A stretch of DNA of 64,000 bases, from sequence record PQ553088; one strand, written 5' to 3'. Source of the DNA: Escherichia phage OES_C-1. The position numbers and the translations under genes were made by a program. How positions within the stretch are numbered: the stretch's first letter is position 1; each line of letters opens with the position of its first letter. The notes below the pieces were generated by a model. It had not been told where the DNA came from, did not search any database, and worked only from the letters and a program-made list of their open reading frames with translations. Shown here piece after piece: positions 1 to 64,000 of the stretch.

Positions 1-395
1 AAAAGTTCTTTAGAACCTTCAAATAATTTTCCAGCGAAATCAGTCCTTAGCCCATAAGCCATAACAGGAACATTATATGTATCAACAATTCGACTTAATT
101 GATGCACCTGTTCAGTTTTTAAAAACTGAGCTTCATCTACAAATACACAATGAATATCTTTTTGTGCTTCAGCCCATTTATAGAACTCAAAAATATCCAT
201 ATCATCCGTAATAATATTCGCTTCCTGCTTAATTCCAATGCGAGAAACGACTTCACAGACAGAATCGCGAGTATCAATAGCAGGCTTAAGAACTAATACA
301 CCCATTCCGCGTTCTTTATAATTATGTGCAGCAGTCAAAAGAGAAGCAGATTTTCCAGCATTCATTGCTGCGTAAGTAAAAATTAAACTCGCCAT
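1..395 (-). CDS. tk: thymidine kinase, partial (C-terminal part lies beyond window start)
   Basis: Minus-strand ORF with ATG at 393-395; translation MASLIFTYAAMNAGKSASLL... has a Walker A motif and matches T4 Tk as recalled. Confidence 0.85.
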   Translation of the reverse strand, partial: MASLIFTYAAMNAGKSASLLTAAHNYKERGMGVLVLKPAIDTRDSVCEVVSRIGIKQEANIITDDMDIFEFYKWAEAQKDIHCVFVDEAQFLKTEQVHQLSRIVDTYNVPVMAYGLRTDFAGKLFEGSKEL

Positions 396-404
396 ATCAC
401 CTTC

Positions 405-590
405 TTAAAGCATATTCACATAAGCTATTAATTCGTTTTCTTTCTTATCAAACCGGTCAGCAAATTCTTCTTGCTGTTCGGGAGATAGCGGGCCGTATTC
501 ATCATAAAAGGTGTTTACTTCTGTATGCTCATCTAGAAGTTCATGGATAAGCTCAAACAATTTATCTTTTTGTTCTTTGCTCAGACTCAT
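405..590 (-). CDS. hypothetical small protein (tk.1 position)
   Basis: 61 aa ORF, ATG at 588-590, ATGA overlap with the upstream small ORF. Confidence 0.5.
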   Translation of the reverse strand: MSLSKEQKDKLFELIHELLDEHTEVNTFYDEYGPLSPEQQEEFADRFDKKENELIAYVNML

Positions 591-760
591 ATATTAATTT
601 CCAGAAGTTTTAAAATAATTCGTTTTTGCTTAAATATTTCCATAGTTAAATGATCAGTATCTTTTTGACCAATTCCAATGGCAAAACCTTTATTAACAGC
701 GAGTTCAATTAAATTATCAAGTTCACGTAACACTTCATATTGTAACTCAAAACTATTCAT
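587..760 (-). CDS. hypothetical small protein, 57 aa (below ORF-track size cutoff)
   Basis: Own translation MNSFELQYEVLRELDNLIELAVNKGF...; ATGA overlaps at both ends (stop overlaps start at 590; its start overlaps stop of 757..963). Confidence 0.45.
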   Translation of the reverse strand: MNSFELQYEVLRELDNLIELAVNKGFAIGIGQKDTDHLTMEIFKQKRIILKLLEINI

Positions 761-963
761 TTTGGTTTACCTTCTTTAACGAAATCAGGATAAGGATAAA
801 ATCCTGAATAAAATCCTTCGCCTTTATGATTGATGCATCCTTTATTAGAGCAATAGCACCAATAATCGAAATCACAAGCCATTTCATCATTGCATAAAGC
901 AAAAACAACTGGCCATTTACACTTTTCACAATGGGCATTTTTAAGAATACTAGTTTGGCTCAT
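757..963 (-). CDS. hypothetical Cys-rich small protein, 68 aa
   Basis: Track ORF 757..984 trimmed to ATG at 963, which forms an ATGA overlap with the upstream gene; many Cys/His, possible zinc ribbon. Confidence 0.5.
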   Translation of the reverse strand: MSQTSILKNAHCEKCKWPVVFALCNDEMACDFDYWCYCSNKGCINHKGEGFYSGFYPYPDFVKEGKPK

Positions 964-1172
964 AACCATGTAACCTTTAAGCAATATTCTTCTACATGTT
1001 GTTTATGACCTTTCTTATCAATAAAGGTATATTCAACGAATGTTCCAATATAGTCTTTATCTACATCATGCGGACTATTAATTGGACATTTAGTACGGCA
1101 AATGCGTTCCCATTGACGAATAATTACTGCCTTATTCTTTGGGTCATATGGATGTGGATAATGTATATTCAT
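960..1172 (-). CDS. hypothetical small protein, 70 aa
   Basis: Track ORF 960..1187 trimmed to ATG at 1172, which forms an ATGA overlap with the macro-domain gene stop. Confidence 0.5.
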   Translation of the reverse strand: MNIHYPHPYDPKNKAVIIRQWERICRTKCPINSPHDVDKDYIGTFVEYTFIDKKGHKQHVEEYCLKVTWL

Positions 1173-1636
1173 AATAACGGTTCCCAATCAACAATCACAA
1201 TTTCTAATTTAGAGGAATATGTATCTAAAATCCCCTCAATAATATCCCAGTTCCCTTTACCTATGCCTGCACCAATCCTAGGCATATAGATTGTAGGTTT
1301 AATCAGTTTATTTTCACCAAACTCATTTAATTCTAACATACAATTCATTAAAGCGGAATACTCAAAATTTGGCCCTGGTTGAAATTGAGTATAAAGGTTG
1401 AAGCAATACGCTTTATGAGTCCTAAAGTATTTTTCATAGACTGAGTAAGAACCGAGTTTAGTTACATCACCCCATTCAGTCTGTAATTTATCAGCTTCCA
1501 AAATTTTAGGGAAAGCTTTGGTTAATTGACCCGCTACGCCTGAACCCATAGTATGAAAACAATTGCATCCATGCGCAATATTTTTACCTTCAGCGAAAAG
1601 GGCGACAATATCGCCCTTGATATATTTTACAATCAT
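1169..1636 (-). CDS. macro-domain (ADP-ribose binding/processing) protein
   Basis: 155 aa; N-terminal pattern YIKGDIVALFAEGKNIAHGCNCFHTMGSGVAGQL resembles the macro-domain signature; tk.4 position. Confidence 0.65.
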   Translation of the reverse strand: MIVKYIKGDIVALFAEGKNIAHGCNCFHTMGSGVAGQLTKAFPKILEADKLQTEWGDVTKLGSYSVYEKYFRTHKAYCFNLYTQFQPGPNFEYSALMNCMLELNEFGENKLIKPTIYMPRIGAGIGKGNWDIIEGILDTYSSKLEIVIVDWEPLL

Positions 1637-1974
1637 CTAGTACTCAATCCTCGATTATAAGAATCTACCAAACGGTCAACCATTGAATGACAAGCGGCTT
1701 TATCTTTCTCCTCCGCAACTGAACATTCTAAGGTATTCCACTTTTTAGCATATCGTTTTAATAATGTATCGTTTTTGTATCTGCTTGATTTATCTCTTTC
1801 TCCGTCTTTATATGCATATATTAATTTCTGCGCAAATTCAGCTTGGCATGCTTTATTTTTCCCGCAATAATCCGCTGCAGTACGGTTTACATACTCTCTA
1901 ATTTCAGTATATGATGTATCTGCTAACACAGAAAATGAAATTAATCCTATACATAAAACCAAAATTTTAGTCAT
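1633..1974 (-). CDS. secreted/periplasmic protein, function unknown
   Basis: 113 aa; N-terminal signal-peptide-like MTKILVLCIGLISFSVLA; vs position relative to T4. Confidence 0.55.
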   Translation of the reverse strand: MTKILVLCIGLISFSVLADTSYTEIREYVNRTAADYCGKNKACQAEFAQKLIYAYKDGERDKSSRYKNDTLLKRYAKKWNTLECSVAEEKDKAACHSMVDRLVDSYNRGLSTR

Positions 1975-2512
1975 TTACTATTTCCAAAAGTTTATTATTT
2001 TTAAGGTAATTAGCCTTTTCTAGGACTTCAGAAGCATATTTAGAACCTGCTTTAACATTCCATCCCGAATTATAAGATGATATTGCTTTTCTTATATCAC
2101 CCTTATGTATATTTAACCAATAAGAAAGTTCAATGTACGCCCAGGAAGCTGAATTGGACCGTTTATTCAACATTCTTTTTATTTCAGCATCGGTCATATT
2201 ATAACCAAGTTCCTTGACTCTCGCTCGCATAGTAGGCAAATAATTTTGGAACATTCCATAGGCATGATGCTTTGGTTTAGATTTTAAATTAACTCCGGCA
2301 GAGCTTTCTTGCCACAAAATAGCAGCCATTATATGACCCAATCCGCTCTTATGGATGTTTTTGTGTGTTTTATATTTTCCATCCTTAGAAAATTGTTCCC
2401 CGAATTGATACGCGTAACGCATGTTATCGAGTTGGACATTACTGAAAGTATGCTCGGAGCTATGTGCCATCATTGAAATGGCCAATAGACCAGCGAGTAG
2501 TGCTTTTCTCAT
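1967..2512 (-). CDS. secreted lytic transglycosylase-like protein (SLT family)
   Basis: 181 aa; signal-peptide-like N-terminus; motifs LWQESS, GMFQ and SSYNSG resemble SLT catalytic motifs. Confidence 0.6.
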   Translation of the reverse strand: MRKALLAGLLAISMMAHSSEHTFSNVQLDNMRYAYQFGEQFSKDGKYKTHKNIHKSGLGHIMAAILWQESSAGVNLKSKPKHHAYGMFQNYLPTMRARVKELGYNMTDAEIKRMLNKRSNSASWAYIELSYWLNIHKGDIRKAISSYNSGWNVKAGSKYASEVLEKANYLKNNKLLEIVND

Positions 2513-2519
2513 GCTTACC

Positions 2520-2981
2520 TCATTGAGTTTTAATTACTGCTTTAGAAGCCTTTCCTGGTAAACGACGACTGTTGATAATTGCCATCCTGCACTGAAGTGA
2601 CGGGTCTTTGAACTTCTCGTTAGGTTTACAAACTGTAAATCCAAGCCAAAGATTTCCATCAGTGATTTCTAAACGTCCAGGACGATATTCAATCCCATCA
2701 ATAAAATCCTCGTCAATATCAGGGCGTGGAGGCATACTCAGGAATTCATTAACTTCTAAAACATGGTCTTTTATTTTATGGAATAATTCAAAAACATATG
2801 TCTCATCAATCTCCCGTTGAATTGCACGATCAAGAAGATGTTGAGAATATTTTAGATGAAACGATGAGACCCCTGCTGCTTTTGATGCCTCACGAATCTC
2901 ATTGTTAATTTGACGAAACTCCGACTCAAAGTGACGACGGAGCTTATTTCGACGGATAAAAACTTCTGTGTTGATAGTCAT
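2520..2981 (-). CDS. regB: RegB site-specific endoribonuclease
   Basis: 153 aa, same length as T4 RegB; position between tk and denV. Confidence 0.75.
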   Translation of the reverse strand: MTINTEVFIRRNKLRRHFESEFRQINNEIREASKAAGVSSFHLKYSQHLLDRAIQREIDETYVFELFHKIKDHVLEVNEFLSMPPRPDIDEDFIDGIEYRPGRLEITDGNLWLGFTVCKPNEKFKDPSLQCRMAIINSRRLPGKASKAVIKTQ

Positions 2982-3040
2982 GTTATTCTCCTCTTAACTG
3001 ATAGAAAAATTATACCACAGTCAAGAGGAAAAGTAAACAG

Positions 3041-3319
3041 TTATTCTTTAAATCTAATCAATTTATTCATAGACTTTGAAACTTCTGCACGGACCTCATG
3101 TAGGTTTTTAAGCTGTTCAAGACGCTGCTCATAGTAAGCAATTTCATCTTCTTCGAGACAGTCCTGTGAATCTTCTTTAAGATAGCGTGCATAGTCCTGG
3201 AAAGCGTTACGGACTACTTCCTGGAAGTCATCAAGACTTTGAATTTTCTTAGGAGCAACAGATACACGACGAGGGGCAGTATAATACTCATAACCAAACC
3301 CTGCGCTTAATTGAGCCAT
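3041..3319 (-). CDS. hypothetical protein (vs.3 position)
   Basis: Track ORF 3041..3361 trimmed to ATG at 3319 (TAATG coupling with upstream stop); start uncertain. Confidence 0.4.
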
Positions 3320-3585
3320 TAATATTTTTCCTCTGGTTGGAACACAGCACGACAAGCCCACATACTGGCTTCTTTGAGTTTTGTTTTAGCAATAGTTAAC
3401 TGATCGAGGCTTTCAGCATAATTCTTTGCGAATTCACAGTCTTCACAATTATCTAGCGCTTCCCAGAATTCATCATATAAAGCATCAAAGATAAGTCCTA
3501 AACGAACTTCAGCGTCTTTGATAGCATTCACTTTACCGATTTTCTCTTCAGTATGTGGCTTATAACCCTTAATGTCTTCAATCAT
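3319..3585 (-). CDS. hypothetical small protein at the T4 vs.4 position (possible Acb2-like cyclic-oligonucleotide sponge)
   Basis: Track start at 3621 is TTG; ATG at 3585 is preceded by GAGGAAG; alternative ATG at 3615; functional call by synteny only. Confidence 0.4.
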
Positions 3586-3799
3586 ATTTGACTTCCTCAC
3601 CAGTACATAAATCATATTCAACTAAACGAATAGGTTCATGAATGCCATATCCCTGAACAGAAATTTCTGTCGTAGGATAAATTCCACTAATATCACCCAT
3701 GTTCCACGCTTCATTAAATTGCTGTTCGCCTGAATTACTAAACCATTCGGCGAAAGCATTTAGCACATCTTCAGAACCTTCAATAATTATCTTTGTCAT
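3578..3799 (-). CDS. hypothetical protein, 73 aa
   Basis: ATG at 3797-3799 forms TAATG overlap with the stop of the GrcA-like gene. Confidence 0.5.
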   Translation of the reverse strand: MTKIIIEGSEDVLNAFAEWFSNSGEQQFNEAWNMGDISGIYPTTEISVQGYGIHEPIRLVEYDLCTGEEVKYD

Positions 3800-4155
3800 T
3801 ACAGGCTCTCAGTAAAGGTACGAGCGATAACGTCGCGCTGCTGTTCCGGAGTCAGAGAGTTAAAGCGAACTGCATAACCGGATACACGGATGGTCAGCTG
3901 CGGATATTTTTCCGGATGCTTAACTGCATCTTCCAGAGTTTCACGACGCAGAACGTTAACGTTCAGGTGTTGACCACCTTCAATTTTAACTGTAGGCTGT
4001 GTTTCAATTTCACGGGCATGCAAACCATAGAAAATTTCTGGGTCTACAAAAGAGTCCTCTTTAAAGGTTTTAGAAACAATAATTCGTGCTTGAATACCAT
4101 CTTCAAAATAAATAGTACCTTTATGTGTGCCTTCAAGAATTTGATATGCTTTCAT
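3799..4155 (-). CDS. autonomous glycyl-radical cofactor protein (GrcA/YfiD-like)
   Basis: 118 aa; C-terminal half ...[59 protein letters not shown] carries the RVSGYAVRF glycyl-radical motif and matches E. coli YfiD as recalled; this half is GC-richer than the rest. Confidence 0.8.
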
Positions 4156-4161
4156 ATAACC

Positions 4162-4491
4162 TCAATTAGAAAATAAATTTATCCAAGATTGTTCTTTAAT
4201 TAAAAATGGCTCAGAATCATATGCCATTAAACTTTGGGTGATTAGTCCTTTAAAAGGACCATCAATAAATTCCATAGTAAAATATGGAATTTTATTCATT
4301 AACCTTGCATTAGGAGCAGTGCACAAAACTCTGCATCCTTTGAATACACCTTTTTGTAATTTGTATTGCTTGGGATAAAATTCGCTCAAGACGTTGTTAT
4401 TTGCCAAAATTTCAAAATGATTCACCAATTTATTTTTAATAGTTTTTGGCGAAAAATAAAGATATTCGAAAAGTTGCGTATCTGTCATCAT
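4162..4491 (-). CDS. hypothetical protein (vs.7 position)
   Basis: Track ORF 4162..4542; ATG at 4491 gives ATGA overlap with upstream stop; ATG at 4542 also possible. Confidence 0.4.
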   Translation of the reverse strand: MMTDTQLFEYLYFSPKTIKNKLVNHFEILANNNVLSEFYPKQYKLQKGVFKGCRVLCTAPNARLMNKIPYFTMEFIDGPFKGLITQSLMAYDSEPFLIKEQSWINLFSN

Positions 4492-5075
4492 TGCATTCCA
4501 ATTACGAAAAACTGCGGACGAGTAATACCGCCAATGCAGCATTTACTATTACAGCAGTGTTGCACAGTTTCAATATGAATATCGTAAATTTTATCCATAT
4601 CAGGAGATTTAACAGGCTCATCGATTATATACAAAATTCGCGAAAGAGATAAACCTCTGAACTTGCTTCCTTTATTACCGATAAAACTACGGACAGAATC
4701 AGTAAATAAGCGGAATCGAATATCATCACTAGAATAACGAGAAAATTCTTTTTTAATGTGGCCTGCAGAAATTTTAGCGTAAGCTGAAGTATTAGAAAGA
4801 ACAATAACTGTTCCACCGTCATACAGCCAATTAGCAGCAAAGTTAGTCACAGCAGTTGATTTACCGGATTGACGTCCACCGTCTAGTCGAAGTGTGCAAT
4901 ACTGCTTAAGTAAGTCTTCAAATGGTGGGATATATTCGTTTTTACAAATTTCTTCTACTCTAGCATCAGAATGGTGTGTAAAAGCATTCATCAGGGATAG
5001 ATAAGGACCAGTTAAAAATGTTCTCATTTTATTCTCTCTAAATTTGGGCCATTCCATGGCGCATGAATTGTCCAT
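4488..5075 (-). CDS. P-loop (Walker A) protein, function unknown
   Basis: 195 aa; GGRQSGKST motif; alternative in-frame ATGs at 5057 and 5027. Confidence 0.5.
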   Translation of the reverse strand: MDNSCAMEWPKFRENKMRTFLTGPYLSLMNAFTHHSDARVEEICKNEYIPPFEDLLKQYCTLRLDGGRQSGKSTAVTNFAANWLYDGGTVIVLSNTSAYAKISAGHIKKEFSRYSSDDIRFRLFTDSVRSFIGNKGSKFRGLSLSRILYIIDEPVKSPDMDKIYDIHIETVQHCCNSKCCIGGITRPQFFVIGMQ

Positions 5076-5172
5076 TTCTGTATTTACCCATTACCGCACT
5101 TGGGCTCGACCTTATTACAGGTTGGCGGGAATCCCTCATAGAATCATGAGGTCCAGGTTATTCCCATGTTAT
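5076..5172 (-). other. GC-rich structured intergenic element downstream of denV
   Basis: Minus-sense nested inverted repeats GGGAAT...CCTCAT-GATTCT-ATGAGG...ATTCCC; GC content far above the local AT-rich background; no U-tract. Confidence 0.3.
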
Positions 5173-5589
5173 TTAAATGTAAATATTTTTGCCGTAATAC
5201 TTATACCAGTGTGGCTTCATTAAAATTTTTTCATCGAGTCGTTGTTGACTCAACTTAATAGCTGATTTGCATGGATTATAATCATTTTTCCATTCTACTG
5301 GAATATCGCTGATGTCAGGAACTTCAGTATCTTTTATACTGAACCCGCGTTTTAAGCATTCCGTTATAATGTCCGATTGACGCTTTCGCAAAAATTCTAA
5401 CTTATCGTAAAAGAAAGTAACATGACCAGAACCTAAAATAAATTTAGAAGATATTTTAAAATCTTTAGCGCGCTTACCGTTTGCCACATGCTTACGAACT
5501 ATACCAAAAACACGTGGTAATTCACGATACTCAGCCATAAGATGTTGGTCGGTCAGTTCAGAAACAAGTGTTAAATTGATACGAGTCAT
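5173..5589 (-). CDS. denV: endonuclease V (pyrimidine-dimer DNA glycosylase)
   Basis: 138 aa from ATG at 5589 with GGAGGAA upstream; [12 protein letters not shown]...WYKYYGK matches T4 endo V as recalled; track start at 5601 is TTG. Confidence 0.9.
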
Positions 5590-5647
5590 AATTTCCTCCA
5601 AGTAGTTGATGAATGTATAGTATCAAAGTCCTTGGAGGAAGTAAACA

Positions 5648-6450
<803 letters not shown>

Positions 6451-6906
6451 TTAAAAGAGGTTGTTCATTATTCGGTAAAGTGAAGGACCCATCACATATT
6501 GCCACTGGGTACGAGGAATAAGAGCAAAAGCGTCCATCTCTGGAATCATAATGCCATCTTTATTTTCAAAATAAGACTCACAATGGCAATTTCTAAACAT
6601 CTCATGCTCTACTGGAATCGTATAATAAAATAACTGTAAGTCTTTATTACTAGAATATTTAAATACACCTAGGTCTTCTAGAAGGTCTGGATTATAATTG
6701 CTAAAACCAGTCTCTTCTAAACATTCTCTTCGTGCTGCATCTAGTGCGCTTAAATCAGAATTTTCTATACGGCCCTTTGGAATATCCCAGCGATGGGCCA
6801 TCATTCCAGGCTTACGAGAACCGGTAACCCGACCCATAAATAAATCTTTGTCTTCTGTCATAAAGATAATACCAGCTGATAATGTTTTCATTTTAATTTC
6901 CTGCAT
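6451..6906 (-). CDS. nudE: Nudix hydrolase
   Basis: 151 aa; Nudix box GRIENSDLSALDAARRECLEETG; alternative ATGA-coupled start at 6891. Confidence 0.8.
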   Translation of the reverse strand: MQEIKMKTLSAGIIFMTEDKDLFMGRVTGSRKPGMMAHRWDIPKGRIENSDLSALDAARRECLEETGFSNYNPDLLEDLGVFKYSSNKDLQLFYYTIPVEHEMFRNCHCESYFENKDGIMIPEMDAFALIPRTQWQYVMGPSLYRIMNNLF

Positions 6907-7376
6907 TCAGTGATAAAGTTATTTAAATTTTGAGTATATTTCTTTTCATCAAAAATCTTTTGTTGTCTGCGTAGCCGCCATGGCATTTCAATGAACGTGT
7001 ACCATATCCCAGATAATATTGCTGCTGTAAAAATATTAACAAGTATGGTTAAAAGAATCCAATCTCCTATTCTGTCCATTGGATTTTTTATAAAAAAGTA
7101 AAATACGAATGATGTCACAGGAAGACTAATAATATACCACAGAATCATAATCTTATCTGTGAACCAATCAGCGTTCGTTAACTTAGCGCGACCATTATAA
7201 ATACACACGAATTTATCATCTGTTATAGTAGATGGCTTAACTGGTTGATATCCCATTCTAAACTCCCTAATCAACAAATTTTTCATATCTTCGGAACAGC
7301 CATTCCAGTCAACTCTATCAACTGGAATGCCATCATCCCCATCATCTAAATCATACCAGCGAGTTTTTAAAATCAT
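6888..7376 (-). CDS. membrane-protein cassette 4 (N-terminal soluble part plus 2 predicted TM helices; C-terminal ...NFITECRKLK)
   Basis: 162 aa; hydrophobic stretches; ATGA overlap with upstream gene. Confidence 0.6.
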   Translation of the reverse strand: MILKTRWYDLDDGDDGIPVDRVDWNGCSEDMKNLLIREFRMGYQPVKPSTITDDKFVCIYNGRAKLTNADWFTDKIMILWYIISLPVTSFVFYFFIKNPMDRIGDWILLTILVNIFTAAILSGIWYTFIEMPWRLRRQQKIFDEKKYTQNLNNFITECRKLK

Positions 7377-7735
7377 TTGATTTTCCTACAATCACTCACA
7401 AACTCTTTCATTGATTCATTTTCAATATAAGACATGTAGTTATTATATTCTTTTAATTGTATTTTGTAATCCTTTTTTCTTTGCCAATTTATTTTAAAAT
7501 TATCATAATGAAAATATAAAATGATACTAAAGAATGAAAATAATGAAATTGCTATAGTATAGTGAAGTTCACTCCAAACTTCTATTATATTTACTGTGCT
7601 GTCAATGTTTAAAATAAGACAGTCAATTAACAATCCAAAAAGACTACCCGCAAGAGCTGCAGCCAACGCCACAGCAAAAATTAAAAATGACTCAGAAAAC
7701 GAATATTTGACTTTATTTAGTTTTGGCTTTTGCAT
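7373..7735 (-). CDS. membrane-protein cassette 3 (2 predicted TM helices; C-terminal ...EFVSDCRKIK)
   Basis: 120 aa; hydrophobic stretches; ATG at 7733-7735. Confidence 0.6.
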   Translation of the reverse strand: MQKPKLNKVKYSFSESFLIFAVALAAALAGSLFGLLIDCLILNIDSTVNIIEVWSELHYTIAISLFSFFSIILYFHYDNFKINWQRKKDYKIQLKEYNNYMSYIENESMKEFVSDCRKIK

Positions 7736-8109
7736 CGTGATTCCTTAACAAATTTCATAATTTCATCAAATTCATACGCGGCAAGTTTAAACTGGTGTTC
7801 CTTTTTAATCTTTTTACACTGTGCTTTCCAATCACGTACACGTTTACGATAATGTCTTCCTTGATACCAGTATCCTACCCAATTTACAGGTACTAATAAA
7901 AGTGGAACTATTAATGGAAGAATTAGCATTAACACAAGTATTTCGCCAGAATCAATATCAGTCATAACATCTAAAACACCTCCAATAATCAATAGAATTA
8001 CAAATGATATGAGTATAACAGGACCTATTAATACATCAGTAGAAATTAGCTGGCGCTTTAATTCATACTTTAAGGGTTTACTTGGAAGATACATTGATGG
8101 CTTTGACAT
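7717..8109 (-). CDS. membrane-protein cassette 2 (2 predicted TM helices; C-terminal ...KFVKESRCKSQN)
   Basis: Track start 8130 is TTG; ATG at 8109 is preceded by AAGGAA lying inside the upstream gene's C-terminal codons. Confidence 0.55.
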   Translation of the reverse strand: MSKPSMYLPSKPLKYELKRQLISTDVLIGPVILISFVILLIIGGVLDVMTDIDSGEILVLMLILPLIVPLLLVPVNWVGYWYQGRHYRKRVRDWKAQCKKIKKEHQFKLAAYEFDEIMKFVKESRCKSQN

Positions 8110-8686
8110 ATTCTCTACATTCCTTAACAAATTTTTCTAATAATAAATCGCTTTCAAAATTAGGATTTTCCACGAATTTATCAAAAAGATCATCAACGAT
8201 AGTTAAGATATTCTTTTTACTAAGAATACGCTTATTTTCATATTTTGTTTCAGAGTCAACTATAAGAGTAAAGAAATATTTCTTTCCCTGAAATTTTACC
8301 GTAGTATCAATATAGAACAAATTTGACTTTTGTAAATTACGTTTAAACCATGCGTCACTTAAACTATAAACGCCAAGATAATCATAATCGTCATTTAAAT
8401 AACAAACTGTCCATTCAGGAGAAATGAAATCAGTAAATTCAACATCAAAATCACACGTCAATGAATGAATTGATTCAATACTTTTAATGAGTATTCCAGG
8501 ACGTATTAAAGACTTTTTACCTCTAGAAAATCTTCCGGAAAGGCTTTCATCAGTTTCATATGAAGACCCCCAATAGTAATTACGTCCTTCTGCCATGCGT
8601 TTAAGAGCATTTAGTAATTGGTCTGGAACATCAACCTGTCTTTGGAACTCTTCAAACATTGAATTGAAATCATTTTGCATTCTCAT
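8078..8686 (-). CDS. cassette 1, 202 aa soluble protein, function unknown (C-terminal ...KFVKECREYVKAINVSSK)
   Basis: ATG at 8686; shares the C-terminal FVKECR junction motif with the three downstream cassettes. Confidence 0.6.
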   Translation of the reverse strand: MRMQNDFNSMFEEFQRQVDVPDQLLNALKRMAEGRNYYWGSSYETDESLSGRFSRGKKSLIRPGILIKSIESIHSLTCDFDVEFTDFISPEWTVCYLNDDYDYLGVYSLSDAWFKRNLQKSNLFYIDTTVKFQGKKYFFTLIVDSETKYENKRILSKKNILTIVDDLFDKFVENPNFESDLLLEKFVKECREYVKAINVSSK

Positions 8687-8706
8687 TCCTATTTACTCCA
8701 AGTAAT

Positions 8707-8725
8707 AGGGGCCGAAGCCCCTTAT
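8707..8725 (-). repeat. hairpin aggggccgaagccccttat; exact 19-nt copy also at 50511-50529
   Basis: GGGGC-CGAA-GCCCC stem-loop; identical 19-mer at two distant loci. Confidence 0.6.
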
Positions 8726-8727
8726 CA

Positions 8728-9321
8728 TTATTTCAGAGAATTAATGTATTCCTGAACATCGGCAGAGGTAGTTTCAACCCCAGAAATATTACCGTTAAAG
8801 GTTTCAACTCGAGCAAGGGTATCTTCAATATCAACCTTAGTCAGTGCTGCAATTTCAACTACATCATCAGCAGTACTAATTCCAAGGGCATTTGCTGCAC
8901 GAGTTTCACGGATATATTCCAATTTAACCGCAAGTTCTTGACGAGCATCATCTAACTCAACTACTTTCTTGGCGATTTCAATTCGCATTTCAGCATAACC
9001 GTCAGCCTTAGTAGTCAACTGCTCAGCTGTTCGACGATATAGTAAACCGAGTTTAGCATGCATTGTTACATCTTGGCCTTCGGAAAGAAGTTTACGAATT
9101 TCACGCTCTTTTGATTCGGCCTGTCGATTCTTTTCGATAACAAGTTCACGAATACGTTTTTCTTCATTAATAGATTTAACAGAAGCAGTTTTTAGATCTT
9201 TAATTTTATCAAGTAGTTTTGCTGCTGCAGCAGTATACTGTTCTTCAACAGATAGATTTTTAGCCATAGCAGAACCAAGTTTAGTGCGAATAAACTCAAC
9301 AATTTTCTTCAGTGTGTTCAT
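8728..9321 (-). CDS. coiled-coil protein, function unknown (weak PspA/IM30-like pattern)
   Basis: 197 aa, charged heptad-like sequence; homology not verified. Confidence 0.55.
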
Positions 9322-9387
9322 AGTATTTCCTTAGGTTAATTGAGATTTAAAATCCGTAGGAGTATAATACTCTATCGTCAAATTATA

Positions 9388-9422
9388 GGCTCATAATATC
9401 TCAATCATGAGCCTGCGTAAAC
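9388..9422 (-). promoter_or_regulatory. putative early promoter with embedded stem-loop
   Basis: Minus sense GTTTAC-N18-TATTAT; inverted repeat GGCTCAT...ATGAGCC overlaps the -10 region. Confidence 0.4.
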
Positions 9423-9686
9423 TTATTTCATATTATTGAAATATTCTTCTGCGATTTCGTCGTTATCATGGTAAACTTTAGAAGACAGTTTAACATAACC
9501 TTCTGCTGTGAACATATTAATCACAACTTTTACAGTATACCACTGACCGTCTTCATTACCCATTACTGCGTAAGTTTCAAACATCGGATGATCAGGACCG
9601 ATAACTTTAATATCATTCACTGTACGACCGAAATCTTCTGAAACGCATTTCATAAAGAAGTTGAACAGTTCGCCGTAATTATCCAT
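9423..9686 (-). CDS. hypothetical protein, 87 aa
   Basis: Track start 9806 is TTG; first ATG at 9686 is preceded by GGAGAA. Confidence 0.5.
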   Translation of the reverse strand: MDNYGELFNFFMKCVSEDFGRTVNDIKVIGPDHPMFETYAVMGNEDGQWYTVKVVINMFTAEGYVKLSSKVYHDNDEIAEEYFNNMK

Positions 9687-9724
9687 TTCATTCTCCAAGT
9701 TGTTTTCTGTATCAGTAGTTGATA

Positions 9725-9760
9725 GTTGTATAGTACCATGGAAGAACAGAGATGTAAACA
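9725..9760 (-). promoter_or_regulatory. putative early promoter
   Basis: Minus sense GTTTAC-N18-TACTAT upstream of the 9686 start. Confidence 0.4.
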
Positions 9761-9880
9761 GTTTTGTGAAAAAATTTTTAGGGAATTCTAGGGCAGGGAT
9801 GGGCAATTAAAGGATAGGATAATATATTATAAAGGGTATAAACTAAATGATGCCTAGAGAGGTCCAGAAAGGCCTAGATA

Positions 9881-9907
9881 CCAAAAAGCCCTATCATTTA
9901 GATAGGG
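9881..9907 (-). terminator. rho-independent terminator after the ipIII-like gene
   Basis: Minus sense CCCTATCTAAATGATAGGG followed by CTTTTT. Confidence 0.6.
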
Positions 9908-9915
9908 ATTTAAAA

Positions 9916-10479
9916 TTATTTACCTAGTTTACTTATTATAGCTTCTGCAGCAGCTTTTAGCTTAGATGCAGTGTTAATACGATTTTTAATTTCAGTATAC
10001 GCATCGCCAAGAACATCAAGGCTATCAGAATAAACACTTACACTATTGCGTTCGCTATTTGAAATAGAACCTTTAGTTTTGCGGTCAAAATCGGTGTACA
10101 CGTCTTGAAGATCGCGGGCTGCCTTCTTTGCATCATCCAATGCATCAAGAGCTTTATTCAAAGCATTAACGTATTTTTTAGTGTCGAACATATTCTTAGA
10201 AATTTTAACAGGTGCGCGTTCAGGAGTAGCTAACACAGATTTAGGAACCTGAGCGCCAGATGCCAATTTCTTAGAAATTTTGAAAAATGCTTTATTGAAT
10301 TTATTTTCTTGACTCATTGTAAAAGAACTATTATCGATGTTGTACATTTCAATAGCTTTAGCTTTCCACTTAAGAAAATCGCCGCGGTCTTTTGGGTCCA
10401 ATTGGAAGAATACTTTAGTAAGATCTGCTTCAGATGGTAATTTTGCTGCTTCGGTTAAAAATTCGGCATAGGTTTTCAT
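9916..10479 (-). CDS. internal protein (ipIII-like) with capsid-targeting leader
   Basis: 187 aa starting MKTYAEFLTEAAKL (IP-family leader). Confidence 0.65.
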   Translation of the reverse strand: MKTYAEFLTEAAKLPSEADLTKVFFQLDPKDRGDFLKWKAKAIEMYNIDNSSFTMSQENKFNKAFFKISKKLASGAQVPKSVLATPERAPVKISKNMFDTKKYVNALNKALDALDDAKKAARDLQDVYTDFDRKTKGSISNSERNSVSVYSDSLDVLGDAYTEIKNRINTASKLKAAAEAIISKLGK

Positions 10480-10570
10480 TTAAAATCCTTGAAATAATTT
10501 ATCGGTTGGTTATTAATTATTTATTACTTTGTTACTATCCGTAACAGCGTTATCCGAGTGATTCAAACTA

Positions 10571-10600
10571 AAAAGCCCCAACCTTTCGGTCGGGGCTAAG
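10571..10600 (-). terminator. rho-independent terminator (copy 1 of a 30-nt repeat)
   Basis: Minus sense AGCCCCGACCGAAAGGTTGGGGCT plus TTTTT; exact copy at 11128-11157. Confidence 0.65.
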
Positions 10601-10604
10601 AATG

Positions 10605-11078
10605 TCATTTGATTTGTTTAGCAGACCAAATGCGGTCTTTAATAATTTTTTGGATGTCTTCAACATACTCAAGAGAGTGAACATGTGGATTATCTTTGAA
10701 ACTATAAGCACGGGCTAACTTTTGGCCTTCGGTTTTGATTACTAAAAGCTCTTTAAGGATAGCTTCATATTTAGCGATAATTCCTTTAACGATATTTTTT
10801 TCTTGTGCCGCTTTAGGATCTGCTTTAGGAGCAGGTTTACCCGAAGCCTTTGCAAAAGCAGCGCCAGTAGCAACTAAACTTTTCCAGGCCATACTAACTG
10901 CATTTCCCGTAAATCCTTCCGCTTTCATGTCGCGTGCAAACTGGAATCGCGATTCATCAGAAGCATCTTTATAGGAATATTTACCCGCGGCAATGGCAGC
11001 TTTTGCAACAGCTTGAATTTCGGTGCTAGATGCTTCATTTAACACCGCTTCATTTAAAAATTGAGTATATGATTTCAT
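10605..11078 (-). CDS. internal-protein-family protein with capsid-targeting leader
   Basis: 157 aa from ATG at 11078 (MKSYTQFLNEA...), preceded by AGGAAAT; late promoter TATAAATA just upstream; track N-terminal extension rejected. Confidence 0.6.
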   Translation of the reverse strand: MKSYTQFLNEAVLNEASSTEIQAVAKAAIAAGKYSYKDASDESRFQFARDMKAEGFTGNAVSMAWKSLVATGAAFAKASGKPAPKADPKAAQEKNIVKGIIAKYEAILKELLVIKTEGQKLARAYSFKDNPHVHSLEYVEDIQKIIKDRIWSAKQIK

Positions 11079-11116
11079 CTTATTTCCTGTTTTAATTTGT
11101 AGATTTAATATACTAA

Positions 11117-11124
11117 TATTTATA
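11117..11124 (-). promoter_or_regulatory. late promoter (TATAAATA) for the IP-family gene
   Basis: Plus-strand tatttata about 40 nt upstream of ATG 11078. Confidence 0.5.
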
Positions 11125-11127
11125 CCA

Positions 11128-11157
11128 AAAAGCCCCAACCTTTCGGTCGGGGCTAAG
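11128..11157 (-). terminator. rho-independent terminator (copy 2 of the 30-nt repeat)
   Basis: Identical to 10571-10600. Confidence 0.65.
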
Positions 11158-11465
11158 CCTTGCGGCAACCTTGTCGGGGTTCCACCTGCTAAGGCAAGTG
11201 TTTGTACGAAACGCCGGGATTCGAACCCGGTTATTAAGTAGTTGACGCTACTCAATATTTTTAAAAGGCCATATCTCGACCATATCCGAACGTTCCGTCA
11301 AAAACGCTACTCGGCTTACGGCAAAGATATTTCCTCGAATCGATAATTCGGTGCGCCGTTTCTGCTGTGATGTAAGAGGGCATCAACAAATCATAAAGAT
11401 TTATTAACACGATTCCTTACCCAGGGAACATCAGTCCGACGACTTACCGGTAGCGACCCGGTTTC
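11158..11465 (-). ncRNA. candidate tRNA-like stable RNA(s), possibly equivalent to T4 species 1/2 RNAs (rnaC/rnaD)
   Basis: About 300 nt with no ORF in an otherwise gene-dense region; minus-sense T-arm-like CCGGGTTCGAATCCCGG with flanking CGGAACG/CGTTTCG acceptor-like pairing; ends at a strong terminator. Confidence 0.3.
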
Positions 11466-11816
11466 TTAATATTCTTTTAAAGAATCAATATATTCACGAC
11501 GTTTACGCCATAAATCAATTGCTTCATACGCAGATTCAGCATTTCGAATTGGACGGCATTTATATAAAGACTTATGATTTTGATATTGTGTAGATAACGG
11601 AATTGTATCTAAAAGGTCTTTACGATCAAAATATTCGTAACCATCTAAACCAAATGAACGATTTTTGAGAAATTGCCAATGACCATATTCGTTTTCGACA
11701 TAAACATAATCTGCATGCTGATAAAGCAAATTAATTAAGCGTTCAGAAATAACAGTGTCATTGTGATTAAAATAGAATGTTAAATCATGAACTACTAAAT
11801 AAACATTACCTTTCAT
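11466..11816 (-). CDS. hypothetical protein, 116 aa
   Basis: ATG at 11814-11816, directly downstream of tRNA-Arg. Confidence 0.55.
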   Translation of the reverse strand: MKGNVYLVVHDLTFYFNHNDTVISERLINLLYQHADYVYVENEYGHWQFLKNRSFGLDGYEYFDRKDLLDTIPLSTQYQNHKSLYKCRPIRNAESAYEAIDLWRKRREYIDSLKEY

Positions 11817-11833
11817 ATTTTCCTCACTTAATT

Positions 11834-11909
11834 GGTCGAGGCAGTAGGGATCGAACCTACGACCTAGGACTTAGAAGGTCCTTGCTCTTCCTTCTGAGCT
11901 ATGCCCCGT
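11834..11909 (-). tRNA. tRNA-Arg (anticodon UCU)
   Basis: 76-nt cloverleaf read by hand: acceptor CGGGGCA/TGCCTCG, anticodon loop CTTCTAA, T-arm GTAGG-TTCGATC-CCTAC, encoded CCA. Confidence 0.85.
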
Positions 11910-11911
11910 AA

Positions 11912-12577
11912 TTAAAATTTCATTTTTCGACCTTTAAACCATCCTTCTGGAATTGGGTCAGTTTTCTTAATACGTTTAGAAACTTTTTCATCTAATGAAT
12001 GAATCCACATCATACCAAATTGGGAATTCTTTTCTCCTTTCTGATGATTATTTTTAGCGTGAATTTCTTTCATTTTATTAATAGTTTCAGGAGTATGATG
12101 CTTATTTAAAAATCTGCTATTATTTAAAAATTTTTCCTTGTATTCAGGAGTTGACCACAAACGTTTAAATACATTTGAACCAATTTTACGATATTTTTCT
12201 TGAAGTAAAATATCATTTTCAAAACGTGATTTAAACGATTTAGCTCCTTTTAAACTAGCATCTTTCTTCTGGTTTAGCATCCCAGGAATATTTATATGGT
12301 CCCATCCACCTTCACCACCAAGTTTTAAATTATACACATCTGGTCTATTTAAAAACTCTTCTGTGACAATATTTTTCTCAGCTTCAAGCATAGATTCTTT
12401 ATCATCAAAATACTCTAATATTTCTTTAGAAAAATTTTCTATACCATACTTGTCTTGGGCTCTTTTTAATAATTTACCAGAACCCATATATCCATCATCT
12501 AAATTTTCGGTAGAATGCACACCAATATAAATTTTATTATTAATTTTATTTGTTATTTTATAAAGATAAAAATGCAT
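11912..12577 (-). CDS. segB: GIY-YIG homing endonuclease (SegB-like)
   Basis: 221 aa from ATG at 12577; YLYKITNKINNKIYIGVHST...GYMGSG GIY-YIG motifs; sits inside the tRNA cluster as SegB does in T4; track extension to 12619 would overlap a tRNA. Confidence 0.75.
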   Translation of the reverse strand: MHFYLYKITNKINNKIYIGVHSTENLDDGYMGSGKLLKRAQDKYGIENFSKEILEYFDDKESMLEAEKNIVTEEFLNRPDVYNLKLGGEGGWDHINIPGMLNQKKDASLKGAKSFKSRFENDILLQEKYRKIGSNVFKRLWSTPEYKEKFLNNSRFLNKHHTPETINKMKEIHAKNNHQKGEKNSQFGMMWIHSLDEKVSKRIKKTDPIPEGWFKGRKMKF

Positions 12578-12623
12578 ATCAGTCCCTAATAAAGAACTGA
12601 GCGTCTCACGACGAGTCATAAAT

Positions 12624-12697
<74 letters not shown>

Positions 12698-12703
12698 AAA
12701 TTT

Positions 12704-12789
12704 GGTGCGAGAAGTGGGACTCGAACCCACAAGGAAATCATTCCGCAGCATTTTAAGTGCTGTGCCTTTACCAATTTGACCATTCTCGC
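12704..12789 (-). tRNA. tRNA-Leu (anticodon UAA), class II with long variable arm
   Basis: Acceptor GCGAGAA/TTCTCGC, anticodon loop CTTAAAA, variable arm GGAATGATTTCC, T-arm GTGGG-TTCGAGT-CCCAC, encoded CCA. Confidence 0.85.
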
Positions 12790-12790
12790 G

Positions 12791-12863
12791 CTGGGAATAA
12801 AGGACTCGAACCTTTGCATCCTGGAATCAAAATCCAGTGCCTTACCAACTTGGCTAATTCCCA
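12791..12863 (-). tRNA. tRNA-Gln (anticodon UUG)
   Basis: Acceptor TGGGAAT/ATTCCCA, anticodon loop TTTTGAT, T-arm AAAGG-TTCGAGT-CCTTT; CCA not encoded. Confidence 0.8.
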
Positions 12864-12960
12864 ATTATTAACAAAGGCTCTCAAGCAAGAACCCTTGATG
12901 ATAGAGGGTATTAATCAGTGCGATATGAGTTAATAATAACAAATAATTCTTAAAGCATAT

Positions 12961-13248
12961 TTACCATTTATGATAATACATATTTACGATGCATTCAAGA
13001 CCCAAAGGATTCTTGAAAATATCATATTCAAGAGGACCTTTTTCCGTTTCAATAAAGAAATCAAAATTTACTGTATTAAATTTACGGTCTTCCTTCACTA
13101 ATTTAACTTGAGAAGATGAACGATCAATGTAAACCTTTTCAACTTCAAAACATGTTAAAATGCCATAATCATCAATCAAGGCTTTAGCTGCTTCTTGATC
13201 ATATTTATATCCATTTTCAATGGATGATACTTTCGCATAAAGAATCAT
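12961..13248 (-). CDS. hypothetical protein, 95 aa
   Basis: ATG at 13246-13248. Confidence 0.5.
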   Translation of the reverse strand: MILYAKVSSIENGYKYDQEAAKALIDDYGILTCFEVEKVYIDRSSSQVKLVKEDRKFNTVNFDFFIETEKGPLEYDIFKNPLGLECIVNMYYHKW

Positions 13249-13250
13249 TA

Positions 13251-13652
13251 TTAACCTTTATCAACAATAGTATGTGTATGGGCATTTACGATTTGCCACC
13301 AGTCAAAACTATCGCCAAATCGTTTTGATTTATTGTCTTCAATAATTTGGCGTAATTCATCTTCTGTTTCAGCATACGCAATCAAATCATCATATCCACC
13401 GCAAGGATAGTAATTATCGCCTGCGAACAAAAGAAAATTTACTTTAGATGGGTCTACATAATAATGCTCTTTAGGATATTTAGTTCCTTTCCAATCAGTT
13501 ACTTCAACATAACGATAAGAAAATCCATTTTTACTTTCAACCCAACTCCACGCTTCAAAAGGAGTATTAAAAACTCTATCAGGTATTAAATTACCTTCAA
13601 AATGAGAAGGATTTGCATAATCCCCAGCATATACATAATATTCAACGTTCAT
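13251..13652 (-). CDS. hypothetical protein, 133 aa
   Basis: ATG at 13650-13652. Confidence 0.55.
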   Translation of the reverse strand: MNVEYYVYAGDYANPSHFEGNLIPDRVFNTPFEAWSWVESKNGFSYRYVEVTDWKGTKYPKEHYYVDPSKVNFLLFAGDNYYPCGGYDDLIAYAETEDELRQIIEDNKSKRFGDSFDWWQIVNAHTHTIVDKG

Positions 13653-13837
13653 TATTCACCTTTAGAAATTTTATCCATAACAATAGCAATTAAACCAATT
13701 AAAAATGCTACTACAAGTGAAAACACATTTTCTGCTGTAGTCAATAATCCACATATAAATCCAACAAACATTGAAAAACTAAAAGCGGAAGCAGAAATTG
13801 CAATAGCAACATTTCGAATTAATTCACAACGTTTCAT
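13652..13837 (-). CDS. small hydrophobic membrane protein, 61 aa
   Basis: ATG at 13835-13837 preceded by GAGGAGAA; two hydrophobic segments. Confidence 0.5.
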   Translation of the reverse strand: MKRCELIRNVAIAISASAFSFSMFVGFICGLLTTAENVFSLVVAFLIGLIAIVMDKISKGE

Positions 13838-13856
13838 TTTATTCTCCTCAGTAGTA

Positions 13857-13896
13857 GATAGGGTAATAGTATCACTACCCTATCTAAAAGTAAACT
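13857..13896 (-). promoter_or_regulatory. putative early promoter with stem-loop (shares a 19-nt repeat with 14155-14173)
   Basis: Minus sense GTTTAC-N18-TACTAT; palindrome GATAGGGTA...TACCCTATC. Confidence 0.4.
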
Positions 13897-14129
13897 TATT
13901 TTTTACGAAAAATTGATTTATTTTCTGCTGCCCATTTTTCAATAACTGCAGCAGGACCAGTAACAACAATTTTATCACCGTAATCTTCTGCGGCGAGTTG
14001 ACCGAAATTATCTAATGCATCACGAAGAACTCCATGAGGCATTTCACCCATTTTATCTTTCTTGCCAGTGTAAATAAACTCAACTTTTACATCAGCAGTT
14101 TCAGCAATAAATTCTTGGTAAGTTTTCAT
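13896..14129 (-). CDS. ipI: internal protein I-like
   Basis: 77 aa from ATG at 14129 (MKTYQEFIAE..., IP-family leader); flanked on both sides by the repeat gatagggtaatagtatcac. Confidence 0.65.
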   Translation of the reverse strand: MKTYQEFIAETADVKVEFIYTGKKDKMGEMPHGVLRDALDNFGQLAAEDYGDKIVVTGPAAVIEKWAAENKSIFRKK

Positions 14130-14154
14130 TTTGATTTCCATTTGGTTTTGTTTT

Positions 14155-14193
14155 GATAGGGTAATAGTATCACAACTAAAACCCTATGTAAAC
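14155..14193 (-). promoter_or_regulatory. putative early promoter for the ipI-like gene, containing the 19-nt repeat
   Basis: Minus sense GTTTAC-N18-TACTAT; repeat gatagggtaatagtatcac at 14155-14173. Confidence 0.4.
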
Positions 14194-14205
14194 AACTTTG
14201 TGAAA

Positions 14206-14890
<685 letters not shown>

Positions 14891-14891
<1 letters not shown>

Positions 14892-15616
14892 TATAGTACC
14901 TTTAGTGTATTTTTAATTTTAGAAAAAAGTTCTTCAAGAGAACCATCGTTTGTAATTACTAAATCGCCATCACGAATTGGCAATCCAGCTTCTGTAATAT
15001 GTGTATCATTGGATTTTTGACCAGGACGAACTACATGAATTACTGTAGCACCCATCGCCCTAGCCGCATCCATTTCATGATCTTGACGGGTATCAGGAAC
15101 GATATAATAATCATAACCTGAGTTAAATTTATCAAGATAATCTAAAGCAAATAATTTTACCCAGTACATGCGGTCGAAGTTATTAACAATCAAATCCGTA
15201 CCTAGGGCTTGCATCAGACGACGGACTGACCATTGATCTTCAATATTATTTATAACGTCAGTAATTTTGTTAAATGCTACGAAAGTAACTGATTCCTTTC
15301 CCTCGTCATCAAAAACAAACACACCTTTAATTGGGCTTTTACCATTAAGATAGCAAAATGCTTGTTCCATAATCATAATTACTTCTAATTTAGTCAAATT
15401 CAAATTAGTCTCACGATCATAGTCAATTCCTTCAAACTCTCTACGAGTTAAGCAAGGATAGTCAGTGTTTGCTGCAAATACACCCCATGCATAAGCCAAT
15501 GCATCTTTAATAGGACCAGCAAGTTGATATTTAACTGCAGAATAATTATTCATGATAAAATCTGCAGTAGTATCTTTTCCACTACGCTTTACACCACTTA
15601 AAAAGATTAGTTTCAT
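14891..15616 (-). CDS. 1: deoxynucleoside monophosphate kinase
   Basis: 241 aa; MKLIFLSGVKRSGKDT P-loop; same length as T4 gp1. Confidence 0.9.
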
Positions 15617-15665
15617 GTGTTTCTCCTCAAATTTAGTTAAGATTATAACACATGAAACTGAAGCA

Positions 15666-16196
15666 TTAAACTTCTGCTATAATTTTACCATCTTTTTCTA
15701 CTTGAAAATACGTATAAGGAATCGTTGCTGTACATACTAAAGCTGGGTCTGAATCTTCCGTGTAGCTAAATTCTACTTCAGACAAGTCAGAAACCCAAGG
15801 CTTATAAAAATTTATTGACATCACGATTTCAGTTTTACTATTATCTAAAATGTAAAGCGTAATGTATTCAGGACCTGTTTTTTGGGCAGTATTTTCACCT
15901 GTAAGATAGTTGCTAGTTCCTAGCATCCATTCATACATTCCTATCCACGACTTAAGCTCTTCATCAACTATAAATCTCACAATGAGTGGGTCGTACTCAA
16001 ATGTAACACCTGGACGTTGTGCTCGGCCCAGTCCAAACGGCCCAGTCACGGTATCAGTAACAGGTATTCTAATTCCTGGAATAGGAACTGATTGAGCATT
16101 TAAAGTAAAAGCAGATGTAGTATTACTATGTGGTATTGATACTACAAAGTTAGTTGTATTTGCTTGGTTAAAAATTTGTTGCAGAGCTTGTGACAT
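15666..16196 (-). CDS. 3: tail sheath stabilizer / tail completion protein gp3
   Basis: 176 aa from ATG at 16196 preceded by GAGGAA; same length as T4 gp3; track extension to 16277 rejected. Confidence 0.75.
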   Translation of the reverse strand: MSQALQQIFNQANTTNFVVSIPHSNTTSAFTLNAQSVPIPGIRIPVTDTVTGPFGLGRAQRPGVTFEYDPLIVRFIVDEELKSWIGMYEWMLGTSNYLTGENTAQKTGPEYITLYILDNSKTEIVMSINFYKPWVSDLSEVEFSYTEDSDPALVCTATIPYTYFQVEKDGKIIAEV

Positions 16197-16302
16197 ATAT
16201 TCCTCATAATGCTTTATAAATGTTGGTGGTATAATGGGTCTAAGTCCCTTCCATTCAATTCCAATTAGAACAAACAATAGAAAAGAATGGAAGATAATAG
16301 AA

Positions 16303-16962
16303 TTAATTTATTAGACTTCTTAAACGAGCAGAAGTCATAAATGGAAATTTTTCTAAAGTTGGCTTTCGCCAATATCTTGGATGACAAGTTGATTTAAAAT
16401 CAAGAACAATTTTCTTTGCTTCATCAATAGTGCTAACTCCAAAGTTATCTAACATTATTTTCTTTTCTTTTTCCCACCGTTTATTAGCTAAAGCAGATTG
16501 AAGCTTTTTGTTTTTAAATGTATCATTTTTTCTAGAATGAGTTGTGCCTTGTGTCGGACTCCATCCTCTTCCTAAAATAAATCCCTCAGGAATTATATCT
16601 CCATCATGCAATTTTATACATCTTTTACCATTATTATAATATTTTCGTCCAGTTTGTGTATTTGAAATATTATTTGCATGTTTTCTTTTTAACCAACCAT
16701 AAACTTTATTATTTCTCCTAACATATTTAGTTGAAACCGTCATTTTTATGGCCGCATAAGATAATTTTAAAGAATTTGGGTGTATTTTTACTAATAGTTG
16801 ATGTGCAACATAATGCTCTTCTGGAGTTAAATCAACCAAGTTAGAAGCATCATTACTACCGCCTAAACATTTCGGAATAATATGATGTCTTTCTTTATAT
16901 CCAGTAAGGGCTCTATTGCGAGCCCTATCAATTAGTGAATTATAAATTTTTTCATAATTCAT
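16303..16962 (-). CDS. HNH homing endonuclease
   Basis: 219 aa from ATG at 16962 (ATGA overlap with gene 2 stop); [28 protein letters not shown] motif; sits between genes 3 and 2. Confidence 0.7.
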
Positions 16963-17786
16963 CGTACATTGCTCCAAACTTTGTTTGCAGAGAAACGTTT
17001 TCCTTTAGAGTAGAAGCTTTGGAGTGGCATCAACACAACGTTCGCCCAGTCTTTCGGGGCGATTTCAACAAGGCTACCCATAATATTACCAGGTATATAT
17101 GCCTTAATCATTTGGTCTGCACCCCTAAATCCTTTCACTTGACTCCAATCAATTTTTAATTTCGTTTTATTAGTAATAGTAGGTGTATTTGAATATTGCT
17201 TTAAAAGCTCTTCTAGAAATTGCTGACGAGCTTTAGGTGGAATATAGTGCAAGTTCAATCCATACATTAAATTGTGTTTACCTAAACCAAGGTAAATTAT
17301 CAAAGGAAATTTATCCCAGTAAGGGAGAGTTTCCTTGTGTTTAGCATCATAAGCAAAAGCATATATTCGTCCCGGCTGCGGGCGAACAACTTTATGTCCT
17401 TTTACTTGCTTAATAGTTTCAGCAAACCACTTTCTGGTTTTATTATTAATTGCTGCGCCTTCATTACGAATTTTATCGCGCAATGTTTGCCTGAATGAAT
17501 TTATCATAAGCAGTTGTCTTTCTTGCTTATTGAGTTTATTCATTGGTTTTGATTCAAGCTTTTGAATCTTTTCAGCTGTTTTAATTCCTGAAGCATATTT
17601 TGACATTGCCGAAGTAAACGTAGAGTATTTGATTCCTCTTTCTTCAGCAAATTGCTTTCCTGTCATTCCTTTTGCTTTGGCCTTTCTGTATTCAAGACCT
17701 ATCTGAATCCATTTCTTTTCGTTTAATGATTGCTTAACCTTTGGAACTTGGGGAGTGCTTTCATTAATTATTTGAAAAATAGCCAT
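16959..17786 (-). CDS. 2: DNA end-protector protein gp2
   Basis: 275 aa; position and length as T4 gp2; TAATG overlap with gene 4. Confidence 0.85.
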
Positions 17787-18238
17787 TATGCCCCCTTAAA
17801 GCCAAGAGCTCGTAATCCATCTTCTGTTAGAATTCTAAATTTTATTCCACGCTTTTCAGCTAAAGATTGCGCTGCTTTCCATTTGTCAGTATTAACGGAA
17901 TATGTATAAATTTCATTCATAAATCTTTTCTTCGCTGCAGTTGTTAGATGTGCTGGTTTAACTGGTGGTTGTGTTTCTTTTTTAGGTTTTATTTCAATAA
18001 AAAATTCTTGTCCAGAAGAATCTTTCATCCAAATATCCATGAAGTATCTACGTTTTTTCCCTTCTGCATTACAAAAATAAGGAATTACTGCTGTTTCACT
18101 ACCCCATGCAATAATTTCTGGATTTTTATCTAACCATTCAAAAAAGAATTTTTCCCAATTTGATCTATACGTAATTTTTTTAGGGTCACCTCTATACTTT
18201 GATATATTTTTAGGAACCCATTTTCCAGAATATGCCAT
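17786..18238 (-). CDS. 4: head completion protein gp4
   Basis: 150 aa; position and length as T4 gp4. Confidence 0.85.
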
Positions 18239-18249
18239 TGGATTCTCCT

Positions 18250-18272
18250 TATAAATAGATAATATATTTATA
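18250..18272. promoter_or_regulatory. divergent late promoters (TATAAATA) for gene 53 (plus) and gene 4 (minus)
   Basis: tataaata at 18250-18257 (plus); tatttata at 18265-18272 (minus-strand TATAAATA). Confidence 0.55.
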
Positions 18273-18285
18273 AACAGGAGGGCCC

Positions 18286-18876
18286 ATGCTCTTTACATTT
18301 TTTGATCCGATTGAATATGCGGCCAAAACGGTGAATAAAAACGCGCCGACTATTCCTATGACAGATATTTTTAGAAACTATAAAGACTATTTTAAACGCG
18401 CTCTTGCGGGATACCGCTTACGTACTTATTATATCAAAGGTTCACCACGCCCGGAAGAATTAGCAAATACTATATATGGAAATCCGCAGTTGTATTGGGT
18501 TTTATTGATGTGTAATGATAATTACGATCCGTATTATGGATGGATTACTTCGCAGGAAGCTGCTTATCAAGCATCTATACAAAAATACAAAAATGTAGGT
18601 GGAGACCAAATAGTATATCATGCTAATGAGAACGGTGAAAAATTTTATAATTTAATATCATACGATGATAATCCATATGTTTGGTATGATAAAGGCGATA
18701 AAGCTAGAAAATATCCTCAATACGAAGGAGCACTTGCTGCGGTCGATACGTATGAAGCTGCTGTTCTTGAAAATGAAAAACTTCGTCAAATAAAAATAAT
18801 AGCAAAATCAGACATCAATTCATTTATGAACGACCTTATACGTATAATGGAGAAATCTTATGGAAATGATAAGTAA
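18286..18876 (+). CDS. 53: baseplate wedge protein gp53
   Basis: 196 aa; position and length as T4 gp53. Confidence 0.85.
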   Translation: MLFTFFDPIEYAAKTVNKNAPTIPMTDIFRNYKDYFKRALAGYRLRTYYIKGSPRPEELANTIYGNPQLYWVLLMCNDNYDPYYGWITSQEAAYQASIQKYKNVGGDQIVYHANENGEKFYNLISYDDNPYVWYDKGDKARKYPQYEGALAAVDTYEAAVLENEKLRQIKIIAKSDINSFMNDLIRIMEKSYGNDK

Positions 18877-20587
18877 TAACCTCAACTGGTTTGTTGGCGT
18901 TGTTGAAGATAGAATGGACCCATTAAAATTAGGTCGTGTTCGTGTTCGTGTGGTTGGTCTGCATCCGCCTCAAAGAGCACAAGGCGATGTAATGGGTATT
19001 CCAACCGATAAATTGCCATGGATGTCAGTTATTCAACCGATAACTTCTGCAGCAATGTCTGGAATTGGAGGTTCTGTTACAGGGCCAGTAGAAGGAACTA
19101 GAGTATATGGTCATTTTTTAGACAAATGGAAAACTAACGGAATTGTCCTTGGCACTTATGGCGGAATAGTTCGCGAAAAACCTAATAGACTTGAAGGATT
19201 TTCTGACCCAACTGGACAGTATCCTAGACGTCTAGGAAATGATACTAACGTATTAAACCAAGGCGGAGAAGTAGGATATGATTCGTCTTCTAATATTATC
19301 CAAGATAGCAATCTAGACACTGCGATAAATCCCGATGATAGACCGCTATCAGAGATTCCAACTGATGATAATCCAAATATGTCAATGGCTGAAATGCTTC
19401 GCCGTGATGAAGGATTAAGACTAAAAGTTTATTGGGATACCGAAGGATATCCGACAATTGGTATTGGTCATCTTATCATGAAGCAGCCAGTTCGCGATAT
19501 GACCCAAATTAATAAAGTTTTATCAAAACAAGTTGGTCGTGAAATTACCGGAAATCCAGGTTCTATTACAATGGAAGAAGCGGTAACTTTATTTGAACGC
19601 GATTTGGCTGATATGCAACGTGACATTAAATCACATTCTAAAGTTGGCCCAGTTTGGAAAGCAGTTAATCGTTCTCGTCAAATGGCGTTAGAAAATATGG
19701 CATTCCAAATGGGCGTTGGTGGCGTAGCTAAATTTAACACAATGTTAACTGCTATGTTAGCCGGAGATTGGGAAAAAGCATATAAAGCTGGTCGTGATTC
19801 ATTGTGGTATCAACAAACAAAAGGCCGTGCATCCCGTGTTACCATGATTATTCTTACAGGTAATTTGGAATCATACGGTATTGAAGTGAAAACACCAGCT
19901 AGGTCTTTGTCAGCAATGGCTGCTACTGTAGCAAAGTCTTCTGATCCAGCTGACCCTCCTATTCCGAATGATTCGAGAATTTTATTTAAAGAACCTGTTT
20001 CTTCATATAAAGGTGAATATCCGTATGTTCATACAATGGAAACTGAAAGCGGTCATATTCAGGAATTTGATGATACCCCTGGGCAAGAACGATATAGATT
20101 AGTTCATCCGACTGGAACGTATGAGGAAGTGTCACCGTCAGGAAGAAGAACAAGAAAAACTGTTGATAATTTGTATGATATAACAAACGCTGACGGTAAT
20201 TTTTTGGTAGCCGGCGATAAAAAGACTAACGTCGGTGGATCAGAAATTTATTACAACATGGATAATCGTCTTCACCAAATAGATGGAAGCAATACGATAT
20301 TTGTGCGTGGCGATGAAACTAAGACAGTTGAAGGCAATGGAACTATCCTAGTTAAAGGTAATGTTACTATTGTAGTTGAAGGTAATGCTGACATTACAGT
20401 TAAAGGAGATGCTACCACTTTAGTTGAAGGAAATCAAACTAACACAGTAAATGGAAATCTTTCTTGGAAAGTTGCTGGGACAGTTGATTGGGACGTTGGT
20501 GGTGATTGGACAGAAAAAATGGCATCTATGAGTTCTATTTCATCTGGTCAATACACAATTGATGGATCGAGGATTGACATTGGCTAA
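18860..20587 (+). CDS. 5: baseplate hub and tail lysozyme gp5
   Basis: 575 aa; internal lysozyme domain MAEMLRRDEGLRLKVYWDTEGYPTIGIGHL; C-terminal VxGxxxxx beta-helix repeats; near-identical to T4 gp5 as recalled. Confidence 0.95.
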   Translation: MEMISNNLNWFVGVVEDRMDPLKLGRVRVRVVGLHPPQRAQGDVMGIPTDKLPWMSVIQPITSAAMSGIGGSVTGPVEGTRVYGHFLDKWKTNGIVLGTYGGIVREKPNRLEGFSDPTGQYPRRLGNDTNVLNQGGEVGYDSSSNIIQDSNLDTAINPDDRPLSEIPTDDNPNMSMAEMLRRDEGLRLKVYWDTEGYPTIGIGHLIMKQPVRDMTQINKVLSKQVGREITGNPGSITMEEAVTLFERDLADMQRDIKSHSKVGPVWKAVNRSRQMALENMAFQMGVGGVAKFNTMLTAMLAGDWEKAYKAGRDSLWYQQTKGRASRVTMIILTGNLESYGIEVKTPARSLSAMAATVAKSSDPADPPIPNDSRILFKEPVSSYKGEYPYVHTMETESGHIQEFDDTPGQERYRLVHPTGTYEEVSPSGRRTRKTVDNLYDITNADGNFLVAGDKKTNVGGSEIYYNMDNRLHQIDGSNTIFVRGDETKTVEGNGTILVKGNVTIVVEGNADITVKGDATTLVEGNQTNTVNGNLSWKVAGTVDWDVGGDWTEKMASMSSISSGQYTIDGSRIDIG

Positions 20588-20621
20588 TATACTTCCAATG
20601 AGCGCTGATTTAGGAGAATCC

Positions 20622-21116
20622 ATGGAAGGTTCTTCTATCGACGTCACCTTTACCGCTCAATTAGAAACAGGTGAAACGTTAGTATCTATAAATATAACTA
20701 GTTACGAAGAAACTCCTGGGGTTTTAGTAGAAGAAAATCGCTTATACGGAACATATGAATCTGTGTTTGGATTTGGAAATGACGCGTTGAAATATCGTTT
20801 AGGCGATGAATTTAAAACTGCTGCTTCATGGGAAGAACTTCCTACTGATTCTGATACTCAGTTGTATTTATGGAAAGCTCCTCAAAACCTCCAGAAGACA
20901 TTCACTTACGAAGTAACATTAATATATGACTACCAAGAACAAAGTGAATCTGGAGGTTCTGGCAGTAATTCTAGGTCATCTTCTGATACTACTGAACCGA
21001 CAGATCCTCCTGCTCCAGTAAGAAAAACTCTCGTTAAAAATTATACTAAAACTATAGTTGGAAATTGGAGTCGTTGGGCTAATAAATTAAGAAGCTATGT
21101 GTATGAGAGGTCATAG
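20622..21116 (+). CDS. 5.1: baseplate-associated protein gp5.1
   Basis: Track start 20559 is TTG; ATG at 20622 preceded by AGGAGAA; alternative ATG at 20598. Confidence 0.6.
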
Positions 21117-21410
21117 ATGTCAGGATTAAGTTATGATAAGTGTGTTACTGCCGGCCATGAAGCATGGCCTCCAACAGTTGTGAATGCTACACAAAGTAAA
21201 GTATTCACTGGAGGAATTGCTGTTCTCGTAGCAGGTGATCCAATTACAGAACATACAGAAATTAAAAAGCCATATGAAACACATGGCGGAGTGACACAAC
21301 CTAGAACTTCTAAGGTATATGTCACTGGAAAGAAAGCTGTTCAAATGGCTGATCCAATATCATGCGGTGATACTGTGGCTCAGGCATCATCTAAAGTATT
21401 CATTAAATAG
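21117..21410 (+). CDS. 5.4: PAAR-repeat spike tip protein gp5.4
   Basis: 97 aa; position and length as T4 gp5.4. Confidence 0.8.
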
Positions 21411-21418
21411 GATTTAAA

Positions 21419-23401
21419 ATGGCAAATACCCCTGTAAATTATCAATTAACAAGAACAGCAAATGCTATTCCCGAGATATTCATCGGGGGTACATTTGCTG
21501 AAATAAAACAAAACCTCATTGAATGGCTTAATGGTCAAAATGAATTTTTGGATTATGATTTTGAAGGCTCAAGATTAAACGTTCTGTGTGACCTTTTGGC
21601 TTATAATACATTGTACATTCAGCAGTTTGGTAATGCTGCTGTGTATGAAAGCTTTATGCGTACTGCTAACTTACGTAGTTCAGTAGTTCAAGCGGCACAA
21701 GATAATGGATATTTACCTACTTCAAAATCAGCTGCTCAAACTGAAATTATGCTAACTTGTACAGACGCATTGAATAGAAATTACATTACTATTCCTCGTG
21801 GTACTCGCTTTTTAGCATATGCAAAGAATACTTCTGTTAATCCTTATAACTTTGTCTCTACTGAAGATGTTATTGCTATTCGTGATAAAAATAACCAGTA
21901 TTTTCCACGTTTAAAATTGGCCCAAGGACGTATAGTAAGAACTGAAATCATTTACGATAAATTAACACCTATTATCATTTATGACAAAAATATAGATAGA
22001 AACCAAGTTAAACTATACGTTGATGGAGCAGAATGGATTAACTGGACAAGAAAGTCAATGGTTCATGCTGGTTCTACATCAACAATTTACTACATGCGTG
22101 AAACTATTGATGGAAATACTGAATTTTATTTTGGTGAAGGTGAGATTTCTGTTAACGCGGCAGAAGGAGCATTGACCGCTAATTATATTGGAGGTCTTAA
22201 ACCTACCCAGAACTCTACGATTGTTATTGAGTACATCAGTACTAACGGTGCAGATGCGAATGGTGCAGTCGGATTTTCATACGCTGATACATTAACAAAT
22301 ATAACTGTCATCAATATTAATGAAAACCCAAACGATGACCCAGATTTTGTTGGGGCAGATGGCGGCGGTGATCCAGAAGATATTGAGCGTATTCGCGAAT
22401 TGGGTACTATTAAACGTGAAACCCAGCAACGCTGCGTAACTGCAACCGACTATGATACATTCGTTTCAGAAAGATTCGGTTCTATTATTCAAGCGGTTCA
22501 GACTTTCACTGATTCTACTAAACCTGGTTATGCATTTATTGCTGCTAAACCTAAATCAGGACTATATTTAACTACTGTACAACGTGAAGATATTAAAAAT
22601 TATCTAAAAGATTATAATTTAGCTCCTATTACACCATCAATTATTTCTCCTAATTATCTTTTTGTTAAGACTAATTTAAAAGTCACATATGCTTTAAATA
22701 AGCTGCAAGAATCAGAACAGTGGCTAGAAGGTCAAATAATTGATAAAATTGATCGTTATTATACCGAAGATGTAGAAATTTTTAACTCATCTTTCGCTAA
22801 ATCTAAGATGTTGACATATGTAGATGATGCAGATCATTCTATCATTGGCTCATCCGCGACAATTCAAATGGTACGTGAAGTACAAAACTTCTATAAAACG
22901 CCTGAAGCGGGTATTAAATACAATAATCAAATAAAAGATCGTTCTATGGAATCTAATACGTTTTCATTTAATTCCGGACGAAAGGTTGTAAATCCTGATA
23001 CTGGTTTAGAAGAAGATGTATTATATGACGTTCGTATAGTATCAACAGACCGAGATTCTAAAGGAATTGGCAAAGTTATTATTGGTCCATTTGCTTCTGG
23101 CGATGTTACAGAAAATGAAAACATTCAGCCATATACAGGCAATGATTTTAATAAATTAGCAAGTTCCGATGGACGCGACAAATACTACGTTATCGGTGAA
23201 ATAAATTACCCAGCTGACATGATTTATTGGAATATCGCTAAAATTAATTTAACATCCGATAAATTTGAGGTTCAGACTATTGAGCTATATTCTGATCCAA
23301 TAGACGATGTTATTTTCACGCGCGATGGTTCACTGATCGTATTTGAAAATGATTTACGTCCACAATACTTAACTATCGATTTGGAGCCTATATCACAATG
23401 A
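21419..23401 (+). CDS. 6: baseplate wedge protein gp6
   Basis: 660 aa; same length and position as T4 gp6. Confidence 0.9.
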   Translation: MANTPVNYQLTRTANAIPEIFIGGTFAEIKQNLIEWLNGQNEFLDYDFEGSRLNVLCDLLAYNTLYIQQFGNAAVYESFMRTANLRSSVVQAAQDNGYLPTSKSAAQTEIMLTCTDALNRNYITIPRGTRFLAYAKNTSVNPYNFVSTEDVIAIRDKNNQYFPRLKLAQGRIVRTEIIYDKLTPIIIYDKNIDRNQVKLYVDGAEWINWTRKSMVHAGSTSTIYYMRETIDGNTEFYFGEGEISVNAAEGALTANYIGGLKPTQNSTIVIEYISTNGADANGAVGFSYADTLTNITVININENPNDDPDFVGADGGGDPEDIERIRELGTIKRETQQRCVTATDYDTFVSERFGSIIQAVQTFTDSTKPGYAFIAAKPKSGLYLTTVQREDIKNYLKDYNLAPITPSIISPNYLFVKTNLKVTYALNKLQESEQWLEGQIIDKIDRYYTEDVEIFNSSFAKSKMLTYVDDADHSIIGSSATIQMVREVQNFYKTPEAGIKYNNQIKDRSMESNTFSFNSGRKVVNPDTGLEEDVLYDVRIVSTDRDSKGIGKVIIGPFASGDVTENENIQPYTGNDFNKLASSDGRDKYYVIGEINYPADMIYWNIAKINLTSDKFEVQTIELYSDPIDDVIFTRDGSLIVFENDLRPQYLTIDLEPISQ

Positions 23402-26400
23402 CAGTAAAAGCACCTTCAGTCACTAGTCTCAGAATTTCCAAGTTATCCGCAAATCAGGTGCAAGTACGCTGGGATGACGTTGGTGCTAATTTCTACTATT
23501 TTGTAGAAATCGCTGAGACAAAAACAGACTCGGGGGAAAATCTCCCGAGTAATCAATACAGATGGGTTAACTTAGGATATACTGCAAATAACAGCTTCTT
23601 TTTTGATGATGCCGACCCATTGACATCATACATTATTAGAGTAGCCACAGCTGCGCAAGATTTTGAGCAGTCTGATTGGATTTATACTGAAGAGTTTGAA
23701 ACTTTTGCTACAAATGCTTATACATTTCAAAACATGATTGAAATGCAATTAGCTAATAAATTCATTCAAGAAAAATTTACTCTTAATAATTCTGACTATG
23801 TTAATTTTAACAATGACACTATAATGGCTGCATTGATGAATGAATCGTTTCAATTCAGCCCATCATATGTTGATGTTTCATCAATAAGTAATTTTATTAT
23901 TGGTGAAAATGAGTATCATGAAATACAAGGTTCTATTCAGCAAGTATGTAAGGATATTAACCGAGTTTATTTGATGGAATCAGAAGGGATTCTATATCTT
24001 TTTGAGCGTTATCAACCTGTAGTTAAAGTATCTAATGATAAAGGACAAACCTGGAAAGCTGTAAAGCTCTTCAATGACCGCGTAGGATATCCTTTATCTA
24101 AGACTGTATATTACCAATCTGCGAACACAACATATGTTCTAGGATACGACAAGATTTTCTACGGCCGCAAATCTACTGATGTTAGATGGTCAGCTGATGA
24201 TGTCAGATTTAGTTCGCAGGATATAACATTCGCTAAACTTGGCGACCAATTACATCTAGGATTTGATGTAGAAATTTTTGCCACTTACGCGACTTTACCA
24301 GCTAATGTATATCGCATTGCAGAAGCTATTACTTGCACCGATGATTACATTTACGTTGTCGCCAGAGACAAAGTTAGATACATAAAAACGAGTAATGCAC
24401 CTATAGATTCTGATCCATTATCTCCAACGTATTCGGAAAGGCTATTTGAACCTGATACGATGACTATAACTGGAAATCCTAAAGCAGTATGTTATAAAAT
24501 GGATTCTATTGGTGATAAAGTTTTTGCTCTTATTATTGGTGAAGTTGAAACATTAAATGCTAATCCTAGAACATCAAAAATAATTGATTCTGTTGATAAA
24601 GGAATATATGTTTTAAATCATGACACAAAAACGTGGAAAAGAGTTTTTGGCAACACTGAAGAAGAAAGAAGACGTATTCAACCAGGGTATGCGAATATGT
24701 CAACTGATGGTAAATTAGTTTCTTTATCTTCTAGTAATTTTAAATTTTTAAGCGATAACGTTGTTAATGACCCTGAAACTGTGGTGAAGTATCAGTTAAT
24801 CGGTGCTGTTAAATATGAATTTCCTCGTGAATGGCTAGCTGATAAGCATTATCATATGATGGCATTTATAGCAGATGAAAAATCTGATTGGGAAACTTTT
24901 ACACCTCAGCCGATGAAATACTACGCAGAACCATTCTTTAACTGGTCTAAAAAATCTAACACACGCTGTTGGATAAACAACTCTGATAGAGCTGTAGTAG
25001 TTTATGCTGATTTAAAATACACCAAAGTTATAGAAAATATTCCGGAAACATCACCAGATAGATTAGTTCATGAATACTGGGATGATGGTGATTGTACGAT
25101 AGTAATGCCAAATGTTAAATTCACGGGATTTAAAAAATACGCATCTGGGATGCTTTTTTATAAGTCTTCTGGTGAAATAATTTCTTACTATGATTTTAAC
25201 TATCGAGTGAGAGACACAGTTGAAATAATTTGGAAGCCAACTGAAATATTTTTAAAAGCATTTTTACAAAACCAAGAGCGTGAAACTCCTTGGTCCCCGG
25301 AAGAAGAGCATGGATTAACTGATCCTGATTTAAGACCATTGATTGGCACAATGATGCCTGATTCTTATCTGCTACAGGATTCTAATTTTGAGGCATTCTG
25401 CGAAGCATATATTCAGTATCTTTCTGATGGATATGGAACTCAGTATAATAATTTACGAAATTTAATTCGTAACCAATATCCGCGAGAAGAGCACGCGTGG
25501 GAATATTTGTGGTCAGAGATATATAAAAGAAACATTTATTTAAATGCTGATAAACGTGATGCTGTTGCAAGATTTTTTGAATCACGTAGCTATGATTTTT
25601 ATTCTACTAAAGGAATTGAAGCATCATACAAATTTCTTTTTAAAGTTCTTTATAATGAAGAAGTTGAAATTGAAATTGAATCTGGGGCTGGTACTGAATA
25701 TGATATAATCGTTCAATCTGATTCTTTAACCGAAGACTTAGTAGGACAAACGATTTATACAGCTACAGGAAGATGTAATGTTACTTATATAGAAAGAAGC
25801 TATTCTAATGGTAAATTGCAATGGACCGTAACTATTCATAATCTTTTAGGAAGATTAATTGCCGGTCAAGAAGTTAAAGCAGAAAGACTCCCTAGTTTCG
25901 AAGGAGAAATTATTCGCGGGGTTAAAGGAAAGGATTTGCTTCAAAATAATATAGACTATATTAATAGAAGTAGATCATATTATGTAATGAAAATTAAATC
26001 CAATTTACCTTCTTCCCGCTGGAAATCTGACGTTATTCGTTTTGTTCATCCAGTAGGATTTGGATTTATAGCAATTACCCTTTTAACAATGTTTATTAAT
26101 GTTGGTTTAACTCTTAAACATACAGAGACTATAATTAATAAATACAAAAACTATAAATGGGATTCTGGATTGCCTACTGAATATGCTGATAGAGTAGCCA
26201 AATTGACTCCAACCGGTGAAATTGAGCATGATTCAGTAACAGGCGAAGCAATTTATGAACCTGGCCCAATGGCTGGCGTAGAATATCCTCTTCCTGATGA
26301 CTATAATGCTGAAAATAATAATTCAATATTTCAAGGTCAATTGCCTTCTGAACGACGTAAATTAATGAGTCCTCTATTTGATGCATCTGGAACAACATTT

Positions 26401-26496
26401 GCACAATTTAGGGATTTAGTTAATAAACGTCTAAAAGATAATATAGGAAATCCAAGAGACCCTGAAAATCCAACACAGGTTAAAATAGATGAATGA
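23398..26496 (+). CDS. 7: baseplate wedge protein gp7
   Basis: 1032 aa; ATGA overlap with gene 6. Confidence 0.9.
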   Translation: MTVKAPSVTSLRISKLSANQVQVRWDDVGANFYYFVEIAETKTDSGENLPSNQYRWVNLGYTANNSFFFDDADPLTSYIIRVATAAQDFEQSDWIYTEEFETFATNAYTFQNMIEMQLANKFIQEKFTLNNSDYVNFNNDTIMAALMNESFQFSPSYVDVSSISNFIIGENEYHEIQGSIQQVCKDINRVYLMESEGILYLFERYQPVVKVSNDKGQTWKAVKLFNDRVGYPLSKTVYYQSANTTYVLGYDKIFYGRKSTDVRWSADDVRFSSQDITFAKLGDQLHLGFDVEIFATYATLPANVYRIAEAITCTDDYIYVVARDKVRYIKTSNAPIDSDPLSPTYSERLFEPDTMTITGNPKAVCYKMDSIGDKVFALIIGEVETLNANPRTSKIIDSVDKGIYVLNHDTKTWKRVFGNTEEERRRIQPGYANMSTDGKLVSLSSSNFKFLSDNVVNDPETVVKYQLIGAVKYEFPREWLADKHYHMMAFIADEKSDWETFTPQPMKYYAEPFFNWSKKSNTRCWINNSDRAVVVYADLKYTKVIENIPETSPDRLVHEYWDDGDCTIVMPNVKFTGFKKYASGMLFYKSSGEIISYYDFNYRVRDTVEIIWKPTEIFLKAFLQNQERETPWSPEEEHGLTDPDLRPLIGTMMPDSYLLQDSNFEAFCEAYIQYLSDGYGTQYNNLRNLIRNQYPREEHAWEYLWSEIYKRNIYLNADKRDAVARFFESRSYDFYSTKGIEASYKFLFKVLYNEEVEIEIESGAGTEYDIIVQSDSLTEDLVGQTIYTATGRCNVTYIERSYSNGKLQWTVTIHNLLGRLIAGQEVKAERLPSFEGEIIRGVKGKDLLQNNIDYINRSRSYYVMKIKSNLPSSRWKSDVIRFVHPVGFGFIAITLLTMFINVGLTLKHTETIINKYKNYKWDSGLPTEYADRVAKLTPTGEIEHDSVTGEAIYEPGPMAGVEYPLPDDYNAENNNSIFQGQLPSERRKLMSPLFDASGTTFAQFRDLVNKRLKDNIGNPRDPENPTQVKIDE

Positions 26497-27493
26497 TTCA
26501 AGTGTTATCTATCGTGCGATAGTTACTTCAAAATTTAGAACAGAAAAAATGTTGAATTTTTATAATTCAATTGGAAGTGGTCCGGATAAAAACACTATCT
26601 TTATTACATTTGGAAGATCAGAACCGTGGTCATCAAACGAAAATGAGGTGGGATTTGCCCCACCTTATCCCACTGATTCTGTGTTAGGTGTAACTGACAT
26701 GTGGACTCATATGATGGGAACCGTGAAGGTTCTTCCATCTATGCTTGATGCAGTTATTCCTCGTCGAGATTGGGGGGATACTAGATATCCGGATCCATAC
26801 ACATTTAGAATTAACGATATTGTAGTGTGTAACTCAGCTCCTTACAACGCTACCGAATCAGGCGCAGGCTGGTTAGTATATCGTTGTTTAGATGTTCCTG
26901 ATACCGGAATGTGCTCAATTGAGTCTTTAACTAATAAGGATGAATGCCTTAAGTTAGGTGGAAAATGGACTCCTTCTGTTAGGTCAATGACTCCTCCTGA
27001 AGGTCGAGGAGACGCGGAAGGAACAATCGAACCCGGAGACGGGTATGTATGGGAATATCTTTTTGAGATTCCGCCTGATGTATCTATAAACAGATGCACA
27101 AATGAATATATCGTAGTTCCTTGGCCTGAGGAATTAAAAGAAGACCCAACTAGATGGGGGTATGAAGATAACCTCACTTGGCAGCAAGATGATTTTGGAT
27201 TAATTTACCGGGTTAAGGCAAATACTATTCGTTTTAAAGCATACTTAGATTCAGTTTATTTTCCTGAAGCTGCCTTGCCAGGAAATAAAGGATTTAGACA
27301 AATATCGATAATCACGAATCCTCTTGAAGCTAAAGTTCATCCAAATGACCCAAACGTTAAAGCTGAAAAGGATTACTATGATCCGGAAGATTTAATGAGG
27401 CATTCGGGCGAAATGATTTATATGGAAAATAGGCCACCTATTATTATGGCAATGGATCAAACAGAAGAAATCAATATTCTGTTTACATTTTAA
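26489..27493 (+). CDS. 8: baseplate wedge protein gp8
   Basis: 334 aa; same length as T4 gp8. Confidence 0.9.
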   Translation: MNDSSVIYRAIVTSKFRTEKMLNFYNSIGSGPDKNTIFITFGRSEPWSSNENEVGFAPPYPTDSVLGVTDMWTHMMGTVKVLPSMLDAVIPRRDWGDTRYPDPYTFRINDIVVCNSAPYNATESGAGWLVYRCLDVPDTGMCSIESLTNKDECLKLGGKWTPSVRSMTPPEGRGDAEGTIEPGDGYVWEYLFEIPPDVSINRCTNEYIVVPWPEELKEDPTRWGYEDNLTWQQDDFGLIYRVKANTIRFKAYLDSVYFPEAALPGNKGFRQISIITNPLEAKVHPNDPNVKAEKDYYDPEDLMRHSGEMIYMENRPPIIMAMDQTEEINILFTF

Positions 27494-27498
27494 ATTAA

Positions 27499-27521
27499 GG
27501 GAGCCCATGGGCTCCCTTTTT
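27499..27521 (+). terminator. rho-independent terminator after gene 8
   Basis: GGGAGCCCATGGGCTCCC hairpin followed by TTTTT. Confidence 0.65.
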
Positions 27522-27524
27522 CTT

Positions 27525-27532
27525 TATAAATA
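27525..27532 (+). promoter_or_regulatory. late promoter (TATAAATA) for gene 9
   Basis: tataaata about 25 nt upstream of ATG 27557. Confidence 0.55.
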
Positions 27533-27556
27533 CTATAAACTCATAAGGAAACCGCT

Positions 27557-28423
27557 ATGTTCATTCAAGAACCAAAGAAATTGATTGATACCGGCGAAAT
27601 TGGTAACGCTTCTACTGGTGATATCTTATTCGACGGTGGTAATAAAATTAATAGTGATTTTAATGCAATTTATAACGCGTTTGGCGATCAGCGTAAAATG
27701 GCAGTAGCAAATGGTACTGGCGCTGACGGCCAAATTATCCATGCTACTGGATATTATCAAAAGCATTCTATCACAGAGTACGCAACTCCGGTGAAAGTTG
27801 GTACTAGACATGATATTGATACCTCTACTGTTGGTGTTAAAGTTATCATTGAAAGAGGCGAACTTGGTGATTGCGTTGAATTTATTAACTCAAATGGATC
27901 TATATCAGTTACCAATCCTTTAACGATTCAAGCGATTGATTCAATTAAAGGTGTTTCAGGTAATTTGGTAGTAACTAGCCCATATAGTAAAGTTACTTTA
28001 CGTTGTATTTCATCTGATAATTCTACGTCAGTTTGGAATTATTCTATTGAAAGTATGTTTGGCCAAAAGGAATCACCGGCTGAAGGTACATGGAATATTT
28101 CTACATCCGGATCAGTTGACATTCCATTATTTCATCGTACTGAATACAATATGGCTAAATTACTAGTTACGTGTCAATCGGTAGATGGAAGAAAAATTAA
28201 AACGGCAGAAATAAATATTCTTGTAGATACTGTTAATTCAACGGTCATTTCTTCTGAATATGCTGTCATGCGGGTTGGGAATGAAACCGAAGAAGACGAA
28301 ATCGCTAATATTGCATTTAGTATTAAAGAAAATTATGTAACGGCGACTATAAGTTCTTCAACTGTCGGTATGAGAGCAGCAGTTAAAGTTATCGCTACGC
28401 AGAAAATCGGGGTGGCTCAATAA
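27557..28423 (+). CDS. 9: baseplate protein gp9 (long tail fiber socket)
   Basis: 288 aa; same length as T4 gp9. Confidence 0.9.
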   Translation: MFIQEPKKLIDTGEIGNASTGDILFDGGNKINSDFNAIYNAFGDQRKMAVANGTGADGQIIHATGYYQKHSITEYATPVKVGTRHDIDTSTVGVKVIIERGELGDCVEFINSNGSISVTNPLTIQAIDSIKGVSGNLVVTSPYSKVTLRCISSDNSTSVWNYSIESMFGQKESPAEGTWNISTSGSVDIPLFHRTEYNMAKLLVTCQSVDGRKIKTAEINILVDTVNSTVISSEYAVMRVGNETEEDEIANIAFSIKENYVTATISSSTVGMRAAVKVIATQKIGVAQ

Positions 28424-30228
28424 TGAAACAAAATATTAATATCGGTAATGTTGTTGATGATGGTACCGGTGACTACCTGCGTAAAGGTGGTATAAAAATA
28501 AATGAAAACTTTGATGAACTTTATTATGAACTTGGTGATGGAGATGTTCCATATTCAGCCGGTGCCTGGAAAACTTATGATGCTTCATCTGGACAAACAC
28601 TAACGGCAGAATGGGGAAAATCATACGCTATTAATACCTCTTCTGGAAGAGTAACTCTACAACTTCCTAAAGGAACTGTCAATGATTACAACAAGGTAAT
28701 TAGAGCCAGGGATGTATTTGCAACGTGGAACATCAATCCAGTTACACTAGTAGCTGCTTCCGGAGATACAATTAAAGGGTCGTCATCATCGGTTGAAATT
28801 AATGTTCAATTTAGTGATTTAGAGTTAGTTTATTGCGCTCCAGGACGCTGGGAGTATGTCAAAAATAAGCAAATTGATAAAATTATTAGTTCAGACATTA
28901 GTAATGTAGCTCGTAAAGAATTTTTAGTCGAAGTTCAAGGGCAAACAGACTTTTTAGATGTTTTTAATGGAACTAGTTATAATGTCAATAACATCAGAGT
29001 AAAACATCGTGGTAACGAATTGTATTACGGTGATGTATTTAGCGAAAACAGTGACTTTGGCTCTCCGGGCGAAAATGAAGGCGAATTAGTTCCTCTTGAT
29101 GGATTTAATATTCGATTAAGACAGCCTTGTAATATTGGTGACACCGTTCAAATTGAAACATTTATGGATGGTGTATCACAATGGAGAAGTTCATATACAA
29201 GACGCCAAATAAAAGTACTAGATTCAAAACTAACATCAAAGACTTCTTTAGAAGGAAGCATTTATGTTACTGATTTATCGGCGATGAAATCAATTCCATT
29301 TTCTGCATTTGGATTAATTCCTGGTGAACCCATTAATCCTAATTCTCTTGAGGTTCGTTTTAATGGAATTTTACAGCAGCAGGCTGGAACCGCTGGATAT
29401 CCTCTGTTTTTGTGTGAAGGCGCTAGTTCAGATACGCGAGAAGGTTGTATATCTCTTGGTGGTGAATGGAAAGAATCAAACACAGATTATTCTATAGAAT
29501 ATGAAGATGGAAAACCTACCAGTCTTTTATTTGATAGAAAATTTGAATCAGGTGATATAATCGTTATAACATGGTTTAATAATGATTTAGGAACTCTTTT
29601 AGAAAAAGATGACATTATTGAATTAACTGATGACCGTTATGTTAGTAAAGGATCATCTACTGAAGTTACTGGGGATGTAGCCTTAACAGATTTTGATAAA
29701 ATCGGTTGGCCAAATGTTGAAAAAGTTGATTCTTATACTAGAACGTATAATTCAATATCATCTATTTTCGACAGCATTTATCCTGTTGGTTCAATTTATG
29801 AAAATGCTATAAACCCAAATAATCCGGTGACTTATATGGGATTTGGTTCATGGAAATTATTTGGTAAAGGACAAGTTTTAGTAGGATGGAATGATGATGT
29901 TACGGATCCAAACTTTGCTTTAAACAATAATGATTTAGATTCTAGCGGAAATCCTTCACATACTGCCGGTGGAACAGTTGGTACAACATCAGTAACGCTT
30001 GAAAACGCAAATCTTCCTGCGACTAAAACTGATGAAAGAGTTTTAATTGAAGACGAAAATGGATCAGTTATTATTGGAGGATGTCAATATGACCCAGACG
30101 AAACTGGTCCTATATATACAAAATATCGTGAAGACTACGCAACAACAAACTCTTCACATACTCCTCCTACTAATATTAGTAATATTCAACCGTCTATTAC
30201 TGTATACCGTTGGATAAGGATTGCATAA
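28423..30228 (+). CDS. 10: baseplate wedge protein gp10
   Basis: 601 aa; TAATG overlaps at both ends. Confidence 0.9.
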
Positions 30229-30887
30229 TGAGTTTACTTAATAATAAAGCGGGAGTTATTTCCCGCTTAGCAGATTTTCTTGGTTTTAGAACTAAGAAAA
30301 ATGATATTTCGGTTATGAATAATCAGCCGGTAGGCGCTGTAACAATTTCACAAATAGCAAAAGGTTTTTATGACTCAAATGTAGAATCTGCTATCAATGA
30401 TGTTAGAAATATGGCAGAGCAACAGGTTGGAGCTGTATTAATTAATATAAGCGGCGTATCTCCTACTGGCGTGCAACAAACCGACTATTGGTCATTTGAA
30501 GGAACCGTTACTGATACTTCAGCCAAACCAGGTGATCCAGTTATTGTTAACATGTTTGGTATTCCAGTTAAAGCTACTAATGGAATGACTTCAATCGAAT
30601 TTACTAGTGCCGTTAGAATAGCTCTACAGGAAATGGTTGTAAAATTTATTGCAATTGATTCATTTGAAGACCATCCTACCATAGGAAATAAAATACAAGT
30701 TAAGTATTTAGATAACCAAGAACATATCTTAGAACAATACTCTGATAAAGGAATTACTTTCAAACAGGAAATAATTTCTCCTTCTAAACCTGGGTACGGA
30801 ACGTGGCAATTATTAGGTGCGCAAACTGTCACGCTAGATAGTCACACACAACCTACAGTATTTTATTATTTTGAGAGAATAGCATGA
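30228..30887 (+). CDS. 11: baseplate protein gp11 (short tail fiber attachment)
   Basis: 219 aa from ATG at 30228 ([20 protein letters not shown]...); track extension from 30210 rejected. Confidence 0.9.
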
Positions 30888-32434
30888 GTAACAATACATA
30901 TCAGCACGTATCAAATGAATCAAAATATGTTAAATTCGATCCTACTGGATCGAATTTTCCTGACACTGTTACGACAGTGCAGTCTGCATTATCAAAAATA
31001 AGTAATATCGGCGTAAATGGTATTCCTGATGCAACTATGGAAGTTAAAGGAATAGCAATGATTGCATCGGAGCAAGAGGTTTTAGATGGAACTAATAATT
31101 CTAAAATCGTTACGCCAGCTACATTAGCAACAAGGTTATTATATCCAAATGCTACTGAAACTAAGTATGGTTTAACGCGCTATTCAACAAATGAAGAAAC
31201 ATTAGAAGGCTCAGATAATAATTCATCAATAACGCCGCAAAAACTGAAATACCACACTGACGATGTGTTCCAAAATAGATATTCGTCTGAGTCATCAAAC
31301 GGGGTTATTAAAATATCATCTACACCTGCAGCTTTAGCTGGAGTTGATGATACTACGGCAATGACTCCATTAAAAACACAAAAACTTGCAATAAAATTAA
31401 TTTCACAAATAGCCCCTTCCGAAGATACTGCATCAGAATCTGTGAGAGGTGTAGTTCAATTATCTACTGTTGCGCAAACTCGTCAAGGAACTCTCCGCGA
31501 AGGATATGCAATTTCTCCGTATACCTTTATGAATTCTGTTGCAACACAAGAATATAAGGGTGTTATACGTTTAGGAACACAATCGGAAATTAACAGTAAT
31601 TTGGGAGATGTTGCAGTAACAGGTGAAACACTAAATGGTCGAGGAGCTACTGGTTCTATGCGTGGAGTAGTTAAATTAACGACGCAAGCCGGTATTGCCC
31701 CTGAAGGTGATAGTTCTGGAGCATTAGCGTGGAACGCAGATGTAATTAATACGCGTGGTGGACAAACTATTAATGGTTCTTTAAATTTAGACCATCTTAC
31801 AGCAAACGGAATTTGGTCGCGCGGCGGAATGTGGAAAAATGGCGATCAACCTGTTGCCACTGAAAGATATGCGTCCGAACGAGTTCCGGTTGGAACTATT
31901 ATGATGTTTGCGGGTGATTCAGCACCTCCAGGTTGGATTATGTGTCATGGTGGAACCGTGTCAGGTGACCAATTTCCTGATTATAGAAACGTAGTTGGAA
32001 CAAGATTTGGTGGCGATTGGAATAATCCTGGCGTTCCTGATATGCGGGGTCTTTTCGTCAGAGGAGCTGGCACAGGCGGTCATATTTTAAATCAACGAGG
32101 ACAAGATGGTTATGGAAAGGATAGACTTGGCGTAGGATGTGACGGAATGCATGTTGGTGGTGTTCAAGCACAACAAATGTCATACCATAAACACGCCGGT
32201 GGTTGGGGGGAACATAACAGAAGTGAAGGCCCATTTGGCGCGTCTGTTTATCAAGGATATCTTGGAACTAGAAAATATGCCGACTGGGATAATGCTTCAT
32301 ACTTCACTAATGATGGATTTGAATTAGGCGGACCGAGAGATGCCCTTGGTACACTTAATCGTGAAGGATTAATTGGTTATGAAACTAGACCATGGAATAT
32401 ATCATTAAACTATATTATTAAAGTTCATTACTAA
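30884..32434 (+). CDS. 12: short tail fiber protein gp12
   Basis: 516 aa; [13 protein letters not shown]... N-terminus; ATGA overlap with gene 11. Confidence 0.9.
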
Positions 32435-32443
32435 GGATTACAA

Positions 32444-33901
32444 ATGATTGAATTAAAAGATTTACCTTTTGTTGATAGCGTTCCTGATGAAGGTCAGGAA
32501 CGTATTTCATGGATTAAAAATGGTGAAGAAATATTAGGAGCTAGTACTAAGTATGGAAATGATGGATCAATGAATAGACCAATTGTTTCCGTGTTTAAAA
32601 ACGTCGAGGTTCTTGATGAAAATGTGGGAATTCTTAAAACTGCCATTGAAACATCACAGAAAGATATTAAAACAATTCAAGGAGTTTTAGATGTATCAGG
32701 AGATATAGAAGCACTATCGCAGATCAGTGTTAATAAAAATGACATATCGAATTTAAAGACACTTACTAATGAACACACTGACATATTAACTGGAACTAAT
32801 AATACAGTTGACAAAATTATTGCTGATATAGGTCCATTTAATGATGAAGAAAACTCTGTTTATAGAACAATTAGAAATGATTTATTGTGGATTAAACAGG
32901 AATTAGGACAATATTCTGGCCAAGACATTAACGGTCTTCCTGTTGTTGGTAATGCTAGCACAGGAATGAAACACAGAATAATAACAAATAGTACATTATT
33001 ATCTTCACAAGGCATTCGTTTAAGTGAATTAGAAAATAAATTTACTGAATCTGACGTAGGATCATTAACTGTTGAAGTTGGTAAATTACGTGATGAACTT
33101 GGTAATAAACCAGTAGATTTTGGGCCAAATATTTATAATAGATTAAACACCATAGATGATAAACAAACTTTAATAATTTCTGATATAGCAGAAATTAAAT
33201 CTTCTATTGGATACCCAGAAAATGTTTCTATAATAACAGAAATTAATAATAACAAAAGTAGCATTGAAGCTATTAATAATGAATTAAATCAGAGTGAAGG
33301 TGTTAAACAGCGCTTAACGGCTATTGAAACTTCTATAGGTTCAGATGATATTCCTTCTAGTATTAAAGGAAAAATTAAAAATCACACAACTTCTATTGAG
33401 TCTTTAAACGGAATTGTTGGTGAAAACACTTCGTCTGGTTTAAGAGCGAATGTTTCGTGGTTAAATCAAATTGTTGGAACTGACTCCAGCGGAGGACAAC
33501 CGTCTCCTTCTGGATCTCTATTAAATAAAGTTTCAGTGCTTGAAGGAGAAGTTTCAGTTTTAAACAATAATGTTCAAAATATACAAGTTGAAATAGGAAA
33601 TAATAGAACAGGAATTAAAGGTCAAGTTATTGAACTTACTTCACTTATAAATGGAAATAATCCTGACGGATCAACTGTTGAAGAACGAGGATTAACTAAT
33701 TCTATAAAAACGAATGAAACTAACATTGCGGCAGTCACACATGAAGTAAATACAGCTAAAGACAATATATCCTCTTTACAGAGCAGCGTTCAAGCTCTAC
33801 AAGAAGCAGGTTATATTCCTGAAGCTCCAAAAGATGGCCAAGCTTACGTTCGTAAAGACGGCGAATGGGTACTACTTTCTACCTTTTTATCACCAGCATA
33901 A
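32444..33901 (+). CDS. wac: fibritin (whisker antigen control)
   Basis: 485 aa coiled-coil; C-terminal foldon [27 protein letters not shown]. Confidence 0.9.
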
Positions 33902-33904
33902 CAT

Positions 33905-33920
33905 GGGGCCGCAAGGCCCC
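33905..33920 (+). terminator. stem-loop after wac (possible terminator or RNA-stability element)
   Basis: GGGGCCGCAAGGCCCC hairpin; no clean T-tract. Confidence 0.4.
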
Positions 33921-33933
33921 AAAGGATTTTTAA

Positions 33934-35635
<1,702 letters not shown>

Positions 35636-35676
35636 TAAATATTATAAACTAATTAAAGCCCAGATTAGGAGAAATC

Positions 35677-38817
<3,141 letters not shown>

Positions 38818-38845
38818 TATTAAAGCATATTAAAGAGGATTAAAA

Positions 38846-40825
38846 ATGACTTTATTATCTCCGGGCATTGAGCTCAAAGAAACTACGGTTCAAAGCACCG
38901 TGGTTAATAACTCTACTGGTACAGCAGCTTTGGCCGGTAAATTCCAGTGGGGTCCTGCTTTTCAGATTAAACAGGTTACAAATGAAGTAGATTTAGTTAA
39001 TACTTTTGGTCAACCTACAGCTGAAACTGCTGATTATTTTATGTCTGCAATGAATTTCTTACAATATGGAAATGATTTGCGAGTTGTGCGTGCTGTCGAT
39101 AGAGATACCGCTAAAAACTCATCTCCGATTGCTGGTAATATTGAATACACTATTTCTACCCCAGGTAGTAACTACGCGGTTGGAGATAAAATCACAGTTA
39201 AGTATGTTTCAGAAGATGTTGAAACAGAGGGTAAAATTACCGAAGTAGATGCTGATGGAAAAATTAAGAAAATTAATATTCCTACCGCAAAAATTATCGC
39301 TAAAGCGAAAGAAGTCGGTGAATATCCAGAACTAGGTTCTAACTGGACCGCGGAAATTTCTTCGTCTTCATCTGGCTTAGCTGCAGTAATAACTCTCGGA
39401 AAAATTATTACTGATTCCGGTATTTTATTAGCTGAAATTGAAAATGCTGAAGCTGCTATGACAGCGGTTGACTTTCAAGCAAATCTCGAAAAATATGGAA
39501 TTCCAGGAGTAGTAGCTCTTTATCCAGGCGAGTTGGGCGATAAAATCGAAATTGAAATCGTATCTAAAGCTGACTACGCAAAAGGTGCTTCTGCATTACT
39601 CCCAATTTATCCAGGTGGCGGAACACGCGCATCTACTGCTAAGGCAGTGTTTGGATATGGACCACAAACTGATTCACAATACGCTATTATAGTTCGTCGT
39701 AATGATGCTATTGTTCAAAGCGTTGTTCTTTCAACAAAGCGTGGTGAAAAAGACATTTATGATAGTAACATCTATATTGATGACTTTTTCGCAAAAGGCG
39801 GTTCAGAATATATTTTCGCAACTGCACAAAACTGGCCAGAAGGCTTCTCTGGAATTTTAACTCTGTCTGGTGGATTATCATCAAATTCTGAGGTCACAGC
39901 AGGAGATTTGATGGAAGCTTGGGACTTCTTTGCTGACCGTGAATCTGTTGACGTTCAGTTGTTTATTGCGGGTTCTTGCGCCGGTGAATCTTTAGAAACA
40001 GCATCTACTGTCCAAAAACACGTCGTTTCAATTGGGGATGCACGCCAAGATTGCTTAGTATTGTGCTCACCACCGCGTGAAACTGTAGTTGGAATTCCTG
40101 TAACTCGTGCTGTTGATAACTTAGTCAATTGGAGAACCGCAGCAGGTTCATACACTGATAATAACTTTAATATCAGTTCAACCTATGCAGCAATTGATGG
40201 TAACTACAAATATCAGTATGACAAATATAATGATGTAAATCGCTGGGTTCCATTAGCAGCTGATATTGCCGGTTTATGTGCAAGAACCGATAACGTTTCT
40301 CAGACTTGGATGTCTCCAGCTGGTTATAATCGCGGTCAGATTCTTAACGTTATTAAACTTGCTATTGAAACTCGCCAAGCTCAGCGCGACCGTTTATACC
40401 AAGAAGCTATCAACCCAGTAACTGGTACAGGTGGTGATGGTTACGTATTATATGGTGATAAAACAGCTACTTCTGTTCCTTCTCCATTTGATCGTATTAA
40501 CGTTCGTCGTCTGTTTAATATGTTGAAAACGAATATCGGACGTAGTTCAAAATATCGTTTGTTCGAATTAAACAACGCGTTTACTCGTTCATCATTCCGC
40601 ACAGAAACTGCCCAATACTTACAGGGAATTAAAGCTCTCGGTGGAATTTATGAATATCGTGTAGTTTGCGATACAACAAATAACACTCCGTCAGTAATTG
40701 ATAGAAATGAGTTTGTTGCAACATTCTACATCCAACCGGCGCGCAGTATAAATTATATCCAACTTAATTTCGTCGCAACTGCTACTGGTGCAGATTTCGA
40801 TGAGTTAACTGGTCTTGCAGGTTAA
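38846..40825 (+). CDS. 18: tail sheath protein gp18
   Basis: 659 aa; same length as T4 gp18. Confidence 0.95.
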   Translation: MTLLSPGIELKETTVQSTVVNNSTGTAALAGKFQWGPAFQIKQVTNEVDLVNTFGQPTAETADYFMSAMNFLQYGNDLRVVRAVDRDTAKNSSPIAGNIEYTISTPGSNYAVGDKITVKYVSEDVETEGKITEVDADGKIKKINIPTAKIIAKAKEVGEYPELGSNWTAEISSSSSGLAAVITLGKIITDSGILLAEIENAEAAMTAVDFQANLEKYGIPGVVALYPGELGDKIEIEIVSKADYAKGASALLPIYPGGGTRASTAKAVFGYGPQTDSQYAIIVRRNDAIVQSVVLSTKRGEKDIYDSNIYIDDFFAKGGSEYIFATAQNWPEGFSGILTLSGGLSSNSEVTAGDLMEAWDFFADRESVDVQLFIAGSCAGESLETASTVQKHVVSIGDARQDCLVLCSPPRETVVGIPVTRAVDNLVNWRTAAGSYTDNNFNISSTYAAIDGNYKYQYDKYNDVNRWVPLAADIAGLCARTDNVSQTWMSPAGYNRGQILNVIKLAIETRQAQRDRLYQEAINPVTGTGGDGYVLYGDKTATSVPSPFDRINVRRLFNMLKTNIGRSSKYRLFELNNAFTRSSFRTETAQYLQGIKALGGIYEYRVVCDTTNNTPSVIDRNEFVATFYIQPARSINYIQLNFVATATGADFDELTGLAG

Positions 40826-40841
40826 TACGGTGCATTCTAAA

Positions 40842-40859
40842 GGCCTGTTTCGGCAGGCC
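40842..40859 (+). terminator. stem-loop after gene 18
   Basis: GGCCTGTTTCGGCAGGCC hairpin. Confidence 0.45.
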
Positions 40860-40860
40860 A

Positions 40861-40927
40861 TATAAATACACTATATCCTTAATTCTTTAATTCTATATGC
40901 CCTAGGTTAAACATAGGGATATAAATA
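40861..40927 (+). promoter_or_regulatory. two late promoters (TATAAATA) upstream of gene 19
   Basis: tataaata at 40861-40868 and 40920-40927. Confidence 0.55.
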
Positions 40928-40941
40928 CTACAGAGGCTAAT

Positions 40942-41433
40942 ATGTTTGTAGATGATGTAACACGAGCGTTTGAATCTGGTGATTTTGCTCGACCTAACTT
41001 ATTCCAAGTAGAAATTTCTTATCTTGGACAAAATTTTACGTTTCAATGTAAAGCCACTGCTTTACCAGCTGGTATTGTAGAAAAAATTCCAGTCGGATTT
41101 ATGAACCGTAAAATTAACGTAGCAGGCGATCGTACATTCGATGACTGGACTGTTACAGTAATGAACGATGAAGCTCATGATGCTCGCCAGAAGTTCGTTG
41201 ATTGGCAAAGCATTGCTGCGGGGCAAGGAAACGAAATTACTGGTGGAAAACCTGCAGAGTATAAAAAGAGCGCTATCGTTCGTCAATATGCTCGTGACGC
41301 TAAAACAGTAACAAAAGAAATTGAAATTAAAGGTCTGTGGCCTACTAACGTGGGTGAACTTCAGTTAGATTGGGATTCAAACAATGAAATCCAAACATTT
41401 GAAGTAACTCTTGCTCTCGATTATTGGGAATAA
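40942..41433 (+). CDS. 19: tail tube protein gp19
   Basis: 163 aa; same length as T4 gp19. Confidence 0.9.
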   Translation: MFVDDVTRAFESGDFARPNLFQVEISYLGQNFTFQCKATALPAGIVEKIPVGFMNRKINVAGDRTFDDWTVTVMNDEAHDARQKFVDWQSIAAGQGNEITGGKPAEYKKSAIVRQYARDAKTVTKEIEIKGLWPTNVGELQLDWDSNNEIQTFEVTLALDYWE

Positions 41434-41438
41434 AATGA

Positions 41439-43090
<1,652 letters not shown>

Positions 43091-43091
<1 letters not shown>

Positions 43092-43336
43092 TGGAAGGTT
43101 TAATTGAAGCTATTAAATCAAACGACCTCGTAGCCGCTCGTAAATTATTTGCTGAAGCCATGGCTGCAAGAACGATTGATTTAATTAAAGAAGAAAAAAT
43201 CGCTATCGCTCGTAATTTCTTAATCGAAGGTGAAGAACCTGAAGACGAGGATGATGAAGACGAAGATAGTGATGATAAAGACGACAAAAAAGACAAAGAC
43301 TCTGACGAAGATGACGAAGACGAGGATGATGAATAA
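43091..43336 (+). CDS. 67: prohead core protein gp67
   Basis: 81 aa with highly acidic D/E-rich C-terminus; TAATG overlap with gene 20. Confidence 0.8.
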
Positions 43337-43761
43337 TGCTTCTGATCCCTGAAACTCATGAATTAGTTCTCAAGAATGTCGAAGCACTTATTCCTGAAGC
43401 ACAGGGTCGCTTTGACGAATTGTCTTCTGCTTTAAATAAAGACGATATAAATACAATTGTCGAGAATATGCTTGATGATGAAACTGATTTAGCGGTTGCA
43501 TTAGCTTCTATTAATGAAAATATGCCGTTAAATGAATTTATCGTTAAACATGTTTCTGCCCGTGGTGAAATTACTCGCACTAAAGATCGCAAAACACGCG
43601 AACGTAATGCATTTCAAACCACTGGGCTGTCTAAAGCAAAACGTAGACAAATTGCTCGCAAAGCTACCAAAACGAAGATTGCCAATCCAGCAGGTCAATC
43701 TCGTGCTCAGCGTAAGCGTAAAAAAGCTCTTAAACGCCGTAAAGCATTAGGATTAAGCTAA
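43336..43761 (+). CDS. 68: prohead core protein gp68
   Basis: 141 aa; same length as T4 gp68. Confidence 0.8.
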
Positions 43762-44399
43762 TGAATGAACCCCAATTACTAATTGAAACTTGGGGTCAAC
43801 CTGGCGAAATTATTGATGGTGTGCCAATGCTTGAATCCCACGATGGAAAAGACTTAGGGTTAAAACCTGGTTTATACATCGAAGGAATATTCATGCAAGC
43901 AGAAGTCGTCAATAGAAATAAACGTCTTTATCCAAAACGCATATTAGAAAAAGCGGTAAAAGACTATATTAATGAGCAAGTTTTAACTAAACAAGCTCTC
44001 GGAGAATTAAATCATCCTCCACGCGCTAATGTTGACCCGATGCAAGCCGCTATCATTATAGAAGATATGTGGTGGAAAGGAAATGACGTATACGGACGAG
44101 CTCGTGTTATTGAAGGTGACCACGGTCCTGGAGATAAATTAGCAGCTAATATTCGTGCCGGATGGATTCCAGGAGTTTCTTCTCGTGGATTAGGTTCATT
44201 GACTGACACAAATAAAGGTTATCGTATCGTAAACGAAGGATTCAAATTAACTGTAGGTGTTGATGCAGTATGGGGTCCAAGTGCTCCAGATGCATGGGTA
44301 ACTCCTAAGGAAATTACAGAATCACAGACGGCGGAAGCCGATACAAGTGCCGATGACGCCTATATGGCTCTCGCAGAGGCCATGAAAAAAGCGTTATAA
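43761..44399 (+). CDS. 21: prohead core scaffold protein and protease gp21
   Basis: 212 aa; same length as T4 gp21. Confidence 0.9.
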   Translation: MNEPQLLIETWGQPGEIIDGVPMLESHDGKDLGLKPGLYIEGIFMQAEVVNRNKRLYPKRILEKAVKDYINEQVLTKQALGELNHPPRANVDPMQAAIIIEDMWWKGNDVYGRARVIEGDHGPGDKLAANIRAGWIPGVSSRGLGSLTDTNKGYRIVNEGFKLTVGVDAVWGPSAPDAWVTPKEITESQTAEADTSADDAYMALAEAMKKAL

Positions 44400-44429
44400 A
44401 TATTATTATCTAAACAACAGGACTACAAA

Positions 44430-45239
44430 ATGCTTAAAGAACAACTGATTGCCGAAGCGCAGAAAATTGATGCTTCCGTTGCTCTTGATAGTATTTTCGA
44501 ATCAGTTAATATTTCTCCGGAAGCAAAAGAAACTTTCGGCACTGTATTCGAAGCTACCGTCAAGCAGCACGCCGTTAAATTAGCTGAATCTCATATCGCT
44601 AAAATTGCTGAAAAAGCAGAAGAAGAAGTAGAAAAAAATAAAGAAGAAGCAGAAGAAAAAGCTGAGAAGAAAATCGCTGAGCAAGCTTCTAAATTCCTTG
44701 ACCATCTTGCAAAAGAATGGCTCACTGAAAATAAATTAGCAGTAGATAAAGGTATCAAAGCCGAACTGTTTGAATCCATGCTTGGTGGATTGAAAGAGCT
44801 CTTCGTTGAACACAACGTTGTTGTTCCAGAAGAATCAGTTGATGTTGTAGCTGAAATGGAAGAAGAACTGCAAGAACATAAAGAAGAATCAGCTCGTCTG
44901 TTCGAAGAACTCAATAAGCGTGACGCATATATCAATTATGTGCAGCGTGAAGTGGCATTGAGCGAAAGTACTAAAGATCTGACTGAGTCTCAAAAAGAAA
45001 AAGTCTCTGCTCTGGTCGAAGGTATGGATTATTCAGATGCATTCTCAAGTAAATTGAGTGCAATCGTAGAAATGGTGAAGAAATCTAATAAAGATGAAAG
45101 CACTATTACTGAGAGTATAAATACTCCTGATACTGAAGCAGCCGGACTGAATTTCGTCACTGAAGCTGTAGAAGATAAATCTGCACAAGGTGCAGAAGAT
45201 ATTGTAAGTGTATATGCGAAAGTCGCATCTCGTTTCTAA
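44430..45239 (+). CDS. 22: prohead scaffold protein gp22
   Basis: 269 aa; E/K-rich coiled coil. Confidence 0.9.
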   Translation: MLKEQLIAEAQKIDASVALDSIFESVNISPEAKETFGTVFEATVKQHAVKLAESHIAKIAEKAEEEVEKNKEEAEEKAEKKIAEQASKFLDHLAKEWLTENKLAVDKGIKAELFESMLGGLKELFVEHNVVVPEESVDVVAEMEEELQEHKEESARLFEELNKRDAYINYVQREVALSESTKDLTESQKEKVSALVEGMDYSDAFSSKLSAIVEMVKKSNKDESTITESINTPDTEAAGLNFVTEAVEDKSAQGAEDIVSVYAKVASRF

Positions 45240-45257
45240 TTTTAAAGGTTAACACAA

Positions 45258-46823
45258 ATGACTATCAAAACTAAAGCTGAACTTTTGAACAAATGGAAGC
45301 CATTACTGGAAGGTGAAGGTTTACCGGAAATTGCTAATAGCAAACAAGCGATTATCGCTAAAATCTTTGAAAACCAGGAAAAAGATTTCCAGACAGCTCC
45401 AGAGTACAAAGACGAAAAAATCGCTCAGGCGTTCGGTTCTTTCTTAACAGAAGCTGAAATCGGTGGTGACCACGGTTACAATGCTACTAACATCGCTGCA
45501 GGTCAGACTTCTGGCGCAGTAACTCAGATTGGCCCAGCTGTTATGGGTATGGTACGTCGTGCTATTCCTAACCTGATTGCTTTCGATATTTGTGGTGTTC
45601 AGCCGATGAACAGCCCGACTGGTCAGGTATTCGCACTGCGTGCTGTATACGGTAAAGACCCAATCGCTGCCGATGCTAAAGAAGCATTCCACCCAATGTA
45701 TGGTCCAGATGCAATGTTCTCTGGTCAGGGTGCTGCTAAGAAATTCCCAGCTCTGGCTGTTAGCACACAAACTACAGTAGGTGATATCTATACTCACTTC
45801 TTCCAGGACACTGGTACTGTATATCTGCAGGCTTCTGTTCAAGTAACAATCGATGCTGGCGCGACTGATGCAACTAAATTAGATGCTGAAATTAAAAAAC
45901 AAATGGAAGCTGGTGCACTGGTAGAAATCGCTGAAGGTATGGCTACTTCTATCGCTGAACTTCAGGAAGGTTTCAACGGTTCTACCGATAACCCATGGAA
46001 TGAAATGGGCTTCCGTATCGATAAACAAGTTATCGAAGCTAAATCTCGCCAGCTGAAAGCTGCTTACTCTATTGAATTAGCACAAGACCTCCGCGCTGTT
46101 CACGGTATGGATGCTGATGCTGAACTGTCTGGTATTCTGGCTACCGAAATCATGCTGGAAATCAACCGTGAAGTTGTTGATTGGATTAACTACTCAGCTC
46201 AGGTTGGTAAATCTGGTATGACCCTGACTCCGGGTTCTAAAGCTGGTGTATTTGACTTCCAGGACCCAATCGATATTCGTGGTGCTCGCTGGGCAGGTGA
46301 ATCCTTTAAAGCTCTGTTGTTCCAGATTGACAAAGAAGCAGTTGAAATTGCTCGTCAGACTGGTCGCGGCGAAGGTAACTTCATTATCGCTTCCCGTAAC
46401 GTAGTTAACGTTCTGGCTTCAGTTGATACCGGCATTTCTTATGCTGCACAGGGTCTGGCTACCGGCTTTAACACTGATACTACCAAGTCAGTATTTGCTG
46501 GTGTTCTGGGTGGTAAATACCGTGTATATATCGACCAGTATGCTAAACAGGATTATTTCACTGTAGGTTATAAAGGTCCGAACGAAATGGATGCTGGTAT
46601 TTACTACGCTCCATATGTAGCTCTGACTCCGCTGCGTGGTTCCGATCCGAAGAACTTCCAACCGGTAATGGGATTCAAAACTCGTTACGGTATCGGTATC
46701 AACCCATTTGCAGAATCCGCTGCTCAGGCTCCGGCTTCTCGCATCCAGAGCGGTATGCCTTCTATTCTGAATAGCCTTGGTAAAAACGCTTACTTTAGAC
46801 GTGTATATGTTAAAGGTATCTAA
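45258..46823 (+). CDS. 23: major capsid protein gp23
   Basis: 521 aa; host-like codon usage typical of a highly expressed gene; same length as T4 gp23. Confidence 0.95.
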   Translation: MTIKTKAELLNKWKPLLEGEGLPEIANSKQAIIAKIFENQEKDFQTAPEYKDEKIAQAFGSFLTEAEIGGDHGYNATNIAAGQTSGAVTQIGPAVMGMVRRAIPNLIAFDICGVQPMNSPTGQVFALRAVYGKDPIAADAKEAFHPMYGPDAMFSGQGAAKKFPALAVSTQTTVGDIYTHFFQDTGTVYLQASVQVTIDAGATDATKLDAEIKKQMEAGALVEIAEGMATSIAELQEGFNGSTDNPWNEMGFRIDKQVIEAKSRQLKAAYSIELAQDLRAVHGMDADAELSGILATEIMLEINREVVDWINYSAQVGKSGMTLTPGSKAGVFDFQDPIDIRGARWAGESFKALLFQIDKEAVEIARQTGRGEGNFIIASRNVVNVLASVDTGISYAAQGLATGFNTDTTKSVFAGVLGGKYRVYIDQYAKQDYFTVGYKGPNEMDAGIYYAPYVALTPLRGSDPKNFQPVMGFKTRYGIGINPFAESAAQAPASRIQSGMPSILNSLGKNAYFRRVYVKGI

Positions 46824-46859
46824 TCTCTAACGATAGAAACACAATTTTAGGGAACCTTC

Positions 46860-46882
46860 GGGTTCCCTTTTTCTATTTTATA
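46860..46882 (+). terminator. rho-independent terminator after gene 23 (overlaps segD 3' end)
   Basis: GGGAACCTTCGGGTTCCC hairpin followed by TTTTT. Confidence 0.65.
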
Positions 46883-47535
46883 CGATAGCAATCAGGCATA
46901 TCATCCGCATTTATCCAATTGCGAATAGTTTTAGGACTAACTTTAAAATGCTCCGCTGCGTAATCAGGATTATCAAATTTGACACCCTTTATACATATTG
47001 GAATAAATTTTTTAATACCGCTAAGTTTTTCAGAAATAGCTTTACGATGTGAAATCGATATAGGTTTATTTTTTCGTGGATGAACATGTGTTTTATAATA
47101 TTCATTGCGCCCTTTAACTCGCTTCGCGATAGTTTCATCAGATTGCTTAACGCCTGTTTTTGCCTTTGATATTTTTCGTTTAGCTTCCACAGTCATTCCT
47201 TCTTTTGTTCGCATTGATAACATATTACGATATGAAGGATCTTGCAAATGAACTATAACTGGATTTCCTCTACCACCAATAGCAGCATTATAAGTATCAG
47301 TTCTCATAACGAATTCCTCATTGACTAGTAAAGCTTCCATTTTATACATCTCCTCAGATGAGGAGAAAGAATAAAGAATTTCTTTTTTAAAGTTATGAAT
47401 ACCATATTTTTTGATGGATTTTTTGATGTTTACGCCAGAACCCATATAACCATCGTTTTCGTCAAGAGTAGCATGAGCTCCGATGTAAATTTTTCCATTG
47501 ATGATATTAGTAATTTGATATATTAAATATTTCAT
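46873..47535 (-). CDS. segD: GIY-YIG homing endonuclease (SegD-like)
   Basis: 220 aa from ATG at 47535; YLIYQITNIINGKIYIGAHA...GYMGSG; located between genes 23 and 24 as in T4. Confidence 0.8.
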   Translation of the reverse strand: MKYLIYQITNIINGKIYIGAHATLDENDGYMGSGVNIKKSIKKYGIHNFKKEILYSFSSSEEMYKMEALLVNEEFVMRTDTYNAAIGGRGNPVIVHLQDPSYRNMLSMRTKEGMTVEAKRKISKAKTGVKQSDETIAKRVKGRNEYYKTHVHPRKNKPISISHRKAISEKLSGIKKFIPICIKGVKFDNPDYAAEHFKVSPKTIRNWINADDMPDCYRIK

Positions 47536-47599
47536 TTTAACCACCACTCCATTTGTATATGAATATAATATCATATTACTTTGGTCTTGTAAATAACTT

Positions 47600-47607
47600 T
47601 ATAAATA
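47600..47607 (+). promoter_or_regulatory. late promoter (TATAAATA) for gene 24
   Basis: tataaata about 28 nt upstream of ATG 47635. Confidence 0.55.
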
Positions 47608-47634
47608 GTATTATATTTCAACAAGGAAAATACA

Positions 47635-48918
47635 ATGGCTAAAATCAACGAACTTCTGCGCGAATCAACCACAACGAATAGCAACTCAATCGGTCGCCCA
47701 AATCTCGTTGCTTTGACTCGCGCTACCACTAAATTAATATATTCTGACATTGTAGCAACGCAAAGAACTAATCAACCTGTTGCTGCTTTTTACGGTATCA
47801 AATACCTTAACCCAGATAACGAATTTACATTTAAAACTGGTGCTACTTACGCTGGCGAAGCTGGATATGTAGACCGAGAACAAATCACAGAATTAACAGA
47901 AGAGTCTAAATTAACTCTCAATAAAGGCGATTTATTCAAATATAATAATATCGTTTATAAAGTATTAGAAGATACACCATTTGCTACCATTGAAGAAAGC
48001 GATTTAGAATTAGCTCTTCAGATTGCAATTGTTCTTTTAAAGGTTCGTCTATTTTCTGATGCAGCGTCAACGAGCAAATTTGAAAGCTCTGATAGCGAAA
48101 TTGCTGATGCTAGATTCCAGATTAATAAATGGCAAACCGCGGTTAAATCTCGTAAACTTAAAACTGGCATCACAGTTGAATTAGCACAAGATTTAGAAGC
48201 AAATGGATTCGATGCTCCTAATTTCTTGGAAGATTTGCTTGCAACTGAAATGGCGGATGAAATCAATAAAGATATTCTACAGTCTTTGATTACAGTGTCA
48301 AAACGCTATAAAGTTACAGGAATTACTGATACTGGATTCATTGATTTGAGTTATGCATCTGCACCTGAAGCTGGTCGTTCATTATACCGAATGGTATGTG
48401 AAATGGTTTCACATATCCAAAAAGAATCAACTTATACAGCAACGTTCTGTGTTGCTTCAGCTCGTGCCGCTGCGATTCTTGCTGCATCAGGTTGGTTAAA
48501 ACATAAACCAGAAGATGATAAATATCTTTCACAAAATGCCTATGGGTTCTTAGCTAATGGTTTACCGCTTTATTGCGATACTAACAGCCCATTAGATTAT
48601 GTAATCGTTGGCGTAGTAGAAAATATTGGTGAAAAAGAAATTGTCGGATCAATTTTCTATGCTCCGTATACAGAAGGTCTTGACTTAGATGACCCTGAAC
48701 ATGTAGGTGCATTTAAAGTTGTAGTTGATCCAGAAAGCTTGCAACCATCTATCGGTTTATTAGTTAGATATGCTTTATCTGCAAATCCTTACACTGTAGC
48801 AAAAGATGAAAAAGAAGCAAGAATAATTGATGGTGGAGACATGGATAAAATGGCGGGTCGTTCAGATTTGTCTGTTTTATTAGGTGTTAAGCTACCAAAA
48901 ATTATCGTTGATGAATAA
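47635..48918 (+). CDS. 24: capsid vertex protein gp24
   Basis: 427 aa; same length as T4 gp24. Confidence 0.9.
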   Translation: MAKINELLRESTTTNSNSIGRPNLVALTRATTKLIYSDIVATQRTNQPVAAFYGIKYLNPDNEFTFKTGATYAGEAGYVDREQITELTEESKLTLNKGDLFKYNNIVYKVLEDTPFATIEESDLELALQIAIVLLKVRLFSDAASTSKFESSDSEIADARFQINKWQTAVKSRKLKTGITVELAQDLEANGFDAPNFLEDLLATEMADEINKDILQSLITVSKRYKVTGITDTGFIDLSYASAPEAGRSLYRMVCEMVSHIQKESTYTATFCVASARAAAILAASGWLKHKPEDDKYLSQNAYGFLANGLPLYCDTNSPLDYVIVGVVENIGEKEIVGSIFYAPYTEGLDLDDPEHVGAFKVVVDPESLQPSIGLLVRYALSANPYTVAKDEKEARIIDGGDMDKMAGRSDLSVLLGVKLPKIIVDE

Positions 48919-48924
48919 AACAAA

Positions 48925-48945
48925 GGGACCGAAAGGTCCCTTTTT
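48925..48945. terminator. bidirectional rho-independent terminator between gene 24 and rnlB
   Basis: GGGACCGAAAGGTCCC hairpin with A-run on one side and T-run on the other. Confidence 0.65.
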
Positions 48946-48947
48946 AT

Positions 48948-49952
48948 TTAACTTACCAATTCAATCCAAGCCGGACGAAGTACATCTTGTACCATTTTAA
49001 CTAATTCCTTTTTAATCAAAGAAGGATTATCCGCTTGAGTTAGAGTAATACCTTCACGAGAAGTTTCTTCCAAAATATCTTGAACAGTTAGTCCCATCAC
49101 CTTTCCAAAATCCTTCGGACCAATTTCACCAATTTTAGAAATAACATTATTTACTCGGTTCAGTGTAACGTAGCAAGCTAAAATTCCCACCAATTTGTTA
49201 TCAGCTTCTGATAGTTCAACTTTAGCTTTAATAGGCTTATCAGACTTTTTCTTTTCACTAAATTTGGAATTCTTGCATTTGATGGCTACACGATTTCCAT
49301 TATGAAGCCAAGAAGGATAACAAGGTTTCAATACATATCCTTCAGCGGTAAATACTTCGCCTTTGGCTTCAGCTTTCCAAACACATTTGTTAGCGTCAAC
49401 TAATCCAGCATGGTCTACTGTAAAATTATAATCTTGGACGACAGAATCTAAATCATTTGGCAATTTAATAAGTTCTTCAAATTTACCACGACCTAAAAGT
49501 GGAGCCATTTTAAATTTAAATGTATTACAGAATGATTCCATCATATAATCATCGACATAAGTTACATCACCACTTTCTGTAGTGACAATAATGTCAAATA
49601 CATAAAAATCTTTATCGCCATAATCGACATTCTTCTGAATGCCAGGTCCAGCGAATTCGCCAAAGACTTGATAAGATACAACCGCTGAGGTTTCCATAAT
49701 ATCTTGTACTGCTTTAATAGAATCTTCGTAATTCTTTAGAATAATTTCATACCCAAAGAAATCTTCAGCAGGAAGAATCGGTCCAGTACGTTTAGCGCAA
49801 GTTACTTTATCACGCTCAATAATCAATGAGAAATTTGTGCCGTGAATCTTTTCACGAGCTACCCACTCCCCACCAGTCAATCCCAAGCTATAAAGTTTTT
49901 CAATAAATTTAGAGTTGTAATGATTTTCAAGACTGCTATACTTTTTAAACAT
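48948..49952 (-). CDS. rnlB: RNA ligase 2
   Basis: 334 aa; KIHGTN nucleotidyltransferase motif I; same length as T4 Rnl2. Confidence 0.85.
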
Positions 49953-49961
49953 AATTAATCC

Positions 49962-50240
49962 TCAAAATGTAATTTCTAACCAATCACCATCACGCTGATC
50001 ACTATTGACTTTAAAGCTGAATCCTTCTTTTCTCAGCCAATCACCAATTTCTTCAGTAATCAATTTATCACGAGCAATACAATAATAACTAAAATGTGTT
50101 TTACCTTGTTCAGCTGCTTTATTAGCAAGTTCCGAAAAATCTTTAATAAAACACTCTAGCTTAAACTGTTTACTTTTAAGTGCTTTTTCGCGCAATTGAT
50201 TAGCAAAAGATTCATTTTCATAAAGATCATACTGTTCCAT
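49962..50240 (-). CDS. hypothetical protein (24.2 position)
   Basis: 92 aa ORF, ATG at 50238-50240. Confidence 0.5.
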   Translation of the reverse strand: MEQYDLYENESFANQLREKALKSKQFKLECFIKDFSELANKAAEQGKTHFSYYCIARDKLITEEIGDWLRKEGFSFKVNSDQRDGDWLEITF

Positions 50241-50442
50241 TTTTCACCTTTTTATTGATATGTCTTTTTCTATAGACGACTTTTTCTCGAGTTTCAAATT
50301 TATTTTTAGCAGTCATAGCTCGAGCCCATAATACAGCCACTTCTTTTGCCTGTAAGTTTAATTCACGAGCAATTTCAATGAATGACTTTCCAGACTCATG
50401 AAGAGTAAACACCACAACCTCAGTTCTCATAATCAATCTCAT
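50227..50442 (-). CDS. small helix-turn-helix-like protein (24.3 position)
   Basis: 71 aa; SGKSFIEIARELNLQAKEVAVLW resembles an HTH; alternative start at 50430. Confidence 0.45.
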   Translation of the reverse strand: MRLIMRTEVVVFTLHESGKSFIEIARELNLQAKEVAVLWARAMTAKNKFETREKVVYRKRHINKKVKNGTV

Positions 50443-50510
50443 GTTATCGAGTTGATGCCATTATATACATCATTTTCTGAGTATGTTTTGTGTGCTTTCA
50501 AAATGAAGAA

Positions 50511-50529
50511 AGGGGCCGAAGCCCCTTAT
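50511..50529 (-). repeat. hairpin aggggccgaagccccttat (second copy of the 19-nt repeat at 8707-8725)
   Basis: Exact 19-nt identity; lies just downstream of the hoc stop. Confidence 0.6.
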
Positions 50530-50537
50530 GATTATGA

Positions 50538-51956
50538 TTATGGATAGGTATAGATGATACCAGTTTCTAAAGCAGTTTTATGAATGATGTATCCATTACG
50601 CGATTCTTGAACATCAACTTCTGGATAGTCTTTCATCATCTTCTGAAGAGTGTAACGATGTAGGTAATATTTACTATCTGGGTCGTCAGTTTTCCAATCT
50701 TTACCTTCTTCGGTCATTTTTTGGATTTCATCCATAACCCACCAACCGCACCAGATATAAGCTGAAGTACGATGTGGAAGAGGATGAACATAAGGTAGTT
50801 CACCTTCTGGTTCCGGAGCAACTTTATCAGTCACTTGAACTTGACCTGTGGCTTTAACTGTTTTACTATCATAGTCAGTTGCTGTAACGACAGCAGTAAC
50901 TTCAATAGTTTGACTTCCAATAGATGAGGTATCAACAGTATATACGTTAGTTGACCCTTCTACAGGAGAAGAATCTTTCTTCCATGAGTAAGTAATTTGT
51001 GCTGCTTCAGGTGCGCCAGTAACATTAGCAGTAAATGTAGCCGAAGCATCTTGCTGAACATTAATAGAAGGAGGAGTCAATGTAACCTGTGGATTCATTG
51101 TCTTCTTATTAACTGTCAATGATACTTCATTAGAAGTAACTGTTTTTGCGTCGTAATCCGTTGCTGTTACTTGGGCTATACATTTAATTTTTTTAACTCC
51201 AGCCACAGTTGGAGTATAGTTAAATGTAGAGTTAGTTTCTCCACCAACTTGTGAATCATCTACATACCACTGATACGTAGCAGACGCTCCATCAGGTTGA
51301 GAAGCTAATGCAGCAGTAAATTGAACCGGGGTTCCAATTACTCCAGCAGCAGGACTAGCAGGAGTTACTGCCAAGGTAGTTGTCTGCGTCTTTTTATTAA
51401 CAGTCAGTGACACTTCATTAGAAGTAACTTCCTTTGTATCATAATCTGCCGCGGTTACTTGAGCTACACACTTAATTGTTTTAACTCCGCTTGTAGTAGG
51501 AGTATAATTGAATGTAGCAGAAGTTGCTTCGCTCACAGGAGAACCGTCAACGTACCATTGATACGTAGCAGATGCGCCCGATGGCTGTGAAGCTAAGGCA
51601 GCAGTAAATTCAACAGCTGTTCCGATTACTCCTTCTGGAGGACTATTAGGAGTTACAGCTAAGGTAGTTGTCTGTGTCTTATTTTGAACTGTGATAGTTG
51701 TACTAATTTCAGCTGTTTCAGCATCAGTATCTGGAACTGGGTTTGTTGCAACTACTTTAATAGTTTTTTGACCGGCAGGTCCTTTTAGTACATAACTAAA
51801 AGTTGCAGATGTTTCTTCCTGTGGAACATCATCTACAGTCCAAGCATATGTAATAGGTCCATCTCCAGTTTCACCACTGGGTGTAGCAGTAAACTGCTGA
51901 GTCTGATCTATAACTCCAGTAGGTGTTTTAGGAGTTATATCAACTGTAAAAGCCAT
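50538..51956 (-). CDS. hoc: highly immunogenic outer capsid protein Hoc with an extra Ig-like domain
   Basis: 472 aa; tandem Ig-like units; two near-identical 96-aa repeats; T4 Hoc is recalled as 376 aa. Confidence 0.8.
   Translation of the reverse strand: MAFTVDITPKTPTGVIDQTQQFTATPSGETGDGPITYAWTVDDVPQEETSATFSYVLKGPAGQKTIKVVATNPVPDTDAETAEISTTITVQNKTQTTTLAVTPNSPPEGVIGTAVEFTAALASQPSGASATYQWYVDGSPVSEATSATFNYTPTTSGVKTIKCVAQVTAADYDTKEVTSNEVSLTVNKKTQTTTLAVTPASPAAGVIGTPVQFTAALASQPDGASATYQWYVDDSQVGGETNSTFNYTPTVAGVKKIKCIAQVTATDYDAKTVTSNEVSLTVNKKTMNPQVTLTPPSINVQQDASATFTANVTGAPEAAQITYSWKKDSSPVEGSTNVYTVDTSSIGSQTIEVTAVVTATDYDSKTVKATGQVQVTDKVAPEPEGELPYVHPLPHRTSAYIWCGWWVMDEIQKMTEEGKDWKTDDPDSKYYLHRYTLQKMMKDYPEVDVQESRNGYIIHKTALETGIIYTYP
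51090..51665 (-). repeat. in-frame tandem duplication, two units of 288 bp, inside hoc
   Basis: cttcattagaagtaac recurs at 51125 and 51413 (period 288 = 96 codons) with long flanking identity. Confidence 0.75.
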
Positions 51957-51965
51957 AAGTTATCC

Positions 51966-52646
51966 TTATTTTAATGTTACGAAAGAAGAATTACGTGTTT
52001 CACGAATTAGAACTGATCCGTCACGATTAATGTAGTAAATTAAGCTAAATAAAGTTTGATGTGCCGACGCGTGTTCAAAACTAGTTGGGTGAGATTTCCA
52101 ATCCGGAGTTTCAGCGATCCATTGATAAATCCACCAAGGAACCGTACAGAATCCTGGATTTTTTCCAATCAGCTGAAGATTCGGACTAAAGTTTTCCGGA
52201 AGAGTAAATACAGACGGCTTTTCAGATTCAATAATCTCAGCTACAGCCTGTTCGAATTTTTCTTCAACAAAAGGAGTATCTTCAATCAAAACATCGGTAT
52301 TTTCAGGAATTTTATCCGTTTCTACTACTTCAATTTTAATGTCAGATTTAACCGGAGAATCAATCAGAAGCGCTGCTTCTGGATTGACTTCTTCATCGTC
52401 ATATTTTAATCCCTCTGCGGCATCAGCAGCATTGATTAAGTCTTTAATAGATAACCCATCAGTCTCTGGCATAGGTTCACTAGCGAGCTTCTGGAGGGCT
52501 TCTTCAATATCATTAACGATATTATCAAAAGATTTATTCTTTTTGACCTTTATACCAAACTGTTCAGCATATTCAGCTAATTTAGCTTTAGCTTCTTTAT
52601 TATCATCAAGAGCCTTCAGCTCTGCAATATAATCTTTATCTATCAT
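51966..52646 (-). CDS. inh: inhibitor of prohead protease
   Basis: 226 aa; position after hoc; same length as T4 Inh. Confidence 0.75.
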   Translation of the reverse strand: MIDKDYIAELKALDDNKEAKAKLAEYAEQFGIKVKKNKSFDNIVNDIEEALQKLASEPMPETDGLSIKDLINAADAAEGLKYDDEEVNPEAALLIDSPVKSDIKIEVVETDKIPENTDVLIEDTPFVEEKFEQAVAEIIESEKPSVFTLPENFSPNLQLIGKNPGFCTVPWWIYQWIAETPDWKSHPTSFEHASAHQTLFSLIYYINRDGSVLIRETRNSSFVTLK

Positions 52647-52659
52647 AATATTTCCTCAG

Positions 52660-52667
52660 TATAAATA
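52660..52667 (+). promoter_or_regulatory. late promoter (TATAAATA) upstream of uvsW
   Basis: tataaata about 30 nt upstream of ATG 52697. Confidence 0.5.
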
Positions 52668-52696
52668 TAGATATATTTATTACATGGTATTTAGAC

Positions 52697-54208
52697 ATGA
52701 CTGACATTAAAGTACATTTTTATGATTTTAGTCACGTGAGAATTGATTGTGAAGAAAGTACATTTCATGAACTCCGTGATTTCTTTAGCTTCGAAGCTGA
52801 CGGGTATCGGTTTAATCCTCGCTTCAGATATGGCAACTGGGATGGACGAATCCGTCTTTTAGATTATAATCGCCTTCTTCCATTCGGCTTAGTTGGGCAA
52901 ATTAAAAAGTTCTGCGATAACTTTGGCTATAAAGCTTGGATTGACCCGCAAATTAACGAAAAAGAAGAATTATCAAGAAAAGATTTTGATGAATGGCTTT
53001 CTAAATTAGAAATCTATTCAGGAAATAAAAGAATTGAACCGCATTGGTATCAAAAAGATGCAGTGTTCGAAGGGTTAGTTAATCGTCGTAGAATTCTTAA
53101 TCTTCCAACATCCGCAGGTAAATCTTTAATTCAAGCTTTGCTTGCACGTTATTATTTGGAAAATTATGAAGGTAAAATTCTTATCATTGTTCCAACAACT
53201 GCTCTGACAACTCAGATGGCTGATGACTTTGTTGACTATCGTTTATTCAGTCATGCAATGATAAAGAAAATCGGTGGTGGAGCATCAAAAGATGATAAAT
53301 ATAAAAATGATGCACCGGTAATTGTTGGTACATGGCAAACTGTAGTAAAACAACCAAAAGAATGGTTCTCGCAGTTTGGAATGATGATGAATGATGAATG
53401 CCATCTTGCCACAGGAAAAAGTATTTCATCTATCATATCAGGTTTAAATAACTGCATGTTCAAATTCGGTTTGTCTGGTTCATTACGTGATGGCAAAGCC
53501 AATATCATGCAGTATGTTGGAATGTTTGGTGAAATATTTAAGCCAGTAACGACTTCTAAATTAATGGAAGATGGACAAGTAACTGAGTTAAAAATTAATA
53601 GTATTTTTCTTCGCTATCCCGATGAGTTCACTACTAAATTAAAGGGAAAAACTTACCAAGAAGAAATAAAAATTATTACTGGGCTCAGTAAAAGAAATAA
53701 ATGGATCGCTAAATTAGCTATTAAACTTGCGCAAAAAGATGAAAACGCTTTTGTCATGTTTAAGCATGTATCACACGGTAAAGCTATTTTCGATTTAATT
53801 AAAAATGAATACGATAAAGTTTATTACGTATCAGGGGAAGTTGATACTGAAACACGCAACGTAATGAAAACCTTAGCTGAAAATGGTAAAGGAATAATTA
53901 TAGTAGCTAGTTATGGTGTATTTTCTACTGGTATTTCAGTTAAAAATCTGCATCACGTTGTTTTAGCGCACGGTGTTAAATCAAAAATCATTGTATTACA
54001 AACAATCGGTCGTGTATTACGTAAGCATGGTTCTAAAACAATCGCAACGGTCTGGGACCTCATTGATGACGCGGGCGTAGTTTCTAAATCAAAAACATCT
54101 TCTAAAAAATACTCGCATTTGAACTATCTTTTAAAACACGGCATTGATCGTATTCAGCGCTACGCAGATGAAAAATTTAATTACGTAATGAAAACAGTTA
54201 ATTTATAA
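52697..54208 (+). CDS. uvsW: UvsW RNA-DNA and DNA-DNA helicase
   Basis: 503 aa; SF2 helicase motifs (PTSAGKS Walker A, DECH box). Confidence 0.9.
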   Translation: MTDIKVHFYDFSHVRIDCEESTFHELRDFFSFEADGYRFNPRFRYGNWDGRIRLLDYNRLLPFGLVGQIKKFCDNFGYKAWIDPQINEKEELSRKDFDEWLSKLEIYSGNKRIEPHWYQKDAVFEGLVNRRRILNLPTSAGKSLIQALLARYYLENYEGKILIIVPTTALTTQMADDFVDYRLFSHAMIKKIGGGASKDDKYKNDAPVIVGTWQTVVKQPKEWFSQFGMMMNDECHLATGKSISSIISGLNNCMFKFGLSGSLRDGKANIMQYVGMFGEIFKPVTTSKLMEDGQVTELKINSIFLRYPDEFTTKLKGKTYQEEIKIITGLSKRNKWIAKLAIKLAQKDENAFVMFKHVSHGKAIFDLIKNEYDKVYYVSGEVDTETRNVMKTLAENGKGIIIVASYGVFSTGISVKNLHHVVLAHGVKSKIIVLQTIGRVLRKHGSKTIATVWDLIDDAGVVSKSKTSSKKYSHLNYLLKHGIDRIQRYADEKFNYVMKTVNL

Positions 54209-54223
54209 GGGCTTCGGCCCTTT
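54209..54223 (+). terminator. stem-loop after uvsW
   Basis: GGGCTTCGGCCC hairpin followed by TTT. Confidence 0.45.
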
Positions 54224-54233
54224 GGAGAAAAAG

Positions 54234-54464
54234 ATGTTACTAGAATTTAAACAATTTCTTTATGAAGCTTCTATTGATGAATTTATGGGTAAAATTGCCT
54301 CTTGCCAAACATTAGAAGGTCTAGAAGAACTTGAAGCTTATTATAAGAAAAGAGTTAAAGAAACTGAATTAAAAGATACTGATGACATCTCTGTGAGAGA
54401 TGCTTTGGCAGGAAAAAGAGCTGAATTAGAAGATTCAGACGATGAAGTAGAAGAAAACTTTTAA
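54234..54464 (+). CDS. uvsW.1: UvsW.1 small acidic protein
   Basis: 76 aa from ATG at 54234 preceded by GGAG; track start 54222 is TTG. Confidence 0.65.
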   Translation: MLLEFKQFLYEASIDEFMGKIASCQTLEGLEELEAYYKKRVKETELKDTDDISVRDALAGKRAELEDSDDEVEENF

Positions 54465-54520
54465 ATTAAAAAAGGCCCAACCAAAAAAGGAAGGGCCAAA
54501 ACTATAGACTAAAGGTCACA

Positions 54521-54688
54521 CTATAGCAAAAGTTGTGTTTCATTTAATTGTTCTTCAGAACTTTCTGAAACTGGTAGTTCTTTAATGTAATTATAGCAAG
54601 GCCCAGGATGTACAGGACCTTTGTCTGTTTCAACAACCAATGCAGAATCGATTGGAGTTTTACAGACAACACAAATCTTATCTGACAT
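54521..54688 (-). CDS. small Cys-containing protein, 55 aa (below ORF-track cutoff)
   Basis: Own translation MSDKICVVCKTPIDSALVVETDKGPVHPGPCYNY...; uvsY.-1-like position. Confidence 0.4.
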   Translation of the reverse strand: MSDKICVVCKTPIDSALVVETDKGPVHPGPCYNYIKELPVSESSEEQLNETQLLL

Positions 54689-54716
54689 GATTGTCTCCTC
54701 TAAATTATATATCTAT

Positions 54717-54941
54717 TTATATAACTCTCATATGCATATCAATGCCCATATCTTTAGAATAAAAATATTCATCAAGATATCCGGCAAATTTTCCTTTAAT
54801 ATAAAGTACATCTTCACCGCATGGGTGGTCGGCCAGGATACGAATATCCTGACGCTTGAGATTATACTTTTTCATTAAGAATTGAATTTCCGTTTCGAAT
54901 TCTTCTTCATAATTAAAAGCATCATCAATGCTATATTTCAT
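54717..54941 (-). CDS. hypothetical protein (uvsY.-2 position)
   Basis: 74 aa; TAATG overlap with the uvsY stop. Confidence 0.55.
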   Translation of the reverse strand: MKYSIDDAFNYEEEFETEIQFLMKKYNLKRQDIRILADHPCGEDVLYIKGKFAGYLDEYFYSKDMGIDMHMRVI

Positions 54942-55354
54942 TATTTTCCAGCCTCAAATGCTCGCATGTCTTGAATATGCTTAATAGCAAATCCACGTGA
55001 TTTAATAGCATCAAGAGCTCCGCTACAGAAATCCAATAAAATTCCCCAATATTGTAATGAAGTATCAACTTTTAAAACATCCTTATCAGCTGATAGAACT
55101 GTCTTCATTTCTGATTTCTCATAACGATCCATACTAAATTCATCGCCATCTCCTCGTCCCGAGTAGTAGTCTAATTTAGCTTTAAGAGCAACTTTTTTCT
55201 GTGCTTCAATTCTAAGCATTTCCTTTTTAATACTTGAATGCTTATTAAGCCATTTACTATATAACATCACATTATTAGCTGCTTCATACTGTAATTTAGT
55301 CGAATCTATAAACACATCTTTCTTCAATTCTTCTTGAAGATCTTCTAATCTCAT
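54941..55354 (-). CDS. uvsY: recombination mediator protein UvsY
   Basis: 137 aa; MRLEDLQEELKKDVFIDSTKLQYEAANNVMLYSKW... matches T4 UvsY as recalled. Confidence 0.9.
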   Translation of the reverse strand: MRLEDLQEELKKDVFIDSTKLQYEAANNVMLYSKWLNKHSSIKKEMLRIEAQKKVALKAKLDYYSGRGDGDEFSMDRYEKSEMKTVLSADKDVLKVDTSLQYWGILLDFCSGALDAIKSRGFAIKHIQDMRAFEAGK

Positions 55355-55420
55355 ATTGTTCTCTATTCAATTGTTATTGGATGGACTTAGATTCATTATA
55401 CCACGTTTATACGTGAAGCA

Positions 55421-55819
55421 TTATACTCTGTTACTGGAAGCTAGTTGTAGTTTTATCTGCTCAATATCATCAGGGTTATCGATGACCGAAAAGCGTATTT
55501 CTACTATCAGAGTATAATCATCATAAACTGGTATTACATTAACTGCTAATTTATCAATACGCGGCTCGTAGTTTCTTACTGCGCTTTCGATGTTACGTTC
55601 AACTGTATCAGCAGTAAGAGGAGTCATATTCTCAAAAAGTTGATCAGATAAATCGCATCCAAATTCTGGGTCAAACGGTCTCGACCCTTTCCTGGTTGTA
55701 ATAATTCCTAAAAGACTGTTTTTAATTGACCTTAATCCAAGAGATCTAGAAACATCTTTGTCCCAATCCATTTTCATTTCTGGGTCAATGTCAGAATAAA
55801 GCTTATTAATATTTGCCAT
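55421..55819 (-). CDS. 25: baseplate wedge protein gp25
   Basis: 132 aa; same length as T4 gp25. Confidence 0.9.
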   Translation of the reverse strand: MANINKLYSDIDPEMKMDWDKDVSRSLGLRSIKNSLLGIITTRKGSRPFDPEFGCDLSDQLFENMTPLTADTVERNIESAVRNYEPRIDKLAVNVIPVYDDYTLIVEIRFSVIDNPDDIEQIKLQLASSNRV

Positions 55820-56445
55820 TACAATAGCTCAAAGAATTCTTTGAGCCCTCTTATTACATGAGCATGAGTTTTTCCACACTCTGGACACTTAATTGGAACA
55901 GCCAAATAAACAGTAGGTTTTAAAAGCATATCTTTTATAGCTACAATATCTGACTCTGTGATGATAGAATATAAATCTTCCAATTCTTTTTCATTTAAGT
56001 CTTCAACTGGAATGCTTTCCCCGTTAGCATGAATCGTTTCTATGCATGATACTATCATGTGGGCTATATTTTTATCATCAAAAATTTTAGGGTAATGGAA
56101 CTTAATTTTAATGTCACCCAGTGTATACCAGAGGTCTTCTGGTGCATCTATTTGCGTATGTAATAGATTTATATGGGTTGGTATTTCAGTTCCACAGGTG
56201 CACTTCCAGGAGTTTTCGTGATTAACTTCCCCAAGAGAATGTGCCCATAAATGAATCAACAAGAGTTCTGATTCTTGGCGGTTTAAATCTTTTGCATTTG
56301 TACAATCTTTAATTAGCTTTTTAACGATCTCTTCTACTGAACCGTTCTTTTTAGCAGTAATAAGTTCTAGATATTCTTTAAGAGTAAATGCGCGACAGTT
56401 GATTATTTTAGAACCAACTCTCACATCAAATTTGTATTCATACAT
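55819..56445 (-). CDS. 26: baseplate hub protein gp26
   Basis: 208 aa; TAATG overlap with gene 25. Confidence 0.85.
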
Positions 56446-56466
56446 ATTTAGCTCCTTTATTTATCA

Positions 56467-56478
56467 TATTTATAAATA
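56467..56478. promoter_or_regulatory. overlapping divergent late promoters (TATAAATA) for gene 51 (plus) and gene 26 (minus)
   Basis: tatttataaata at 56467-56478 reads as TATAAATA on both strands. Confidence 0.55.
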
Positions 56479-56495
56479 GAATAAAAGGAGCATCT

Positions 56496-57245
56496 ATGGC
56501 AAACATTATTCGTTGTAAATTACCAGATGGTGTTCATCGTTTTAAACCATTTACGGTAGAAGATTATCGAGATTTTTTGTTAGTTCGAAACGATATAGAA
56601 CATCGGTCACCACAAGAACAAAAAGAAATAATTGCTGATTTAATTGCCGATTATTTTGGAGACTATCCGAAGACTTGGCAACCATTTATATTTTTGCAGG
56701 TATTTGTAGGGTCAATAGGTAAAACTAAAGTACCGGTCACATTTGTATGTCCAAAATGTAAAAAGGAAAAGACAGTTCCATTTGAAATATATCAAAAAGA
56801 ATTAAAGGAACCTGTTTTTGATGTAGCTAATGTTAAAATTAAATTAAAGTTTCCTTCTGAGTTTTATGAAAATAAAGCAAAGATGATTACTGAAAATATT
56901 CATTCTGTTCAAGTAGATGAAACATGGTATGATTGGAAGGAAATTAGTGAATCAAGTCAAATAGAACTTGTTGATGCCATCGAGATAGAAACATTAGAAA
57001 AAATTCTCGATGCAATGAATCCTATTAATTTAACGCTACACATGTCCTGCTGCGACAAGTACGTAAAAAAATACACTGATATAGTAGATGTGTTTAAGCT
57101 ATTAGTTAACCCAGATGAAATATTTACTTTTTATCAAATTAATCACACACTCGTAAAAAGTAATTATAGCTTAAATTCAATAATGAAAATGATTCCTGCC
57201 GAGCGCGGATTCGTATTAAAACTGATTGAGAAGGATAAACAATAA
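56496..57245 (+). CDS. 51: baseplate hub assembly catalyst gp51
   Basis: 249 aa; same length as T4 gp51. Confidence 0.85.
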
Positions 57246-58420
57246 TGAGTATGTTGCAACGCCCAGGATATCCAAATCTCAGCGTTAAATTATTTGATAG
57301 CTACGACGCTTGGAGTAATAATAGATTTGTTGAATTAGCTGCTACTATTACCACATTAACTATGCGGGATTCTCTTTATGGCCGAAATGAAGGAATGCTG
57401 CAGTTTTATGATTCTAAAAATATCCATACAAAAATGGATGGAAATGAAATAATTCAGATTTCTGTAGCTAATGCAAACGATATTAATAATGTTAAAACAA
57501 GAATTTATGGATGTAAGCATTTTTCCGTGTCAGTAGATTCAAAGGGTGATAACATCATTGCTATTGAATTGGGAACTATTCATTCTATAGAAAATCTTAA
57601 ATTTGGTAGACCGTTTTTCCCTGATGCAGGTGAATCTATAAAGGAAATGCTTGGCGTCATTTATCAAGATCGCACATTATTAACTCCAGCAATAAATGCT
57701 ATAAATGCTTATGTTCCTGATATTCCGTGGACTAGCACATTTGAAAACTATTTGTCATATGTCAGAGAAGTTGCTCTAGCTGTAGGAAGTGACAAATTTG
57801 TATTTGTATGGCAAGACATCATGGGAGTTAATATGATGGACTATGATATGATGATAAATCAAGAACCGTATCCAATGATTGTCGGTGAGCCATCTTTAAT
57901 AGGTCAATTCATCCAAGAATTAAAATATCCATTGGCATATGATTTCGTTTGGTTGACTAAATCGAATCCTCACAAACGTGACCCAATGAAAAACGCTACT
58001 ATCTATGCTCATTCATTTTTAGATTCTTCATTGCCAATGATTACTACAGGAAAGGGCGAAAACTCTATTGTCGTGTCAAGGTCAGGTGCTTATTCTGAAA
58101 TGACTTATAGGAATGGATATGAAGAAGCTATTCGTCTTCAAACTATGGCGCAATACGATGGCTATGCTAAATGTTCTACTGTCGGTAATTTTAACTTGAC
58201 ACCTGGCGTTAAAATTATTTTTAATGATAGTAAAAACCAATTTAAAACAGAATTTTACGTTGATGAAGTTATCCACGAATTATCCAATAATAATTCAGTA
58301 ACTCATCTATATATGTTCACTAATGCAACGAAACTGGAAACAATAGACCCAGTTAAGGTTAAAAATGAATTTAAATCTGATACTACCACTGAAGAAAGTA
58401 GTTCTTCCAATAAGCAATAA
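57245..58420 (+). CDS. 27: baseplate hub protein gp27
   Basis: 391 aa; same length as T4 gp27. Confidence 0.9.
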
Positions 58421-58898
58421 AGAAGTTTCTATTCCTAAAATGGGTCTTAAACATTATAACATTTTAAAAGATGTTAAAGGTCCTGATGAAAATTTAAAAC
58501 TTCTTATTGATTCTATTTGTCCGAATTTATCACCGGCAGAAGTTGATTTCGTTTCTATTCATTTATTGGAATTTAATGGAAAGATTAAATCTCGCAAAGA
58601 AATAGATGGTTATACTTATGACATTAATGATGTTTATGTATGCCAAAGATTGGAATTTCAATACCAAGGAAATACATTTTATTTTAGACCGCCTGGAAAA
58701 TTTGAACAATTTTTAACTGTGAGCGATATGTTATCCAAATGCTTGCTTAAGGTCAATGATGAAGTTAAAGAAATTAATTTTCTTGAGATGCCAGCATTCG
58801 TTTTAAAATGGGCAAATGATATTTTTACAACTTTAGCAATTCCTGGCCCTAATGGTCCAATAACCGGAATTGGCAATATTATTGGATTATTTGAATGA
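58365..58898 (+). CDS. 28: baseplate hub distal protein gp28
   Basis: 177 aa; overlaps the gene 27 3' end in another frame. Confidence 0.8.
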
Positions 58899-60667
58899 AA
58901 AAGCCACAAGAAATGCAAACGATGCGTAGAAAAGTTATTTCAGATAATAAACCAACACAGGAAGCGGCTAAATCCGCTTCTAATACTTTATCTGGACTTA
59001 ATGATATATCTACGAAATTGGATGATGCTCAAGCTGCTTCTGAATTAATTGCTCAAACTGTCGAAGAAAAATCGAATGAAATAATTGGAGCAATTGACAA
59101 CGTAGAAAACGCAGTGAGTGATACCACTGCTGGTTCTGAGTTAATTGCTGAAACTGTTGAAATTGGCAACAATATTAATAAAGAAATTGGTGAATCACTC
59201 GGGAGCAAATTAGATAAATTAACAAGTTTACTAGAGCAAAAAATTCAGACAGCCGGAATTCAACAAACAGGAACCAGTTTAGCCACAGTTGAAAGCGCTA
59301 TTCCTGTTAAAGTTGTTGAGGATGATACAGCTGAATCTGTGGGTCCTTTATTACCAGCTCCTGAAGCAGTTAATAATGATCCTGATGCTGATTTTTTCCC
59401 CACCCCTCAGCCAGTTGAACCCAAACAAGAATCACCAGAAGAAAAACAGAAAAAAGACGCATTTAACTTAAAATTATCTCAAGCTTTAGATAAATTAACG
59501 AAGACTGTTGATTTTGGATTTAAGAAATCCATTTCAATTACTGATAAAATATCAAGCATGTTATTTAAGTACACCGTCAGTGCTGCTATTGAAGCTGCTA
59601 AAATGACTGCAATGATATTGGCTGTTGTTGTTGGAATAGACCTGTTGATGGTTCATTTCAAATATTGGTCAGATAAATTTTCACAGGCTTGGGATTTGTT
59701 TAGTACAGACTTTACTAAATTCTCTAGCGAAACCGGAACATGGGGTCCTTTATTACAGAGCATCTTTAGTTCTATTGATGAAATTAAAAAATTCTGGGAA
59801 GCGGGAGATTGGGGCGGTTTGACTGTAGCTATTGTAGAAGGGCTTGGAAAAGTTCTTTATAATTTAGGAGAACTTATTCAGCTTGGAATGGCTAAATTAT
59901 CTGCTGCAATTCTTCGAGTCATTCCTGGCATGAAGGATACTGCTGATGAAGTAGAAGGAAGAGCACTAGAAAATTTCCAAAATTCTACTGGAGCATCTCT
60001 CAATAAAGAAGACCAGGAAAAAGTTGCAAATTATCAAGATAAACGAATGAATGGAGACCTCGGTCCAATAGCAGAAGGACTAGATAAAATTGCGAACTGG
60101 AAAACTCGTGCATCTAACTGGATTCGTGGCGTTGATAATAAAGAAGCACTAACTACCGACGAAGAACGTGCAGCAGAAGAAGAAAAATTAAAGCAACTTT
60201 CACCTGAAGAAAGAAAAAATGCTTTAATGAAGGCTAATGAAGCCCGTGCCGCAATGATTCGCTTTGAAAAATATGCTGATTCAGCTGATATGAGTAAAGA
60301 CTCAACAGTTAAATCAGTTGAAGCTGCCTATGAAGACCTTAAAAAACGGATGGATGACCCGGATTTAAATAATTCACCGGCAGTTAAAAAAGAACTTGCT
60401 GCTAGATTTTCTAAAATTGATGCTACTTATCAAGAGCTCAAGAAAAATCAGCCTAATGCCAAACCTGAAACTTCTGCTAAATCGCCAGAAGCAAAACAAG
60501 TCCAGGTAATAGAAAAGAACAAAGCACAGCAAGCTCCTGTTCAACAAGCATCTCCTTCAATCAATAATACTAATAATGTTATTAAGAAAAATACTGTCGT
60601 TCATAATATGACACCCGTAACGAGCACGACTGCTCCTGGTGTATTTGATGCGACTGGAGTTAATTAA
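58895..60667 (+). CDS. 29: baseplate hub / tail length tape-measure protein gp29
   Basis: 590 aa; same length as T4 gp29. Confidence 0.9.
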   Translation: MKKPQEMQTMRRKVISDNKPTQEAAKSASNTLSGLNDISTKLDDAQAASELIAQTVEEKSNEIIGAIDNVENAVSDTTAGSELIAETVEIGNNINKEIGESLGSKLDKLTSLLEQKIQTAGIQQTGTSLATVESAIPVKVVEDDTAESVGPLLPAPEAVNNDPDADFFPTPQPVEPKQESPEEKQKKDAFNLKLSQALDKLTKTVDFGFKKSISITDKISSMLFKYTVSAAIEAAKMTAMILAVVVGIDLLMVHFKYWSDKFSQAWDLFSTDFTKFSSETGTWGPLLQSIFSSIDEIKKFWEAGDWGGLTVAIVEGLGKVLYNLGELIQLGMAKLSAAILRVIPGMKDTADEVEGRALENFQNSTGASLNKEDQEKVANYQDKRMNGDLGPIAEGLDKIANWKTRASNWIRGVDNKEALTTDEERAAEEEKLKQLSPEERKNALMKANEARAAMIRFEKYADSADMSKDSTVKSVEAAYEDLKKRMDDPDLNNSPAVKKELAARFSKIDATYQELKKNQPNAKPETSAKSPEAKQVQVIEKNKAQQAPVQQASPSINNTNNVIKKNTVVHNMTPVTSTTAPGVFDATGVN

Positions 60668-60675
60668 GGAATAAT

Positions 60676-61770
60676 ATGGCAATTGTTAAAGAAATAACTG
60701 CTGATTTAATTAAAAAGTCCGGTGAGAAAATTTCAGCCGGACAGAGTACTAAATCAGAAGTAGGAACTAAAACATACACAGCCCAGTTTCCAACTGGGCG
60801 TGCTAGTGGGAATGACACTACAGGGGACTTCCAGGTAACAGATCTATATAAGAATGGATTATTATTTACTGCATACAATATGTCATCTAGGGATTCTGGA
60901 AGTCTCAGAACGATGAGATCTAACTACTCTTCTTCATCTTCTAGTATTTTACGTACAGCCAGAAACACTATTAGTAGTACAGTATCAAAACTATCAAATG
61001 GATTAATATCAGATAATAATTCAGGAACAATAAGTAAAGTTCCTGTTGCAAATATTCTTTTACCGAGATCTAAATCCGATGTTGATACATCATCACATAG
61101 ATTTAACGATGTTCAAGAAAGTCTTATCAGCAGAGGCGGAGGTACTGCTACTGGTGTGCTAAGTAATATTGCTTCAACTGCAGTATTTGGAGCACTGGAA
61201 AGTATAACACAAGGTATAATGGCTGATAATAATGAACAGATTTATACGACAGCCAGAAGTATGTATGGTGGTGCTGAGAATAGAACTAAAGTGTTTACAT
61301 GGGATTTGACTCCACGTTCAACAGAAGATTTAATGGCTATTATTAATATCTATCAATATTTTAACTATTTTTCTTATGGTGAAACGGGCAAATCTCAATA
61401 TGCTGCTGAAATAAAGGGGTATTTAGATGATTGGTATCGTTCTACGTTAATTGAACCTTTATCTCCGGAAGACGCAGCTAAAAATAAAACACTATTTGAG
61501 AAAATGACATCGAGTTTAACTAACGTTCTAGTAGTTTCAAACCCGACAATTTGGATGGTGAAAAACTTTGGTGCAACATCTAAGTTTGATGGAAAAACGG
61601 AAATATTTGGCCCATGCCAAATACAAAGCATCAGATTTGATAAAACGCCTAATGGTAACTTTAACGGATTAGCTATTGCTCCAAACCTCCCTAGTACATT
61701 TACTCTTGAGATTACTATGAGAGAAATTATCACGTTAAACCGTGCTTCTTTATATGCGGGGACTTTTTAA
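60676..61770 (+). CDS. 48: baseplate tail tube cap protein gp48
   Basis: 364 aa; same length as T4 gp48. Confidence 0.9.
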   Translation: MAIVKEITADLIKKSGEKISAGQSTKSEVGTKTYTAQFPTGRASGNDTTGDFQVTDLYKNGLLFTAYNMSSRDSGSLRTMRSNYSSSSSSILRTARNTISSTVSKLSNGLISDNNSGTISKVPVANILLPRSKSDVDTSSHRFNDVQESLISRGGGTATGVLSNIASTAVFGALESITQGIMADNNEQIYTTARSMYGGAENRTKVFTWDLTPRSTEDLMAIINIYQYFNYFSYGETGKSQYAAEIKGYLDDWYRSTLIEPLSPEDAAKNKTLFEKMTSSLTNVLVVSNPTIWMVKNFGATSKFDGKTEIFGPCQIQSIRFDKTPNGNFNGLAIAPNLPSTFTLEITMREIITLNRASLYAGTF

Positions 61771-62735
61771 TGTATTCTTTAGAGGAATTTAATAATCAAG
61801 CAATAAACGCAGATTTCCAACGTAATAATATGTTTAGCTGCGTTTTTGCGACAACTCCATCAACTAAAAGCTCTTCGTTGATAAGTTCAATTAGCAACTT
61901 TTCTTATAATAACTTGGGTCTAAATTCAGATTGGTTAGGATTGACTCAAGGCGATATTAATCAGGGAATTACCACGCTAATTACTGCTGGCACACAAAAA
62001 CTGATAAGAAAATCAGGGGTTAGTAAATATCTTATTGGTGCCATGAGTCAACGTACAGTTCAAAGTTTATTGGGCTCATTTACAGTTGGTACATATTTAA
62101 TTGACTTCTTTAACATGGCATATAACTCATCTGGATTGATGATATATTCTGTAAAAATGCCAGAGAATAGATTATCCTATGAAACTGACTGGAACTATAA
62201 TTCTCCTAATATTCGTATAACTGGGAGAGAATTAGACCCTTTGGTTATTTCATTTAGAATGGATTCAGAAGCATGTAATTATCGTGCAATGCAAGACTGG
62301 GTTAACGCTGTTCAAGACCCAGTAACTGGACTGCGTGCTTTGCCACAAGATGTCGAGGCAGACATTCAGGTTAATCTTCATGCTCGTAATGGATTACCTC
62401 ATACTGCTGTGATGTTCACCGGATGCATTCCAGTGTCAGTGAGCGCTCCTGAGTTATCATATGATGGAGATAATCAAATAACTACATTTGATGTTACTTT
62501 TGCGTATAGAGTCATGCAGGCTGGAGCAGTTGATAGACAAGCTGCGCTTGAATGGCTTGAATCTGCTGCTATAAATGGCATTCAAAGCGTTCTCGGAAAT
62601 AGTGGAGGTGTTACTGGACTATCTAATTCGCTTTCACGACTTAGTAGATTAGGAGGAACTGCTGGAAGCATTTCAAACATTAATACTATGACGGGAATTG
62701 TCAACTCGCAAAGTAAAATATTAGGAGCAATATAA
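61770..62735 (+). CDS. 54: baseplate tail tube initiator protein gp54
   Basis: 321 aa; TAATG overlap with gene 48. Confidence 0.9.
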   Translation: MYSLEEFNNQAINADFQRNNMFSCVFATTPSTKSSSLISSISNFSYNNLGLNSDWLGLTQGDINQGITTLITAGTQKLIRKSGVSKYLIGAMSQRTVQSLLGSFTVGTYLIDFFNMAYNSSGLMIYSVKMPENRLSYETDWNYNSPNIRITGRELDPLVISFRMDSEACNYRAMQDWVNAVQDPVTGLRALPQDVEADIQVNLHARNGLPHTAVMFTGCIPVSVSAPELSYDGDNQITTFDVTFAYRVMQAGAVDRQAALEWLESAAINGIQSVLGNSGGVTGLSNSLSRLSRLGGTAGSISNINTMTGIVNSQSKILGAI

Positions 62736-62738
62736 CAA

Positions 62739-62766
62739 TGGGGACCGAAAGGTCCCCATGTTTTTA
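62739..62766. terminator. rho-independent terminator after gene 54 (bidirectional context)
   Basis: GGGGACCGAAAGGTCCCC hairpin followed by TTTTT. Confidence 0.65.
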
Positions 62767-63054
62767 TTTACGGAATGAAATAAAAGCAGCAACTGAAGCA
62801 ACTAAACTGTCTTCAATATAAACTTCAATTTTTACCGGAGTTTCTGACTCAAATTTACCTGTTACTACACCCTGGAAAATGCTTTCAGTCTGTTCTGGCT
62901 TTGAGAAATTTTCAGAAGGAAAAATTCCGAACTTTTTATCTGTTCCAAAAATTTTGATAAATTCGTCGTAAACCGCTTCATTAAAAGCGTTATCAGCAGG
63001 AATAACGCCTTCAACTATGAGTTCTTGACCTAAAAAGCGCAAAGAAGATTTCAT
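62764..63054 (-). CDS. hypothetical protein (alt-proximal small gene)
   Basis: 96 aa; ATG at 63052-63054. Confidence 0.5.
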   Translation of the reverse strand: MKSSLRFLGQELIVEGVIPADNAFNEAVYDEFIKIFGTDKKFGIFPSENFSKPEQTESIFQGVVTGKFESETPVKIEVYIEDSLVASVAAFISFRK

Positions 63055-63114
63055 TTTGTGTTCCTCATGTTATGTCAGTAAGATTATTATAACACAACAC
63101 GAGTGACTTGTAAA

Positions 63115-63999
63115 CTACATCTTGAACTTTTTAGACATTCCATTGATGTTAACCAAAGAAGCCAAGATTTGAGAAACTTCATTTTCCTCTTCTTTTGATT
63201 CTTCTACAAGGAATTGGTTAAATCCAGTCATTGGACGAACTTCACCAGTTTCCATCAGATGGTCACCATCATATACCGATTCTTCTAATTGTTCAGAAGG
63301 AGGAACGATTGTGCCTTCGATTAGATACTTGTTATAAGCAGTTTCTTTCATCATGTACGTACTCACTTTATTAATCTTCAGCAAAATTCCACGCGGTAGA
63401 ATAACTTCAGCTTCTGATGGAAATCCTGATAAATGACCTGGAACGATAACTTTGATTCGCTCAGCTCCTTTAATTACCATACCCACGCTAGTTTCAGCAT
63501 CTTCATTGGCATACGCAGAATGACTGCCCATATGCATTAAATCTTCAGCATCAACGGAACCTTCTCCTTCACCAGAAAATACTGCACTGGAATCATCTAG
63601 GGCCATATAGTTTTTACCATACTCACCGAAGATATTTGGTTTAAGTGATGTGGATACGAAGTTCTTGAAATAGAACATTTTATTTTCAATATTATGACGT
63701 AAAGTTTTAAAGGTAACTTCTTGGCCACGGTAAAGCGTAGTTCCTGGAGGAAGAACTGATCCTTTGGCAAAGGCAGAATCCATTGTCTCGATGTGTTTAA
63801 TAGCTCGTTCCATGTATTCTTCACGTGTAGAATCTGGTTTACCTAAAAGGAACGAGTTCATTTCAACATATGAATCTGCACAATAATCTTCAATTACATC
63901 AGACTCAGCTTGAGTTAATCCTTTTGGAGTTACTTCAGTACTTGCATATTCATACGCTTGAGAAGCAGACTCATTAATCAATTTATAAACGCCATTCAT
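63115..63999 (-). CDS. alt: ADP-ribosyltransferase (Alt/Mod family); N-terminus may be truncated by the window end
   Basis: R-S-E style motifs in order (LYRGQEV, FVSTSL, EAEVILP); ORF reaches the last codon of the window, so the upstream extent is unknown. Confidence 0.55.
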   Translation of the reverse strand: MNGVYKLINESASQAYEYASTEVTPKGLTQAESDVIEDYCADSYVEMNSFLLGKPDSTREEYMERAIKHIETMDSAFAKGSVLPPGTTLYRGQEVTFKTLRHNIENKMFYFKNFVSTSLKPNIFGEYGKNYMALDDSSAVFSGEGEGSVDAEDLMHMGSHSAYANEDAETSVGMVIKGAERIKVIVPGHLSGFPSEAEVILPRGILLKINKVSTYMMKETAYNKYLIEGTIVPPSEQLEESVYDGDHLMETGEVRPMTGFNQFLVEESKEEENEVSQILASLVNINGMSKKFKM

Positions 64000-64000
64000 G

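Follow-up and report, generated by a model that had tools for sequence, protein, structure and literature searches.

The 219-residue open reading frame (ORF) located between genes 3 and 2 of Escherichia phage OES_C-1 corresponds to RB32ORF146c and in all likelihood represents a free-standing HNH homing endonuclease gene, intact and of the Mob type known from T4, which would act on the 3' end of gene 2 in relatives that lack the element, by the mechanism proposed below. The element is an already annotated and typical Mob-type gene and is not new; what the present analysis adds is a testable prediction of its target in gene 2 and the conservation of a mobE-like hairpin early in its coding sequence.

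The window, that is, the whole 64,000-nucleotide stretch of record PQ553088 analysed here, is a segment of a Tequatrovirus (T4-like) genome, whose region 15600-17800 shares 99.9% identity with Escherichia phage OES_C-2 and 97.7-99% identity with about 35 other records. By coordinate, the minus-strand order is gene 1, gene 3, the HNH ORF, gene 2 and gene 4, after which genes 53 and 5 lie on the plus strand. The features of this region are as follows:

14891-15616, minus strand: gene 1
15666-16196, minus strand: gene 3 (tail completion / sheath stabilizer, 176 residues; Pfam Phage_T4_gp19, E 1.4e-12; 100% identity to T4 gp3)
16197-16302, minus strand: gene 2/gene 3 spacer of 106 nt, intact 3' of the element and matching the T4 spacer column for column
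16303-16962, minus strand: Mob-type HNH homing endonuclease gene, free-standing, 219 residues plus TAA, equivalent to RB32ORF146c
16959-16962, minus strand: ATGA, in which the gene 2 stop and the HNH start overlap, read from the sequence
16959-17786, minus strand: gene 2 (DNA end protector, 275 residues; 98% identity to T4 gp2; annotated in relatives)
17786-18238, minus strand: gene 4

A first, sequence-only reading of this DNA had described a 219-residue ORF with an HNH motif between genes 3 and 2, coupled to gene 2 through ATGA, and had taken these two genes to be adjacent in T4. Each of these points is confirmed: the ORF is present on the minus strand with its HH...N...H motif exactly as quoted, direct reading shows that its ATG (16962-16960) overlaps the gene 2 TGA (16961-16959), and T4 (NC_000866) has a 106-bp spacer containing no ORF between the two genes. 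In the ORF listing, the HNH frame stays open up to an upstream TTG at 16977. This TTG is rejected as the start: the orthologs all open at the gene 2 stop, with MNY, with MDY or, where TTG is used, with LNY, and the start is therefore placed at the ATG found there. Genes 2 and 3 are complete on either side and an Rfam search over 15600-18400 returns no group I intron and no other family, the ORF being intergenic rather than intron-borne. At 29.7%, its G+C content is below that of the whole window (35.8%) and of genes 2 and 3 (36%).

Results of BLASTP comparisons with Mob proteins bear out the HNH homing-endonuclease type that the initial reading had assigned. The N-terminal HNH domain of the protein shares 46% identity with T4 MobE over 112 residues (E 1e-28), and residues 1-126 share 45% identity with MobB (E 2e-30). 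A second segment, which corresponds to a beta-hairpin motif, aligns with the C-terminal GKKWINNGSECTLIGKDDIIPPGWKRGR of MobE (E 2e-5), and the whole protein matches PHROG 655 'homing endonuclease' (E 9e-59). Three regions of the protein can be delineated:

16801-16887, minus strand: HNH catalytic core, residues 26-54 (H26 H27 ... N41 ... H50 ... H54), from the family alignment
16567-16650, minus strand: beta-hairpin motif, residues 105-132, matching the MobE C-terminal segment; presumed DNA-contact module
16306-16524, minus strand: C-terminal four-helix domain, approximately residues 147-219, specific to gene 2/3-site elements

Residues H26, H27, N41, H50 and H54 are invariant in an alignment of 52 family sequences and all are present in the window copy. 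When the profile of these 52 members is used in place of the single protein, the HNH residues align with the McrA HNH motif YLEVHHVIPLSSGGADTTDNCVALCPNCH (E 0.003) and, less significantly, with Cas8-HNH (E 0.05), while the single-protein sequence search of PDB chains gives no match even at E 10. The short-motif HNH models of Pfam are weak; the window protein scores 17.8 bits with PF01844 (HNH) against a gathering threshold of 27.5, and 16.5 bits with PF14279 (HNH_5) against 21.4, and 36 of the 52 relatives match PF01844 at E <=0.01. Both scores fall below the gathering thresholds; membership of the HNH family rests on the motif and on the homology with MobE. Searches of NCBIfam and PADLOC with the HNH protein yield no meaningful family, and no NUMOD domain is matched by Pfam in the window protein; some relatives carry NUMOD3 or I-HmuI_NUMOD-like Pfam domains.

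The AlphaFold2 (AF2) model of the protein, which has a mean pLDDT of 90.5, places a strand (24-27), a second strand (42-45) and a helix (47-60) around the motif. The HNH core is followed by a beta-hairpin module, a poorly ordered linker (residues 131-155 approximately) and the C-terminal four-helix domain. The beta-hairpin module, formed by strands 106-110 and 115-119 and containing P125 and G127, both nearly invariant in the 52-sequence alignment, is presumed to contact DNA. The C-terminal domain is modelled with pLDDT values of 87-97, and of 87 when modelled separately, and is presumed, by analogy, to be the target-recognition domain. A Foldseek search with the full model returns weak partial matches to HNH domains and no global match, and the model of the C-terminal domain has no Foldseek neighbour in the PDB and no recognisable DNA-binding fold. 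The proposal that this domain is a helix-turn-helix like that of I-TevI or I-HmuI is for the same reason unsupported.

Alignment of the window with RB32, CT01 and T4 over the 3-2 interval shows a net insert of 663 nt relative to T4, where the gene is missing and only the spacer is present. The junctions are clean: the TAA stop of the insert coincides with the gene 2 TAA of T4, and the 106 nt that precede gene 3 are untouched. Population counts rest on the GenBank phage collection, whose records are not phylogenetically independent; there, 36 of 512 matching records hold the full 3-HNH-2 region and 464 display a contiguous, empty 2/3 junction. With a diagnostic query, the element-bearing Tequatrovirus records amount to 37, including the CT01 remnant, among about 500. 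The element is absent from about 92% of Tequatrovirus records, T4, T2 and T6 among them, so that T4 and most of its close relatives have no ortholog at this position, and the general presence that would have refuted the sequence-only reading is not observed. A scan of IMG/VR with gp2 finds only three close T4-like loci, all of them empty.

The 37 carriers are scattered over phages of Escherichia, Shigella, Yersinia and Salmonella hosts, and near-identical copies of the element (at least 97.6% identity) are spread over phages of different hosts and species. The window copy shares 99.5% amino-acid identity with RB32ORF146c (ABI94970.1), from which it differs by 5 nt and a single residue (S177N). 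The GenBank note of the latter reads 'putative site-specific intron-like DNA endonuclease; similar to mobB; not conserved from T4 position', and annotated copies of RB32ORF146c are also found in HY03, RB33, vB_EcoM_112, fPS-2 and others. A 2010 inventory of T4-related genomes (PMC2993671) gives two mob-like HNH genes for RB32. Literature searches, which included the names ORF146c and VR7ORF161c, found no functional study of any copy.

The distribution of the element extends well outside Tequatrovirus. A tblastn search with the whole HNH protein matches more than 1000 phage records, most of them only over residues 1 to about 110, which correspond to the shared Mob HNH domain. With residues 97-219 as query, the matches are limited to 77 phage records with one copy each. 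The gene order 4-2-HNH-3-1, with the HNH start at the gene 2 stop, is found in 12 of 12 sampled non-Tequatrovirus records, and the start/stop junction of the orthologs reads ATGA, TTGA or TAATG. These orthologs represent ten genera: Moonvirus, Gaprivervirus (two), Muldoonvirus, Winklervirus, Kanagawavirus, Dhakavirus (two), Karamvirus, Hadassahvirus (from Acinetobacter), Gualtarvirus and Roskildevirus. In the 12 sampled records, identity to the window protein ranges from 51 to 65%, that of gp2 from 59 to 73% and that of gp3 from 44 to 62%. HNH divergence tracks that of gp2 and of gp3 (r = 0.71 each), and the family has therefore long been associated with this one site. The initial reading had taken the gene for a free-standing homing endonuclease insertion specific to this phage lineage. 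Its free-standing HNH type and its absence from T4 hold, but lineage specificity does not: RB32ORF146c was already annotated, 37 Tequatrovirus records carry the element and orthologs occur in 10 further genera.

Several carriers have mutated copies of the element. The CT01 copy has lost its HNH motif through an in-frame deletion of 486 nt; in FL23 and FL44, the loss of 1 nt at nt 180 truncates the protein after residue 60; the Manna copy has lost its stop codon and its frame continues through the spacer into gene 3 (431 residues); and one codon is missing from the CE1 copy. The window copy is intact and full length. In a linkage comparison of six carrier or remnant and seven empty Tequatrovirus sequences, polymorphism linked to the element is confined to at most 60 nt of flank, whereas all remaining polymorphisms, up to 700 nt away on both sides, are shuffled. 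The low G+C content, the mutated copies and the short linked flank fit a selfish homing element.

The linked flank points to a candidate target. Over the last 230 nt of gene 2, the window and T4 are identical except for two clusters of substitutions, here named blocks A and B:

17007-17024, minus strand: block A, CTCCAAAGCTTCTACTCT (gp2 ...PLQSFYS...) versus T4 CTTCAGCAGTTCGTTTCA (...PLQQFVS...); candidate nick/cleavage site, putatively in its immune form
16959-16977, minus strand: block B, the last 16 nt or so of gene 2, GTTTGGAGCAATGTACGATGA versus T4 GTCTGGTCAAATATCTAA; rewritten in carriers, from alignments

Block A comprises nine substitutions in 17 nt, which change QQFV to QSFY, and is set amid 170 nt and 29 nt that are identical to T4. 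Among the polymorphisms near the junction, only blocks A and B co-vary with the element in the six carriers or remnants and seven empty sequences compared. Block B takes its element form only together with the element, and the empty-site phages whose sequences were inspected have the T4 form. Block A of the element type is found in 37 of 37 Tequatrovirus carriers and also in 15 of the 464 empty junctions, where it is joined to a T4-type block B, about 449 empty junctions being of T4 type. The counts on empty sites were obtained with an 87-nt diagnostic query that leaves a clean gap between the two forms and that replaced an ambiguous 206-nt identity query; for RPN226 and PTE-Eco15, the combination of an empty site with an element-type block A is confirmed by sequence. 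The reciprocal recombinant, in which the element would be associated with a T4-type block A, is found in none of the 37 Tequatrovirus carriers.

The same gp2 codons differ in three within-genus contrasts. In addition to Tequatrovirus, the carrier Serratia phage SP1 has QSFQ where two empty, Muldoonvirus-like IMG/VR genomes (L011/L016) have QQFV, the gp2 C-termini being 96-98% identical and the mismatches clustering 49-64 nt before the stop; and within Karamvirus, the carrier Klebsiella phage KaAlpha has QSFQ where the empty CC31 has QQFM, their gp2 C-termini being nearly the same apart from these codons. Over the sampled lineages, the ratio of non-QQF[V/M] to QQF[V/M] is 10:3 in carriers and 2:8 in empty sites (Fisher p = 0.012). 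The exceptions are the carriers C6 and dhabil (Dhakavirus) and K305 (Kanagawavirus), which keep QQFV or QQFM, as does the empty JS98, and the empty locus L010, which has QSFQ. Block A as part of a contiguous foreign flank that hitch-hiked with the element was considered and set aside, because the 29 nt between the blocks are identical to T4 in the window; this inter-block stretch is furthermore near-identical within Karamvirus and differs between genera. A similar arrangement is found in MobE, whose polymorphic nick site lies beside a conserved coding block of the neighbouring gene and whose carriers are immune by substitution (PMC2790892). From these sequence comparisons, block A is the best candidate for the nick site, and the chances are about even that the enzyme recognises conserved gp2 codons and that its nick or cut falls within QQFV of empty-site genomes, 46-61 nt before the stop. 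Disruption of the site by the insertion itself is an alternative or additional source of carrier immunity.

The same data can be read as the history of an old resident of the 2/3 junction that was lost by T4 and most of its relatives, in which case the pattern would reflect deletion rather than homing. This reading accounts for the orthologs at the same site in 11 genera, for their divergence in step with gp2 and gp3, for the deletion in progress in CT01 and for the 15 empty-site records with an element-type patch, which would be expected after loss by recombination. However, loss alone leaves unexplained the scar-free and precise empty junctions of 464 records, the absence of carriers with a T4-type patch and the scatter of near-identical copies over hosts and species. 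Deletion as the whole explanation is rather unlikely, and since old residence is compatible with ongoing homing, it competes with homing as an account of the element's history and not of its mechanism.

It is improbable, by a wider measure, that the ORF is a decaying or inactive passenger, intact in appearance but no longer cutting and kept by its linkage to the essential genes 2 and 3. The mutated copies in the close relatives CT01, FL23/FL44 and Manna, the Pfam HNH matches below threshold and the outcome of the literature searches, in which no activity study of the element was found, are in keeping with such a passenger. Against it, the window copy is full length, retains every invariant family residue and is separated from RB32 by only 5 nt and one amino acid, and all 37 carriers keep a patch that differs from the empty-site allele. 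Moreover, the orthologs with 51-65% identity keep their length, motifs and C-terminal domain over 11 genera, so that purifying selection must have acted on the protein for a long time.

The expression of the HNH gene would depend on its neighbours, and three signals bear on it:

18265-18272, minus strand: T4 late-promoter box TATAAATA, the sole exact match in the region, upstream of gene 4, from a pattern scan
16972-16975, minus strand: GGAG, a Shine-Dalgarno sequence that precedes the HNH ATG by 9 nt, within the last codons of gene 2
16907-16926, minus strand: hairpin AGGGCUC-GCAAUA-GAGCCCU, nt +37 to +56 of the ORF, codons R13-L19

The pattern scan finds no exact late box and no MotA-type middle promoter in or just upstream of the HNH ORF, and the output of a sigma-70 promoter and terminator scan is at or below shuffle expectation. 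The late box upstream of gene 4 is the probable source, judging from its sequence, of a 4-2-HNH transcript. Taken together, the lack of a detected promoter of its own and the ATGA overlap suggest that the gene is co-transcribed late with genes 4 and 2 and translated by re-initiation. The GGAG arises from a synonymous serine swap, TCA to AGC (T4 TGG TCA AAT versus window TGG AGC AAT). In the predicted RNA fold of 16870-17010 (z = -3.2), this GGAG pairs with a CUCU of gene 2 and the AUG lies inside an 11-bp A/U hairpin, a structure that would tie HNH translation to ribosomes finishing gene 2; the predicted fold is not kept in all orthologs.

The hairpin inside the ORF is more widely conserved, being formed at this position in 13 of 13 orthologs. 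In the ten orthologs that share a common register, 95% of the cells are paired and compensatory changes affect two of the seven pairs; out of 500 shuffles, 1 attains the covariation score, and slid controls pair at 16-52%. In three orthologs and in RB7 mobE, the hairpin lies 3 nt further upstream, and that of RB7 mobE sits on the homologous codons. In T4, the mobE hairpin, 27 nt past the AUG, is a weak intrinsic terminator, as established by 3'-RACE and RNase protection (PMC2790892). Because no U-tract follows the window hairpin, a terminator function is doubtful in its case.

The invariable adjacency to gene 2, the translational coupling and the probable late expression with virion genes might also be expected of a nuclease recruited for a phage function connected with gp2 and DNA ends, such as packaging, or of a weapon directed against co-infecting phages or host DNA, but this is very improbable given that about 92% of viable Tequatrovirus records, T4, T2 and T6 included, lack the gene, that viable phages carry frameshifted or deleted copies, that no defence-system or NCBIfam model is meaningfully matched and that a target site in gene 2 explains the adjacency more simply.

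Homing of a Mob-type element into the 2/3 junction, which we regard as by far the most probable of these readings, can be outlined as follows. The promoterless HNH gene would be transcribed late on the gene 4-gene 2 message, and ribosomes ending at the gene 2 stop would restart at the overlapping ATG, aided by the GGAG that the element's version of the gene 2 end supplies. Near the start of the ORF, the conserved hairpin probably lowers expression, like its counterpart at the homologous position in mobE. During co-infection with a relative whose 2/3 junction is empty, the protein would bind the conserved 3' end of gene 2 and its N-terminal HNH domain would nick or cut there, most likely within QQFV, 46-61 nt before the stop. 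Repair by recombination with the carrier genome as template would transfer the element, together with the immune patch next to it, to the recipient, while the carrier itself would be protected by the nine-substitution QSFY patch, by the rewritten end of gene 2 or by both. By analogy with MobE, SegF and SegG, the element and nearby markers of genes 2 and 3 would be over-inherited. The influence on marker exclusion in mixed infections that the sequence-only reading had proposed is, on the precedent of these same three enzymes, a reasonable inference.

A broader reading is possible, and we put it forward tentatively: the elements would form an ancient Mob-type family that has stayed strictly faithful to its site between genes 2 and 3 across most of the Straboviridae, the repeated change of QQF[V/M] to QSF[Q/Y] in carriers of different genera would mark the exact nick site and the covarying hairpin, which coincides in position with the mobE terminator, would be a family-wide brake on expression that is older than the split between the elements. 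The serine of QSF[Q/Y] is encoded by AGC in some carriers and by TCC in another. If this reading is true, the codon changes in gp2 amount to a set of naturally occurring alleles, some sensitive and others immune.

The practical impact of the element is limited, as it belongs to a known class of selfish elements in a well-studied phage group and its copy is nearly identical to that deposited for RB32. Its value is that of a clean model, in which the predicted target gene is essential and conserved and a compact patch of 17 nt separates the allele predicted to be sensitive from the one predicted to be immune. Phages with an empty site and one or the other allele occur in nature, which makes homing, immunity and the local exclusion of gene 2-3 markers directly testable. 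For the crossing or engineering of T4-like therapeutic phages, the element predicts a biased inheritance of the neighbouring virion genes.

Among known systems, RB32ORF146c is the same gene as the window copy, at the same 2/3 position and with the same ATGA overlap. With MobB, which belongs to the alpha-gt region, the window protein shares 45% identity over residues 1-126, which corresponds to the resemblance noted by the GenBank annotators; the two differ in their locus and in their C-terminal two thirds, and MobB has no 5' hairpin. I-HmuI and I-TevIII are intron-encoded, unlike the window ORF, which lies between genes and has no Rfam match; they resemble the window protein in their modular organisation, with an N-terminal HNH domain and extended DNA-binding modules, the latter being presumed in the window protein.

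The closest functional counterpart is T4 MobE, a free-standing enzyme encoded between nrdA and nrdB (Wilson & Edgell 2009; PMC2790892), which introduces a nick in nrdB, to which immunity is conferred by polymorphism, and whose promoterless gene contains an internal terminator (PMC2790892). The nicking and mobility of MobE have been shown by experiment; those of the window element are predicted. The two also occupy different loci, nrdA/nrdB for MobE and gene 2/3 for the window element, with different target genes; their C-terminal domains differ, the window hairpin lacks a U-tract and the window start overlaps the upstream stop. Despite these differences, their HNH domains are 46% identical and have in common a YNNG...PxG(F/W)xxGR motif, neither gene has a recognised promoter of its own, each relying on the gene before it, a hairpin forms on homologous codons about 30 nt into both ORFs, and in each case a polymorphic patch adjoins a conserved block in the neighbouring conserved gene.

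The element-type QSFY patch of gene 2 (QQFV in T4) is found together with a T4-type gene 2 end in 15 records whose gene 2/gene 3 junction lacks the element. These empty-site records represent 14 phages, including Salmonella phage SG1, Shigella vB_SsoM_113 and 'T4_ev151', and comprise the following two and 13 further ones:

L060 (RPN226), 1239-1256: QSFY patch, empty site
L061 (PTE-Eco15): QSFY patch, empty site

These records resemble empty alleles that are resistant, or products of short-tract conversion.

Several relatives carry altered copies of the element, and one IMG/VR genome has a divergent gp2 C-terminus:

L075 (Salmonella phage Manna), 167-1462: 431-aa ORF joining the HNH frame, the spacer and gene 3 in frame
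L074 (FL23), 804-1462: element copy with a 1-nt deletion at nt 180
L003 (Shigella phage CT01), 2204-2377: 57-codon in-frame remnant, all that is left of the element
L013 (IMG/VR genome), 2501-3307 and downstream: gp2 with C-terminus …KKVWATCLMVMAWTSSGPFYFMD

The Manna fusion results from loss of a stop codon, the FL23 deletion recurs in FL44, and the CE1 copy (L076) is missing one Tyr codon; single-base variants among these copies may be sequencing errors. The gp2 C-terminus of L013 is longer than, and different from, those of its near-identical relatives L012 and L014, a difference that would fit a frameshift close to the end of gene 2. In Gaprivervirus orthologs of the HNH ORF, the apparent start is TTG rather than ATG and overlaps the gene 2 stop, although the GenBank annotation of UPEC07 places it upstream instead:

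L068 (VR7), 1010-1013: TTGA overlap
L005 (UPEC07), 1501-1504: TTGA overlap

In several distant relatives, gene 2 is preceded at a distance of about 1 kb by a second Mob-like HNH gene, whose N-terminal domain is 46-56% identical to the window protein:

L005 (UPEC07), 1-253: just upstream of gene 4
L012, 1337-1663
L013, 1346-1672
L019, 1611-1940

Its presence suggests another homing site within this gene cluster.

Three features of the window may bear on expression around the element:

16218-16226, minus strand: late-box-like TATAAAGC in the 2/3 spacer, with the gene 3 ATG following about 20 nt downstream
16936-16998, minus strand: predicted RNA fold around the HNH start
16907-16926, minus strand: conserved GC-rich hairpin within the HNH ORF, codons R13-L19

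The spacer box resembles the T4 late box TATAAATA without matching it; if functional, it would render gene 3 independent of read-through from the element. In the predicted fold, whose z-score over 141 nt is -3.2, CUCU of gene 2 is the pairing partner of the GGAG box (16972-16975). The start-codon UG lies inside an 11-bp A/U hairpin, UGAAUUAUGAA-AAAA-UUUAUAAUUCA. GGAG is predicted to pair similarly in VR7, though some other orthologs lack such pairing.

The GC-rich hairpin is kept in 13 of 13 orthologs at the 2/3 site, with compensatory base changes among them. It is not followed by a U-tract in the window. T4 mobB has no such hairpin. RB7 mobE carries one on the homologous codons, and a weak intrinsic terminator has been mapped at the equivalent position of T4 mobE (PMC2790892).

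Follow-up and report, generated by a model that had tools for sequence, protein, structure and literature searches.

Hoc of Escherichia phage OES_C-1 belongs to a common two-unit class with old, diverged copies of an Ig-like domain

Among phage proteins that bind animal mucus, Hoc is the textbook case, and in the engineering of T4 nanoparticles it serves as the main display platform. In Escherichia phage OES_C-1 (PQ553088), of which a stretch of 64,000 nucleotides was analysed here (the window), the hoc gene encodes a protein with one Ig-like domain more than the Hoc of T4. The question that this locus raises is whether the additional domain is a fresh duplication, an artefact of assembly or an established feature shared with other phages, and what it could mean for the protein on the capsid. 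The extra domain proves to be real, old and common, and it falls into a class that had been annotated before, so that as such it is already known. We think it highly probable that OES_C-1 carries a common two-unit allele of hoc, in which old, diverged copies of domain 2 have been kept and the number of copies varies by recombination, with consequences that may reach fibre length and adhesion.

The hoc gene, its repeat and its neighbourhood

The list of open reading frames gives an intact minus-strand frame of 472 codons plus stop at 50538–51956 of the window, and judging by its sequence this gene is hoc, encoding a head decoration protein of the T4 type. A phmmer search aligned its product with the solved chain of T4 Hoc (PDB 5vf3_Z, 376 aa) with E = 2.5e-214, and the hoc gene of T4 measures 1131 nt in NC_000866.4, in agreement with the identification and the lengths (472 against 376 aa) given by the original prediction. 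The alignment consists of two pieces, in which residues 1–103 correspond to T4 1–103 and residues 189–472 correspond to T4 93–376 (580 bits). Therefore, exactly one unit of 96 aa is extra in OES_C-1 Hoc; T4 has one domain-2 unit, and the domain numbers of both proteins differ as had been proposed. The gene is 100% identical to that of Escherichia phages OES_C-2 and OES_C-3. Annotation of hoc is inconsistent among records: besides ‘hypothetical protein’ (OES_C-2, OES_C-3), it appears as ‘capsid vertex protein’, ‘endonuclease’, ‘PKD domain protein’, ‘capsid whiskers protein’ and ‘anti-TA protein alt3’. The gene is divided as follows.

50538..51956, minus strand: hoc coding sequence, 472 aa plus stop (stop codon 50538–50540), from the ORF list and phmmer
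51681..51956, minus strand: Ig-like domain 1 (D1), aa 1–92; aligns with T4 Hoc 1–92; model strands in 3–91, pLDDT about 84–93
51393..51680, minus strand: unit u1, first copy of domain 2, aa 93–188, absent from T4; model domain 98–187, pLDDT above 90; S183-L184-T185
51105..51392, minus strand: unit u2, second copy of domain 2, aa 189–284, counterpart of T4 domain 2; model domain 194–283; S279-L280-T281
50817..51104, minus strand: Ig-like domain 3 (D3), aa 285–380; aligns with T4 Hoc 189–284; Pfam Ig_3 / I-set at 289–374; model domain 290–376
50541..50816, minus strand: C-terminal capsid-binding domain (Ct), aa 381–472; near-identical to T4 Hoc 285–376; modelled as alpha/beta with low pLDDT (41–66)

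Tandem Repeats Finder (TRF) located the repeat at 51100–51680 (period 288 nt, 2.0 copies, 77% matches, score 703), and a second repeat search returned copies at 51100–51387 and 51388–51675 with 77% identity. The repeat is head-to-tail and in frame, and comprises a whole 96-codon Ig domain sited between D1 and D3. Over 288 nt the gene reaches a self-identity of 0.767 at best; in 30 codon-shuffled genes the value averaged 0.406 and never exceeded 0.431. Thus, the in-frame tandem repeat of 288 nt that had been predicted is present, whereas the positions assigned to its units (51090–51377 and 51378–51665) are shifted by 10–15 nt relative to the detected repeat. Neither can the units be called near-identical, as they had been: u1 and u2 share 77% of their nucleotides (67 of the 288 positions differ) and 76 of their 96 residues (79%), and the longest in-register identical tract is 18 nt.

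These differences bear directly on the possibility that the repeat was collapsed or expanded during assembly. Short reads can mis-assemble tandem repeats, but such an error would yield identical copies. Moreover, the open reading frame is intact, two genomes in GenBank and two contigs in ENA contain the same sequence, and a gene of 1419 nt occurs in dozens of other genomes, including the single-gene record AY101183 of phage RB30. The probability of an artefact is, in our opinion, negligible.

Regarding the protein, Pfam matches to OES_C-1 Hoc (PKD, Ig_3, Ig_2, I-set) exceed their cut-offs. PKD, Ig_2 and PKD_3 match two stretches each, with PKD/Ig matches in both u1 and u2, and Ig_3 and I-set fall in domain 3. 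An AlphaFold2 model built with 52 homologues has four beta-sandwich domains (about 3–91, 98–187, 194–283 and 290–376) with pLDDT mostly above 90, and the best PDB matches obtained by Foldseek are strings of four Ig domains (Dscam, Sidekick Ig1-4; E about 1e-13). The Pfam matches and the model bear out the view that the repeat adds one whole Ig-like domain. Residues that differ between u1 and u2 are concentrated in loops, with 15 of 42 positions compared to 5 of 54 in strands (Fisher p = 0.002). Both units possess an SLT motif, at residues 183–185 in u1 and 279–281 in u2, and the Trp-rich aromatic cluster IWCGWWVMD of the C-terminal domain of T4 Hoc is kept.

The order of genes around hoc (uvsW / inh / hoc / 24.3 / 24.2 / rnlB / 24) matches that of the T4 RefSeq and of OES_C-2, minus segE. 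Two features next to hoc are relevant to its expression.

51966..52646, minus strand: inh, prohead protease inhibitor, 226 aa, assigned by the position of T4 inh; Pfam Phage_Inh_N/C matches on the homologues in L028 and L029 (a pair of loci presented below)
50510..50527, minus strand: terminator-like GC hairpin AAGGGGCTTCGGCCCCTT with a T-rich tail behind it, 10 nt past the hoc stop, from a pattern scan

The inh gene lies upstream of hoc on the same strand with a gap of 9 nt, and both genes are probably co-transcribed. A terminator is annotated under the hoc match in records NBG2 and fPS-90. No exact copy of the T4 late promoter TATAAATA was found on the hoc strand upstream of inh; the sole exact copy near inh (52660–52667) is on the plus strand and points to uvsW, and a candidate late promoter with a 7/8 match, AATAAATA, is located at about 52674–52681 on the minus strand. 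The late-promoter core occurs 24 times in the 64,000-nt window, compared with 9.7 expected, and none of 100 shuffles reached 24, which is as expected of a T4-type late-gene region. A TTATGA microrepeat of 2.8 copies (50526–50542) overlaps the hoc stop and is probably trivial.

Other observations concern the wider surroundings. In the T4 RefSeq, segE, a gene for a GIY-YIG homing endonuclease, sits between inh and uvsW; it is absent from OES_C-1, in which the inh–uvsW spacer is only 50 nt (52647–52696), and likewise from OES_C-2 and T4_ev240. The uvsW frame (503 aa, plus strand, from 52697) stops at 54208; behind it come a GC hairpin AAGGGCTTCGGCCCTT and then a separate frame of about 76–80 aa, in another reading frame, which runs to 54464. 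The T4 RefSeq has a single uvsW of 1764 nt, so that the apparent split in OES_C-1 may be either real or a difference of annotation. Only three tRNA genes, Arg-tct, Leu-taa and Gln-ttg, were detected in the window by ARAGORN and Rfam (11833–12863, minus strand), with about 800 nt devoid of tRNA between those for Arg and Leu. The corresponding cluster of T4 has eight tRNAs, and the set of OES_C-1 may be reduced relative to it.

Age, selection and distribution of the two units

A recent tandem duplication in OES_C-1 or its immediate ancestors would leave a repeat like this one, a single domain in length, with both copies in the same orientation and the reading frame fully preserved. However, the copies differ at 23% of their bases, with a dS of 0.97 (about 1) and a dN/dS of 0.14 between u1 and u2, values to be read as a blurred measure of age owing to exchange between units, which are mosaics of a few variable patches. 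The dS between units in other two- and three-unit alleles ranges from 0.66 to 1.49, and for orthologous hoc segments of OES_C-1 and T4 or RB30 it is 0.17–0.40. Since the units are more distant from each other than orthologous segments are, the duplication is older than the sampled alleles.

The comparison of single units leads to the same side of the argument, as each copy is nearer to its counterpart in RB30, mobillu, T4 or T4_ev240 (87–94%) than to its neighbour (77%). Specifically, u1 shares 87% of its nucleotides with u1 of RB30, 94% with the single unit of T4_ev240 and 79% with domain 2 of T4, and u2 shares 90% with u2 of RB30 and 90% with domain 2 of T4; the dS relative to T4 domain 2 is 0.33 for u2 and 0.755 for u1. 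Taking RB30 and mobillu together, u1–u1 identities are 84–87% and u2–u2 identities are 89–90%, compared with 74–77% between u1 and u2 within each allele examined. The two-unit architecture is, besides, common to many independent genomes. We consider a recent duplication extremely improbable.

Both units are retained as folded, translated domains under purifying selection. The concentration of differences in loops and the dN/dS of 0.14 indicate that the domain has been kept folded, a result that is silent on whether the number of domains matters. With respect to T4, D1 is the fastest-evolving segment of hoc (dN/dS 0.47), and Ct has 96.8% nucleotide identity and a dN/dS of 0.03. The original prediction had regarded hoc as a site of rapid evolution. 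This holds in the sense that the Ig domains (dN/dS 0.1–0.47) evolve faster than the capsid-binding domain (0.03) and that the unit number recombines, as described below, whereas every pairwise dN/dS is below 1.

The lengths of Tequatrovirus Hoc proteins follow the rule 280 + 96n aa, with n from 0 to 3 (280, 376, 472 and 568 aa), and this ladder substantiates the proposal that domain number varies between related phages. Among the best 120 protein clusters there are 80 of 376 aa, 29 of 472 aa and 7 of 568 aa, plus four near-variants. In a sample of 60 evenly spaced records out of 678 matching phage records, the hoc span is 1131 nt (one-unit) in 31 cases and 1419 nt (two-unit) in about 19, and three records have three units. 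A two-unit hoc is therefore present in roughly a third of the sampled Tequatrovirus-type genes. A scan of IMG/VR for hoc DNA gave 21 loci only, mostly from other genera.

The 568-aa form was verified in UGKSEcP1, T4_ev151 and ESh34, and at the other end of the ladder Escherichia phage F2 (MN864145, 901–1743 of our locus L032) has a Hoc of 280 aa formed by D1, D3 and Ct, with zero domain-2 units. The flanking domains of these four phages are as in OES_C-1, and only the number of units differs. In the three-unit proteins the third unit is of a further diverged type, unlike the two of OES_C-1. A u1-type unit comes first in all two- and three-unit alleles examined. Of 80 one-unit alleles, 53, 12, 8 and 6 fall into clusters in which u1-, u2- and u3-type units are represented; the single unit is u2-type in T4, and u1-type in T4_ev240 and in locus L010.

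The closest precedent is RB30. Its hoc was deposited in GenBank as AY101183 (protein AAM52483, 1419 nt) with five annotated regions and a repeat_region at 367–944; two Ig domains are placed at 312–599 and 600–887, and the annotation reads ‘intragenic repeat led to appearance of additional immunoglobulin-like domain’. It has in common with OES_C-1 the 1419-nt gene, the five-domain layout and the tandem repeat of domain 2 with orthologous units, but it is a different allele, 89.3% identical overall (D1 85%, D3 89%). A search of the papers available returned nothing relevant on RB30 hoc or on the T4_ev phages, and Fokine 2023 makes no mention of the 472-aa class. Given the 23% divergence of the units, the two-unit form of roughly a third of the sampled relatives and the annotation of RB30, what the original prediction had implied, namely a fresh duplication, possibly artefactual or peculiar to OES_C-1, has to be abandoned.

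T4 Hoc (NP_049793; PDB 5vf3, 8t1x and others) agrees with OES_C-1 in gene position, D1, D3, the capsid-binding domain and the late-region context, and differs in having a single u2-type domain 2, without u1, and in the presence of segE beside inh. Hoc-like proteins of Klebsiella phages (PMBT63, 468 aa; Marfa, 471 aa) also have four Ig-like domains and a capsid-binding domain, but are only about 50% identical to OES_C-1 Hoc. For that of PMBT63, an extra Ig domain relative to T4 has been described and mucin retention shown (PMC13435897). In Marfa (MN044033, 1501–2916 of locus L012), an internal Ig repeat starts at residue 186 with an offset of 94 aa and 80% aa identity; this repeat is sited elsewhere and thus reflects a duplication independent of that in OES_C-1. 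The hoc spans of Klebsiella phages vary by about 282 nt, a parallel domain-number polymorphism in another lineage of Tevenvirinae. In the Hoc family as a whole there are 1 to 10 Ig-like domains, the Hoc of Serratia phage Muldoon having 10 (PMC10385173), and a Hoc variant of phage PNJ-9 has been reported with only three domains, one fewer than that of T4 (PMC11853027). The Hocs of Muldoon and PNJ-9 are distant in sequence, while that of OES_C-1 is in the T4-proper allele series.

A further observation concerns Escherichia phage mobillu (MN850622, 501–1919 of locus L006), which is filed under Mosigvirus and has a two-unit hoc of the Tequatrovirus type, 90.4% identical to that of OES_C-1. In RB69, a Mosigvirus, the match to OES_C-1 hoc is limited to the C-terminal 19%. 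The hoc of mobillu suggests either horizontal exchange of hoc between genera or an issue of classification.

Recombination and changes in copy number

Painting of diagnostic residues along the units reveals a few variable patches that have been shuffled among units and phages. A clean typing of units into classes A, B and C was attempted and dropped; clusters do form, but position-by-position painting shows mosaics of patches.

For each one-unit protein, two-unit proteins were screened as possible parents, together with the in-register point at which their units could have been joined. At the protein level, removing 96 aa from P0025 reproduces P0115 (phage ChristianSchoenbein) with 0 mismatches over 376 residues. 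P0032 likewise accounts for P0042, P0045 and P0047, with 2 mismatches apiece that all fall in the flanks. At the DNA level, the pair consists of L029 (MZ501056, ChristianSchoenbein; 1501–2631) and the two-unit allele L028 (a Logan contig of SRR22270443; 1501–2919). The single unit of ChristianSchoenbein is composed of u1 of L028 up to nucleotide 219/230 and of u2 for the rest, with 1 mismatch in 288 nt, compared with 16 mismatches for pure u1, 58 for pure u2 and 16 for the reverse hybrid. The one-unit gene corresponds to the two-unit gene with an in-register deletion of 288 nt whose junction lies at unit nucleotides 219–230, and the flanks of both loci differ at 0/276, 2/567 and 3/1500 positions. 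These two loci are a natural parent and product, as expected of a recent unequal homologous crossover.

When 80 one-unit alleles were tested for the direction of the hybrid, models joining u1 to u2 (forward) and their reverse fitted equally well, with a mean of 16.4 mismatches each (Wilcoxon p = 0.50); a gain of 5 or more mismatches was obtained for 7 alleles in the forward direction and for 2 in the reverse, a clear forward signal being limited to this subset. From the equality of both directions across the sample it follows that the history of most one-unit alleles is unassignable and that only individual close pairs are informative. Unequal crossover is demonstrated as a mechanism for particular pairs, not for the whole population. 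That three-unit alleles arose recently as the reciprocal outcome of crossover between two-unit alleles was considered and rejected, as the best fits left 21–43 mismatches.

The nearest relative of OES_C-1 with another copy number is T4_ev240, whose hoc is 99.6% identical in D1 and 99.7% in D3 and which bears a single u1-type unit; it is a near-isogenic copy-number variant. Its unit is only in part a simple u1/u2 hybrid of the OES_C-1 allele (12 mismatches, compared with 16 for pure u1), and the 3' third bears a patch from another allele. With a shared tract of only 18 nt between u1 and u2, the array of OES_C-1 may rarely recombine and is probably fairly stable.

We propose that domain 2 acts in the population as a cassette of variable copy number, present 0, 1, 2 or 3 times. 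Unequal homologous recombination in register, together with patchwise exchange between units and alleles, removes and reshuffles its units. A different history can be drawn from the same alleles: u1- and u2-type units could be old alternative forms of a one-unit gene, already diverged when one crossover at the conserved domain boundary, either illegitimate or guided by short homology, joined them. One-unit alleles with u1-, u2- and u3-type units do exist, all three domain boundaries in hoc share the short motif TV-x-NK-K/T-T, and in phage F2 a boundary-to-boundary junction is seen, D1 joining D3 at the conserved TV-NK-KT motif. Yet an old array that lost now one unit and now another, time and again, gives the same pattern, and loss is directly seen; the constant order of units fits a single old array equally, and both histories predict the same present-day sequence. 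We regard such a fusion of alleles as quite unlikely.

Possible consequences for the fibre and for adhesion

In T4, the C-terminal domain of Hoc binds the centres of gp23* hexamers, and 155 fibres of about 180 Å decorate the capsid (PMC10385173). The binding domain of OES_C-1 Hoc is near-identical to that of T4, and consequently the 472-aa protein should, judging from sequence, sit at the same place on the capsid. By analogy with the work on T4, the C-terminal domain would seat the protein at the centre of the gp23 hexamer with the string of Ig domains directed outward. The extra unit would add about one Ig domain of fibre, that is about 45 Å according to our own proportional estimate from the 180 Å and four domains of T4.

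Domain 2 of the PNJ-9 Hoc binds fucose of MUC2 via S183, L184 and T185 (PMC11853027). By analogy with this phage, the additional unit of OES_C-1 would provide a second domain-2 surface including the S-L-T motif, and valency may double. It is reasonable to infer from this literature that the extra unit would result in a longer fibre and altered adhesion.

The opposite view deserves attention, in which the extra domain is a spacer to which selection is indifferent, and copy number varies only through recombinational drift, leaving adhesion and fitness unaffected. Hoc can be dispensed with under laboratory conditions (PMC10385173), alleles with 0, 1, 2 and 3 units are all in circulation among phages that are otherwise alike, and the pairwise dN/dS values show no positive selection. 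Nevertheless, purifying selection acts on both units (dN/dS 0.14), which differ from each other mainly in surface loops, and roughly a third of genomes have the two-unit form. On balance, we find a purely neutral spacer doubtful, if quite conceivable. A more ambitious proposal goes further than our reading of a retained two-unit allele and supposes that the domain-2 array is a maintained, recombination-driven combinatorial adhesin cassette, in which u1, u2 and u3 would recognise different glycans or surfaces and balancing or niche-dependent selection would keep alleles of 0 to 3 units in circulation. We judge this proposal unlikely.

Many natural phages of the T4 type carry 0, 2 or 3 copies of domain 2, compared with the single copy of T4, and copies are lost by unequal crossover. 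The number of copies matters for comparing the gut retention of therapeutic phages. Moreover, caution is needed when residue numbering based on T4 is applied to other isolates, as the S183–T185 site of PNJ-9 occurs twice in OES_C-1 Hoc. If the array were indeed an adhesin cassette, unequal crossover would let phage populations quickly retune the length and valency of their fibres, and favoured arrays would be stabilised by the high divergence of adjacent units at synonymous sites.
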